Shown here: positions 1-64,000 of the stretch, piece by piece
Layout: every line of letters begins with the position of its first letter
Position numbering within the stretch: the first letter of the stretch is position 1
Translations under genes and position numbers: made by a program
Assembly (NCBI RefSeq): GCF_006345805.1
Contig: NC_043000.1
Location: 16,988,001-17,052,000 of the forward strand
Direction of reading: 5' to 3'
Length of the DNA: 64,000 nt
From: Octopus sinensis
Lineage: Eukaryota
Notes under the pieces: generated by a model
What the model was told of the DNA's origin: nothing
The model's input: only the letters and a program-made list of their open reading frames with translations
The model's database searches: none

Positions 1-1314
1 TGAGTGTGCGTGTACACATGTATCATATCTACATTCTATTCACACAGACAATATGAAGACATCCTACACACACACACACACACACACACGTACACATAAT
101 TGTTCCATTTGATTGGGCAATGACACAATGATTCATTTGTTTGACCAGTAACAGAACTGAACCCACAACCTTTTGTTTCAAGTAAAGAAAGTACAGTAGA
201 GTTTTAGAAATAAACAACTGATTGCAAAGATTCTTGATATCATGGAGTCACAAAAGGAAGAACTGCTGAGGGGAAGTGGTGACATTAATATATTTCCTAT
301 GGCAGGAAAGGCAAACAAATAAAGCATAAGAATTAAGTGGATTGGGGGTAGAGAAACGGGAGGTGGAATATTATTCTGGACCATTTTCTATTAGAGTTTA
401 GAAGCAGAGAATTGAGAATAACATCTCTTTCTCCTCCCTATTCTCTGTCTCTCTGTGTCCAGCCTTCCTTATCCCTGATATCTGTCTAAATCTCTGATAG
501 GCCTAACACTCTCATTTAACAGAATTACCTGGTGCTTGGGAATCATTAGCAAAGTTTACTTGTTTAGCATTTAAGCCAGCCATATATAGTTTTCAATATT
601 ACACCTGTTTTATGTTCAAGCCATTCAGATCTGTCATCTCACACTATGTCAGTTCAAAAATAACAATTATGTCAATGAAATCTCAAAGCTATAGGCAAAT
701 GCACTATTAACTGAAAACAATGTGAATAAATAAGCTTTACATTTGACAGAGTGCTAATGGGTTAATCTGCTGTAAGCAGTCAGACCAGGCATTCTAATTC
801 ACCTCCACTGTTCATTATAAGCAGATGCTTATTCCAGCAGATGTTAAAGCTAGACCTTGACTAAATCAGTTTACTAGACAAGGGGAACTTTCAAAAGATC
901 ATTGGAACTTCTTATCACATGCTTAACTTAAAATGTCTGCTAATCTTGTTTTTCTGTCTACTCAACAATTGGTTCATTCATTGCATTATTTGACTCTTCT
1001 TTGCTGGGAAACCCTAATATCTATCTGCCCTTTTGTCCATTCTTACTATTTGCCTATCAGTTCCCTTATTTGTTTACCCATTTCTCTAAACCTCTGTCAA
1101 CTAAATCCTTCATTTGTTTGGATCTTTGTCCATACTTTCTGCTTGCCATCTATGTTTAATTATCTCTCTATACCTGTCCACTTGTCAATCTGTCTGTCTG
1201 CCCCAACACCACCCCACCTGTCTGTCCATCTGTCCTGAACATCACTCCACCTGTCCCTTCACTCCTCACACCACAATACCATACTTGCACCACAAAGAAC
1301 AGATATTACAGTAC

Positions 1315-1431
1315 CTCAAATTTTGGACTTCCTGGTGGATGAAGTCGACGGTCAGTCTTGATAACGTAGTGAGCTGATGCTGGAGTAAGGATAGCCGTCA
1401 TTCTCTGCCTGTACTTAGAATCCTGTGCTGC
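1315..1431 (-). CDS. Candidate coding exon (117 nt, phase 0/0): AAQDSKYRQRMTAILTPASAHYVIKTDRRLHPPGSPKFE; protein not recognised
   Basis: Minus strand: pyrimidine-rich acceptor (ctctcgccacatctcttcag|G) and donor GAG|gtactg. Only one of three frames is open. In-frame ATG with A at -3 (MTAILTP...). Unique, non-repetitive sequence. No homology search possible. Confidence 0.55.
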
Positions 1432-1524
1432 CTGAAGAGATGTGGCGAGAGTGACCAGAAGAATGTCCTCTCTCTCTTTGTCTCTCCCTCTCTATCTTTT
1501 TTTTTTGCTGTCTTTGAGTAGTGA

Positions 1525-1536
1525 CCAATGACGTCA
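1525..1536. promoter_or_regulatory. Overlapping CCAAT and perfect CRE palindrome (CCAATGACGTCA)
   Basis: TGACGTCA at 1529-1536, about 100 bp upstream (minus sense) of the candidate exon acceptor. Confidence 0.35.
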
Positions 1537-1734
1537 ACACACACAAGTGCCAGTGGTGTGACTATTTTAAAATGTTATCGTAAATACCAACTTCATTTCA
1601 GAACTTTCGCTCTTGTCTCAAGCACCAAAATTCCTGCTGCTAGCTGTCAGCCTCTTTTCTTCCTCAAATCCCACAATGACACCCTCCTGCTCATGTGCAG
1701 CTCTCAAACTAAATGGGCTACCTTAGTTAAAACG

Positions 1735-1780
<46 letters not shown>

Positions 1781-3519
1781 GAAGATATAGACAGACAGAT
1801 AATGATAGAGAGGAGAGAGGGAGGGGGGAAGAGAGAGAGAGAGAGAGAGAGATAGAAAGAGTAAGAGTGCGTGCGCGAGTGTGAATGTCAAGACTTAGTT
1901 ATTGCCACCAGGTATTTCTCTCCACCTGCCTGTCAGATCAGAGCCTGTACATACACCCACTACCACCTCCGCTAATATCATCGCTACCAAGATTATTTAT
2001 TACCACCAGAGAGAACACCACCAGCACTATCAATCACAGCCAATCCAGTAACAAATAGAACTAATAATATTAACACCAACAAACACAACAACAACAATAG
2101 TAATTTGTCAGTAAGGAGGTGGGATGTAAATTGTAAAGAAGGCAGGATAGGTGGGTGTTTCAAAAGTTTTTTTTAATTTTTTTATGTGAGATTTTCTTTT
2201 TTGTTTTTGTTTAAATTTTTTTATTTTTTATAAACATGCTTGGGATAGGATAATTCTTCTTCTGTAGATTAAGATTATCTGATTAGTGTTATTCAGATAT
2301 GAAAAGAAAGTTGCCAAAAGGGAATGTTAATTAAGCAGGAGGAGCTGAGCACAAGCACGAACCCCCACCCACCCGCCCACTCTGCTAGCCAGACTGATGA
2401 CCCAAACGCCCTCACCATCGAATCAACAGCGCCAACAACAACACTGCCAGCTTAACACAACAAAATTAATTACAATGTTCAACGACAAACAGAAGAGTAT
2501 TAAGAAATAATGGGATTAATTAGGAGGGGGAGGGAGAAAGAGAGAAAGAGAGAGAGAGAGAGAGGAGGGGATAGAGGAAAGAAAGACAAAAGAAAGTGCA
2601 ACAGGCTATAAGTAAGTTCTTTGTCTCTTGACACAAACACATCTGAACACTTGCAGCTCCATCTTAGTGCTTCAGTTTGTTGTACTATGGATTACAATTT
2701 AGACAAATAGTCACCTATTTTTTTTTTTTTTTTAATTATATTACCAATAAAAACAGTATTGTTACACAGGAAGTTGGGGCGGAGAAACATTTGGCTTTTG
2801 TCAGCAAAACCCACAAACATGAAGGAGGGTAAAGAATTAAAGTTGTCGACACATCTGTTTTGTCATGGTATTAATGTCAGTTTGGCTAGAAAAAGACTGT
2901 CCTGTTGGCTTTCTGTGCCTTACTTTCATTACAGTCAGCCTGCTGAAAGATCCACAAGTTCTTAGCTCACTCTCATACTAATTAATACATCATAGAAGAT
3001 TACAGGAAGCAATTAACACTGTAACACAGCTCACACTCCAAACAAACACACCAAGATATCACAGACCACACACACCATACTAACCAACACATAGTACTGC
3101 AGTTTATTATACATCACACATACTAACAACATACATAGTATTTCAGTTCACACTAACCAACAGGGTAGGAGGGAACAGTGACCTGGTTACTCAGCCTGCT
3201 AGAAATAGCAAACAAATTACATCTTGCCAACTTAACAGAGACATCTAGGACACGGGGGGTGGGTGGCGAATGTAGTTTTGGGTATATAATTCCTGGCAAT
3301 TAGACATGATAGTTCTAGCCGGAACATTTCTGATTAAGGACTGCTCACTCAGGTATGGAGTTAAAACAACAACAAAGTACAGTATTTTCACATACTGTAC
3401 TTGAGGTAGCTACTAACCTTGGTATGGACTTGTGAAATGAAGAAAACACTCATGACGTTAAGGATAATGATGATTATGTTTGACATCCAATGAATTTGTT
3501 GAAAATATACATTAGAAAT

Positions 3520-3905
3520 AGGCGCAGGAGTGGCTGTGTGGTAAGTAGCTTGCTAAACAACCACATGGTTCCGGGTTCAATCCCACTGCGTGGCATCTTG
3601 GGCAAGTGTCTTCTGCTATAGTCCCGGGCCGACCAATGCCTTGTGAGTGGATTTGGTAGATGGAAACTGAAAGAAGCCTGTCGTATATATGTATACATAT
3701 ATATATATGTATGTGTGTGTGTTTGTTTGTCTGTGTTTGTCCCCCTAGCATTGCTTGACAACCGATGCTGGTGTGTTTACGTTCCCGTCACTTAGTGGTT
3801 CTGCAAAAGAGACCGATAGAATAAGTCCCGGAGTCGATTTGCTTGACTAAAGGCGGTGCTCCAGCATGGCCGCAGTCAAATGACTGAAACAAGTAAAGAG
3901 TAAAT
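3520..3905 (+). mobile_element. SINE family A (tRNA-derived head, internal TA/TG microsatellite, AAAGAGT-type tail)
   Basis: GGCGCAGGAGTGGCTGTGTGG A-box-like and GGTTCAATCCC B-box-like head; near-identical to many copies in the window. Confidence 0.9.
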
Positions 3906-4285
3906 AGATTCTGAATTTGAACCAAGCCAAACAACATGCAAATGTATGTATGCATGTATTTATATACAGACTTGGAAACAACTTGCTTGTACAAGAGCAG
4001 TCAATCAAAAACTCTATATACCAGTAGCAGAAAGCCAGTAGGCTCAGGGATCATCAGGAGAGAACGCAGGACCTTATGTGTGTGTATGTGTGTATATATA
4101 TATACACACATACACACACACACATATATATATATGGGTTTCAGTACAACAATTACCATCTACCAAATTTAACTTACAAGCCATTAATTAAGCTGAGGCT
4201 GACAGCAGATGTTTGCCTAAGGTGCCATGCATTTACTTTTTAACCATACAGCCATAAGTTTGCTTATATATATATATATATATAT

Positions 4286-4451
4286 ACACATTATTTATGG
4301 GATGACCCAATATATATATCATCATCATCATCATCATTTAACGTCCGTTTTCCATGCTAGCATGGGTTGGACGGTTCAACTGGGGTCTTTCGGGCTCCCC
4401 AGACCCCAGTTGAACCGTCCAACCCATGCTAGCATGGAAAACGGACGTTAA

Positions 4452-4486
<35 letters not shown>

Positions 4487-4518
4487 ATATATATTGGGTC
4501 ATCCCATAAATAATGTGT
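4286..4518. repeat. Near-perfect palindrome (mariner TIR plus SINE-D tail), 12-nt loop
   Basis: 4286-4388 is the reverse complement of 4401-4518 except for the (CAT)n copy number. Confidence 0.95.
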
Positions 4519-5420
4519 TTTTTTGAATTGCATGAACTAAAAGTCAGAGGAGGACAGGATAAACTACCTGCATCAACTTGCTATAAAAGCAGGTAGTAAT
4601 TTTACCTTGCCTTATTCTTAGTGCAAGTTTTGAAGAGTGCAGTTCGATTTTAACAGTTAATTTTTCAAAGCTATAATGGAAGTGACAAAGGAGCATCTTC
4701 AGCATATTTTGCTTTATGAGTTCAATAAAGGCAACAATGCAATGGAAAGTGCAAGGAATATTAATGGAGTATATGGGGATCGGACAATAAGCGTGAGCCA
4801 GTGTCAATGGTGATTCCAGGAATTCTGAGCCAGAAACTACAGCCTAGAAGATGAGCCTTGTCCTAGAAGATCTGTAAAGCTCAATAAGGACATCCTGCAA
4901 ACCCTGGTGGAACAAAATCCCATTGTACTGTTGAGGAACTACCAGAGAAGGTTGGATTTGGTCATTCAACCAGTCATTCAAGTCAACGCGAGAAGAAAAA
5001 AGACCATCTCTGGTTTCAAGACGAAAGGTGTTCTTCCATAAGGATAATGCTAAGCCACATTACAGCGAGGATGACATTCCAAGGGCTGGAGCAGTTTGAA
5101 TGGGAAACGATGCCCCACCCACCATATTTGCTGGACATTGTCCCATCTGATTATCATTTATTCCGCTGTCTTCAAAATCATTTGGACAGAAAAATTATGA
5201 ATTCTGTAGACAAGGTCAGAACAGTACTAGAGGAGAATTTTTCATCATGAACAAGTGAATTTCGGAAGAGGTGCTTTGCAAGTCTACCAGATAAATGGAA
5301 GAGCATTGTAGAAAATGAAGGAGAGTATATTTTTTTATTTTAGATTAAGAAAGAACATTATTTTAATTTTGAAAAATAAAAGAAGTATAAAAAAACTGCA
5401 TTATTTATGGAATGACCCAA
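4494..5420 (+). mobile_element. Internally deleted mariner (Tc1/mariner) transposon with pseudogenised transposase
   Basis: TA-flanked TIRs TTGGGTCATCCCATAAATAATG / CATTATTTATGGAATGACCCAA. From ATG 4676: MEVTKEHLQHILLYEFNKGNNAMESARNINGVYG...LEDEP (HTH, with stops). C-terminal PHPPYLLDIVPSDYHLF matches the mariner YSPDLAPSDYHLF motif. Confidence 0.92.
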
Positions 5421-5847
5421 TATATATATATATTTATTTATTTATTTTTTGAGAGAGGGAGAGAGAGAGAGCTAAATAGATAAATGGATAGATAGAGAGG
5501 AAGAAACTACACTGTTCTGTAAGCAATCCGCGGATAGAGAATAGAGCTTAATATAATAAAATAGATTAATTTAATAAAATTTATTTTTAAGCTGTAAATT
5601 CACAAACTGCAATAAAAATTTTTTGTTTTACTTATTTTCGAGCAATGAAAGAAATGAATCAGCTGATCTTGTATTTACTTATGAAATGGAGACAACAGAA
5701 AAACTTTTAATTTAGTTGCAGCATTTAACAAGTATTATTCAAGGTTATTTGATGCCCGTCTACTATGTATTTTGATATGTATGAACAGACCATTGCAATT
5801 TATGATTGCTTTATGGTTTTCTAGTTTATTTTGTGATACAAAAATAT

Positions 5848-6210
5848 AGACGCAGGCGTGGCTTTTTGGTAAGAAGCTTACTTTTCAGGTTCAGTTCCAC
5901 CGTGTGGTACCTTGGGCAAATGTCTTCTACTATAGTCTTGAGCCAACAAAAGTCTTGTGAGAGCATTTGGTAGAGAGAAACTGAAAGAAGCCCATCACAT
6001 ATATGTATGTTTGCGTGTGTGTGTCCCACCACTGCTTGACAACAGTTGGTGTGTTTACATCCCCTAATTTAGTGGTTTGGCAAAAGAGACCAATAGAATA
6101 AGTACCAGGGTTTAAAAATGATAAGTACTGGGGTTGATTCATTCAACTAAAAAGTTTTCAATGTGCTACCCCAGCATGGCCACAGCATAATGATTGAAAC
6201 AAGATAAAAT
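5848..6210 (+). mobile_element. SINE family A, diverged copy
   Basis: Colinear with young A copies, many substitutions. Confidence 0.8.
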
Positions 6211-6289
6211 AAGTGGGCAATTCCTCTTTATGTTGGAAATTGTGTAGGGTATAAGCCATGTTAATGATTTTCATGGCACTTGTGCCTCG

Positions 6290-6665
6290 TGCTAGTAGGT
6301 TGCTAAGAGCACCATCCAAGCGTGACCATTACCAGAACAGCTAACTGGCTTCCATGCCGGTGGCATGTAAAAGGCACCATTCAAGCAGGATCATTACCAG
6401 CATTGCTTTACTGACACCTGTGCCGGTGGCATGTGTAAAAAGATTTGAGCGAGGTCGTTGCCAGTACCACCTGACTGGCCCTTGTGCTGGTGGCACATAA
6501 AAGCACCTACCACACTCTCAGAGTGGTTGGCGTTAGGAAGGGCATCCAGCTGTAGAAACTCTGCCAGATCAAGACTGGAGCCTGGTGTAGCCAGCTAGTT
6601 TGCCAGCCCTCAGTCAAACTGTCCAACCCATGCTAGCATGGAAAGCGGACGTTAAATGATGATGA
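6290..6665 (+). mobile_element. SINE/LINE-tail family D (GCCGGTGGCACGTAAAA subrepeats, GGTTGGCGTTAGGAAGGGCATCC core, (TGA)n tail)
   Basis: Same modules recur at about 20.0, 28.2, 37.3 and 43.1 kb; ends CCAACCCATGCTAGCATGGAAAGCGGACGTTAAATGATGATG. Confidence 0.8.
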
Positions 6666-7644
6666 AAATGATGAATGATGAAATCAGTGTAATAGTTTGT
6701 TCATCAATCTGACACTGACTAATGAATGATACTGGAGCAGTGCAAGGTTTGTTGGTTGTTTTTGTCTTTTATAGCGAAAAAGCTAGGCATTCATCAGACA
6801 CTCTCTTGCTCTTGCACAATGTGCCCAGTGGCAAGATAAAGTCAGAACAGCTGAGCTTGTAAGAGGATGCAAAAGGTTACCAAACTGGTTGAAGGGATCT
6901 CCGGGCCTCACATTAATATCTAATTTAGTTTGTCCAAAGCCACAAAGCTATGAACCAGATGTTTGACCTTCACCATGGCTTGGTTGATAGTGTATTTTAT
7001 TGACCCTAGAAGGAGAAAGGCAAAGTTGACCTTGAGGGATTTGAACTCAGAAACACTATAAGGGATTTTATCTGGCACCCTATTGGTTTACCATCCATCA
7101 CACCACCACTACTTATGCATATTCCTTATGATTAGGTACAAGGAGCTAATTTTTGTGAGGGAGTAATACACAGCGGGAAGTGAATCACAATATGTTGTTA
7201 TATGGCATTAAAGAGGGATGAAATTATCTTCTATTGCAAGGTATGTTCAGTAAACCTTGATATCTGATGTATTCTGGGTATGAAATAGTGACATGATGAT
7301 ACATCATACAGAGAAGGATGACTGTGGGGGTAGTTCCTTGGGGTGAGACAAGCCCAGTCTGTAGAATGCTATTAGGAATACATAGAGGGGATGGTGAAAA
7401 ATAGTTAAGACACATTAGAAATGTTCTCCTTTCAAGAACCATTCAACCTGTTATCACTTTCACTTAAAAAAAAAAAAACGGCGTACATTAATTGATGATA
7501 ATTATGATGATGATAATTGGTAAAGATGATGTTGATAGTAGGCAATGATGATGGTGGTGATGTGGATGATGAGGATGATGATGACAGTAGCAGAACCGCT
7601 GAAGGGCAGACAATTACTTCCAGTTCGTTACACTTCAGCTGTTC

Positions 7645-7768
7645 GTTGCTAAGGCAACAAGCCACAGATTGGTGATCTCAACTCTTTAGTGGGTAAACTG
7701 CATAGACATAAAAATGTGTTGTTGTTGTTGTTTTAATAGTCCAGTGCGTTCCTATTTGGCCAATCGGC
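7645..7768. promoter_or_regulatory. Promoter-like cluster: RFX X-box GTTGCTAAGGCAAC (7645-7658) and two CCAAT boxes (AGATTGGT about 7667; GGCCAATCG about 7760)
   Basis: Motifs match established consensus sequences and sit in locally CpG-enriched unique sequence. Confidence 0.45.
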
Positions 7769-8082
7769 TCGCTGACATTTAGAATTCTTGACAGAAGTAT
7801 TTCTTCCTCGAGCTGATATCGATATCCAACAAAATAAATAACATCTTTCAATGATTCTACACAGGAACGTAACGTAACGACATTCTACTTGTTGCTAAAT
7901 ATCATATTTTCATTCCTGTACATTAATGATATTTTCTGTCACTCACACAATTTACTCTCAGACCATAGCAACTTAAATCTACCCACTCACCATAAGCTAT
8001 TAAGATCAAAGTCTAAAAATTATTTGAAAATGTTTTGTTTTATATGAAAACAAAAAATGTTTCTCAACTTGGATTAGAATGT

Positions 8083-8124
8083 ACTATGTTGATGAAGTCT
8101 AATAGACAGAAACATGTCCATAGT
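8083..8124 (+). ncRNA. Degenerate minimal type I hammerhead ribozyme fold
   Basis: ACTATG-[TTGATGA]-aGTC taata GACa-GAAAC-AT-GTC-CATAGT: stem I is perfect and stem III is palindromic (ACATGT). C3 is mutated and the stem II closing pair is mismatched. Confidence 0.5.
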
Positions 8125-9004
8125 TATAATTTACCTGTAAACAAAGACCAGTTTTTCCATTTCCTAAGCATGTAAATTAATTGAAAGATTAGTTCATAAT
8201 TTCCCTAAATTATTTCCCCTTCTCTCTGGGAGTCTAACAATTACTGGTAGTCTTTTAAATTTTTTTCTCTCCAATTAAGAGAGAAATTTCAATTAACTAA
8301 TAATTCTTTGCTTATAGCTTCCACTCAGGCCATTGGTTAATTATTATGATGTTAGTAGCATACCATGGATACCAAAATATCAAATGCACAGTGAACTTTT
8401 GTCAACAAGAGAACCTCTACTAGGTCATTTGATATGCTAGAAATAGCAGCCAAATCTCTCTCAAATAGTCACAAAAAATAAAGAATATGTTAGATAATAT
8501 AGTTCTACATGTGCAAAAAAAAAAGCCAACAAAAAAACAGTAATCCTGGCTGGGAGGCCTTTAATCATAGGTCTGCCCTAGCAGGCTCCCTTGAACTAAA
8601 CAAAAACAACAACACAAAGGGTGGTTAATAAACTGTCATATATTCAAATGGTTATTAGTAAATATACAGCAGTGAGGTGAGAGTGTCGATCTGTTAGCAT
8701 GTCGAACAAAATGTTTAATGGCATTTCTTCTGGCTCTTTATGTTGTGTGTTCAAATTCCAGAGTCAACTTCATCTTTCAGCCCTTAGGAAGTATCAGTCT
8801 AGTGTTGGGATCAATGTAATTGATTTGTCCTCCATCCCTCAAAAATTGCTGGCCCTGAATCCTGCAATGGACCAGCATCCTGTTCAGCTGTTCTGAGAAA
8901 TGTTGTGATCCCTATCATTTATAATGCCATGGAAACCAGTTACCTGGCATTATGAGTCTTAGGGCTTAAGGATATATATATATATATATATATAAAACGA
9001 TAAA

Positions 9005-9297
9005 CGTTGCCCTTTTCAAGCCTAGCCAGGCTCATAGGCCCGGTTTCTGTGGTGTATGTGTTCCACCTAGCTGGACGGGATGCCAGGCCATTGCAGCGTT
9101 ACTCAAGAAACAGGAAAAGAGAGTGAGAGAAAGTTGTGGCGAAAGAGTACAACAGAGGTTGCCACCACCCCGTGCCAGAGCCTTGTGGAGCTTTTAGTGT
9201 TTTCGCTCAATAAACACATACAATGCCCAGTCTGAGAATCGAAACCGCGATCCTCCGACTGCGAGTCCGCTGCCATAACCACGGGGCCATTGCGCCT

Positions 9298-9299
<2 letters not shown>
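9005..9299 (-). mobile_element. SINE with family-B head and an alternative 3' body
   Basis: 9110-9299 matches the B head; 9005-9110 differs from the canonical B tail. Confidence 0.75.
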
Positions 9300-9340
<41 letters not shown>

Positions 9341-9404
9341 TGCAAACAACAAGGCATCTTGTGTGGCTCTGTGTCAACAAGGCTTGAAAAAATATCGAAA
9401 AAAG

Positions 9405-9650
9405 CGAAAAGGGTACAGTAAACTTGCCACGAAGATTAGAATATCCAACAGTTTCGGATGTAATCAATCTCTCGTCAGGGGGTACAGAAAAAGACAAATT
9501 GAAGAAAGACAAACAAGAGTTTATATCCTCACAGCTTGAAAAATTGGCCTTCTTCAACTTTTTTTCTGTACTCCCTGATGAAGGATTTATATCTGAAAGA
9601 TTAGCTATTCCACACCTCATGGCAAGTTCACTGTACTTTCACTTTATTTC
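9405..9650. mobile_element. Penelope-like remnant: diverged inverted repeat, each arm with a hammerhead-like core
   Basis: Plus arm CCCTGATGAAGGATTTATATCTGAAAG (about 9575); minus arm CCCTGACGAGAGATTGATTACATCCGAAAC (about 9450-9480); flanks homologous in inverted orientation. Confidence 0.5.
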
Positions 9651-10046
9651 TATATATATATATATTACACATATATATATACATACATACATACACAGAC
9701 ACAAACACACAAATGCACACACATACTGTAGGAATGTATGAGTAGTACACTGTGACTGGTAAGTACAAAGATAAGACAAATTATAAAGTTTGCAGGTGAT
9801 AATATAAACCAGTGCTGTCTATGATGTCTAGATAATATTCACAAGAGGAATACCATTTTGATAATTGATAAATCCTTTATCTCACAACTCCCAACACACA
9901 CACACAAACACTAAAATAGTAGCTTCTCAAGGCAAATATATTGTGACAAGTTCAAAATACCATTGCAATAGATTATGAGTAATTTGCAGTCACCATTTAC
10001 CAACCAAGTCCAGCTTACACACCTCCATTGTGACTAATACTAAAAC

Positions 10047-10467
10047 CTTTACTCTCTTTTGCTCTTTTACTTGTTTCAGTCATTTGACTGCGGCCATGCT
10101 GGAGCACAACCTTTAGTCGAGCAAATCGACCTCAGACTTATTCTTTATAAGACTAGCACTTATTCTATCGGTCTCTTATGCCGAACTGCTAAGTTGTGGG
10201 GACATAAATACACCACCATCGGTTGTCAAGCGATGTTGGGAGGGGGGGACAAACAGACACACAAACATATACACACACATACATATATATACATACATAT
10301 ATACAACAGGCTTCTTTCAGTTTCCGTCTACCAAATCCACTCATAAGGCTTTAGTCGGCCCGAGGCTATAGTAGAAGACACTTGCCCAAGGTGTCACGCA
10401 GTGGGACTGAACCTGGAACCATGTGGTTCGTAAGCAAGCTGCTTACCACACAGCCACTCCTGCGCCT
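10047..10467 (-). mobile_element. SINE family A
   Basis: Full-length reverse-complement copy. Confidence 0.9.
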
Positions 10468-10828
10468 ATAGGAAGGCTATATACACATTCCTCTAAAAAG
10501 GGCCACAATACCTCACCCCATCACGCAGCACTGTACACAGCAAACCCAGAATGCTACACTGTACCCTCAGACAACACACCCAAATTACCACAATTGTACC
10601 CTAAACAATGATTGAAAACGGTATGTAACTTAGATGCAACCTTAATTGTGGTTTAGTATGTTTTATGTACAGATGCTAGGGGAGGGCTACTGAGTAACAA
10701 TGAGTCCCATCAGTTCTGATTCTAGTATATATAATCTACAGCAGGTTACCAATTTTTTTTTTTTTCAAATCTCTGCCACAGTTCTAATTGTGCAGAGCTT
10801 TAAATAGAGCTAAGGGACTAGCACTTAC

Positions 10829-10851
10829 CTATGTGTAGGAATAAATAGATA

Positions 10852-10860
<9 letters not shown>
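10829..10860 (-). other. Candidate second recursive splice site or donor (tttattcctacacatag|gtaagtg)
   Basis: TAG directly followed by GTAAGT, downstream of a long (CT)n tract on the minus strand. Confidence 0.35.
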
Positions 10861-10888
<28 letters not shown>

Positions 10889-11407
10889 AAGATAAGGGGA
10901 GAAAGAAATAGATGGGAAGAGGGATAAAGAGAGAGTAAGAGAGGATGAGAAAGTGGAATAAGGGCGGGGAAGAGAGAAAGGGAGAGAAATAGATAACAAG
11001 AGAGCGGAGAGGATGGGAAAGAGAAATAAAAGGGAGAGAGAGAGGGAGAGAGATAGAGAGAGAGGGAGAGAGATAGAGAGAGAGAGAAATAGAAAATAAT
11101 TACAGGAAAGCAAGCCAGGTTAATGAGAGAGTAGAGGTGAATTAATGACAGAAGGTCAGATATATTTCTGGCACGGGTCTGTTTTGGCCCAATAAATTCA
11201 CACCGCATAATAAACATTTTTATGCTTGGGGGGGGGGGAGCTGAGGTTGAGGGGTGCCAGGTGAAGGCGGATCACTGAACAGTCAGCCTCTGGTTTATTT
11301 CAGACCAGTTAAACAAGGGGTGCTCTTCCGGTGGCAGTGGCAGTGTTAGGTTGGTTGGTACTCAGGCCAACATTCCTGAGAAGGCAGAGAGGAAGCTTTT
11401 TAGAAGA

Positions 11408-11532
11408 CAAGAAGAAGAAGAAGAAGAAGAAGAAAGAAGAAGAAGAAAGAAGAAGAAAGAAGAAGAAAAAGAAAGAAAAAAAAAAAAAGAAAAAGAAGAA
11501 GAAAAAGAAGAAGAAAAAGAAAAAGAAGAGAA
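11408..11532 (+). repeat. (GAA)n/poly-purine simple repeat
   Basis: Direct inspection. Confidence 0.95.
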
Positions 11533-12952
11533 GCAGCTACCATCAGCATCACTACATAGTACACTGCAGCTGCTTCTACAACTATCGCCAAGACATAGTC
11601 CACTGCAGCAACCACCACCACCAAGACATCATTACACAATGCAATGCAAAAAGGGAGCCCCTACGTAGCTATTCGTCCTGCGAAAAATAGCAGCCAAATC
11701 ACCTTCAAGTTATACTTCTCCATTTTAAAAACAGGACAAACATGTCAGATGATACAGTCCTAGAGATGCTACAAGAGACAAGAGAGTCATGGTTGGCCTA
11801 CCTTTGATCACAGGTCTGCTCAGTTTAGGTTAACCAGGAATTAATTAACACAACTACTTCTACCAGCAACACAAAGACATTCCACACATCAACAATCACA
11901 ACCACCATTTTTCTTGCTGGTATGGGTTAGATGGTTTGACTGAAACTGGTAAGCTTGAGAGCTGCACCAGGTTCCAGTCTGTTTTGGCTTGGTTTCTACA
12001 GCTGGATTCCCTTCCTAATACCAACCACTCTACAGAGGGTACTGGGTGTCTTTTACATGTCTTGGAAAAAATCATGGGGAACCATTTTCTGTAAGTGGGC
12101 TTTATGAATCATAGCTCACTACAAAAAAAATTCAAGGTAATTTTCCATGAGGTGTACAGTTCAGAAAATCTTGCAGGCTGCAAGATGTCCATGACTAGTT
12201 TAGATGTTTGTTTTGCAACAACAAGATCTGGGTTCATTCCTACTGCATGTTATCTTGGGTAAATACAATTTTCTAGAGCCCTTTGTTGGCTCATACCTTG
12301 TGTGTGAAAGTGGGTAAATTAAATTGGTAGGAAACCTGTTGGGTAGATTGTAGTTGTAATTCTAAAGGTTGACAACCCTATTGCACTGTGTTGTGCTAAC
12401 TCTACCTCAGTAATTATGTTAAGGGTTTGAAAACAGGTAAATACTTTTTTTAAAGAAATTTACCTTGACAAATTAATGATTTGTAAGCCATGCAAAGAGT
12501 CTTCAGCTGAACCAATCATTTGTTAAGCAACCAACCACTCCTACTGCCAGGTACTCAAATGTTATTTACAATGCTAACTTTTCACTAAAAGGTAGATCAG
12601 TGTAATTCTACAGCAAGAAACTATTAAAAAATAAAGAAATCAACACAAGACATTTGAGGGATGTTTCTATGCAGCTATTTAACCTGTATGAAACAGTAAC
12701 TAAATCTCCCTCAGAACATACCTTGCCATTTTAGAATAGAATACATTGGATTAATGTGGTTTGGGGCACACTGCCTAGCAATAATATGGGATGGTCCTGG
12801 TAGGAACGTTTTTAATTATAGGTTTGCTTGATCAGAAGCAAAAAAAAAAACAAAAAAAAAACACAAGAAACCCTACCCGCCGAAAATCTCAGGATATCAG
12901 AAGCTAAATTACTCAAAAGCAACACTGATAAGTTACCAAACTCTGAACTTAC

Positions 12953-13045
12953 CTTGCATTAAAATAATTCGATGTAGTGAGAAGATTTTGCAATTAAAAT
13001 GACTTACCTATAAGAAAAAGAAAAAAGGAAAATACATTAGAAAAC
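12953..13045 (-). other. Recursive splice site (TAG|GTAAGT at 13008/13007) with 55-nt cryptic RS-exon 12953-13007
   Basis: Minus: ttctaatgtattttccttttttctttttcttatag|GTAAGTC...GCAAG|gtaagt. Branch-like CTAAT, long polypyrimidine tract, juxtaposed 3'/5' sites and a second consensus donor. Confidence 0.7.
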
Positions 13046-13388
13046 TGAAATTACTAGTGTTACGTGTGTTAATATTAATACATTTTCACAATATTCATTT
13101 CACATTTTCGAACTGGAGAAGAAAGACTGATAATATACACAACTTTAGTGTTACATGTAACTAGTTGTTACTTCTAATCTAACTCAGTAGAAATGTTTGT
13201 AGATAGATTCAATGAAAGAATATAATCAAAAATCATTTTCCAATCAGTTCATAAATGAAGGCATATATGGTGAGTTTAACAGTTCAATTATGATATATGC
13301 AATTAAGAAAAGTAGTCAGTTGAAAGAATTTGACCCATATTGCCTGCAATATCATATCCTACCAGATAAATTCTGTTTTTCATTTTAA

Positions 13389-13606
13389 CCCTTTCGTTAC
13401 CAACCCGGCTGAAACCGACTCTGGCTCTTTAGTACAAATGTCTTGTTTTCATAAGTTTTGAATTTAAATCTTCCACCAAACCTTAGTCACAATTTATGTT
13501 CCTAACACTAGCTTAATAACGAAGTTAATTCACTAAATTCTTTGTTATATTTAAAATAATTGAAAGAAACACAGAGCATCTCAAAATAAATACAGTAACG
13601 AAAGGG
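13389..13606 (+). mobile_element. piggyBac-type MITE (family P1)
   Basis: TTAA|CCCTTTCGTTAC...GTAACGAAAGGG|TTAA. Confidence 0.9.
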
Positions 13607-13941
13607 TTAAAGAGCCAAACTAGAGATGAAGAAAAACCTGGAGAGAAATTTATAGATATTAATGTTAAGAATGTGGTGCAAGTGAATCCAAAGTCTCAGT
13701 CTTCAGTGTTAATAATTTATTATTAATAGTGGGAGAGAGTTAACTAGATCAACCCAGTATTTATCTAACAGATACTTTGTTTTATCAATATTAGGAGGAT
13801 AAAGGAAATACCAAAGTCAGGAATGGTAGAACATACACAGTGCAAGAAAAGGAAACAAACTAACATGAGAGGAAATTTCTGTCATTAGACAGACAATAGA
13901 CAGTAGAAACTTAGAAAAATCAAATAAGCAAAAAAATCAAT

Positions 13942-14349
13942 AGGCGCAGGAGTGGCTGTGTGGTAAGTAGCTTGCTAACCAACCACATGGTTCCGGGTTC
14001 AGTCCCACTGCGTGGCATCTTGGGCAAGTGTCTTCTGCTATAGCCCCGGGCCGACCAATGCCTTGTGAGTGGATTTGGTAGACGGAAACTGAAAGAAGCC
14101 TGTCGTATATATGTATATATATATATATAAGTGTGTGTGTATATGTTTGTGTGTCTGTGTTTGTCCCCCTAGCATTGCTTGACAACCGATGCTGGTGTGT
14201 TTACGTCCCCGTCACTTAGCGGTTCGGCAAAAGAGACCGATTGAATAAGTACTGGGCTTACAAAAGAATAAGTCCCGGGGTCGATTTGCTCGACTAAAGG
14301 CGGTGCTCCAGCATGGCCGCAGTCAAATGACTGAAAAGAGTAAAAGAGT
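13942..14349 (+). mobile_element. SINE family A, young
   Basis: Full-length, near consensus. Confidence 0.92.
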
Positions 14350-14693
14350 AATCACTCTGGAAAAATAATCTTACAGAACTGGCTATAGTTATATGATGCT
14401 GGGGTTCGTACTGCCTGTATGGCTCATCTTCATATATGTCAGATCTAATACATAGGTCAAAGAGGCAGCGGACACAAAAACAAGATGTGCTATACATTTT
14501 ATGAAGCCAAAATATGATGATAAGGCCATTTACTTAGCACCATTCATTTGCCCATTGGATCCCTCTAACAAAATGTTGCAATTTTACACAAATAGCCATA
14601 TAGCTCTTCTGCTGCAAGAAACCTGTCCAGCTCCTCCTTTCATGCTTTGATCTCTCATTACCTATCATGGAATTGCCTCCCTCTCTACTTTAA

Positions 14694-14913
14694 CCCTTTC
14701 GTTACTGTATTTATTTTGAGATGTTGTGTGTTTCTTTGAATTACTTTAAATATAACAAAGAATTTAGTAAAATAACTTAGTTATCATTCAGCTAGTGTTA
14801 GGAACATAAATTGTGACTAAGATTTGGTGAAAGATTTTAATTCAAAACTTATAAAAACAAGACATTTGTACTCAGAGCCAGAGCCAGTTTCAGCCGGGTT
14901 GGTAACAAAAGGG
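14694..14913 (-). mobile_element. piggyBac-type MITE P1
   Basis: TTAA-flanked; reverse complement of 13389-13606. Confidence 0.9.
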
Positions 14914-15084
14914 TTAAACCAACTCAATCAAAGAGGGTCTTGGTGTTGCAAGCTACATGGTGACCTTACAAGTGCTGGTGCCATGAAAAAGTTAAAAAGC
15001 ACCCAGTACACTCAGTAAAGTGGTTGGTGTTAGTTAGGAAGAGCATCCAGCTATAGAAGCCATGCCTAAGCAGACAGATATTAG

Positions 15085-15494
15085 GGATCTTTTCGGTTTG
15101 AATGGCAGTTTTTAACATAATTTGTAGGTAACTAAAAAATTTTAAACTTCATATATTGGTAGAATGTGTTTATAAAACATCTTTTTCTCTTGGCTTTATT
15201 GAGAAAATTCTATACTTTGTAAGATATTTGTTGTTTTTTTTCTTCAATTTCTGCAATTTCAACCAATCAATGACGTCTATTGAGTTAAAAAGCATTCTGT
15301 GACGTATGAATATGTCCCTCGTTTAAGAAACAGATTGGGTTTATTTACATTTGTGAAGAAAAAAAGATACCCTTCCCCCATCCCTAACCCTAAAAGAGAT
15401 TGAAATGCAATAGATTGATTCTAGGGTCATAATTATGGTTGACAATTTCATATGACACCGCGAGAAAAAACTGCTGTTCAAAACAAAAAGATCC
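15085..15494 (+). mobile_element. Non-autonomous DNA transposon with GGATC-starting TIRs and 8-bp TSD (Merlin-like)
   Basis: TIR GGATCTTTTCGGTTTGAA; flanks gatattag / gatattgg; second copy at 53047-53446. Confidence 0.75.
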
Positions 15495-15709
15495 GATATT
15501 GGGAGTGTGATGCAGTTCTTGGACTAAATGGATCTTGGCAAACCCTGTAACCCACACCAGCATGGAAGACAGACATTAAGAACAGATGAATGATTTGGGA
15601 TGTTGTGGATAGCAAAACAAGTATGCATCATCATCAAAGTTTTGTTAACTAGCAAGGCTTGAGTTGATCAGAATGTTTGAAAAACTCAGAGGATAAGGTC
15701 AAATTTTTT

Positions 15710-16020
15710 TTACTCCACCAGTTATAACAATGAGGGTGCCAGTTGATCTAATCGATAGAACATCCTCTCGTGAAATTAATGTGTTAGTGGCTGAGCACTC
15801 CACAGATACATGTACTCTTATGTACTTCTCAGAGAGATTCAGTGTGACACAGAATATGACAAGGTGGGCCCTTTGAAATACAGGCACTACTCATTTTTGC
15901 CAGCTGAGTGGAATGGAGCAACATGAAATAAAGTGCCTTGCTCAAGGACACAACATGCTGTGGAGAATTGAACTCACAACCTTACAATTATGAGCCAAAT
16001 ACCCTAACCACTAAGCCATG
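15710..16020 (-). mobile_element. Old SINE family E (CORE-like head) with a B-type tail
   Basis: Contains CCTTGCTCAAGGACAC / CAGCTGAGTGG head modules plus the GTGGCTGAGCACTCCACAG tail shared with B. Confidence 0.65.
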
Positions 16021-16126
16021 CATCTAATATATAAAAAAAAACTGTTACATCAATACATATTTAAAAAAATAGCTTTAAGTGGGTGTGGAATAAATTATGT
16101 ATACAGAAAATATACTGTAAAATAAA

Positions 16127-16513
16127 TCTTTATATATAAAAGTGAAGTTGTGTGTCTGTCTCCTACAATTTAGATTCCTAACTACTCCCACATTTTGCGG
16201 TGCAGTTTAACCAAAACCGGGTATCTTATAGTCGTGATTCATATCGAGCCCTTCTGGGTATTAGCACGCGTCTACGATGAGTCTACGATTTAAAAAAAAT
16301 TTACCATCATTTTTTTCCATTTTAATGCATTTTTTTCGCTATCATATAAGGGAAGTAACTCTTTAAAAATGTCTACGATGAGTCAACGATTTAAAAAAAA
16401 AATTTACCATCATTTGTTTTCCATTTTTAATGCATTTTTTTGGCTATAACTCTAAAAATGCTTATATTGTTATTTCCCTTACAAACCCGAGCAACGCCGG
16501 GCGATACTGCTAG
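16127..16513 (+). mobile_element. Non-autonomous Helitron
   Basis: A|TCTTTATATATAAAAG...CCCGAGCAACGCCGGG hairpin...CTAG|T, no TSD. Confidence 0.9.
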
Positions 16514-16778
16514 TGTATTATATAATGCTTACTGAAATATAATACCTTATTACTATAACACCATTTCACCGACAATATTTTGAAATCTTAAAATTCATTA
16601 ACTGCTATACAAATTTGGTTAATTGCATATATTTCAATTACTGAGGTTATGTAATTAAGAGGAATTAACTAACTATACATATTTATTATAATATTTGCTT
16701 GAACATATGTCTGTAGTGCAGTGCTGTTTACACTATGATGTTTCTATTTTACTTCATATGTTTTCGTTTATTGATATA

Positions 16779-17170
16779 CTCTTTTACTCTTTACTTGTTT
16801 CAGTCAGTTGACTGCGGCCATGCTGGAGCACCGCCTTTTAATCGAGCAACTCGACCCCGGGACTTATTCTTTGTAAGCCCAGTACTTATTCTATCGGTCT
16901 CTTTTGCTGAACCGCTAAGTGACGGGGACGTCAACACACCAGCATCGGTTGTCAAGCAATGCTAGGGGGACAAACACAGACACACAAACACATACATACA
17001 TATATACGACGGGCTTCTTTCAGTTTCCGTCTACCAAATCCACTCACAAGGCTCTGGTCGGCCCAAGGCTATAGTAGAAGACACTTGCCCAAGGTGCCAC
17101 GCAGTGGGACTGAACCCGGAACCATGTGGATGGTAAACAAGCTACTTACCACAAAACCACTCCTGCGTCT
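16779..17170 (-). mobile_element. SINE family A
   Basis: Full-length copy. Confidence 0.9.
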
Positions 17171-17649
17171 ATGTTGTGAATTCCAATATCTTTTATAAAT
17201 GTGTTACGTATTCTAACATCATAATATCAGAATTTGAACTGTGGTCTCTGCCTTGCAAATTTCTGACATCACCATGACTCATCCACTTCCTGATGGTGTC
17301 TGGAATCGTGGAACATGGAGCTTCTAATAATACTTGATTCATTGCTGATGCTGTTGCTGATAATGAAGATTTATTGAGGGCATTTTATGGATGATGATGA
17401 TAATATGCTTATCACTAATATTTTCATTTTACCATATTCTCAAAGCAGTCCAGCTTGTTCTTTATTTGTGCCTTTATCATTAAACTCCTCCACCACCACA
17501 CCATCACTTTATCCAATATTACCAGAGCAAGTTGTCTTTACAATTTTAACATTATAGACATTGTTATTTCAAAGATCTACTCAAAAGATAGTCTTACTAA
17601 GATTATAATAATTTTCTGGTCATTAGAGTATACTCTTCTTTTTTTTTTT

Positions 17650-17849
17650 TTTTTTTTACTTGTTTCAGTCATTCGACTGCGGCCATGCTGGAGCACCGCC
17701 TTTAATCGAGCAACTCGACCCCGGGACTTATTCTTTGTAAGCCCACTACTTATTCTATCGGTCTCTTTTGCCGAGCCGCTAAGATATGGGGACGTAAACA
17801 CACCAGCATCGGTTGTCAAGCAATGTTGGGGGGACAAACACAGAAACAT

Positions 17850-17881
<32 letters not shown>

Positions 17882-18044
17882 GACGGGCTTCTTTCAGTTT
17901 CCGTCTACCAAATCCACTCACAAGGCTTTGGTCAGCCCAAGACTATAGTAGTAAACACTTGCCCAAGGTGCCACGCAGTGGGACTGAACGCGGAACCATG
18001 TGGTTGGTAAACAAGCTACTTACGACACAACCACTCCTGCGCCT
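17650..18044 (-). mobile_element. SINE family A
   Basis: Full-length copy. Confidence 0.9.
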
Positions 18045-18679
18045 GCGTATGTATGTAAAATATTTACATCTACACTATGTTTTAATTTGTTCATATTCCA
18101 ATCATCAGGTGTCTTATGCCTGGATATATATATATATAGAGAGAGAGCTCCAAACTAGAAGGCGACTTAAAACTATAATTTCTAAACTTAAAGTAGTAAA
18201 TTAATGTCATTTTTTTTAAAGATTATTATTTAACTGACTAAATTGATTGCATCTTTACAACCTTTACACCTATTATATGTCTCAATCAGCTCCATATCTA
18301 ATAACTGATCAGATATCAAACTGACTGAAACACTGTAGATGTAGTAAATATTGATAATAAATGCTAAAGATGAAACCACCATACTGGGAAATTACAATGA
18401 TAATAAGACCAATGCTTTGACATTTAACTCTTTTATCTCTTGAACTGAACTGTTTATAAAGGCTACAGATGAAGTCTTGCTTATATAAGGAAGCTAAATA
18501 TACTCTAATGTATGTTGTTTAGTTCCAGGCCTGTCCCAATTGTAAAGAAGACCTATAATCAAAAGTATTTCAGTTGTGAATGTATACTCATTTTTTTTCT
18601 TTTTCAAAGAGCAGTATGTGATATAAAAGATTTGGTTACTATTTCTACATAAAGGATTTCTTGCTAGCTTGACTTTAAA

Positions 18680-18888
18680 CCTTTTGTTACCAACCCCTAT
18701 GGCTTTGTAGTACAAATGTCTTGTTTTTAAAAGTTCTGAATTAAAATCTTCTACCAAACCTTTAGTCACAATTTATGTTCCTAACACTAGCTTAATTATA
18801 ACTAAGTTATTTTACTAAATACTTTGTTATACTTAAAATAATTGAAAGAAACACAGAACATCTGAAAATAAATACAGTAACGAAAGGG
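18680..18888 (+). mobile_element. piggyBac-type MITE P1, diverged
   Basis: Colinear with 13389-13606. Confidence 0.8.
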
Positions 18889-19075
18889 TTGGTTACTTAT
18901 AATAAGGGAACACATTTCTATAAAAGGACATATCTACAAAGCAGACTTTTTAGTTGTTGGTCTGAAGTAAAAGCATTTAAAGTCTTCATGGGCTGTATTA
19001 ATTTAGATGTAAAGTAAAATTAGTGTAGTTAACTCTGAAAATATGAAATCACTGGACGAGAGTGAACCTATATAT

Positions 19076-19304
19076 GTTTCTTTATTACCCACAAGGAACT
19101 AAACATAGAGGGGACAAACAAGGACAGACAAACGGGTTAAGTTGATTACATCGACCCCACTGCGTAACTGGTGCTTAATTTATCGACCCCGAAAGGATGA
19201 AAGGCAAAGTCGACCTCGGCGGAATTCGAACTCAGAACGTAGCAATGGGCAAAATACCGAAGTACTTCGCCCGGCGTGCTAACGTCTCTGCCAGCTCGCC
19301 GCCC
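19076..19304 (-). mobile_element. SINE family C (tRNA-like head, GCCTTTCATCCTTTCGGGGTCGATAAATTAAGTACC core)
   Basis: Reverse complement of the copies at 34447, 42301 and 45337. Confidence 0.9.
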
Positions 19305-19874
19305 TGTGAACCTATATAAGGAGGGTATTTCTAACAAAAGAAATCATGTTATAATCATCATGCCATCACCACCACCACCACCACAAGTATTATTCTCTTA
19401 ACTTTTACTTGTTCAATCACTGGACTGCAGCCACAGTGGGCCACAGCCTAGAGGGGTTTAGTTGAACAAATCAATACTATTACTAATTTTTAAAGAAGGT
19501 TGGTACTTATTCCACTGGGTACTTTTGATGAGCCTCTAAGTTACAGGGATGTGAACAAACTAATACCAGGTGTCGTCAAGAGATGGGGACAGTGTTTTTT
19601 TCCTTACATTAGAACTTGGTCATAAATTTTAGAGTACAAGATAAAGTTCACATAATCAGCCCCTGTAATTGAATGATACCTATTTTATTAAAACCTGAAC
19701 AGATAACACGTCTTTCATGGGATCTGAACTCAGAAAGTGAAGAAATGAGTAAATGCTAATATTATTGCTCCCACTAAAGCAGAGTAGTTGTGATGTTTGC
19801 ATGTTAGACTACTTAACACATCGTCTTGATTTCAAGCCCTTCCTATAGCCATTGTGTTATATTCTTGTGCTCAA

Positions 19875-20012
19875 CAGGTAATGTTCCTGGTGTATATATA
19901 TATATATAGCATGTGTAATGTTCCTGGTGTATATATATATATAGCATGTGTAATGTCCCTGGTGTATATGTGGCATGTGTAATGTTCCTGGTGTATATAT
20001 ATATATATATAT
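19875..20012 (+). repeat. Minisatellite, about 4 units of GTAATGTTCCTGGTG(TA)nGCATGT
   Basis: Direct inspection. Confidence 0.85.
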
Positions 20013-20014
20013 AT

Positions 20015-20245
20015 GGCATGCGTAAAAGATTCGAGCAAGGTCGTTGCCAGTACCGCCTTACTGGCCCCATGCCGGTGGCATGTAAAAGCACCCACTACAC
20101 TCTCAGAGTGGTTGGCGTTAGGAAGGGAATCTAGCTGTAGAAACTCTGCCAGATCAAGATTGAAGCCTGGTTCGCCAGCCCTCAGTCAAATCGTCCAACC
20201 CATGCTAGCATGGAAAGCGGACGTTAAACGATGATGATGATGATA
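20015..20245 (+). mobile_element. Family D element (3' part)
   Basis: D core and (TGA)n tail. Confidence 0.8.
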
Positions 20246-20648
20246 TATATATATATAGAACAAAAAGAAACATTGTTTATGTAGTAGTATTTCGTATTAT
20301 GGGAAGCCTTGTGTCTAAATGGGAAATAATCAAAATGATTATTACTAATAACAGTATTATTACTGTCAACAGAAAGGCGGTGGCGTTAAACTCAGATACA
20401 TAACATTATTTCGTGGCACCCAGATACCACCTGAGACAACACTGGATTCCATTCCCCCCCCGTAGTCAATAATTAACAGTAATAAAACTATGTCCATTCA
20501 CTCGACTATACCCATTAAAACCTATAAATTTTTAACTTGATTCTATTTTATTAATATACATTCGCACACACATTTTAAGTAGCATTTTTGTACCAGCCAA
20601 TATGGAAACATTTATATTCATTGACTTACTCAATTATCCGACCGATGG

Positions 20649-20681
<33 letters not shown>

Positions 20682-20682
20682 C

Positions 20683-21015
20683 GGGCGTGGCTGTGTGGTA
20701 AGAAGCTTGCTTCCCAACCACATGGTTCCGGGTTCACTCCCACTGCATGGTACCTTGAGCAAGTGTCTTCTACTGTAGCTTCGGGCCGACCAAAGCCTTG
20801 TGAGTGGATTTGGTAACCCGTTATATGTGTCTGTGCTAGTCCCTCCGCCATCGCTTGACAACCGATGTTGGTGTGTTTATGTCACAGCATAAGAGCAATC
20901 TAGAATAAGTAAGTACCAAGCTTACAAAGACCAAGTCCTGTGGTCGATTTGTTCGACTAAAGGCAGTGCTCTAGCATGGCCGTAGTCAAATGGCTGAAAC
21001 AAGTAAAAGAATAAA
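20683..21015 (+). mobile_element. SINE family A, diverged
   Basis: Colinear with consensus, with internal deletions. Confidence 0.8.
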
Positions 21016-21018
21016 AGG

Positions 21019-21091
<73 letters not shown>

Positions 21092-21752
21092 TATATATAT
21101 ATGTTGGTGACCTCTGTTCGAAGGTTTATGGACGCAGGTTCGTGCGTCATATAGCTAGCTAGAGGCGATCGCCTCTCGGAGCTAATCAACAGTAGCATTC
21201 GTTCTATTCCTCTGGACTGCCACATCAGTCTGGCGATAAATATATATATATATATGCTCCCACCATTATGAATATGCATAAATCCCCTAAATCTAACTGC
21301 TGCATATACGTATCATATATATTATTCACACAATCATACCTAGGCGATAATTTTGATTGATCCCCCATGAGAAGAACCAATGGCTTACAACTCTTCAAAA
21401 CACGGGAGTATTGTAGCAGCTGATCGATAATTAAATTAAGCGGCATTCATGTAGTGAAAACGTAGAAATACAGGAAAAAGAAAAACGAATTTTAATTAGA
21501 GAAAAAAACAACTTAAAAACATAATACGTAGTTTTTCAAGGAGCTGAAGTGGATTCAAATAAATTAACCGGAAAGTAAAATTGTTCTATATTTTGTGAAA
21601 TAGTAAATTTGTAGAAGGAATTTTGTATGACAGCATCTCTGCTAATTAATTTTTAATTAACATATAAGACGGTTATGTGACAAGGGAGGTAAACGAGGTG
21701 AGGTTAGGGGAGATAATCTCGCTATAAATACTGAATGAATGTTTGGGATATA

Positions 21753-21795
<43 letters not shown>

Positions 21796-22085
21796 AGGGA
21801 GGGAGATACGCGCGCTCGCGCACACACACTTGTATGATGCAATAATAATATTAATGACTTTGAATGCGGAAAGTGACGAGAGGTTGATAATGGCCTGTTA
21901 CAGGTGCATTAACAATTTAACGTACAGTAACTCTGACGGCATATGGAAACCACGTCATTTTTGTGCTATACATACGTGCACCAAACTGGGTAAAGGAAAG
22001 GAGAAGGCGGATCAAACACGCCCCTCACTCACTGGCTTAAACACCATCGCCTGGCCCCCCTCGAGTGCCAGGTTGTGTGGTTTTA

Positions 22086-22442
22086 AAACCTATTTCTTTA
22101 CTACCCACAAGGGGCTAAACATAGAGGGGACAAACAAGGACAGACATAGGTATTAAGTCGATTACATCGACCCCAGTGCGTAACTGGTACTTAATTTATC
22201 AACCCCGAAAGGATGAAAGGCTAAGTCGACCTCGGCGGAATTTGAACTCACAACGTAACGGCAGACGAAATACCTATTTCTTTACTACCCACAAGGGGCT
22301 AAACATAGAGGGGACAAACAAGGACAGACAAAGGGATTAAGTCGATTACATCGACCCCAGTGCGTAACAGGTTCTTAATTTATCGACCCCGAAAGGATGA
22401 AATGCAAAGTCGACCTCGGCGGAATTTGAACTCAGAACGTCG
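22086..22442 (-). mobile_element. Two tandem, 5'-truncated SINE C copies
   Basis: CCTATTTCTTTACTACCCACAAGG restarts at about 22272. Confidence 0.88.
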
Positions 22443-22595
22443 CTGCCATCATTAATGCGAGACAACTGGTTTCCCCACCGCAGCCACGTTTTAATTGCAA
22501 TCACTGACTTAACAGAAGTTCGTGGACACATCAACTGTATTATTTTAGCAGGCACGGAATGTCTGCGAAAATCATGCGACCTGCTCCTTTCTTAC

Positions 22596-22779
22596 CTTTA
22601 GACAGGGGGGGAAAGGGAAAATTTAAATAAATAGAATAGCACAACAGTAAATAAAAAAAAAAAAAAAAAACTATTTTACACACACGGTATTTCTATAGGA
22701 CTAAACTTGGAATTGTGTAGTGTGTAAAATACCGTAGTTTCTTCGGATGTGGATGTTTCAAATATAGCAAATTACGATT
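22596..22779 (-). other. Candidate non-coding (5'UTR-type) exon, 184 nt
   Basis: Acceptor tttttatttatttatttttattcag| and donor AAG|gtaaga; no ATG; unique sequence. Confidence 0.4.
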
Positions 22780-22865
22780 CTGAATAAAAATAAATAAATA
22801 AAAACTAAAAAAAAAAAAAAAAAAAAAAAAAGCGAACTGAAGAGAGATAGGGGCACTCATTTCCC

Positions 22866-23072
22866 TCTGGCAGAACCGTTAGCACGCCGGGCGAAATGCG
22901 TAGCCGTATTTCGTCTGCCGTTAGGTTCTGAGTTCAAATTCCGCCGAGGTCGACTTTGCCTTTCATCCTTTCGGGGTCGATAAATTAAGTACCAGTTACG
23001 CACTGGGGTCGATGTAATCGACTTAATCCCTTTGTCTGTCCTTGTTTAGCCCCTTATGGGTAGTAAAGAAAT
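22866..23072 (+). mobile_element. SINE family C
   Basis: Matches C consensus. Confidence 0.88.
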
Positions 23073-23509
23073 AATAATAATAATAATTATTATTATTATT
23101 ATTTTATTTATTTATTATTTTTGAAAATGTTTTCAAATTTAAAAAGTTACACATGCTTGTGAAGAATCCCAGATGTTTAGAATATAATTCTGAAGCAATT
23201 TTCTAAAGAAAGTAAAAAAATTATGGAAATGAAAGGTTGGCAAAGAAATCTTTATCCATTAAAAAAAAAAAATCTTTTCTACATAATTATAGCATGTGAT
23301 GTGTAAAACACACAACTAAAAAGATTACAGTCTTTGGGGGCACGAGATAATTCCTGGTCTTAAATTATAGGAACACCTATTATATATAACCCTGGCTGTG
23401 TGATTAAGGAGCTCTCTTCCTTCTCAACCATATGGTTTTGGGTTCAATCTCATTGTATGACACTTTAGGCAAGTACCTTTCCTGTTAGATTTGGTAGAAA
23501 CTGAAAGAA

Positions 23510-23552
<43 letters not shown>

Positions 23553-24576
23553 TGTGTGGACTGCAACCTGATGGTTGAAAGCGAGTATCACCATCATACA
23601 TGCGGTGCTATTCATTTCCTGTCTTTTATGAAAATATGTCTTGTCAGAAACAAGTGTTGGTTGGGGACAGGAAAGGCATCAAGCAATAGAAAAAGAGACA
23701 CAAATTAAAAAATAAATACTAAGGTCGATTTGTTCCATTATGTATGTGTGTATCTGTGTTCGCCACCCCACTATTTGACTATCGGTGCTGGTTTGTTTAC
23801 ATCCCTATAACTTAGTAGTTTGGCGTACCAGACTTTAAAAAATAAATACTAGGGAATTTGTCCAACTAAATCCTTTAAGACGGTGCCCTAGCATAGCTGT
23901 TGCAGCCGAATGACTGAAACAAGCCATAGACGAAAGATAATCTATTGAAGCCATCAGAAATCTGATAGCTCTGTCACGGTAGCCTATTTAGAGGGAAATT
24001 TCTGTTGTGTTAACTGCAGTACAAATATTTAAATAATGAAAGTAAGCACAACATGAAATACATTGATTGAAAATAAATAAATAAATACAAAAAGCAGTTG
24101 CATCTGGTACTGTTAAAAAACAAAGATTGTCAGATGTTATAATTGTGCTAGGCTAATAAAGAAACAAGTTTGCTTTGATAATTTGAGATTGTTTAATGGA
24201 TGTTAAAGAAAGTCCCCTTCCATTAGATTGCACTTCATTAATGAAGGACGCAAGCTGGCAGAATCGTTAGCATGCCGGGTGAAATGCCAAGAGGTATTTC
24301 ATTGGTCTTTACGTTCTGAGTTCAGATGCTGTCAGGGTCGACTTTGCCTTTCATCCTTTCGGGGTCGATAAATTAAGTACCAGTTGCATTCTGGGGCCGA
24401 TCTAATTGACTGGTCCTCTCCCTAAAAAAAATTTCGGGCCTTGTGCCTAGAGTAGAAACAAATGAAGGACTTCCTTCTAGTTTATTCTTCAAAGTTGATT
24501 GATTTTTACCTGCTCCCATCATTACTGCAAGGAAGCTATCTACAACCCCAATGAAAAGGGTTCTTGTAGTCCTGGG

Positions 24577-24959
24577 TGGAGGCGCTATGGCCCAGTGGTT
24601 AGGGCAGTGGACTCGTGGTCATAGGATTGCGGTTTCGATTCCCAGACCGGGCATTGTGAGTGTTTATTGAACGAAAACACCTAAAGCTCCACGAGGCTCC
24701 GGCAGGGGATGGTGGCGATCCCTGCTGTACTCTTTCACCACAACTTTCTCTCACTCTTACTTCCTGTTTCTGTTGTACCTGTATTTCAAGGGGCCGGCCT
24801 TGTCACTCTCTGTGTCACGCTGAATATCCCCGAGAACTACGTTAAGGGTACACATGTCTGTGGAGTGCTCAGCCACTTGCACGTTAATTTCACGAGCAGG
24901 CTGTTCCGTTGATCGGATCAACCGGAACCCTCATCGTCGTAACCGACGGAGTGCTTCCA
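24577..24959 (+). mobile_element. SINE family B (tRNA-derived head), TSD ttgtagtcctg
   Basis: TGGAGGCGC...GTGCTTCCA; direct repeat on both flanks. Confidence 0.93.
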
Positions 24960-25224
24960 TTGTAGTCCTGCGAACAGCATGGCAACCTCAATAGTGAGGG
25001 TGGCATAAAAAAATGTACCCAGTTCATACTGTAAAAACCATGCCAAAGCAGACATTGGACACATTAGTTCCAGTCAAACTGTTCAACCCCTGCCATTATG
25101 GTACCTAGACATTAAATGATGAAGATGATGATAAAGGTTTCTCAAGAAACAACTACCCTGCAAGCATAGTAATATCAGCTTCCAAGAACAGAAACATAAT
25201 AGACAATGTTGTCAGTCAAACAAC

Positions 25225-25265
<41 letters not shown>

Positions 25266-25267
<2 letters not shown>

Positions 25268-25646
25268 AGTACTCCGTCGGTTACGACGATGAGGGTCCCA
25301 GCTGATACGATCAACGGAACAGCCTGCTCGTGGAATTAACGTGCAAGTGGCTGAGCACTCCACAGACACGTGTACCCTTAACGTAGTTCTCGGGGATATT
25401 CAGCGTGACACAGAGAGTGACAAGGCCGGCCCTTTGAAATACAGGTACAACAGAAACAGGAAGAAAGAGTGAGAGAAAGTTGTGGTGAAAGAGTACAGCA
25501 GGGTTCACCACCATCCCCTGCAGGAGCCTCGTGGAGCTTTAGGTGTTTTCGCTCAATAAACACTCACAATGCCCGGTCTGGGTATCGAAACCGCGATCTT
25601 ACGACCGCGAGTCCGCTGCCCTAACCACTGGGCCATTGCGCCTCCA
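25266..25646 (-). mobile_element. SINE family B, TSD gtcaaacaactgccatat
   Basis: Full-length, TSD visible. Confidence 0.93.
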
Positions 25647-27741
25647 CAAGTCAAACAACTGCCATATGTTATAAGGCAATAAGCTGGCAGAATCATTAGC
25701 ACACTGGTCAAAATGCTTAGTGGCATTATACCCCGATTTCAAATTCTGTTGCCAAGGTTGACTTTGTCTTTCATCCTTTCGAGGTCACTAAAAATATGTA
25801 CCATGAGAGTCCATATTTGATCACTCAAGCAGCTAGAAATAGCAATCAAGCTTCCCTCCAATCACAACCTACTGTCTTAAAAAGAAAAAGCGAAAGGAAG
25901 TGAATTAGACAGGATATTCATGGTTGGAATGCCATTGATCATAAATCTGTGCAGTTAGAGTTGATCTGGAGTTAAAATACTACTACTACTACCACCACTA
26001 CTATTCAAGCTGAATATTAACTGTATGAATGTCAAGTCAACCTGTTTGTCTACAAAAGTCAGCAGAGGTTTGTGGGTGTTGATAAAACCAACTTGCCCCC
26101 TCCCTCAAAACTGCTGGTCTCATGCCAAAATTCGAACCCACTATCTGACTGGTTCTTTATGTCATCGACTCAGGAAGAATGAAACCAAAATTGATCTCAC
26201 TGAAATTTGAACTCGCAATGTAAAGAGTTGGAATATTAAATGTAAAAAAAATAATTCCTCATCTTAGAAATTCAGGCAAAACATATATTTGTTTGTTTGA
26301 TTTTATGCGTTTATGTCTATGCTAGCATGGATGAGATGAATATAGTACTGAGGCATTGTTTTACAGTCGGATGCACTTCCTGTCACTAACCCTCACCTGT
26401 TTGTCAAGTAAGGGATACTTTATTCCACATACTGAAAACAGAAAGCCAGTAGACACCCCTAATGACATGTGAGTAATATTACTGCCCCTTAATCTGAGTA
26501 ATTTTCAGATAAGCACAAATATAAACAAACACACACACCTTCATCCTAACTTTTAATATCTCCCTTGTATAATACCCTATAATCTTAGAAAAAAAAAAAA
26601 ACAAAGAGGAAGGATATATTAGATAATGTAGTCCTAGGTACACTATGCCCCTTCCTGCACACCTGCCACACACACACACACACGGAATGTTTTTGATAAT
26701 GCCTTTGATCAAAAGTTTGTCTACTCTGTCAGAGCTGACTCGGGGTTAAGGGACATCTTTTCAATGGTATCAGAGTCATTTAGATTTTACATTTGTTAGT
26801 CACAAGAACAAGGACACACCCACAAACCTCTGCTGACTTTTCTAGACAAACAGGTTGGCTTGACATTCATACAGTTTATATTCAGCTTGAATAGTAGTAG
26901 TAGTAGTAGTAGTATTTTAGCTCCAGATCAGCCTTAACTGCGCAGTTTTATGATCAATGGCATTCCAACCATGAATATCCTGTCTGATGCTTTCTTTCTT
27001 TCTCTTTTTCCATTCAAGACAGTAGGTTGTGATTGGAGGGAAGTTTGACTGCTATTTCTAGCTGGTTGGGTGATCAGATACAGACTCCCATGGTTCGCAT
27101 AGCAGGTTTAGTAATGCCGAAGGGATTATGGGAGAGGCAGTGGTTTTGTCGTGGTAGGTTGCGGTATTCAGTATTGTGCGAAGAAACGATTGGACAGCAT
27201 CCAATAGTTCAATACGCAGTCTAGTTCAGCAGGACAGGCGAAAGGAGAGAGAGAGAGAGGGAAGGAGGGATTACAGAAGAAAGATAAGAGGGTGGGTGGG
27301 TGGAGTGTTACATAGTGTTGGTTTAAGTGTAGGTGAATAAAAATATAGTGTCAATTGGTTCAAAGAGAGACAAAGATCACTGTTGTGGTGGTGTTGGAGT
27401 TAATAGCTGTGTTGGTAATATTAGTAGAAGTGGCAATAGTAATAGTAGTAGTGGTGGTGGTGGTGGTGGTAGTAGTAGTAGTCGTGACAGTGGAGGTAGT
27501 AGCAGCAGTAATGGTAGTGGTGGTAAGTAATAGATAAACAGATAAGAAATTTTTTACATTGGCAGAAGGCCATTGAATTGACTCATTATTGAATTTCGTA
27601 CATTACTGGTAACAAGATTTACAAGCTACAGATAAAGGCGTCTATCTACAGGCTTGCTTAATCTGCTAGAAACAGCAACCAGATCTGCCCCCCCACCCAA
27701 ATCACATCATGTTAACATAAAATGACAGAGATACTCAAGAC

Positions 27742-28807
27742 CAGGGGTTCTCAACAATTTTTTTTTTTTACAGTGGACCCCTTCGATTACTATTTTATTC
27801 TGGTGGACCCTCCACCACCACCACCCCATAGCCATTCAATGTTTAATAACTAGTTTTATAGGAATTCCTATTTTGTTTTCTTTATATTCTTCTTTACGTT
27901 AGATATACAGATTTAACGAAGCGGGGGATAGACACAACTATCTTCACATGATGTACTTCAAATTACTCCACTAAACACAATACTCCAAAAAAATACAAGT
28001 TCTCAACAATCTCAATGACTCCTACAACCTTTCCCCTTCTCAGCCAATACACTAATTTTTATAAGAATCCGGCTAGTCCATTCTTCCAATCCCACAGGGG
28101 TGTCAATGATTCTTGCCACAACAGTTTTTCACACATTAACTTCATCACCATCATCATCATCGTTTAATGTTTGCTTTCCATGCTGGCATGGGTTGGCTGA
28201 TTTGACAGAGGACTGGCAAGCAAGGAGGCTGCACCAGGCTCTAATCTGATCTGGCAAGGTTTCTACAGCTGGATGCTCTTCCTAATGTCAACCACTCAGA
28301 GTGTAGTGGGTGGTTTTTACATGCCACCAGCATGGAGGCCAGTCAGGCGGCACTGGCATTGACCAAGCTCAAATGGTGCTTTTTACATGCCACTGGCATG
28401 GGAGCCAGTCGGGCAGCATTGACCACACTCAAATGGTGCTTTTTATGTGCCACTGGCGTGGGAGCCAGTCAAGTGGAACTCATCATCATCATCATTTAAC
28501 GTCCGCTTGAATGATGATGATGATGAGTTCCACTTGACTGGCTCCCACGCCGGTGGCACATAAAAAGCACCATTTGAGTGTGGTCAATGCTGCCCGACTG
28601 GCTCCCATGCCAGTGGCATGTAAAAAGCACCATTTGAGCTTGGTGGTATATGTAAAATGTGAGAGAAACAAACCTAGCTGTTTCTTGCATTACATACCAA
28701 TACATACATCTAAAGCAAAATTTTTTCATTAGCCCTTAAAATAATATTGTTATTTTGTTGCGTGGAACCCGCAAAAATCTTTTGTGGACCCCAGTCGAGA
28801 ACCACTT
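27742..28807 (+). mobile_element. hAT-type MITE with nested family D insertion
   Basis: CAGGGGTTCTCAAC...GTCGAGAACCACTT; flanks ctcaagac / ctctagac. Confidence 0.7.
28362..28644. repeat. Near-perfect palindrome of family D sequence (about 135-bp arms, 1 mismatch)
   Basis: Arms pair around TTAACGTCCGCTTG. Confidence 0.95.
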
Positions 28808-28815
28808 CTCTAGAC

Positions 28816-29069
28816 CAATGGTTTTCAACCAGGGCTTGTATGAACCTTGGGAGTCCTTATAAAATTTTGTAGTTAGAATTTATCCACAATAAATTGCTTA
28901 TACTTGTAACAATACACAAAATATTTTAACAATTTCTTTCATACAGTTGTTAACAACACTTCATTATAAAACTACAAGATCTTTTAAAACATTGAATGGC
29001 TATGATGGCCCACCTGAGTAAAATAAGAATCAAAGGGGCCCACAGACAAAGAATGGTTGAGAAACACTG
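28816..29069 (+). mobile_element. hAT-type MITE
   Basis: CAATGGTTTTCAACC...GGTTGAGAAACACTG; flanks ctctagac / ctctaaac. Confidence 0.8.
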
Positions 29070-29524
29070 CTCTAAACAATATAATCCTGAGTGTACAAAA
29101 TGCAGATGGCTGTAGTTGAAAAGTCTGACCTAGGGCTAAACCAGACTACTATATTGTGGTTACTGTTGTATAGCCCTAGGTTAGTCTCAATGATGGTTCA
29201 GTACTTGACTGTAAGAGAGAGCAGTAGAGAGATGGTGGCAAAATGCTAGGCATACTCAGAAGGGACGGGGATCAGAATATGAATGGGATGGTCGAGTAAA
29301 GGAAGAGAGAAAGAGATGGTGGCAAGTATCAGGGCATACCCTTGAGGTAGAAAGTCATAATGTGTGGCAGGGTATTGCCAAAGGAGTGTGAGTAGAGTGG
29401 AGTAGGGGAATGTAGTAAATGGTGAAAACCTGGGAATCAAACTTCTTTTAAATAATACATGTAACTCCTGCTAAAGTTGTTGAGTGCCTTTTTCTTTTGT
29501 ACACTCACTCATGTGATATATATA

Positions 29525-29909
29525 TGGAAGCACTCCGTCGGTTACGGCGACGAGGGTTCCGGCTGATCTGAATCAACGGAACAGCCTGCTCGTGAAATTA
29601 ACGTGTAAATGGCTGAGCACTCCACAGACACGTGTACACTTAACGTAGTTCTCGGGGATATTCAGTGTGACACAGAGAGTGACAAGGCCGACCCTTTGAA
29701 ATACAGGTACAACAGAAACAGGAAGTAAGAGAGAGAGAAAGTTGTGGTGAAAGAGTACAGCAGGGATCACCACCATCCCCTGCCAGAGCCTTGTGGAGCT
29801 TTTAGGTGTTTTCGCTCAATAAACACTCACAACGCCCGGTCTGGGAATCGAAACTGCGATCCTATGACCGCGAGTCCGCTGCCCTAACCACTGGGCCATT
29901 GCGCCTCCA
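29525..29909 (-). mobile_element. SINE family B, TSD cactcactcatgt
   Basis: Full-length, TSD visible. Confidence 0.93.
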
Positions 29910-29942
29910 CACTCACTCATGTATGTAATGTAATGTAATGTA

Positions 29943-29983
<41 letters not shown>

Positions 29984-29984
<1 letters not shown>

Positions 29985-30354
29985 TAGCAGTATCACCCGG
30001 TGTTGCTTGGGTTTGTTTCAACCCTTTAGAATTGGAATTTTTGAAAAGTAAAAATTTTGCATTATGCAAATTGTTATTCTCTTCAAGTGAACATTTTTCC
30101 AGTTGAAATACACCGAAAAATGGTGACACAGCAGTCAAAAATCGTAAAAAATAGGGATTTTCATAGAAAAAAAGCACCTTTTTGATGTAAATAATTTTTG
30201 GTGTTAATATGGTCCAATTTGAATTGGAGCAAGCCTTCTTCTATCATACTCTCAATTTTGGTCAACTTGCGCTGCAGGGTCTTGAAGGAGATAGTGTTAG
30301 TTGAAGGCTACCAAACCTGCCACACACACACAACTTCAGCTTTATATATATAGA
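29984..30354 (-). mobile_element. Non-autonomous Helitron with the same termini but a different interior
   Basis: A|CTAGCAGTATCACCCGGTGTTGCTTGGG...CAACTTCAGCTTTATATATATAGA|T. Confidence 0.85.
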
Positions 30355-30432
30355 TTTGCTACACATTACTTTCCATCCTTAATAATGAAACTTGGTAGAT
30401 CCAAAAGTTAAACACACAGACACACAAGTTGA

Positions 30433-30468
<36 letters not shown>

Positions 30469-31219
30469 TAATCCAAACAAGAAAACAAAAAGACAACAAC
30501 GCAAGGATGTGGAACAAATAAAGTATTATTGGACGCTCAGGAAAGGAGGGAAGATATATATATATACATATATATATATATATGAGAGAGAGAGAAAGAA
30601 AGAGAGAGAGAGGGGGGGGGCTCTAAACTATATATTATGATTGTATATTCAACAGAAATGCATGCACAGCAGATAACCATTAGTAGCCAATCTAATGCTA
30701 CAGATAGGACTCATGCTATTAACTGAAATCCAATTATTGCATGAAGTTATGAAACACTGCACCAGAGTGGTTCTGCAAGTTTTTACAACAGCTGATAAAT
30801 TCTAGCTCAGTGCTTGCCTCAAATTCTTAATGTACCACAACACATCTGCTACTACTGAAAACCCTTGAAATGACTCGTTAAGCTTTTGACAAACCCTCTA
30901 TGGAGTGGATGCTGGTTTTTTAAGGTGGTACATGCATGGTTGTATGTTGTTTCAAGATAGGAGTGCTTAGGGCAAGGTACCAACGGCAAAATGCTAGGAA
31001 ATGGTGGTGGTGGTGGTGGTGGTGGAGGGGGGTAGAGAATTCAAGAATCATTGATGTGGACCCTTGCAAAGCAATGTCATTTCCCTTACATGATTGCAAC
31101 ATATCTTCCTCAATAAACTCCTACCAACCCATGCAAGCATGGAAAAACAGACATTACAATTATGATGATGAGTTAGTATTCATTATGTTTTTCAGAGTAT
31201 TATTTCCATAACATAATAC

Positions 31220-31256
<37 letters not shown>

Positions 31257-31484
31257 GACACGGGGCTGCAGAGTTGGGACCTAAAACCTTTAATTCTAAC
31301 TCATCAATTTATGGGACCATTCACTGACTGGGACTCCTCTATTTGTATTTAGACTAACAACATATTTCTTATATTGATTGAAAGCACACAACATACATGA
31401 ACTAAGTGAATCATTAGGTTAATCAAACACAGTGTTTCTCAACTACTTTTTTTTTTATCTGTAGACCCCCATTGCCACTCTCTT

Positions 31485-31882
31485 TACTCTTTTTTACTCT
31501 TTTACTTGTTTCAGTCATTTGACTGCGGCCATGCTGGAGCACCGCCTTTCGTCGAGCAAATCGACCCCAGGACTTATTCTTTGTAAGCCCAGTATTTATT
31601 CTATCGGTATCTTTTGCCGAACCGCTAAGTGACGGGGACGTAAACACACCAGCATCGGTTGTCAGGCAATGCTAGGGGGACAAACACACACACATACATA
31701 TATATATATATACATATATATGACGGGCTTCTTTCAGTTTCCGTCTACCAAATCCACTCACAAGGCATTGGTCGGCCCGGGGCTATAGCAGAAGACACTT
31801 GCCCAAGATGCCACGCAGTGGGACTGAACCCGGAACCATGTGGTTGGTTAGCAAGCTACTTACCACACAGCCACTCCTGCTC
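31485..31882 (-). mobile_element. SINE family A, young
   Basis: Near consensus. Confidence 0.92.
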
Positions 31883-32023
31883 CTAGTTTTATAGATATTT
31901 CTTACAAAATCGACCAATATTTTGCTTTTCGCACATTAACTTGTGTAGGTTGAACTATGTATAAAACATTAGAGAAAGAAACTTAGTTGTTTCTTGCAAT
32001 AAATACATCTAAAGCAAAATTAA

Positions 32024-32419
32024 CAGGAGTGGCTGTGTGGTAAGTAGCTTGCTTACCAACCACATGGTTCCAGGTTCATTCCCACTGCATGGGCAAGCGT
32101 TTTCTAATATAGCCTCGGGCCGACCAAAACCTTGTGAGTGGATTTGATAGACGGAAACTAAAGGAAGCCCATCGTATGTGTGTATATATATATATATATT
32201 ATATATATATATATGTGTGTGTGTGTATATGTTTGTCCTCCCAACATCGCTTGACAACTGATGCTGGTGTGTTTACGTCTCTGTCACTTAGCGGCTCGGC
32301 AAAAGAAACCGACAGAATAAGTACTAGGCTTCCAAAGAATAAGTCCTGGGGTCAATTTGCTCGACTAAAGGTGGTGCTCCAGCATGGCTGCAGTCAAATG
32401 ACTGAAACAAGTAAAAGAG
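32024..32419 (+). mobile_element. SINE family A, inserted into a hAT-MITE remnant
   Basis: Flanked by hAT internal sequence and a terminus (GTTGAGAACCAGTG about 32528). Confidence 0.85.
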
Positions 32420-34446
32420 TATATTACTGTGGATCCCCAATTTACAATTTTGCTTGCATGGACCCCCATCAAAATCTTATATGAACTCCCTTCACCCCAG
32501 GGGTTATATGGACTCGTTGAGAACCAGTGCTCTAACCTGTTGAAGTTTGGGTTTAAAAGCTACACAGCTATACTGTTGTGGCTTTTTTTTCATATTAAAA
32601 ATTGAAGAAGTTACAAGCAATTAAGCGTAAGAAAAAACTTACAGGATAGTAAAAAAAAAAGTAGCTGTTTTGAGCAAAAAGGATATAAAAGAAATAGATA
32701 ATAAAAATACTACAAAAATATAAGGAGTAACCAGTTAAGAAATCTGAAGTATTCGCATTGCAGTTAAAATTTATAGGTTGAAAACCACAAGAAACTTAAT
32801 GAAGGCCATTTTAAAAAGAATAAACTCAATTAGATACAGAATCTTTCTTTTCAAGATTAAAAATATTGTTTGAACATAAAATTTAAGTGAATGTAACATG
32901 AAGTATAAAATAGCTTCAATGAAATAAAATTTATATTGGAAAAAGATTGTAAAGTTTATACCTACAAAATTTCTTAAAAGAAACATATGTATCAATAGAA
33001 CAGGACGGGATGTGGGTTAAATAAAAAAAATTCTTAATCCTTTCTACTATAGGCACAAGGCCTGAAATTGTGGGTTGGGGGACTCAATTATATTGACCTC
33101 GGTACTCAATTGGTACTTATTTTATTGATCTTGAAAGGATAAAAAGACAAAGTTGTCCTCAGTGGAATTTGAACTTAGAACTTAAAGATAAAGTCTGGAG
33201 TGCTAACTATTCAACCAGCTTGCTGCCTTGATCTTAAAACTTAAAATCTTGTTTTTAGAAACAGAATTCCTTTTATCAGACCTTCCTTCACAGAAGCCCT
33301 TAAATCTGGTTTGATAAGCGCCAGTGTAGAATGCAGTCAAATTAGCATTTGTGAAATTGGAAATTTTAACACATTGAATTATACTTTATATTTAGTAAGA
33401 ATTGGCACACTATCAATTCTAATTCCATTAACCCTTTAATTGCTTCCAACTCTTAACCCCAAGATTCTGATGCAACAACTCAGTGAGAATGGAGGGGGGA
33501 GAGAAAGAGAGAGAGAGAAGCAGGTTTAGCAAGAAAGGATAAAAAAAAAAAGCATGTTCAAATTATTTCTCTCACTCTCGACATCTCATTCTTCAACAAC
33601 TTTAGCATTCCTATATCATAAAACACTAGCAGTAAAATCTATCAATTCCTCTCCAATGTTTTTTTCCTTCATCTATAAGTAAGGCCTTATGGTACTAAAA
33701 TAGTTTCTTATACCGTGAGAGGTGTTGACTGTTTCAATACTTGACACTCAACTTGAGAAAAACAAAACAACGAAAATAAAACCCAATTGTTATTCCTTTA
33801 GTTAATCCAAACTTAATCATAAATTAATTAATTCTATAATTACTTGGATGACTGAAATACCTGAAGGAGTTTCAGTTAAAATACTTGGATACTTTCTGAC
33901 TAATGGTTTCTTACTTAACATTTTTTCTTACCGACGTGCCTGAGAACCTCCCCCCCCCAACCGACTCTCCATCTCTCCTCCCTGATACAAGTTATAAACT
34001 CACAGGAAACCAGCCGTAAACTTGTTTAAAATTACGATAAAACTACAAGTGGGATGAATGAAAACATGCAATTTTTCAGCTGATGAAATTTCTATAATTA
34101 TTTTTCTCTAGAAAATTAAGTTTTAAACACCAAGCTTAAGCCCTTTAATAATCCTTAGGCACAAGGCCTGAAATTTTGTAAGATGGAGGTAGTCGGTCAC
34201 ATTGACTCCAGTACTTGATTGGTACTTAATTTATCAACCCTGAAAAGATGAAAGGCAAAGTTGACCTTGGTAGAATTTGAACTCAGAACATAAAGACTGA
34301 CAAAATGCCGCTAAGCATTCAATAATAAACTCATTCAAGAGTACTAAGATTAAGGTGTAATACTAAGGCCACCATCACCATCATATACCTGTTTTCCATG
34401 CTGGCATGGGCTGGACAGTAAGGTGTTCATATATAAACAAGAACAA

Positions 34447-34677
34447 GGCGGCAAGCTGGCAGAAACGTTAGCACGCCGGGCGAAATGCGTTGCCGTATTT
34501 CGTCTGCCGTTACGTTCCGAGTTCAAATTCCGCCGAGGTCGACTTTGCCGTTCATCCTTCCGGGGTCGATAAATTAAGTACCAGTTACGCACTGGGGTCG
34601 ATGTAATCGACTTAATCCATTTGTCTGTCCTTGTTTGTCTCCTCTGTGTTTAGCCCCTTGTGGGTAGTAAAGAAATA
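34447..34677 (+). mobile_element. SINE family C
   Basis: Full-length. Confidence 0.9.
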
Positions 34678-34755
34678 TATCTAAAGAAGAACATTGATTG
34701 AAATTTTATCATTATACACATGCTATAAGGCAGTGAGCTGGCAGGCTCATTAGAG

Positions 34756-34974
34756 CAGTGCTTTTCAAACTTTTTGCTGGAGCGGAACCCCAAGGAAACA
34801 TTCCACTGGCTCGAGGAACCCCTGTGCAATAATTTAATAGTCTTATGCACACATATCTGCACAGGAGAATTAAAAATTACTGCCGATTTTAGCAGTTTTG
34901 TAACTTCTTGCGGAAACCCTGGACTGTACTGGCGGAACCCTAAGGTTCCATGGAACCCTGGTTGAAAACCACTG
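34756..34974 (+). mobile_element. hAT-type MITE with perfect 8-bp TSD cattagag
   Basis: CAGTGCTTTTCAAAC...GTTGAAAACCACTG. Confidence 0.9.
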
Positions 34975-35019
34975 CATTAGAGCATTGGAAAGGAGACTTT
35001 GTGGTATTTGTTCCAACTC

Positions 35020-35393
35020 TTTACTCTCCTCTTTTACTCTTTTACTTGTTTCAGTCATTTGACTGTGGCCATGCTGGAGCACCACCTTTAGTCGAGCAAA
35101 TCGACCCCGGGACTTATTCTTTGTAAGCCCAGTACTTATTCTATCGGTCTCTTTTGCCGAACCGCTAAGTGACGGGGACGTAAACACAGACACACACGCA
35201 TACATATATATATATATATATACATATATACGACAGGCTTCTTTCAGTTTCCGTCTACCAAATCCACTCACAAGGCATTGGTCGGCCCGGGGCTATAGCA
35301 GAAGACACTTGCCCAAGATGCCACACAGTGGGACTGAACCCGGAACCATGTGGTTGGTTAGCAAGCTACTTACCACACAGCCACTCCTGTGCC
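35020..35393 (-). mobile_element. SINE family A, young
   Basis: Near consensus. Confidence 0.9.
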
Positions 35394-35656
35394 TTTACAT
35401 TCTGAGTTCAAATCCCACCAAGGTCAACTTTGCCTTTTATCCGTTCAGAGTCGATACTGGGACCGATGATATCAACTATGTCCCTATCTTCAAAATTGTT
35501 AGCCTCAAGCTGGAATCAGAAATTTATTACCAGTAATGATAATCCATGCTTCCAGTGGATAGACACTGGTTTACTTCTAAACACTGACTTTATATACTAA
35601 TAAACAAATCAAGCCAACAAAAGTTCCTTTATATGGTCACTCAACCTACTAAAAAT

Positions 35657-35823
35657 AGCAGACCATACTGGAGCACTGCCTTAAAGGGTTTTAAGAGAAT
35701 TGATCCTAGGACTTAGTACTTATTCTATTGGTCTCTTTTACCAAACCGATAATTAAGTTACAGGGATGTAAACACACTTGTCAAATGATGGGGGAGGAGG
35801 TAAACACACACACACACATACAT

Positions 35824-35858
<35 letters not shown>

Positions 35859-36010
35859 ATAGGCTTCTTTCAGTTTCTGTCTACCAAATCCACTCACAAG
35901 GCTTTGGTCGGCCCAAGGCTATAGAAGAAGATATTTGCCTAAGGTGCCATACAGTGGGACTGAACCCAGGACCATATGGTTGAGAAGCAAGCTATTTACC
36001 ACACAATCAT
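35657..36010 (-). mobile_element. SINE family A, diverged
   Basis: Colinear with consensus. Confidence 0.75.
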
Positions 36011-36285
36011 GCCTGTATGTTTGTATAATGTCTTCCTCTCCCTCTTTCTCAATCTGTTTGTATATCTATCTCTCTGCATGCATTTGTGTGTGTGTGTGTT
36101 TGCACGTGCATACGTGTTTCTCTCCAGCACCAAAATGTGCTGTCACCAAAACAGGTCAAATGTCCAGTCAGCCATGTCAAATCACCAGTGTCCAAACAGC
36201 CATTCCCCAATCTTTCCATTCTGTGTCATCAGCAAGAATCTCAGAAATCCAGGAGGAGGGAATAACTGATGATATCGGCCATAGT

Positions 36286-36687
36286 GGCGCAGGAGTGGCT
36301 GTGTGGTAAGTAGCTTGCCTACCAACCACATGGTTCTGAGTTCAGTCCCACTGCGTGGCATCTTGGGCAAGTGTCTTCTGCTATAGCCTCGGGCCGACCA
36401 ATGCCTTGTGAGTGGATTTCGTAGACGGAAACTGAAAGAAGCCTGTCGTATATATGTATGTATGTGTATGTATATGTTTGTGTGTCTGTGTGTGTCCCCT
36501 AGCATTGCTTGACAACCGACGCTGGTGTGTTTACGTCCCCGTCACTTAGCGGTTCGGCAAAAGAGACCGATAGAAAAAGTACTGGGCTTACAAAGAATAA
36601 GTCCCGGGGTCGTTTCGCTCGACTAAAGGCGGTGCTCCAGCATGGCCGCAGTCAAATGACTGAAACCAGTAAAAGAGTAAAAGAGTA
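36286..36687 (+). mobile_element. SINE family A, young
   Basis: Near consensus. Confidence 0.92.
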
Positions 36688-37284
36688 ATAGTATTTGGCT
36701 GATTCTTATTTTATCAACCGTGGTAGAACAAAAGGCAAAGCTGTCTCGGTGGGAATTTGAACACAGATTATGACGGTCTGAAACAAACAAACACCACAAG
36801 GTATTTTGCCTGATGCTCAAATGATTCTGTCCTAGATGAGTTCTAACATTAAACATGAAGGACAAAAACATTAGAGGCACATAAAGTTAATAGGCTTAAT
36901 TCCTCACCTGTTTTAAAACTGCCACCTAGCTGATGGGTAATTGGTTAAACTGACCCCAGTATATAACTGTTACTTATTTCACTTAATCTCCCACCTGCCA
37001 GAGGCAAAGTCAACACCTGTAGGATAGAAACTCAGAATGCATAATTGTAGGGCTGAATATTGGTTTAAAATTTTGGCACAAGGTCAGTAATTTCAAGGGA
37101 GTGGGGTAAGATGATTACATCAATTTCAGAGTTTAACTAGTACTTATTTTATCGATGCTGAAAGGCTAAGTCAACCTCGGCAGAATCTGAACTCAGAACA
37201 TAAAAATGGCTGAAAAGCTGCTAAGCATTTTACCTGGTGTGCTAACGATCCTTCCAGCTCACTGCCTTTTATTGGACTGACTCA

Positions 37285-37525
37285 TCATCGTTCATCATCA
37301 TTTAACGTCCACTTTCCATGCTAGCATGGGTTGGACGATTTTGACTGAGGGCTAGTGAACCAGATGGCTGCACCAGGCTCCAATCTTGATCTGGCAGAGT
37401 TTCTACAGCTGGATACCCTTCCTAACGCCTACTACTCTGAGAGTGTAGTGGGTGCTTTTTACGTGCCACTGGCACGGGGGCCAGTCAGGCGGTACTGGCA
37501 ATGACCTCACTCAAATCTATTGCCA
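37285..37525 (-). mobile_element. Family D element
   Basis: (CAT)n-TTAACGTCC start and D core. Confidence 0.8.
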
Positions 37526-37758
37526 AGAATGTAATACAACACTTCTGTTTGGCATTCTATGCTCAAAAGTTTTCAAATTTACTTTTTACCATTCAAAGGT
37601 TGATAACATACAGTATCAGTCAAACACAGCAATCAGTCTAACTCTCTGTATTTTCCACCCTAAATTGGTAGCTTTGTGGCTATATAAGAAATAATTATTA
37701 CCATTATTAATAGCAGTCAGTCAGTAGAATTCGTAGGATGGCAGACAAAATGCTTTAA

Positions 37759-38623
37759 CCCTATAACCGTGAAATTAAATTTCATAGTTATTCCAGTAAT
37801 GATGTTAAATACCTACCAAAAAAATAGAACTGGTTTTTTTCTGCAAGTCACGTTGCCTCAATAAACTATCTCAAGGAAGATTAGTTTCAAGCATGACATT
37901 CAACTAAAGGTAGATTAGTATATAAGAAAACTGCTTTCGGCAGTTAACAGAATGAAATTTTAAGTGGGTATATCTGACTTTTGTGGTGAAAATTTAAACC
38001 TATGTTATGACCAACACTATACTGTGAGATAACCTATTTCTTTACTATCCGCAAGGGGCTAAACACAGAAGAGACAAACAAGGACAGACAGATGGATTAA
38101 GTCGATTATATCGACCCCAGTGCATAACTGGTACTTAATTTATCAACCCTGAAAGGATGAAAGGCAAAGTCGACCTCGGCGGAATTTGAACTCAGAACAT
38201 AGCGGCAGACGAAATACCGCTAAGCCTTTCGCCCAGTGTGCTAACATTTCTGAGAGATTGCCACCTTATACTGTGAGATAACCAATATAAAACTGTGATG
38301 TGACCAACAATAAGATATTTCATGGACTTTTTAAAGATGCAACATGACCAATGTAGCTATGACAGATTACTGAAATATTTAACTGTGAAATTAAACTTCA
38401 TGGATATTCCAGTAATGGCGTTCAAGTATATACATAAGAAAAAAAATGGAATTCGTATTTTCTGCAAGTCATGTTGTCTCATTAAACCTGACATATCTCA
38501 ACAAGAGATAGTTTCAAACAAGACATTCCTCAACAAAAGATGGATTGGTAAATAAAACTGCTTTCCATAGTTAAGGCTAATGAAATTTTGAGGGCATAAA
38601 TTTGATTTTCATAGTAAAAGGGG
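37759..38623. mobile_element. TTAA-flanked piggyBac-like element with internal ~200-bp direct repeats and a nested SINE C (38033-38262)
   Basis: TTAA|CCCTATAACCGTGAAA...TTTCATAGTAAAAGGGG|TTAA; 37790-37985 resembles 38405-38605. Confidence 0.55.
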
Positions 38624-38627
38624 TTAA

Positions 38628-38948
38628 TCCTTCTGATATCAACCCGCTTCAGATTACCTTTGATTCTAGGATACAATTTTCCTGTTTAAAAGTGATCTAA
38701 ATTTCATATCAATTTATGTTCCAAACACCAGCTTAACAATGACAATGTCTCTATATTAAATTTTACATTATTTTCAAAATTAATTGAAACATAGGCAAAC
38801 AGATGGGTAAAATAACTTAGTTATCATTCAGCTAATGTTAGGAACATAAATTGTGACTAAAGGTTTGGTAGAAGATTTTAATTCAAAACTTATGAAAACA
38901 AGACATTTGTATTCAGAGCCGGTTTCAGCCAGGTTGGTAACGAAAGGG
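38628..38948 (-). mobile_element. piggyBac MITE P1-related composite, sharing a TTAA with the previous element
   Basis: Right end GTAACGAAAGGG|TTAA. Confidence 0.7.
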
Positions 38949-39771
38949 TTAAGGTAAATTATTATCTATCTTTTATATTCTCAGTTCAAATCTTGCAGAG
39001 TTTGTCTTTCATCCATCAAAGATTGGTGAAAGTACCAGTCAAGTTTTGAGATTCATTAAATTGACTTCAGCCTTTCTACCAATAATTTCAGCCAAGTGCA
39101 TATCTCAGAAATTGAGATATCCAAGGACCAGGCGGTGTGTTAAACTAGGTAATGAGTTAAATCTACCACTCAACAACTCAGAACACAAAGCGTCTCAACA
39201 TATACTACAAATTATCATGTCTGACATGCTAGCAATTTTGCAGATCCAACACTCTAAACTGGTACTTTATTTTATCAACCCACAAAAGGATAAATGGCAA
39301 AGCTAATCTCAGCAGGATTTGAACTGAGCCTAAGTGAACAGTGCAAAGCATTTGTACTAATCCCTAATGACATTGTTGATTTGCTGCCTATTGTTAATGT
39401 TTAGCCCCAGGTAAGAGCTGACCTAGTAAACATGCTAAAAAAGGATTCTAACTATAACCATTCCACTGTATTTTCATACATAGTGTACCAAGGACTACAT
39501 CATCAAGTGACTTCCTCTTATTAAAATGACATGGTATGATTTGAGTGAGACTGGACTGCTATTTTAGATAGACAGAAAGATCAGGTAGATTATCCTTCAT
39601 TGGCTTGGTATTGTCACTGGTCTTGTTATTTCTCTATTTGCCACAAGGACAACAAAAAGATAAACATTACAATACAGTGCAAAACCAGAGAAAGGAAGCT
39701 AAGAGAATGTGACAAAGATGCATGGCATACGGATATACATCTCTCCGTGTGTGTATATACATACATACGCA

Positions 39772-40125
39772 CACAGGTTCAGGCATGGCTGTGTGATAAG
39801 AAGTTTGCTTCTCAACCACATAGTTCCGAGTTCAGTTCCACTACATGGCACCTTGTGCAAGTGTCTTCTACTATAGGCTTGGGTCAAACAAAGCCTTGAG
39901 AGTGGATCTGATACATGGAAACTGAAAGAAGCTCATCACACACACACACGTGGGTGGGTGTGTTTGTCCCCCACCACCACTTAACAACTGGTGTTGGTTT
40001 GTTTACAACCACAGTTTGGCAAAAGAGACTGAAGACTTAAAAAAGGTACTGAGGTTGAAATTCGTTCAAAAGATTTAGGGTTGTACCCCAGCATGGCCAT
40101 AGTCTAATCACTGAAACAAAAAGAT
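39772..40125 (+). mobile_element. SINE family A, diverged
   Basis: Colinear with consensus. Confidence 0.75.
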
Positions 40126-40395
40126 ATATAATAATAATAAGGCTCTCACTCGCTCAATAAAGTCAAGGGGACAACCACTCATACATCAAGATACTTCAAA
40201 TCCCTAAATATCCCTTGCTTTCTTTCTCCACATTCTCTACACCCCTTCATGCCGATGAATACTTAAGTGAGGAGGCCACTACCTGTATCGAGACAACTGC
40301 TTCAGTTACCTTTCATATAATTTATCAAGGGGCAAAAATTTTAATGACAATTTCTTACATGAAAACACATGGGTTATTGTGTGTGTGTGTGTGTT

Positions 40396-40779
40396 CTTTT
40401 ATTTCTTTCAGTCATTTGACTGTGGCCATGCTGGAACACTGCCTTTAGTCAAGCAAATCAACCCCAGGACTTATTCTTTGTAAGCCTAGTACTTATTCTA
40501 TCAGTCTTTTTTGCCAAACCACTAAGTTACAGGGATGTAAACACACCAGCATCGGTTGTCAAGTGATGTTGTGGGGACAAACACAGACACATAAACATAC
40601 ATTATATATATACTTGACAGGCTTCTTTCAGTTCCTGTCTATCAAATCTACTCACAAGGCTTTGGTCGGCCTGAGGCTATAGAAGAAGACACTTGCCCAT
40701 GGTGCCACACAGTGGGACTGAACCCAGAACCATGTAGTTGGTAAGCAAGCTACCTTACCACACACCCACTCCTGTGCCT
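40396..40779 (-). mobile_element. SINE family A
   Basis: Full-length. Confidence 0.88.
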
Positions 40780-40816
40780 GTGTGTGTGTGTCTGTATATA
40801 TATAGGGTATATATAT

Positions 40817-40995
40817 AGTTAATCCAAACATGAACAAGCAAGAAAAAACAACAACGTGAGGACGTGGAACAAGTACAGTGTTATTGGACACTCAGGAAAA
40901 AAAAGAAAGTGGATTTCACGTTTTGAGCCGAGCTCTTCATCAGAAATATAGAAAAAGTCCAAAGATGGGAAGACAGAGAAAGAAAATCACCAACC
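40817..40995 (-). mobile_element. Penelope-like terminal fragment with a minimal hammerhead core (40911-40950)
   Basis: Minus: ATATTT-CTGATGA-a-GAGC tcg GCTC-AAAACGTG-AAAT; the G of GAAA is mutated. Truncated relative at 30468-30545. Confidence 0.6.
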
Positions 40996-41054
40996 ACACA
41001 CACACACATATATATATATATAAATTATAATAAAAGTAGAGTGTGTTTCTTTAC

Positions 41055-41135
41055 CTTCATGTAGAAGTTAAGATAATCTGCAGTGCCACCTTACATGTAA
41101 AAGTTTCCTAGCTGAACTGGCGAGAAAGTGGTCTA
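41055..41135 (-). other. Candidate 81-nt exon ending ATG AAG|gtaaag
   Basis: Acceptor ctctctctttccactccag| and donor AAG|gtaaag; stops in all frames upstream of the terminal ATG. Confidence 0.35.
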
Positions 41136-42300
41136 CTGGAGTGGAAAGAGAGAGAGGGAGGAAGGGAGAGCGGGGACTACAGGAAAGTGGTGAGAGACAG
41201 ATAAGGAGGGGAAGAGGAGAGAGAGAAACAAAGTTTTACAGCAGAGGTTAGAAAGGAAAAGTTAAAGATAAGAGCAGAGGAGAAGAGGGAGGGGGGTGAA
41301 TCTGAGAGAATGATCTCAAGGAAAGGGAGAAAGGGAGAGGAAATGTGATCAGAGAGAGAGAAGTAAAAAGAAAAGAACAAATGGTGGAGTGGAGGGAGAG
41401 AGGGGAGGGGAGATAGGGGAGGGAGAGAGGAGGAGGAGGGAGAGAGAGAACAGCTTGTGATAGAGAAATAATAACTGTCATATAAACCTTATAGACACAT
41501 TATCTATCTATCCATCTATCTACCTATCCATCCATCTATCTATCTATCTATCTATCTACCTGTCTGTCTGTCTGTCTATCTTTCTATCTATCTATCCATC
41601 TATCTACCTACCTATCCACATACAGACAGGCACACAGAAGCACACATACCCAGAAAGTAATAGTGATCAAGTGTCATGGTGTCCATGAATTAATCATCAC
41701 ATAGGTATGTTCATTGCCACCACCAACATCACCTCTCCAACTGCCACCATCTTCTCCACCCCCACCCTACACCCTGAACAGATATTGACAAATCATGCCC
41801 GGCAGGCATGATCCCGGGTATTATAAATAGACCTGTCCTCTCTCTCCATACGTAGTTATTAGGAGCCCCACACTCTCTGCTTCCCACTGCCAAAAGACAC
41901 ACACACACAGCACCCTCTCTGAATGATATTAACATCTGACCTGTGGAATTTTCAGACCATTCGGGAAGTTAGAAGCAACAGACATTGATCACAACTAGTA
42001 ATTTCACAGCTCGCTGACAGAGATCACACACACACACACACACATTGTGCCAAGTGAAGAAGTTCGCTTGGCAACCACGTGGTTTCTAGTCCAGCCCTAC
42101 TGAGTGGTACCTTGGGCAAGTATCTTCGACTATAGTCCCAGGCCAACCAATGCTTTGTGAGCGAAGCTAGAAGACAGAAGCTCTGAGGAGGCCCATTGTG
42201 TGTGTATGTGCGTGTGTGTGTGTGCGCGCGCACGTGCATGTGTGTGTGTGTGTAATTATGCACATGTCATTGCATTTGTACCCCTATCTGTCATCACCAG

Positions 42301-42531
42301 GCGGCGAACTGGCAGAAACGTTAGCACGCCGGGCGAAATGCAGAGCCGTATTTCGTCTGCCATTACGTTCTGGGTTCAAATTCCGCCGAGGTCGACTTTG
42401 CCTTTCATCCTTTCGGGGTCGATAAATTAAGTACCAGTTTACGCACTGGAGTCGATGTAATCGACTTAATCCCTTTGTCTGTCCTTGTTTGTCCCCTCTG
42501 TGTTTAGCCCCTTGTGGGTAGTAAAGAAATA
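42301..42531 (+). mobile_element. SINE family C with 15-bp TSD tatctgtcatcacca
   Basis: TSD on both flanks. Confidence 0.93.
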
Positions 42532-42648
42532 TATCTGTCATCACCACTGCGTAACAAGTGGTGTTTGTTTATGCCTGAAACTTAGCAGTTCAGCAAAAAA
42601 AACAGAAGTACCAAACTTAAGTATTGGGGTTGATTTATTTGACTAAAC

Positions 42649-42997
42649 CAAGTGGTTCTCAACCGGGATCCATATTACCCCCAAGGACCCACAGAAGATT
42701 TTTGAGGTCCACACAACAAAATAGTAAATTGGGGATCCACAATAGTATTTTAAGGGTCCCTGAAAAAAATTTTGCTTTAGATCTATGTATTGGTATGTAT
42801 TGCAAGAAACAACAAAGTTTCTTTCTTTAACATTTTTACAAAGTTCAACCTACATAAGTTAATGTGTGAAAAACCAAATAGGAATTTTGAAAGAAGTTCC
42901 TATAAAATTAGTTATTAAACATAAATGGCAATGGGGTCCACCAGAATAAAATAGTAACCAAAGGGGTCCATAGATAAAAAATGGTCGAGAAGCTCTG
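42649..42997 (+). mobile_element. hAT-type MITE, TSD gactaaac
   Basis: AGTGGTTCTCAACC...GGTCGAGAAGCTCTG; perfect 8-bp TSD. Confidence 0.85.
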
Positions 42998-43071
42998 GAC
43001 TAAACCATTCAAGTAAGTGCCTCTATAAGTAACAAGTAACTGAAACAAGAAAAGATTATATATACGCCTGG

Positions 43072-43326
43072 CCTCGTGTCGGTGGCACGTAAAAGCACCA
43101 TCCGTTCGTGGCCGTTTGCCAGCTCCGTCTGGCACCTGTGCAGGTGGCACGTAAAAAGCACCCACTACACACACGGAGTGGTTGGCGTTAGGAAGGGCAT
43201 CCAGCCATAGAAACACTGCCAGATCTGACTGGGCCTGATGCGGCCTTCCGGCTTCACAGACCCCAGTTGAACCGTCCAACCCATGCTAACATGGAAAACG
43301 GACGCTAAATGATGATGATGATGATG
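43072..43326 (+). mobile_element. Family D element, young
   Basis: D core and (TGA)n tail; its 3' end matches the arms of the 4286-4518 palindrome. Confidence 0.82.
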
Positions 43327-44588
43327 AATCTTAGTGGTTCAGTAAAAAAAACAGAAGTACCAAACTTAAGTATTGGGGTTGATTTATTTGACTAAACCAA
43401 GTGGTTCTCAACCGGGATCCATATTACCCCCAAGGACCCACAGAAGATTTTTGAGGGTCCACACAAAGGACATCCAGCTTTAAAATAATGTCTCATTTAC
43501 ATGTATTCTTCTAACCTATGCTAGCATAGTAAAACAAACATAAAATGAATGAGTTTATATTTGGTCTCTGTATATGTCTTGCATAAGATATTTTGGTGCA
43601 TGTCTGGCACAAGAAGTTTTGATCATCTGCAAGGAAGTTTGTATTATTAGTAAACCAAAGAAAATGCTTAGTGACTTTTCTTTTGGCTGCTCAATGTTGA
43701 GACTGACTTTGTCTTCCATTTTTAGGGGTCGATAAAATAAAGTAGTGGGGTTGATGTAACTGAGTTGCCCCCTCCCCTCAATATTTCTCGCATTGTGCCA
43801 AAATTAGAAAGAATTATTAACAGTGACAGTAAGTAGGTTATTAATGTACGAGCGGAAGGGTATGGGAGATATAAGCGAATCTTAGAATATACCAGAATTA
43901 ATAGAACATGGATTGGAGAGAACCCATCAAGCACATGCTCTGATGGAACAGTTTTACAAGAAACTTCCAATCTAAGCGCTTAACTTTCCTTGGAAATTTT
44001 CATGTTGAATACAGTCAAAGTAACGACACTGTTTTGACCAAGTTCACAACATACAATTTTCAGAGTTATATCCAAAGCTCCTGCAGATTTTCTCCTCTTC
44101 AAGTCACTGCAAACAAAAGGTGTTTAACACGCAGATTGGAACCTGGTGCAGCCGCTGGCTCTCCAGACCTCAGTCAAACCATCCAACCCATGCCAGCATG
44201 GAAAATGGACATTAATCGATGATGATGATGATGTTACTGCCATGAATTTGACAAAGTAAATCCATCAAAAGACCCAATATTCACTGGTGACCCCAGGCAA
44301 GATAACTGCATTAACTATATATATCATATTCATTCTCCTCTTAGTCTCATCTGAGAGAGATCCTAAACAGAAGGAATAATACCCTTCTTTGTATATACCA
44401 ACAACAACAACAATTAAATACAAAAAGAAGTACCACTCACACAATAACAGGAGGAGGTGTTAATCATAAGTCAGACAAACCCAATGCAGATTTTATTAAA
44501 GGAAATTCCTTACACTAAAAGTTAGCCCTTTTAGCACCAACCTGCCTAAGACTACCCCAAGTTCTAGAATACAAATTTCTTATTTTAA

Positions 44589-44807
44589 CCCTTTAATATT
44601 TAAACTGGCCGTATCCGGCCAAAATAGCTAATCTGTTTTATGTTCAAACTGACCAGATCCAGGCCCTCACACCTACCCTACAATGTTATTCTACATTAAG
44701 TAATTACACCATCAAGATCTTGAAGATATGAGATAATGCATGATTAATTCAAATCAATGGGAATCAATAAGCATTATGTTTGATAGAATAATCTGAACAC
44801 TAAAGGG
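44589..44807 (+). mobile_element. piggyBac-type MITE family P2
   Basis: TTAA|CCCTTTA...TAAAGGG|TTAA; diverged relative at about 560-760. Confidence 0.8.
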
Positions 44808-45336
44808 TTAAAGCAATCTAAATTAAAAAGCTTACATCAAAATTCTATATTTATGTGCTGAACACAATAATGTCAGTAATTTCAATAGATTTTTCATTGT
44901 TTTCAAAATTAATTGAAACAAAGGTAGTATGTTTCAACAGAATAGCATAAGCAATGTGAGGTTGATCAAACTAAACACAAAGTACAATAATGGTTAATAG
45001 TTACACATACAACAGACTTCTGCAGGTTTCACCTACCAAATTCCACTTACAAAGTATAGGTGAGTCTAAGGCTATGTATGATAGGTTTTGAGTAGTGGGA
45101 TCGAACCCAGAACTACATGGTTGCAAAGCAAACTTCCTAACCACAGAGCCATGCTTGTGTCAAACAGGTGTAATATACTTTTTACTTGTACTTGTGACGA
45201 TGTTCACCATAAAGTCTAACCCCTCCTCAAAGTGGTAGGCTGGTGTAAACGGGCAGTGTCAGAGCTATGCCATCAGGAACTTCGGTTCCTGGTAGGGCCA
45301 CTCAAGATGGATTGGTCTGGCACCGAGCGGTATTAG

Positions 45337-45566
45337 GCGGCGAGCTGGCAGAAACGTTAGCATGCCAGGCGAAATGCTTAGCGGTATTTCGTCTGCGTTA
45401 CGTTGTGAGTTCAAATTCCGCCGAGGTCGACTTTGCCTTTCATCTTTCGGGGTCGATAAATTAAGTACCAGTTACGCACTGGGGTCGATGTAATCGACTT
45501 AATACCTATGTCTGTCCTTGTTTGTCCTCTCTGTGTTTAGCTCCTTGTGGGTAATAAAGAAATAGG
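45337..45566 (+). mobile_element. SINE family C
   Basis: Full-length. Confidence 0.9.
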
Positions 45567-45896
45567 TATTAGGGCCACAGCCTGGCTAACGGGGCTGAGG
45601 TGAAAATTCCAAGAGGCGCCTGATTGGCAACCGGCGGCTTCAAGGTCGTTCTGTCCCTGCATCTGTGGAGACTATACAGCAAACAGGGCGTCCCGTCACT
45701 CAGGATATGCATGTGGGATGTCGGGGACCGCTTGTGAATTCAATATTCCCACGAAACTTCCTCTATGAATCCTACTACTACCACAGCAAGGTGTAACATA
45801 GACAATGAATGACAAACATTTGGTAAGTCAACTGTGTACAGCTGATACATAAACATTTAATAGATACATTTGATATATAAAAGGTATTTTATATAT

Positions 45897-46279
45897 TGGA
45901 GGCACAATGGCCCAGTGGTTAGGGCAGCAGAATCGTGGTCGTAGGATCGCGGTTTCGATTCCCAGACCGGGCGTTGTGAGTGTTTATTGAACGAAAACAC
46001 CTAAAGCTCCAATAGGCTCCGGCAGGGGGTGGTGGTGAACCCTGCTGTACTCTTTCACCACAACTTTCTCTCACTCTTACTTCCTGTTTCTGTTGTACCT
46101 GTATTTCAAGGGGCCGACCTTGTCACTCTCTGTGTCATGCTGAATATCCCCGAGAACTACGTTAAGGGTACTCGTGTCTGTGGAGTGCTCAGCCACTTAC
46201 ACGTTAATTTCACGAGCAGGCTGTTCCGTTGATCGGATCAACCGGAACCCTCGTCGTCGTAACCGACGGAATGCTTCCA
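45897..46279 (+). mobile_element. SINE family B, TSD ttttatatat
   Basis: Full-length. Confidence 0.92.
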
Positions 46280-47639
46280 TTTTATATATAGTGTGCAACT
46301 TATATACACATCTAATTTGGCTAACTTTGTGCAATAGATATACACAACATGTCCTAATTAGGAAAACTGAACAACTAAAGTACAGCTATTGTATTTGAAC
46401 TTAGTCATTACAACTGAGATTTCAACAATTAGCCTCATATCAGGATATGGTATTCACTGAGGTATGACTGACATAAAATTACCTTTCTCCAGAGGTAATT
46501 TGCTGTCAGTAACAGGAAGGTGATAGTAAGTCAACCAATGATTTCTTTTCAGACATTTTGAATTCAGCTCTTGCTTAAGTTGACTTAGTTTTTCGTCTGT
46601 CTATGACTGAGAAAAAAATTAAGCCCCAATGAGATTGATATAATCAACTTTTAAACTTTAACAAAATTTATATTCTTGCATCATTGTTAGAAATATTTTG
46701 TTGTATATGTTCTGGCTCATTATATTATAAGTTCAAATCCAACCTCTAACATTGATAAAGTACCAGTCAAGTACTAAATTCAATATAATTGACTAACCCC
46801 TTTTCCAACTGACTTCTGCTCTTGTGCCTATGGAGTGGGCAGCGATCAGTTGATCTGTAACAATATCAGATAAGAGGGTTCAAATCATGCGAAAGTCAAC
46901 TTGGCATTTCATCCTCCTTGAGTTGACAAAATAGAGTATTGATCACATACTACCACTCCCCTAAATTTCAAACCTTGTTAGAAGAATTACTACTACTCCT
47001 ACAAGGGTAGATTAAAGTGAAGAGTAGAGCAATGAATTACATGCCACAATTACACCCCAGTTCCTATTTAAGTTGACTTTCACCTTTTATCCTTCTAAAA
47101 TTGATAAAATAAGTTCTTGTCAAGTACTCTGATTTTATTAAAACAGAGACTCACTGCTGAGAGAGAGAGAGAAACTGATAATTGATACTTATACAGATAA
47201 ATAATGAAATTTTGTCAACAGTCGATGCTTCTTGCAATATCTTCATATTATGATATGCAGAAATAAGTTCTTGCATTATGATGCCAACAGATAAAGACTC
47301 TGGAGAGAGAATCAACAGCCTTTATTGCTAGGAACGAATGTAATACATAAGTACGTCCATATCTATCCTTAGTGATTATATCTAAAGTATAACCTGCTAA
47401 ATATCGTGCTACAGAGTAGTTGGACAGACATGAAATATTACACAAAATAACAGGTGGATAGTACTGAATAGCTGCAAAGAGGAGTGGTATTAAGCAATGA
47501 AAGGAACAAATCAACGTGATATTATGTGACAAAACAGGATATTTGTAGAAGTCACTTGCCCAGGGTTTTATACAGTGAGACTGAATCCAGAACCACCTGG
47601 TCACGAAACAAGCTTCTTACCACACAGTGAAGCCTGCAA

Positions 47640-47641
<2 letters not shown>

Positions 47642-47706
<65 letters not shown>
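47642..47706. repeat. (TA)n microsatellite
   Basis: Direct inspection. Confidence 0.95.
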
Positions 47707-47713
<7 letters not shown>

Positions 47714-47722
47714 CATACATAC

Positions 47723-48231
47723 AATGGTTGTATACTGTCAATCTAACACAAACGTGACAGCGGTGGTGTACCCCCCCTACTGTCACGTTTGTGTTAGATT
47801 GACAGTATACAACCATTCTATCACCCCACCACCGTACATGTCTCTACGAGAGATTTAGAAATTTAGTATTTCTGATTTTGATAATCAGTGAATAGACTTC
47901 ACTGAAATTTAGATATATACATTACGAGTCGAGGCAAATGTCAACAGCTGACCGGTGTCTGCTAGTCTAGGCCGACGAAGGACAATCATCCTGAAACACG
48001 TGTCCCTAGATGCAGCCCGGGCAGCTGGGGATATTTGTCTCCCCTTCGTAAATGTATATAAAGACACAGGAAATATGTGTCAAAGCCATCAGGAGGCGTA
48101 GATGCTTCCTAGGGCTAAACAGCGGTGGTGTACCCCGCCTACTGTCATGTTTGTGTTAGATTGACAGTATACAACCATTCTATCGCCCCACCACCGTACA
48201 TGTCTCTATGAGAGATTTAGAAATTTAGTAT
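47723..48231 (+). mobile_element. Penelope-like non-autonomous unit: ~112-bp direct repeats, inverted 5' segment, internal hammerhead
   Basis: 47758-47869 matches 48120-48231; 38-bp perfect inverted repeat 47723-47760 / 47780-47817. Confidence 0.7.
47966..48010 (+). ncRNA. Minimal type I hammerhead ribozyme fold (U4-to-C variant)
   Basis: TCTAGG-[CCGACGA]-AGGA caatca TCCT-GAAAC-ACGT-GTC|CCTAGA: stems I and II are perfect, stem III is palindromic, and the predicted cleavage is after 48004. Confidence 0.7.
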
Positions 48232-48771
48232 ATATATATATTATATATATATATATATATATCGTCAGTGATTCATAAATTCAAAAGAAAAGTACACTAA
48301 GTTACAGAGCAGCAGAGTATTTAGAGAAAGATAGTTATGGCTATTTCATAGGGTCACCCAGAGTTTGCATTCATAAAGCGTAGCTTTATATATATCTTGT
48401 TAGACCCTAATGACCGGTGGACTAAAACCTCCCACTGGACATTAGGGTCTGATAAGACATGTAAAGCTAAGCGGTTTATTGATGCAAAACCCAGGGTAAC
48501 CCGATGAAACAGCCACAACTATCTTCTAAATAAAATATATAATATATAAAATATAAAATAGATATATGCATACATACATATATGTACATACCTACGTATG
48601 TATACATATATTTATATTATTTATACTATTATATGATCAAACGCCATGCATCCTTTTCCAAGTATATATATATATATTTATAAATGAGGGTGAAAAATTT
48701 GATATTAATTTAATAATACCATCAATTTAACACCAAGTGGCTTAGCACATAAAAAGCATGGGTAAAAATAC

Positions 48772-48910
48772 AAATTTATACATAAATATTAGAGAGTGAC
48801 CACTATGTGGTTAACTCTAGTGCTAAAAATAGCTCCGCTAATAGCGGAGCTATTTTTAGCACTAGAGTGAACTACATAGTTATCACTCTCTAATATTTAT
48901 GTATAAATTT
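48772..48910. repeat. Fold-back palindrome, ~69-bp arms, 1-nt loop
   Basis: The inner ~29 bp pair perfectly; a few mismatches lie further out. Confidence 0.92.
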
Positions 48911-49204
48911 TATATACATGTGTGTGTGTGTGTGTGTGCACACATAAATACATTTACATATATACACAGTCATACATAAATATTTACATCTATACATATA
49001 TATATATACACATCCATATATATATATACATACATACATACACACATACATATACACACACATATATATATGTATATTCACACATACATATACCAGATAT
49101 TTGTGTTGCAAGTATAATCCATCTAACAGGTTTCCATACGATTTTTGTTTACCCAATTTCATTTAGAAAGATTGGTTCAACTCAAGCGTATACCATTTAC
49201 CTTT

Positions 49205-49730
49205 TATTTGTTTCAACCATTAAACTGTGGCCATGTTGGGGCATCGCCTTGAAGGGTTGAGTTAAACAAACCAATGCCAGAACTATGTTTTAAAGCCTAA
49301 CTGCTAAGTTACAGAGACACAAACAAACCAACACCAGTTGTCAAGCGGTAGTAGGAGACAAAAAAAAAAAGACACACACACACACATATGACTACGTAAC
49401 CGTCCAGACAATCAGATGTTGTTACACATCGCTAGTCACAATGTGCTTTTGCACTGTTTTAACCTTCATATGATGCCAGCCCGCTGGCTAAGTGAGCAGG
49501 CCAACCTCCCCTTCGACTGAAGCAACGTGAAACGAAGTGTTTTGCTCAAGAATACAACGCGTCGACCTTGTGTGCAACAGCGTGACCCATAGGCCACGCG
49601 GGTTTCTTTCAGTTTTTGTCTACCAAATCCACTCACAAGGCTTTGGTCGGCTATAGTAGGTGCTACAGTGGGACTGAACCCAGAACCATGTGGCTGGGAA
49701 GCAAACTTCTTACCACACAGCCACGCCTGC
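49205..49730 (-). mobile_element. SINE A interrupted by a family E-like insertion (about 49390-49600)
   Basis: A tail at 49205-49385 and A head at 49602-49730. Confidence 0.7.
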
Positions 49731-50443
49731 ACTATGGCTTTAAAAAAAAACCCAAACAAACAAAACACTTTCCCAAGATGTCAAACTGTGGGATCAAATG
49801 AGGGGTCTTCGTTGGTGTGAAGTGAATTTAATTTGAAGAAGTGCTTTACACTGGAGTACCTTCGTTGCGTGTCGCTCCCCTGAACGGATTATCCCACATT
49901 AGTGAGGACGATGCAGGAGACCTCCGGTCTGAACTTTCTGAAAGTTGGTATCTACAAGGAAGACTCGGCAGAGGTGAATATTACAACGAGCCTGAATAAT
50001 CGCTTCGACCATCATCATCGTCACAGAAATAAGAACGATGACAACAGGAGCAAGAACGACAAGTCTAACTGAACCAATCATTCAACAAACGGCAAGTTAT
50101 CTCCCTTACATCTTAAATCAGAATTTCCTTCGCTTCATCTCGCTTTCTCTCCAAGACGCTAAAAATTGCTGTCGCTGGGTCTGAATCCACGACCTTATCG
50201 AGTGAAAAATCAATAGTCTAAACATTTTGAAAACCTTGGAATATCGTATTTAAAATATAATGTAGTTGGGAAGAGATCTGAGTAAAGTTTTATCCGTATC
50301 CAGCAATTTACTGATTACAGTCACATCACATCATCTTACCCATATATATGCATCTAATACCTTACGCCGCTTACAGTCACACTTCTTCATGATCCCAAAC
50401 ACTTTTTTTCCCTCTTTCTTTCACTTTATATTTTCACCGCTTA

Positions 50444-50953
50444 TCTATCTATATATATAAAACTCTAGTTGTGTGAGTGTCTGTCCCCTTCGATTTAGAT
50501 TCCTAACTCCTCCCACATTTTGCGGTGCAGTTTGACCAAATTCGGGTATCTTATAGTCGTGATTCATATCGAGCCCGTCTGACTATTAGCGCGCGTCAAC
50601 GATGAGTCTACGATTTTAAAAATAATTTAACATCATTTTTTATTCCATTTTAATGCATAAAATGCATCGTATGTCGATGGCGGCGGAGTTGGCGTCCACG
50701 CTCACAGCTGCACCTGTTTGCTTCTCCCCCTTCCCTCCCTCGTGAAGCTGTGGGGAAGGGAGTGTAAAGAAATCAACGTCGTAATGCGTTGTGAAGGAAA
50801 CCAGCGTTCTTTTAGAACAACGACTTCATGGCTTGAAGACACCAAAACAAAAATGGCTAAGAAAGCCCGAATTTATAAGGGAAGTAACTCTCTAAAAATG
50901 CTTATATAGTTATTTCCCTTACAAACCCGAGCAACGCCGGGCGATACTGCTAG
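50444..50953 (+). mobile_element. Non-autonomous Helitron carrying a ~215-bp extra segment
   Basis: TCTAT(AT)nAAAA start; hairpin and CTAG end; 50658-50872 is absent from sibling copies. Confidence 0.88.
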
Positions 50954-51351
50954 TCTTTATATATAAAAGTGAAGTTGTGTATCTGTCTCCTACGATTTAG
51001 ATTCCTAACTACTCCCACATTTTGCGGTGCAGTTTAACCAAAAGCGGGTATCTTATAGTCGTGATTCATATCGAGCCCTTCTGGGTATTAGCGCGCGTCT
51101 ACGATGAGTCTACGATTTTAAAAAAAATCTACTATCATTTTTTTCCATTTTAATGCATTTTTTCGCTATTATATAAGGGAAGTAACTCTCTAAAAATGTC
51201 TACGATGAGTCAACGATTAAAAAAAAATTTACTATAATTTTTTTTCCATTTTTAATGCATTTTTTTTGCTATTTTTTGGCTATAACTCTCTAAAAATGCT
51301 TATATAGTTATTTCCCTTACAAATCCGAGCAACGCCGGGCGATACTGCTAG
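50954..51351 (+). mobile_element. Non-autonomous Helitron, head-to-tail with the previous copy
   Basis: Junction CTAG|TCTTTATATATAAAAG with no spacer. Confidence 0.9.
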
Positions 51352-51606
51352 TTACGTATACACTTCTCCTTGTCAGCTATCTGTTTCTTTGAAAGAAGCG
51401 TCGCATCACCGAACACAAAGGCATTCTATTTGCTTGTAGCCACATAACGTAAAACAACAATATCTATAAATACATTCTGTAATCATGACAGCCCGGGTCT
51501 TCTTTTCATTGACGTTAGACATCGCGGCGTTGCAGGTGAAGCGTGTCGACAGTTTCCACCGAGCAAAAGTCTGTTTAATCAACTCCTGCGCCTAAACTCC
51601 TGTTTA

Positions 51607-52008
51607 GACGCAGGAGTGGCTGTGTGGTGAGTAGCTTGCTTCCCAACCACATGGTTCCGAGTTCAGTCCCACGGCGTGGCACCTTGGGCAAGTGTCTTCT
51701 GCTATAGCCTCGGGCCGACCAAAGCCTTGTGAGTGGATTTGGTAGACGGAAACTGAAAGAAGCCTGTCGTATATATAACTATATATGTGTTTGTTGTTTG
51801 TGTCTGTGTTTGTCCCCCCCAACATCACTTGACAATCGATGCTGGTGTGTCTATGTCCCCGTCACTTAGCGGTTCGGCAAAAAGTGACCGATAGAATAAG
51901 TACTAGGCTTACAAAGAATAAGTCCTGGGGTCGATTTGCTCGACTAAAGGTGGTGCTCCAGCATGACCTCAGTCAAATGACTGAAACAAGTAAAAGAGTA
52001 AAAGAGTA
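51607..52008 (+). mobile_element. SINE family A
   Basis: Full-length. Confidence 0.9.
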
Positions 52009-52538
52009 CAGAGTTGTTATTCACCTTTCTGGATCGATAAAATGAAGTACTAGTCAAGTACAGGGGTCGATGGCTCCGATTTACACCTTTCCCTCGAAAT
52101 TACTGGCTTCGTGTCTAAATCAGAGAACGGCGAGCTGGCAGGATCGTTAAAGCGTCTGACAAAATACCTCGATATACTTTTACCGACTCTTTACGCTCTG
52201 AGTTCAGTTCCCGCTGGGGTCAACTTTGCCCTTCATCCCTCCGGGTTCGATAAAATGAAGTACCAGAGTTCATTGTATCGACTAAACACTTTTTCTCTCA
52301 TGGTGTTTGTTGTATGCTGGACGTTGCTATCGTGCTGGCCTTGTGCTTAAATCAGAGTCCATTGATGTTTTATTATTATTATTTTTTTTCTCAATCATTT
52401 ACTTTGGTACCCGAGGCTTGGACTCAGTGCTACCCGTCCTCTACAAAAGTTATGTTCGCATCACATCACAACACTCAGACAGAACTACTTCACCTCAGCT
52501 GGCCCTGCTCTCTTTAACACCATACCAAGACACATGAG

Positions 52539-52924
52539 TGGAGGTGCAATGGCCCAGTGGTTAGGGCAGCGGACTCGCGGTCATAGGATCGCGGTTTCGA
52601 TTCCCAGACCGGGCGTTGTGAGTGTTTATTGAGCGAAAACACCTAAAGCTCCACGAGGCTACGGCAGGGGATGGTAGTGATCCCTGCTGTACTCTTTCAC
52701 CACAACTTTCTCTCACTCTTACTTCCTGTTTCTGTTGTACCTGTATTTCAATGGGCCTGCCTTGTCACTCTCTGTGTCACGCTGAATATCCCCGAGAACT
52801 ACGTTAAGGGTACACGTGTGTCTGTGGAGTGCTCAGCCACTTACACGTTAATTTCACGAGCAGGCTGTTCCGTTGATTCGGATCAACCGGAACCCTCGTC
52901 GTCGTAACCGACGGAGTGCTTCCA
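52539..52924 (+). mobile_element. SINE family B, TSD accaagacacat
   Basis: Full-length, TSD visible. Confidence 0.92.
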
Positions 52925-53046
52925 TCATCACCAAGACACATAAGAAAAAGATCCCCTAATATTTAAACGGCTCCTGGACGAATATCTCAAACGAATTCCA
53001 GATAAACCACCTACCTCCGGATATATCTCTGCAAATAATAACTCTC

Positions 53047-53446
53047 GGATCTTTTCGGTTTAAACGGCAGTTTTTTAAAATAATTTCCACGTAACTAAAC
53101 ACTTTTAAACTTCGTATTCTTGTAGAATGTGTTTATAAAACATCTTTTTCTCTTGGCTTTATTGAGAAAATTCTATGGTTTGTAAGATATTTGTTGTTTT
53201 TTTTCTTCAATTTCTGCGATTTCAACCAATCAATGACGTCTATTGAGGTGAAAACATTCAGTGCCGTATGAATATGTCCCTCGTTTAAGAAACAGATTGG
53301 GTTTATTTACATTTGTGAAGAAAAAAGATACCCTTCCCCTAACCCTAACACATTGAAATGCAATAGATTGATACTAGGTCATAATTGTGGGTGACAATTT
53401 TATATGACACCGCTAGAAAAAACTGCCGTTCAAACCGAAAAGATCC
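53047..53446 (+). mobile_element. Merlin-like non-autonomous DNA transposon, perfect 8-bp TSD taactctc
   Basis: GGATCTTTTCGGTTT...AAACCGAAAAGATCC. Confidence 0.82.
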
Positions 53447-54257
53447 TAACTCTCTACTCGAATGGACTATGGATACCCCAAGAATGACTCATATGTCTTT
53501 TAAATATCTTTTCCAGGTGGTGCTAATAAGTTAGATATGGTCTTGGCCAACCAATGCTGGCCAAAACTTATCTAAGTAAATATGGGAGAGGTGAGAACAG
53601 GCTGTATCAGGTTAAAACCAGCCTTTCGCTCATAGATGCTATTTGTGCTTGACTTTTATATACGAACTTCTCCCTCTCTTTCTCACACGATACACTACTC
53701 ATGTAAAGGGATCTCTTTCGATTTCGACGATGACTATTCAGTTTAACCGCCCGATAACTGCAATAATGTGAGCGTGGAAGAACATTTCACAGACACGTGT
53801 AACCTTGATATTGTTATGCTGAATCAGCGTGATACAGCGCGTGACGGTTTGACATTCAAAATACGGGTACAACCTATCAAACGGACTTTGGGTCAACTAA
53901 AGCCACCGTAAAAGGTACTTGGCCAAGATGCCACGCAGTAGGATCGAACCTGGGACTTCGTGAACGCAAAGCGAACTTCTTGACAATTCGGTCATGCTGT
54001 TATCCAATATACTTACTGAAGTGAAAGGCAGGCACGAACTCACGTATTTTGGTGTGTGTCTGTGTGAGAGAGAGGGGAGGAAGATAGAGAGAGGGGAAGG
54101 GGGGAGAGAGAGAGAGAGAAATGGGTGGTTGAGTTGAGATTGATATTGTTTTTAAACAGAAGGATGGAAGACCAAGTTGACTTCGTGCAGCTTGAATTCA
54201 GAATATAAAAAGAAATAACTTAAGCTGTGACGCTCTAGCGTAAGCACAAGGAAAGAG

Positions 54258-54430
<173 letters not shown>

Positions 54431-54599
54431 ATGTGTGTCCCAGCACGATCACATACAACTGGAATGGCAGAAAGGAGGGAAAGAGAGAGAGACAGACAGA
54501 CAGAGATAGATAGATATATAGACAGACAAATGCACGCACGCACGCAGAGTTGTGAGACCTGCATATCAATATAACGAGGGCACAAACGCAAAGTGTAAA

Positions 54600-54810
54600 T
54601 CAGTGACCTTTAATATCACCAACCGTCTCTCTTTCCCACCCGTTCGGTATGAGACTTACGAAACGAAAGCAAACGAAATTATTAACTCGTACCACCATAT
54701 AAGGAAATGCCACTGGCAAATATCAGACCCACCCATGCACCGAACGGCCATACCTCGCAAAATTAGAAAGGAGAGGCGATCGGATTATGATTACGTGACG
54801 TTCATGCATT
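54600..54810. promoter_or_regulatory. CArG box CCATATAAGG (54695-54704) with adjacent GGAA and CRE-like TACGTGACGT (about 54792-54801) in CpG-rich unique DNA
   Basis: Exact CC(A/T)6GG match; a minus-strand donor TTC|gtaagt lies near 54660. Confidence 0.45.
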
Positions 54811-54974
54811 CACTAACGGGTTATAGTGACCCAAGTTTGGTAGGTAGATAGGCAAGTTATGAAAAACTAACAGCTTTTATTAAAATGCTTCGCGAATTTT
54901 TTTGTTCTGAGTTCAAATACTGTTTGGTCGTTAACTTTGCTTTTCATCTTTCTAAGGTCGGTATAGAAGACTGG

Positions 54975-55360
54975 TGGAGGCGCAATGGCCCAGTGGTTAG
55001 GGCAGCGGACTCGCGGTCATAGGAATGTGGTTTCGATTCCCAGACCGGGCGTTGTGAGTGTTTATTGAGCGAAAACACCTAAAAGCTCCACGAGGCTCCG
55101 GCAGGGGATGGTGGTGATCCCTGCTGTACTCTTTCACCACAACTTTCTCTCACTCTTTCTTCCTGTTTCTGTTGTACCTGTATTTCAAAGACGCCGGCCT
55201 TGTCACTCTCTGTGTCACGCTGAATATCCCCGAGAACTACGTTAAGGGTGCACGTGTCTGTGGAGTGCTCAGCCACTTACACGTTAATTTCACGAGCAGG
55301 CTGTTCCGTTGATTCGGATCAACCGGAACCCTCATCGTCGTAACCGACGGAGTGCTTCCA
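54975..55360 (+). mobile_element. SINE family B, TSD atagaagact
   Basis: Full-length. Confidence 0.92.
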
Positions 55361-55471
55361 TTCCATAGAAGACTACATCTTCACATCGTCCTCTCAGAAT
55401 AATGGCCTTTTGCCTCTCTAAAAGACCATAATTACGAGCCAAAAGACAAGCCAAACTATTTTTGGTACTAC

Positions 55472-55567
55472 TTAAATACAGAGGTCCCGACGCATCTACG
55501 TAACCCTAACGAGTGTGCACTGTAAAAATATATTGTTACGTAGATGCATCGGGACCTCTGTATTTAA
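55472..55567. mobile_element. Tiny MITE-like inverted repeat (~33-bp arms)
   Basis: TTAAATACAGAGGTCCCGACGCATCTACGTAAC...GTTACGTAGATGCATCGGGACCTCTGTATTTAA. Confidence 0.7.
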
Positions 55568-55675
55568 ATAGTGCCCTATTTTTTACCTGTGGACTCTTTG
55601 ATTCTTATTTTATCCTACTGGACCTCCTTAGTTATTCGATGTTTAAAAAAGTCCTAGTATATTTTTATAATTAGA

Positions 55676-56061
55676 CTAGCAGTATCGCCCGGCGTTGCTC
55701 GGGTTTGTAAGGGAAATAACTATATAAGCATTTTTAGAGAGTTATAGCCAAAATATAGCAAAAAAACTGCATTAAAAATGGAAAAAAAATTATGGTAAAT
55801 TTTTTTAAATCGTTGACTCATCGTAAACATTTTTAGAGAGTTACTTCCCTTATATAATAGCGAAAAAATGCATTAAAATGGAAAAAAATGATGGTAAATT
55901 TTTTTTTAAATCGAAGACGCGCGCTAATACCCAGAAGGGCTCGATATGAATCACGACTATAAGATACCCGCTTTTGGTTAAACTGCACCGCAAAATGTGG
56001 GAGTAGTTAGGAATCTAAATCGTAGGAGACAGACACACAACTTCTCTTTTATATATAAAGA
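55676..56061 (-). mobile_element. Non-autonomous Helitron
   Basis: Reverse complement of 16127-16513, with an A|T target. Confidence 0.9.
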
Positions 56062-56075
56062 TATTACTAGGAACT

Positions 56076-56301
56076 CTCTTTTTTTACTCTTTTACTCTTT
56101 TACTTGTTTCAGTCATTTGACTGCGGCCATGCTGGAGCACCGGCTTTAGTCGAGCAAATTGACCCCGGGACTTATTCTTTGTAAGCCCAGTACTTATTCT
56201 ATCGGTCTCTTTTTGCCGAACCGCTAAGTGACGGGGACGTAAACACACCAGCATCGGTTGTCAAGCAATGCTAGGGGGACAAACACAGACACACAAAACA
56301 A

Positions 56302-56356
<55 letters not shown>

Positions 56357-56522
56357 TACGACAGGCTTCTTTCAGTTTCCGTCTACCAAATCCACTCACA
56401 AGGCTCTGGTCGGTCCGAGGCTATAGCAGAAGACACTTGCCCAAGGTGCCATGCCGTGGGACTGAACCCGGAACCATGTGGTTGGTTAGCAAGCTACTTA
56501 CCACACAGCCACTCCTGCGCCT
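56076..56522 (-). mobile_element. SINE family A, young
   Basis: Near consensus. Confidence 0.92.
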
Positions 56523-56531
56523 ATTATGTAA

Positions 56532-56845
56532 GAAATTAAAATATTTTGTTGTGTCTGGGGAGAGTCATTCTCTTTTAGCGCTTTATTATTTAACACACTC
56601 ATTGGTTCGATTTCCACTCAATTATTATTTTCTCTCAGATTTTCGTTGCATCTTGCAACCTTTTCAATAGTCGTTGACTCTGTCCGTTGTTGCAGCTCAA
56701 AATCAACGACTATTGAAAAGTTTGCAAGACACAACGAAAATTTTAGAAAAAAAAATAATAATAAATGGAAATCGAACCGGTGAGTGTGTTAAATAATAAG
56801 GCACTAAAAAGAATGACTCTCCCCAAACACAATAAAATATGCTTC
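56532..56845. mobile_element. Fold-back MITE with ~130-bp imperfect TIRs
   Basis: GTGTCTGGGGAGAGTCATTC... pairs with ...GAATGACTCTCCCCAAACAC; ~25-nt central loop. Confidence 0.75.
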
Positions 56846-57709
56846 AACACATGAATTCACATAAAGAATCTTGCAAACCAAATACAAAAACGGAATAAAA
56901 TTTTGTGAGTATTGTAAAAATGTAACCAATTAACAACAAAATCTTATATGGACCCCGAAAGGTCATATAGACCCCGGTTCTAAGCAGTCACTTGACCTGC
57001 TACTACAAATAAATTGCAGTTGACTCTTCCTCAAATCACACCATAAAGTCTTTAAAAAAAGAAATAAAGCAATGTCGCAATGTTGTAAATGTGGCATGGT
57101 GACTTCAGGCTAAATATGAACAGCCAAAAGGCATTTAGTCAGGCGTGGTTTACTGTTTCTTCCACATTCGCCGCCTAACATTAAATTTCATAACTCCAAG
57201 TACTGTGGTTGAGTGGTGTTGTCGAGAATAAAAAAAACAATAATAATACAAAATTGACCCGGATTTAATTCCCGATTGGAGTCGTATCATTTTCATTAGA
57301 AAGGTTCTTAGAAGATATAACATAACTTGCAAAATTCACCAGTTTCTCGTGTCATGTCAAGTTAATACGGAATTTTATCAACTCCGGGGTAAGGGCAAAT
57401 CAAGCCTCTATAGGCACAAATCAAAACTAAAGAGTTAACAATTTAGTGTAAAGCACGAAAATTTACTCTTTATAATTCCAAGTTTGCACACACTCCTAAA
57501 TATATATACACACAAAATTTATTTATTTACATTTCAACACAAATTATATAACAGCGACTCGTTTGTGGTTGAAATTAACACACTACACTATCTTTCATCT
57601 CGGCTATCACCATAGAATAATAATTCGCAACCATTTTGTTTGTATTTCTTTCGCCCCCATTCCACTGTGGAATGAAATTAAGAGACTAATTTAGTAGAGC
57701 AGCTCTCGT

Positions 57710-57947
57710 GACCTTTTTCAACACCTCCTACGAGGAAAGAAGACAGTCAATCTGCAGGCTGGAGACCTGGTTCGAATAGTAGCAACAGAGTGGAGTCCGC
57801 TAAAGACATCCATGGGTCAAGCGGTGAGGACCTTTTTCAGCACCTCCTACGAGGAAAGAAGACAGTCATCTGCAGGCTGGAGACCTGGTTCGAATACTAG
57901 CAACAGAGTGGAGTTCGCTAAAGACATCCATGAGTCAGGCGGTGAGG
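57710..57947 (+). repeat. Tandem duplication of a 119-bp unit
   Basis: GACCTTTTTCA restarts at 57829; few mismatches. Confidence 0.9.
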
Positions 57948-57949
57948 TT

Positions 57950-58850
57950 AAACCTGGTGGAGGATTGAGCCTAACATTTAAAAACAAGGACGGTCACTTT
58001 GAATGGGTTTCCATACAGTTTCCGCCTTGTAAAATTCACATTGTGAGGTCTTTGGTCGATCCCAGGTCCAAGATACTGCATAGTGATGTTCGAACCCCAA
58101 ACCCACAAAGTTACGAAATAAAATTGCAAACCAGACAACCACAACTCTGACCGTAATTGCTCTAAATGGAAGATCAACAAAATGAAAATTTGGCTGATCT
58201 TGTAGAATTTAGCAGAGTATAATTGTATGGTAGGAGGAGGAATGGAGTTGAATGGACTTCGTATTTGGGTGTGGCAAGAACAACAATAACAAAAAGAGAT
58301 CCTAATTGAAGAATTTCGAAGACCAAAACGAAATGTCAGAAAATTAACGCAGGATGGCAATAGGCGTAGGAGAGAACTTTGGTAATCATACTTTCTGTAT
58401 ATCATAAAGAACTAGCATGCGTCATTTGAAAATGTTCCAATCTTGTCGATAGTCAAATTAATTGCTCTACTCTCCCTCCCAGTATCAAGAGGAGAGCCAA
58501 CGAGGGTGCTTTAGGCAGTCGTACTTTTGTTGATTTATGCCGGACACGAAGACAAATGCGTTACGTGTCCAATTACTTGTAGGATTTGTGAGGCATTGCC
58601 CAATCATTGCTCTTCCAAGTAATAGTGTAGCTGCTGGGTCTCATCCACCATTGAAAAGCAAGCGGCACTAAGAAGAGTTCGGGATCCTCAACCGTAGATC
58701 CTTGCTAGAGGGCAGATGTACCAATCTCTTGGTAAAATACACTCTACCAAGTAAACTCAAAAAGGTGTTGTAAGTCGACTGATCACCAATGTTATGTCTG
58801 GTTTTAGAAGGAGACAAGTAATTGGATAGATTTGCATCTATACCTATTAT
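57950..58850 (+). mobile_element. Possible decayed retrotransposon remnant (gag zinc-knuckle-like)
   Basis: Interrupted translation around 58500-58620 gives CFRQSYFC..GHEDKC...CRICEALPNHC; weak motif similarity only. Confidence 0.3.
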
Positions 58851-59288
58851 CGGATTTTGTTAGGTCTCCATATGGTAAAGATGTGGATGGGGAAAATGTG
58901 GGTAGAAGGTGATGTGCTGGCAACTCTTATTGTTTTACAAAGTAAACAACAACACAAATAATTACGCAGAGGCAGCCATGGTTGAAACAAGAACAATAAT
59001 CATTCTTTACCCAAGTGACCTTATCTTATCGCCCATCACTAGTTATGCGCTCATAAATTAGTTTGATAGTTGAGCTCTGATTGGAAAAAAAAATTTCGTG
59101 GCCCGATCCGGGGATAAACAATGTTTTAGCCGTTTTCTCAACCTACAGACCTATACGTGCTGCTTCACCTCTCCACATTAAAATGTTAATCTTCCGCCAA
59201 TCTAGTGTGATTTGTGAACGGATTAATTGAAGTGTATAGTATCTTACTTCCCACTTGATAGTAGCAAAAGAAGAATAGGTCATACACC

Positions 59289-59885
59289 CAGGGCCGTCGC
59301 TAAGCCCCTGCAACCCCTGCGGTCGCAGGGGGCCTCCACGGTTGAAGGGCCCCATGATAAGATCAAAGTACGTAGATGAGTCATCTATTTACTTTTGTTA
59401 AGATATTTATCAAGAATTAAACTATGTTAGCTGGAAATTTCAAGAAATAAAATGGTAATACATGGTACCTGCAAAAGTTCTTGTAAAAATATTACATTGT
59501 ACCACGAACGTGTACCAGACTTTATGGATTGTTTATGATATCCATTGAACACGAAGTTAGCTCTCAGTTTGATTATTCTGAACAGATCGAGGATTTCACG
59601 AAGCGTAAAGTGCACCGTGTTTGTTTTTGAAAGTTGTCTGGATCATAAAAGTGCTCTTTTATTGATATATGGAAGTTTTGCTTACTGAAATTTGTAATAG
59701 ACCTAAATAAATTTAACTTGTACTTTTAAAGATGTTCTTCGGGATAGTGTGAAATATTGAACTTCAGATAGAATAATGTAAAATATAGCAATGACTAAAA
59801 GGTGCATAGATTATAAATTTTTACTGAAGGAATGGAACCTCGGAACAAAAAGTTGCAGGGGTCCTAGTCACGCGATGGAGCTGTC
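59289..59885. mobile_element. hAT-like non-autonomous element with GC-rich ends
   Basis: CAGGGCCGTCGCTAAGCCCCTGCAACCCC start; GTTGCAGGGGTCC near the far end; TSD not confirmed. Confidence 0.45.
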
Positions 59886-61129
59886 AGTCAAAATGAATCG
59901 TCTAATCAGCGTTGAGAAAGACACATTCAGCTGTCAACAGAAAATTTCAACATCCCTCCAATTATTCATATAAATAGCCTAATTCGATCGCATTGCGTGG
60001 ACGTTGTCGGTTAACATTTTATATTACAACAACGGGTCGATCAGTACTTTGAAAGTGAAATTGGTAGACAGAAATTGAAGAAGCCTATTGTGTGTCGTGT
60101 GTGTGTGAAAGTGTGTGTGTAGCTGCGAAAGCATCTCCAGGCTTCTTGACATATTGTCCGGCCTGCAGAAACTAAGGGATCGTTCGGATGGTGTCATTCA
60201 TTTCCAGTTCACTGCTTAGCTATATCCGGGGTATTCGTTGTTCAATAGACTTAGGGGGTTTATTACCTTGCTTGAAAACAACTGGGGGTTGCCAACAAGA
60301 AGGGCATCCGATCACAGAAAACCTGCTTTATCGAATTTCGTCTGACTCATTACATGCAGGGAAACTGGATATTAAAACTATGACGATGAATTGTAATGTC
60401 CACTTGATAATTTTAAAAATATTCCATCCTTGGATGGATAAATCTCAATGTGAAGTCTATAGGGTACACGATGAGTGGGTAAGTTCAGAACTGTCTATTC
60501 AAAGGCTACGAGTCCAAATACATTGGTGTTTTGTCGAATTTCTGTTCTGTAGACTTATTTTCTACATTGTACCAGTTTCAGTAGCCGACAGGAACAGGCA
60601 CAAGATCATCTGTGAATGTTATTTACGTTAGGCTGAGTGATGTCTTTCAGATAGCTACAAGTCTTATTCCTATATAGTACAATATAGTTTTCTGTCACTG
60701 AAGCAGAAAACTATATTCTAAAACGTCTCAATTTACTTAGCTATCAGAAGTAGGTATTGTATCTGAGAAAGTTTGACTGACTTACTAACCAGTGGACTTG
60801 CTAACCTCTGGGTTAGTACACTTGAAATAGAAAACCAGATCCTATGAAAATGTCACTCAAGAGATACTAACATTCCCTTTAGAGGGGCAATATAGCTCTT
60901 CTCATCTGCTAAACTCTGTGAAACAAGCTTTAAAGTGTGAAGATCTTAAAACAGTTTGTGAAAGTAAGAGACATTTGTAGAAATTCTGAGTGTAACCTAA
61001 ATGGAAAATCTTTACAAAGCACAAGGAGAGAGTCAGCCACCAGATAAATCACATCTTTTGGTCCTCCTAATCTCCCAATATAAGATCAGTATAGCTAATT
61101 TCTATATGTCACTCTCTTTACTATTATGT

Positions 61130-61340
61130 ATGGTGGTATGGTTTTGGTTTCGATTCCTGAACCGGGCGATGCGTTGTGTTCTTGAGCAAAACACATCATT
61201 TCACGTTGCTTCAGTCCACTCAGCTGGCAAAAAATGAGTATTCCTATGACGAGTATTCCTGCCACAGAATCCGGGAAGCCGGCCTTATGAGCTGTATGAT
61301 TTGGGAAGGAGGTGTATGTGTGATCAGGAGCAAAGGCGTA
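61130..61340 (+). mobile_element. SINE family E (CORE-like)
   Basis: GGTTTCGATTCC B-box and CTTGAGCAAAACAC...CACTCAGCTGG. Confidence 0.65.
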
Positions 61341-61727
61341 AGAGAGATCTTTTAACAAAGAGTAAGAGAGACCCTTTAGAAAAAGCATAAGAGAGATCCT
61401 TTAGCAAAGGGTAAGAGAGACCCTTTAGAAAAGGCGTAAGAGAGACCCTTTAGCAAAGGCGTAAGAGAGACCCTTTAGCAAAGGTGTAAGAGAGACCCTT
61501 TAGCAAAGGTGTAAGAGAGACCCTTTAGCAAAGGTGTAAGAGAGACCCTTTAGCAAAGGTGTAAGAGAGACCCTTTAGCAATGGTGTAAGAGAGACCCTT
61601 TAGCAAAGGCGTAAGAGAGACCATTTAGCAAAGGAGTAAGAGAGAGACCCTTTAGCAAAGGCGTAAGAGTGACCCTTTAGCAAAGGCGTAAGAGAGACCC
61701 TTTAACAAACAGTAAGAGAGACCCTTT
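61330..61727 (+). repeat. 25-bp minisatellite (TAAGAGAGACCCTTTAGCAAAGGYG), about 16 units
   Basis: Direct inspection; no unique spacers. Confidence 0.95.
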
Positions 61728-62834
61728 TGGTACTACAAAAGTTGTTGGTGGTGTAGAGTAGAGTTGAGTTGATAGCGTTGGTACTATAAATAGAGATAGT
61801 GATAGTGTAGTGGTTGTATTTCTTACAACTCTACTAACCATTCAAATGATTACTGAGTACCCAAGTTTTCCCCCATTTTGAAAACCGTCATCTTTTAAAA
61901 GCAAAGTGCCCATTTGTATATCCCTCCCCCCACCCCCTCTTTGCCCAAGACTTCGTAGGCGTTCCCGACGAGGTATTCATGCGACACTATGACACTGATT
62001 TAATAATCACAATTTAATAATCACATGTGGATGTGTGAGCATACTCGCAATCTTGATCATACAAACATTCATACAAGCTTAAAGGGAAAAACTTGTATAC
62101 AAAAAACATGGGGAACAGACCCTCCCAGACTCTCTCTCTCATACACACACATGTATATATACATAATACAAATCTTCATCTGTATCAAATTAGACCGAAT
62201 TGAAAATACGTATCGACATATACACTCGAGCCCCAACTCCGCCACACACATATATCTATAAAATGTAAAAAACAAAACACACCCAGAAATATAAACGAGC
62301 AAGCTACAAAACACACAGCATTTTGTATCCCTCCCCGTCACACCAAAGTAACAAATATCTCTAGAATGTCAACTACTTAAGATCACAAAGATCTATCTAG
62401 CAGACTTTCCATATATTGTATATATGGTGCTGAACTGCAAAATACCAAAAAACCCAAAATGTAAATTAGAAAGCCAAAACAGCTTTCAAAGAGAAATTAG
62501 CGAGGAGTTAATTAATTACTTATACTCTAATCATCTGATTCATTATCATTTTCATTATAAAGTAAAAAAATAAAAAACAAAACTTAAGATACTAAAAAAA
62601 AAACACGCATTTCTTTTGGTTGTTGTTGTTGTTACTTTTTTTAACTATTAATAATTATTCGTGTTTTACTGATGATGCAATTAAGTTTTTCAAAGAACAG
62701 CAGACAAACATTCCACTGCAGTTCATACCATGCTTTATATGACACCAACTGCATGCAATGTTAGAATTCATTCCACCTTTAAAGCTTTGGCTTGTTTCAT
62801 GTTTCCTGCTTTACTGGAATTATTATTATTTTTG

Positions 62835-63218
62835 TGGAGGCGCAATGACCCAGTGGTTAGGGCAGCGGACTCGCGGTCGTAGGATCGCGGTTTCGATTCC
62901 CAGACCGGGCGTTGTGAGTGTTTATTGAGCGAAAACACCTAAAAGTTCCACGAGGCTCCGGCAGGGGATGGTGGTGATCCCTGCTGTACTCTTTCACCAC
63001 AACTTTCTCTCACTCTTACTTCCTGTTTCTGTTGTACCTGTATTTCAAGGGGCCGGCCTTGTCACTCTCTGTGTCACGCTGAATATCCCCGAGAACTACG
63101 TTAAGGGTACACGTGTCTGTGGAGTGCTCAGCCCCTTACACGTTAATTTCACGAGCAGGCTGTTCCGTTGATCGGATCAACCGGAACCCTCGTCGTCGTA
63201 ACCGACGGAGTGCTTCCA
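62835..63218 (+). mobile_element. SINE family B
   Basis: Full-length, AT-rich TSD-like flanks. Confidence 0.92.
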
Positions 63219-63454
63219 CATTATTATTTTTATATTGCTTGTTTGTTTTAACTGATGTTAGCTGACATAACTGAGGCGTAGGTGTTATATGGGGAATATA
63301 GGAATGTCTAATCCTGTATTCCTATAGTTTACGATACAGAGGTGATGAGAGTGAGTTGATAGTATAAAGAGAGTGGTGAGATGGCAATGTAAGGGTGGTG
63401 ACATATAAAGGTTAATCATGCAGAAGTGGTGTTGAGATTGTATCATCTATACAG

Positions 63455-63815
63455 CATGGCTGTGGTAAGAAGCTCGTTTTTCAACCTTATGATTCCAGGT
63501 TCAGTCCCACTACATGGCACATTGGGCAAGTGTCTTCTACTATAGCCCTGGGCCAACTAAAGTCCTGTGAGTGGATCTGGTAGGCGGAAACCGAAAGAAG
63601 CCCATCGTATATATGCATATATATCTATGTGTGTGTGTGTGTGTCTTTGTGTCTGTATTTGTCCCTCCCATCCCCACTTGACAACTAGTGTTGATGCATT
63701 TACGTCCCGGCAACTTAGCAGTTCAGCAAAAGAGACCGACAGAATAAGAATTAAGCTCAAAAAAAGTCCTGGGTTCAATTTGTTTGACTAAAACCTTACA
63801 AGGCAGTCGAACAAC
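63455..63815 (+). mobile_element. SINE family A, diverged
   Basis: Colinear with consensus. Confidence 0.75.
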
Positions 63816-64000
63816 AAACAAGAAAAGAGTGTGTGTGTGTGTGTGTATATGTATAGATAGATATAAATAGATAGAGATATAGATACAGACAGACAGACAG
63901 ACAGACAGGTAAAGATATGGTGCTGCTGCAATGGTACTACAGCAAAGAGTGATGATTCCATAGTTTAATGGTGGTGTTGTGGTGGTGGTAGTAAACAGTA

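What the first reader, a model, noticed from the sequence alone, without database searches (positions are those of the whole stretch)
12953..13045. Textbook recursive-splicing site with a cryptic 55-nt RS-exon in a probable cephalopod intron
Seen: branch-like CTAAT, a ~25-nt pyrimidine tract, then TAG immediately followed by GTAAGT, and a second perfect donor AAG|GTAAGT 55 nt downstream. The exon is not a multiple of 3 and has stops in two frames. Established: this is the architecture of recursive splice sites in Drosophila and vertebrate long introns, where a cryptic exon defines the site and is then skipped. I do not know of a description in cephalopods. It lies on the same strand as the candidate exons at 41.1, 22.6 and 1.3 kb.
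Basis: partly seen in the sequence, partly recalled or inferred. Interest (0 to 1): 0.82.

Follow-up and report, generated by a model that had tools for sequence, protein, structure and literature searches.

The report
Candidate recursive-splice exon, octopus ankyrin gene
A 55-base exon-like unit that begins with its own splice-donor signal lies 11.6 kb upstream of the first coding exon of the Octopus bimaculoides giant ankyrin gene, which makes it a credible but unproven candidate for stepwise (recursive) removal of a long intron, a process not yet described in cephalopods.

Summary
The motif is real. On the minus strand there is CTAAT, 21 uninterrupted pyrimidines, TAG|GTAAGT (junction 13008|13007), a 55-nt segment (13007..12953) and then AAG|GTAAGT. 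The 9-mer alone is ordinary (2 found, 1.55 expected). The full composite is rare, roughly 1e-4 or less per 64-kb window, and it is the best exon-like unit on either strand.

Window 1401..1315 (minus) encodes residues 1-29, at 100% identity, of XP_052823414.1, a 7515-aa canonical ankyrin of Octopus bimaculoides. The site therefore lies on the sense strand, 11.6 kb upstream of that exon, in the 5' region of a giant gene. Its vertebrate relative ANK3 is a known recursive-splicing host.

Not shown: the upstream exon, transcription across the site, any splicing intermediate, and conservation. The one retrievable relative is distant and has no such motif within 10 kb upstream of its copy of the exon. 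The downstream donor is a perfect consensus and so is not weaker than the regenerated one. This argues against silent skipping and fits an included 5'UTR, alternative or poison exon equally well.

Verdict: a plausible RS-exon candidate, a new member of a known kind if confirmed, and testable with public RNA-seq.

The parts
13036..13040 (-). Branch-point-like CTAAT; putative branch A at 13037, 29 nt upstream of the acceptor G
   Evidence: Read directly from the sequence. It matches YTNAY; its use as a branch point was not tested.
13012..13032 (-). Polypyrimidine tract of 21 uninterrupted C/T, with TT at -6/-5 (13013, 13012)
   Evidence: The acceptor score of 14.4 bits is second best on the minus strand, and no plus-strand acceptor is as good. 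The TT rule comes from Duff et al..
13008..13010 (-). Acceptor TAG (the candidate recursive 3' splice site; junction 13008|13007)
   Evidence: It is the only juxtaposed acceptor|donor site in the window at stringent thresholds on either strand.
13002..13007 (-). GTAAGT donor core that would be regenerated as a 5' splice site once an upstream exon is joined at 13007 (the ratchet-point donor)
   Evidence: core score 8.7 of a possible 9.1.
12953..13007 (-). 55-nt candidate RS-exon. Its length is not a multiple of 3, only one frame is open, and it contains an ATG at 12959-12957.
   Evidence: it is the top acceptor+donor unit of 181 on both strands, at 26.4 bits against 22.4 for the next best; a unit of at least 26 bits is expected 0.007 times per strand. 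The DNA is unique within the window and shows no transposon-like repeat structure.
12947..12952 (-). Second donor GTAAGT, preceded by AAG (12955-12953): a perfect consensus 5' splice site closing the 55-nt unit
   Evidence: 12.0 bits; one of 3 donors at or above 12 bits on the minus strand, with none on the plus strand.
1315..1431 (-). Verified exon: 30 nt of 5'UTR plus the ATG (1401-1399) plus 29 codons. It is the first coding exon of O. bimaculoides LOC106871604 isoform X43 (giant ankyrin). It is preceded by a strong acceptor (cag|G at 1432|1431) and ends GAG|GTACTG.
   Evidence: 100% identity, residues 1-29; XP_052823414.1; ANK repeats, ZU5, UPA, Death. The exon and its donor position are conserved in a distant relative (P0007/L001).
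22590..22600 (-). Weaker second juxtaposed site, AAG|GTAAGA (junction 22596|22595), with a mediocre donor (GCG|GTGGGG) 117 nt downstream. It lacks TT at -5/-6.
   Evidence: At lax thresholds there are 2 composite sites on the minus strand against 0.043 expected per window for both strands together.
10823..10831 (-). Second TAG|GTAAGT. It follows a (TC)n(CA)n microsatellite, has no good downstream donor, and has AC at -6/-5. It is probably a chance match.

Best explanation
The 55-nt segment is most likely a genuine exon-like unit recognised by the spliceosome. It lies in the long 5' region of the Octopus bimaculoides giant ankyrin gene (LOC106871604, minus strand) and is built as an RS-exon.

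Inferred mechanism:
1. The strong acceptor (branch A 13037, tract 13032-13012, TAG 13010-13008) and the perfect donor at 12952 define the 55 nt as an exon.
2. An upstream 5' exon, not yet identified, is spliced to 13007. This recreates NNN|GTAAGT at the junction.
3. That regenerated donor competes with the downstream AAG|GTAAGT. If the regenerated donor wins, the 55 nt leave with the next 11.5-kb intron segment, which is recursive splicing. If the downstream donor wins, the 55 nt stay in the mRNA.

If retained, the 55 nt would be 5'UTR sequence carrying an upstream ATG when joined to exon 1431. They would be a frame-shifting poison exon when placed between an upstream coding first exon and exon 2.

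Because the two donor cores are identical, I expect mixed or regulated use rather than a silent 'zero-nucleotide' ratchet point.

Shown: the anatomy, its rarity, the strand, the gene and the distance. Inferred: transcription across the site, the upstream exon, and every splicing step.
For: - Anatomy is confirmed and matches the published ratchet-point/RS-exon definition. It includes TT at -5/-6 and a size like the 51-nt Ubx mI/mII RS-exons.
- It is the best exon-like unit of 181 on both strands. The composite is expected at or below about 1e-4 per window.
- It is on the same strand as, and 11.6 kb upstream of, a verified exon of a 7515-aa ankyrin. That exon has a strong acceptor, so it needs an upstream exon.
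- The 'isoform X43' label indicates many isoforms.
- Window-unique DNA has T>A by 5.2% on the minus strand in 15 of 16 4-kb bins, plus a slight G>C excess. A known sense-strand intron of the orthologous gene in L001 shows the same sign.
- Exon-like units are enriched on the minus strand (8 against 2.4 expected, P about 0.01) and none reach that score on the plus strand.
- Vertebrate ANK3 is one of the few known recursive-splicing host genes. Recursive sites favour long first introns.
Against: - There is no RNA evidence of any kind.
- The upstream exon was not found, and no protein-coding exon is detectable upstream in the window.
- A CRE plus inverted-CCAAT element at 1521-1537, with a similar element in L001, suggests a promoter just upstream of exon 1431. 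Isoform X43 may therefore start downstream of the site.
- The downstream donor is perfect. In flies and mammals, by contrast, ratchet-point donors are generally the stronger of the two.
- The only retrievable relative has no acceptor|donor juxtaposition within 10 kb upstream of its copy of the exon. That species is too distant to align, and the octopus site lies at 11.6 kb.
- The splice matrices are approximate and not octopus-specific.
- Copy number of this sequence in the whole genome is unknown.
Confidence: 0.45

Rival explanations
1. It is an ordinary 5'UTR or alternative cassette exon of the ankyrin gene. It is included whenever it is recognised, its perfect donor at 12952 splices to exon 1431 or to exon 2, and its initial GTAAGT is incidental and never used as a donor (for example because it is repressed after exon ligation).
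For: - Exon 1431 has a strong acceptor and needs an upstream donor. The donor at 12952 is the strongest one within about 13 kb upstream on that strand.
- A perfect downstream donor favours inclusion.
- In a 5'UTR, a 55-nt exon costs no reading frame.
- Hundreds of annotated human exons start with a donor-like motif yet are constitutively included.
Against: - A given exon starts with a donor core this strong only about 6e-4 of the time (39 of 64000 positions). The coincidence therefore has to be paid for.
- Fly data suggest that repression of such regenerated donors is weak outside deuterostomes.
Confidence: 0.22
2. It is a chance pseudo-exon: splice-like motifs that the spliceosome never uses, lying in untranscribed DNA upstream of the ankyrin promoter or ignored within an intron.
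For: - The core 9-mer is at chance frequency, and a second copy at 10831 looks accidental.
- The promoter-like element at 1521-1537 could mean the site is upstream of the transcription unit.
- By my estimate, a 2.7-Gb genome should hold a handful of chance composites. That figure is 1e-5 to 1e-4 per strand-window times about 84,000 strand-windows, extrapolated.
- No motif is seen in L001.
Against: - The composite is rare and is the top-ranked unit on both strands.
- It lies on the sense strand of a giant gene whose vertebrate relative uses recursive splicing.
- A window-wide strand skew fits transcription of the minus strand.
Confidence: 0.28
3. The motifs belong to a low-copy transposable element or another repeat that carries splice-like sites. 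Or the unit acts as a decoy exon that promotes intron retention rather than recursion.
For: - 37% of the window is repeated within the window itself, and one repeat family carries strong minus-strand acceptors at 7005, 34239 and 38148.
- Decoy exons are described in long introns (PMC7373989, listed).
Against: - The segment 12060-13383 has no second copy in the window.
- It has no terminal inverted or direct repeats, no Rfam match and no protein similarity.
Confidence: 0.05

Closest known systems
Drosophila intronic ratchet points with cryptic RS-exons (Ubx, kuz, Bx, luna; Hatton 1998, Burnette 2005, Duff 2015, Joseph 2018/2021)
   Same: - Tandem Yn-YAG|GTAAGT.
- TT at -5/-6.
- A short (about 50 nt), out-of-frame exon closed by a second donor.
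- Location kilobases from the next exon in a long gene; the 11.5-kb segment falls within the fly range of 2.6-63.6 kb.
   Different: - The downstream donor is as strong as the ratchet-point donor, whereas fly cryptic RS-exons usually have the weaker downstream donor.
- Conservation and saw-tooth or lariat evidence are absent here.
- The host is a lophotrochozoan, where the process is undescribed.
Expressed RS-exons: Ubx mI/mII (51 nt) and vertebrate annotated RS-exons repressed by the exon junction complex (Blazquez 2018)
   Same: It is a microexon-sized unit beginning with a donor motif and having a good donor of its own. The outcome is set by competition between the two donors.
   Different: Inclusion in octopus mRNA is unknown. 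At 55 nt the unit is not frame-preserving, so within coding sequence it would act as a poison exon.
Vertebrate cryptic RS-exons in long neuronal genes (CADM2, ANK3, and others; Sibley 2015)
   Same: - The host is an ankyrin gene, as with ANK3.
- The site lies in the long 5' region or first-intron zone.
- It is an RS-exon with premature-stop potential.
   Different: - The vertebrate RS-exon's native donor is weaker than the reconstituted one.
- No positional orthology is shown or expected.
- The octopus intron boundaries are unknown.
Pseudoexons, poison exons and decoy exons in long introns
   Same: It is a short non-coding unit with good splice sites, deep in non-coding DNA, with a frame-shifting length.
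   Different: Ordinary pseudoexons do not start with a consensus donor. That juxtaposition is the rare feature here.

Membership tests
Recursive splice site / ratchet point with RS-exon | Juxtaposed strong 3' splice site and 5' splice site (Yn-YAG|GTRAGT) | tested here: met
   TAG|GTAAGT with a 21-nt pyrimidine tract. It is the only such site at stringent thresholds on either strand.
Recursive splice site / ratchet point with RS-exon | TT at positions -5/-6 of the acceptor (196 of 197 Drosophila ratchet points) | tested here: met
   Positions 13013 and 13012 are TT (rule). The sites at 10828, 22595 and 29013 fail this test.
Recursive splice site / ratchet point with RS-exon | A downstream 5' splice site delimiting a short RS-exon (about 50 nt) for exon definition | tested here: met
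   AAG|GTAAGT lies 55 nt downstream.
Recursive splice site / ratchet point with RS-exon | Cryptic class: the regenerated donor is stronger than the RS-exon's own donor, so the exon is skipped | tested here: inconclusive
   Both cores are GTAAGT. The downstream donor has an ideal AAG at -3..-1 (12.0 bits). The regenerated donor's -3..-1 come from an unidentified upstream exon, so it can be equal at best.
Recursive splice site / ratchet point with RS-exon | Lies inside a long (more than about 10 kb) intron on the sense strand | tested here: inconclusive
   The sense strand of the ankyrin gene and the 11.6-kb distance upstream of a verified exon with an acceptor are shown. The upstream exon was not found, and a possible promoter lies at about 1.5 kb. 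Strand skew fits transcription of the minus strand.
Recursive splice site / ratchet point with RS-exon | The acceptor|donor motif is conserved between species while the exon body is not | tested here: inconclusive
   Only one distant relative could be fetched (L001). Non-coding DNA does not align, and there is no juxtaposed site within 10 kb upstream of its exon. The rest of the contig is not retrievable. No closer octopod DNA is available.
Recursive splice site / ratchet point with RS-exon | Splicing intermediates: junction reads into the site, saw-tooth coverage, lariats from the regenerated donor | not testable with these tools
Ankyrin (ANK1/2/3, Drosophila Ank/Ank2) as host gene | 24 ANK repeats, then ZU5-UPA, then a death domain | tested here: met
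   Pfam on P0006: Ank families with E-values down to 1e-194, ZU5 3e-39, UPA_2 1e-53, Death 1e-15.

The most novel reading that the evidence does not exclude
Cephalopods use fly-style recursive splicing through cryptic or alternative RS-exons to process the very long 5' introns of giant neuronal genes. Under this reading, the octopus giant ankyrin gene carries such a site just as vertebrate ANK3 does. This would be the first recursive splice site in a lophotrochozoan. It would imply either bilaterian ancestry of the mechanism or repeated recruitment in ankyrin genes.
Probability: 0.35. Interest if true: 0.6.

Novelty: new member of a known kind. Interest (0 to 1): 0.45.

Why it matters
Recursive splicing is documented in Drosophila and in vertebrates. 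The one evolutionary survey I read sampled fission yeast, Drosophila, sea urchin, Ciona, lamprey, zebrafish and human. It included no lophotrochozoan. That survey found cryptic RS-exons prevalent in flies and annotated RS-exons prevalent in deuterostomes.

Cephalopods pair very large genomes with complex nervous systems. A confirmed site would show whether the fly-like or the vertebrate-like mode applies there. A site in an ankyrin gene would parallel ANK3. The claim can be tested directly with existing O. bimaculoides RNA-seq and the NCBI gene model for LOC106871604.

Tried and rejected
1. The word-indexed homology search with the 1.3-kb exon found nothing. This was a false negative, because exhaustive HMMER later found the ankyrin. 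Negative results are therefore weak evidence.
2. Pfam on all window-unique stop-free segments of at least 33 aa found nothing on the minus strand. On the plus strand it found only a Mos1 transposase HTH.
3. A chimeric 2266-aa query, made of all frames around the site plus 29 splice-flanked open segments, gave no hit.
4. Exact look-ups gave nothing on record for window ORFs, O. bimaculoides UniRef proteins or P0006.
5. The exact 27-mer is absent from metagenome and GTDB contigs.
6. Rfam gave no match, so the ACTTACCT on the plus strand is not a U1 gene.
7. There is no transposon-like repeat structure around the site.
8. SINE orientation shows no strand bias.
9. A local duplication as the origin of the two AGGTAAGT copies is rejected, because the flanks are unrelated.
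10. The 41.1-kb 'exon' has stops in all three frames. The big acceptor at 11375 is only the end of a (TTC)n microsatellite.
11. Drosophila Ank2 as a recursive-splicing host is not found in the library.
12. Sibley 2015 itself is not held.

Full report
**Observation.** Read on the minus strand, the region contains:
- CTAAT at 13040-13036;
- 21 uninterrupted pyrimidines at 13032-13012;
- TAG at 13010-13008, abutting GTAAGT at 13007-13002;
- a 55-nt segment, 13007..12953;
- AAG|GTAAGT, with the GT at 12952-12951.

Only one frame of the 55 nt is open. One of the two stops is the TAA inside GTAAGT itself.

**Is it more than chance?**
- The 9-mer YAGGTAAGT is not unusual: 2 matches against 1.55 expected. 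The other copy, at 10831, follows a microsatellite and has no partner donor.
- Adding ten pyrimidines gives 1 match against 0.13 expected.
- Two AGGTAAGT 30-60 nt apart give 1 match against 0 in 100 shuffles.
- An offset control expects 0.03-0.07 juxtaposed strong acceptor/donor pairs per strand.
- Among 400 third-order Markov windows, such a juxtaposition occurred 0.005 times per window and never with a downstream donor.
- The 13007..12953 unit is the top-scoring acceptor+donor pair of 181 on both strands, at 26.4 bits against 22.4 for the next. A unit of at least 26 bits is expected 0.007 times per strand.

I put the composite at about 1e-5 to 1e-4 per strand-window. That means a handful of chance cases in a 2.7-Gb genome.

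**Context.** The window is octopus DNA.
- Translated repeats hit only Octopus bimaculoides proteins.
- 37% of the window is repeated within the window. The site lies in window-unique DNA with no transposon hallmarks and no Rfam match.
- No protein domain is encoded on either strand apart from a mariner/Mos1 remnant.
- A chimeric query of candidate exons found nothing.

- Window 1401..1315 (minus) is 100% identical to residues 1-29 of XP_052823414.1, 'LOC106871604 isoform X43', O. bimaculoides, 7515 aa.
- Pfam shows ANK repeats, ZU5, UPA and a death domain, so this is a canonical giant ankyrin.
- No other exon of this protein is in the window.

The window is therefore at least 62 kb of 5' sequence of the ankyrin gene on the minus strand. 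The candidate site lies 11.6 kb upstream of the start-codon exon, on the sense strand.

That exon begins with a strong acceptor, which implies upstream 5' exons. The 'X43' label implies many isoforms.

**Indirect support for transcription of the minus strand across the window.**
- Unique DNA has T>A by 5.2% on the minus strand in 15 of 16 bins.
- A bona fide sense-strand intron of the same gene in a relative shows the same sign.
- Exon-like units are enriched on the minus strand and none reach that score on the plus strand. Some of the minus-strand acceptors sit in repeats.

**Counter-evidence.**
- The only TGACGTCA in the window, with an adjacent inverted CCAAT, lies about 100 nt upstream of exon 1431. 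A similar element is found upstream of the exon in the relative. One promoter may therefore lie downstream of the site.
- The upstream exon was not identified.
- The single retrievable relative (ENA contig, L001; the exon is 76% identical in protein and 78% in DNA) shares no alignable non-coding DNA. It has no acceptor|donor juxtaposition in the 10 kb upstream of its exon. The next 5.5 kb could not be fetched. Conservation is thus untested at a useful distance.

**Comparison with the literature.**
- Ratchet points are tandem acceptor|donor pairs with a short (about 50 nt), poorly conserved, usually out-of-frame cryptic exon and a downstream donor. The ratchet-point donor is generally the stronger one, which explains skipping. 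The Ubx mI/mII RS-exons are 51 nt (PMC8605326).
- Fly ratchet points carry TT at -5/-6 in 196 of 197 cases. They sit in introns of 11-133 kb and cut them into segments of 2.6-63.6 kb (10.1101/006163).
- Vertebrate RS-exons follow the same logic. A regenerated donor competes with the exon's own donor, and the exon junction complex represses many regenerated donors (PMC6224609).
- ANK3 is among the few vertebrate recursive-splicing genes (PMC8797253; 10.1101/2025.08.14.666599).

The octopus site meets the anatomical criteria, including TT. It does not show a weaker downstream donor: both cores are GTAAGT and the downstream one has an ideal AAG. In mouse, strong downstream donors go with detectable downstream intermediates and inclusion. 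I therefore expect mixed or regulated use, not a silent ratchet.

**Weighing.**

| Explanation | Probability |
|---|---|
| RS-exon that undergoes recursion in at least part of the transcripts | 0.45 |
| Ordinary included 5'UTR or alternative exon whose initial GTAAGT is unused | 0.22 |
| Unused chance pseudo-exon | 0.28 |
| Repeat-borne motif or decoy exon | 0.05 |

No paper in the library links recursive splicing with cephalopods or octopus. If confirmed, this would be a new member of a known kind in a new lineage, with a parallel to ANK3.

Noticed in passing
window 1315-1431 (-), ATG 1401-1399: This is the first coding exon (29 codons) of the O. bimaculoides giant ankyrin LOC106871604 isoform X43 (7515 aa). 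The word-indexed homology search missed it, and only the exhaustive HMMER search found it.
   Followed up: yes
window 1521-1537 (-); L001 about 9655-9671 (+): TTGACGTCATTGGTCAC combines a full CRE palindrome with an inverted CCAAT box. It contains the only TGACGTCA in 64 kb and lies about 100 nt upstream of the ankyrin exon. A similar TTGACTTCATTGTTCAC lies about 345 nt upstream of the ATG in the distant relative. It may be a conserved promoter element.
   Followed up: partly
window about 4661-5247 (+): A degraded mariner/Mos1-type transposase remnant: HTH_48 at E=4.6e-13, plus a DDE-region motif (…PSDYHLF…) in another frame.
   Followed up: partly
window 7005, 34239, 38148 (-): One repeat family carries a strong acceptor-like site, (c)tttgcctttc..ttt(c/t)ag|GG, on the minus strand in three copies. 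It is a possible source of exonisation and it inflates the minus-strand acceptor counts.
   Followed up: no
P0001-P0005 (O. bimaculoides UniRef proteins): Translated SINE-like repeats from the window match internal stretches of annotated O. bimaculoides proteins (AADC, a PLAT-domain protein, FAM98A and others) at 69-84% identity. This indicates exonised or mis-annotated repeat fragments in those gene models.
   Followed up: no
window 57710-57947 (+): A 118-nt tandem repeat, 2.0 copies at 95% identity, inside an otherwise unique 3-kb stretch. It creates long spurious open frames.
   Followed up: partly
window 22595 and 29013 (-): Further but weaker acceptor|donor juxtapositions on the gene's strand: AAG|GTAAGA with a donor at +117, and CAG|GTGGGC with no donor. 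The plus strand has only one lax site, at 39411.
   Followed up: partly
window, whole length: There is a consistent strand asymmetry. Unique DNA has A>T by about 5% on the plus strand in 15 of 16 4-kb bins, which is about 8 SD. This fits transcription-associated skew with the minus strand as sense.
   Followed up: partly
L001 (ENA ERZ21867824, contig ctg75754l): A contig filed under a metagenome assembly carries the orthologous ankyrin first coding exon, with the donor position conserved. It is evidently host (cephalopod-like) DNA at 32% GC. Exon 2 is not within 7.5 kb downstream.
   Followed up: partly
window 11420-11545 (-): A long (TTC)n/(CTT)n microsatellite ending in ..ctcag| produces the single highest acceptor score in the window (11375). 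It is an artefact of low complexity.
   Followed up: yes
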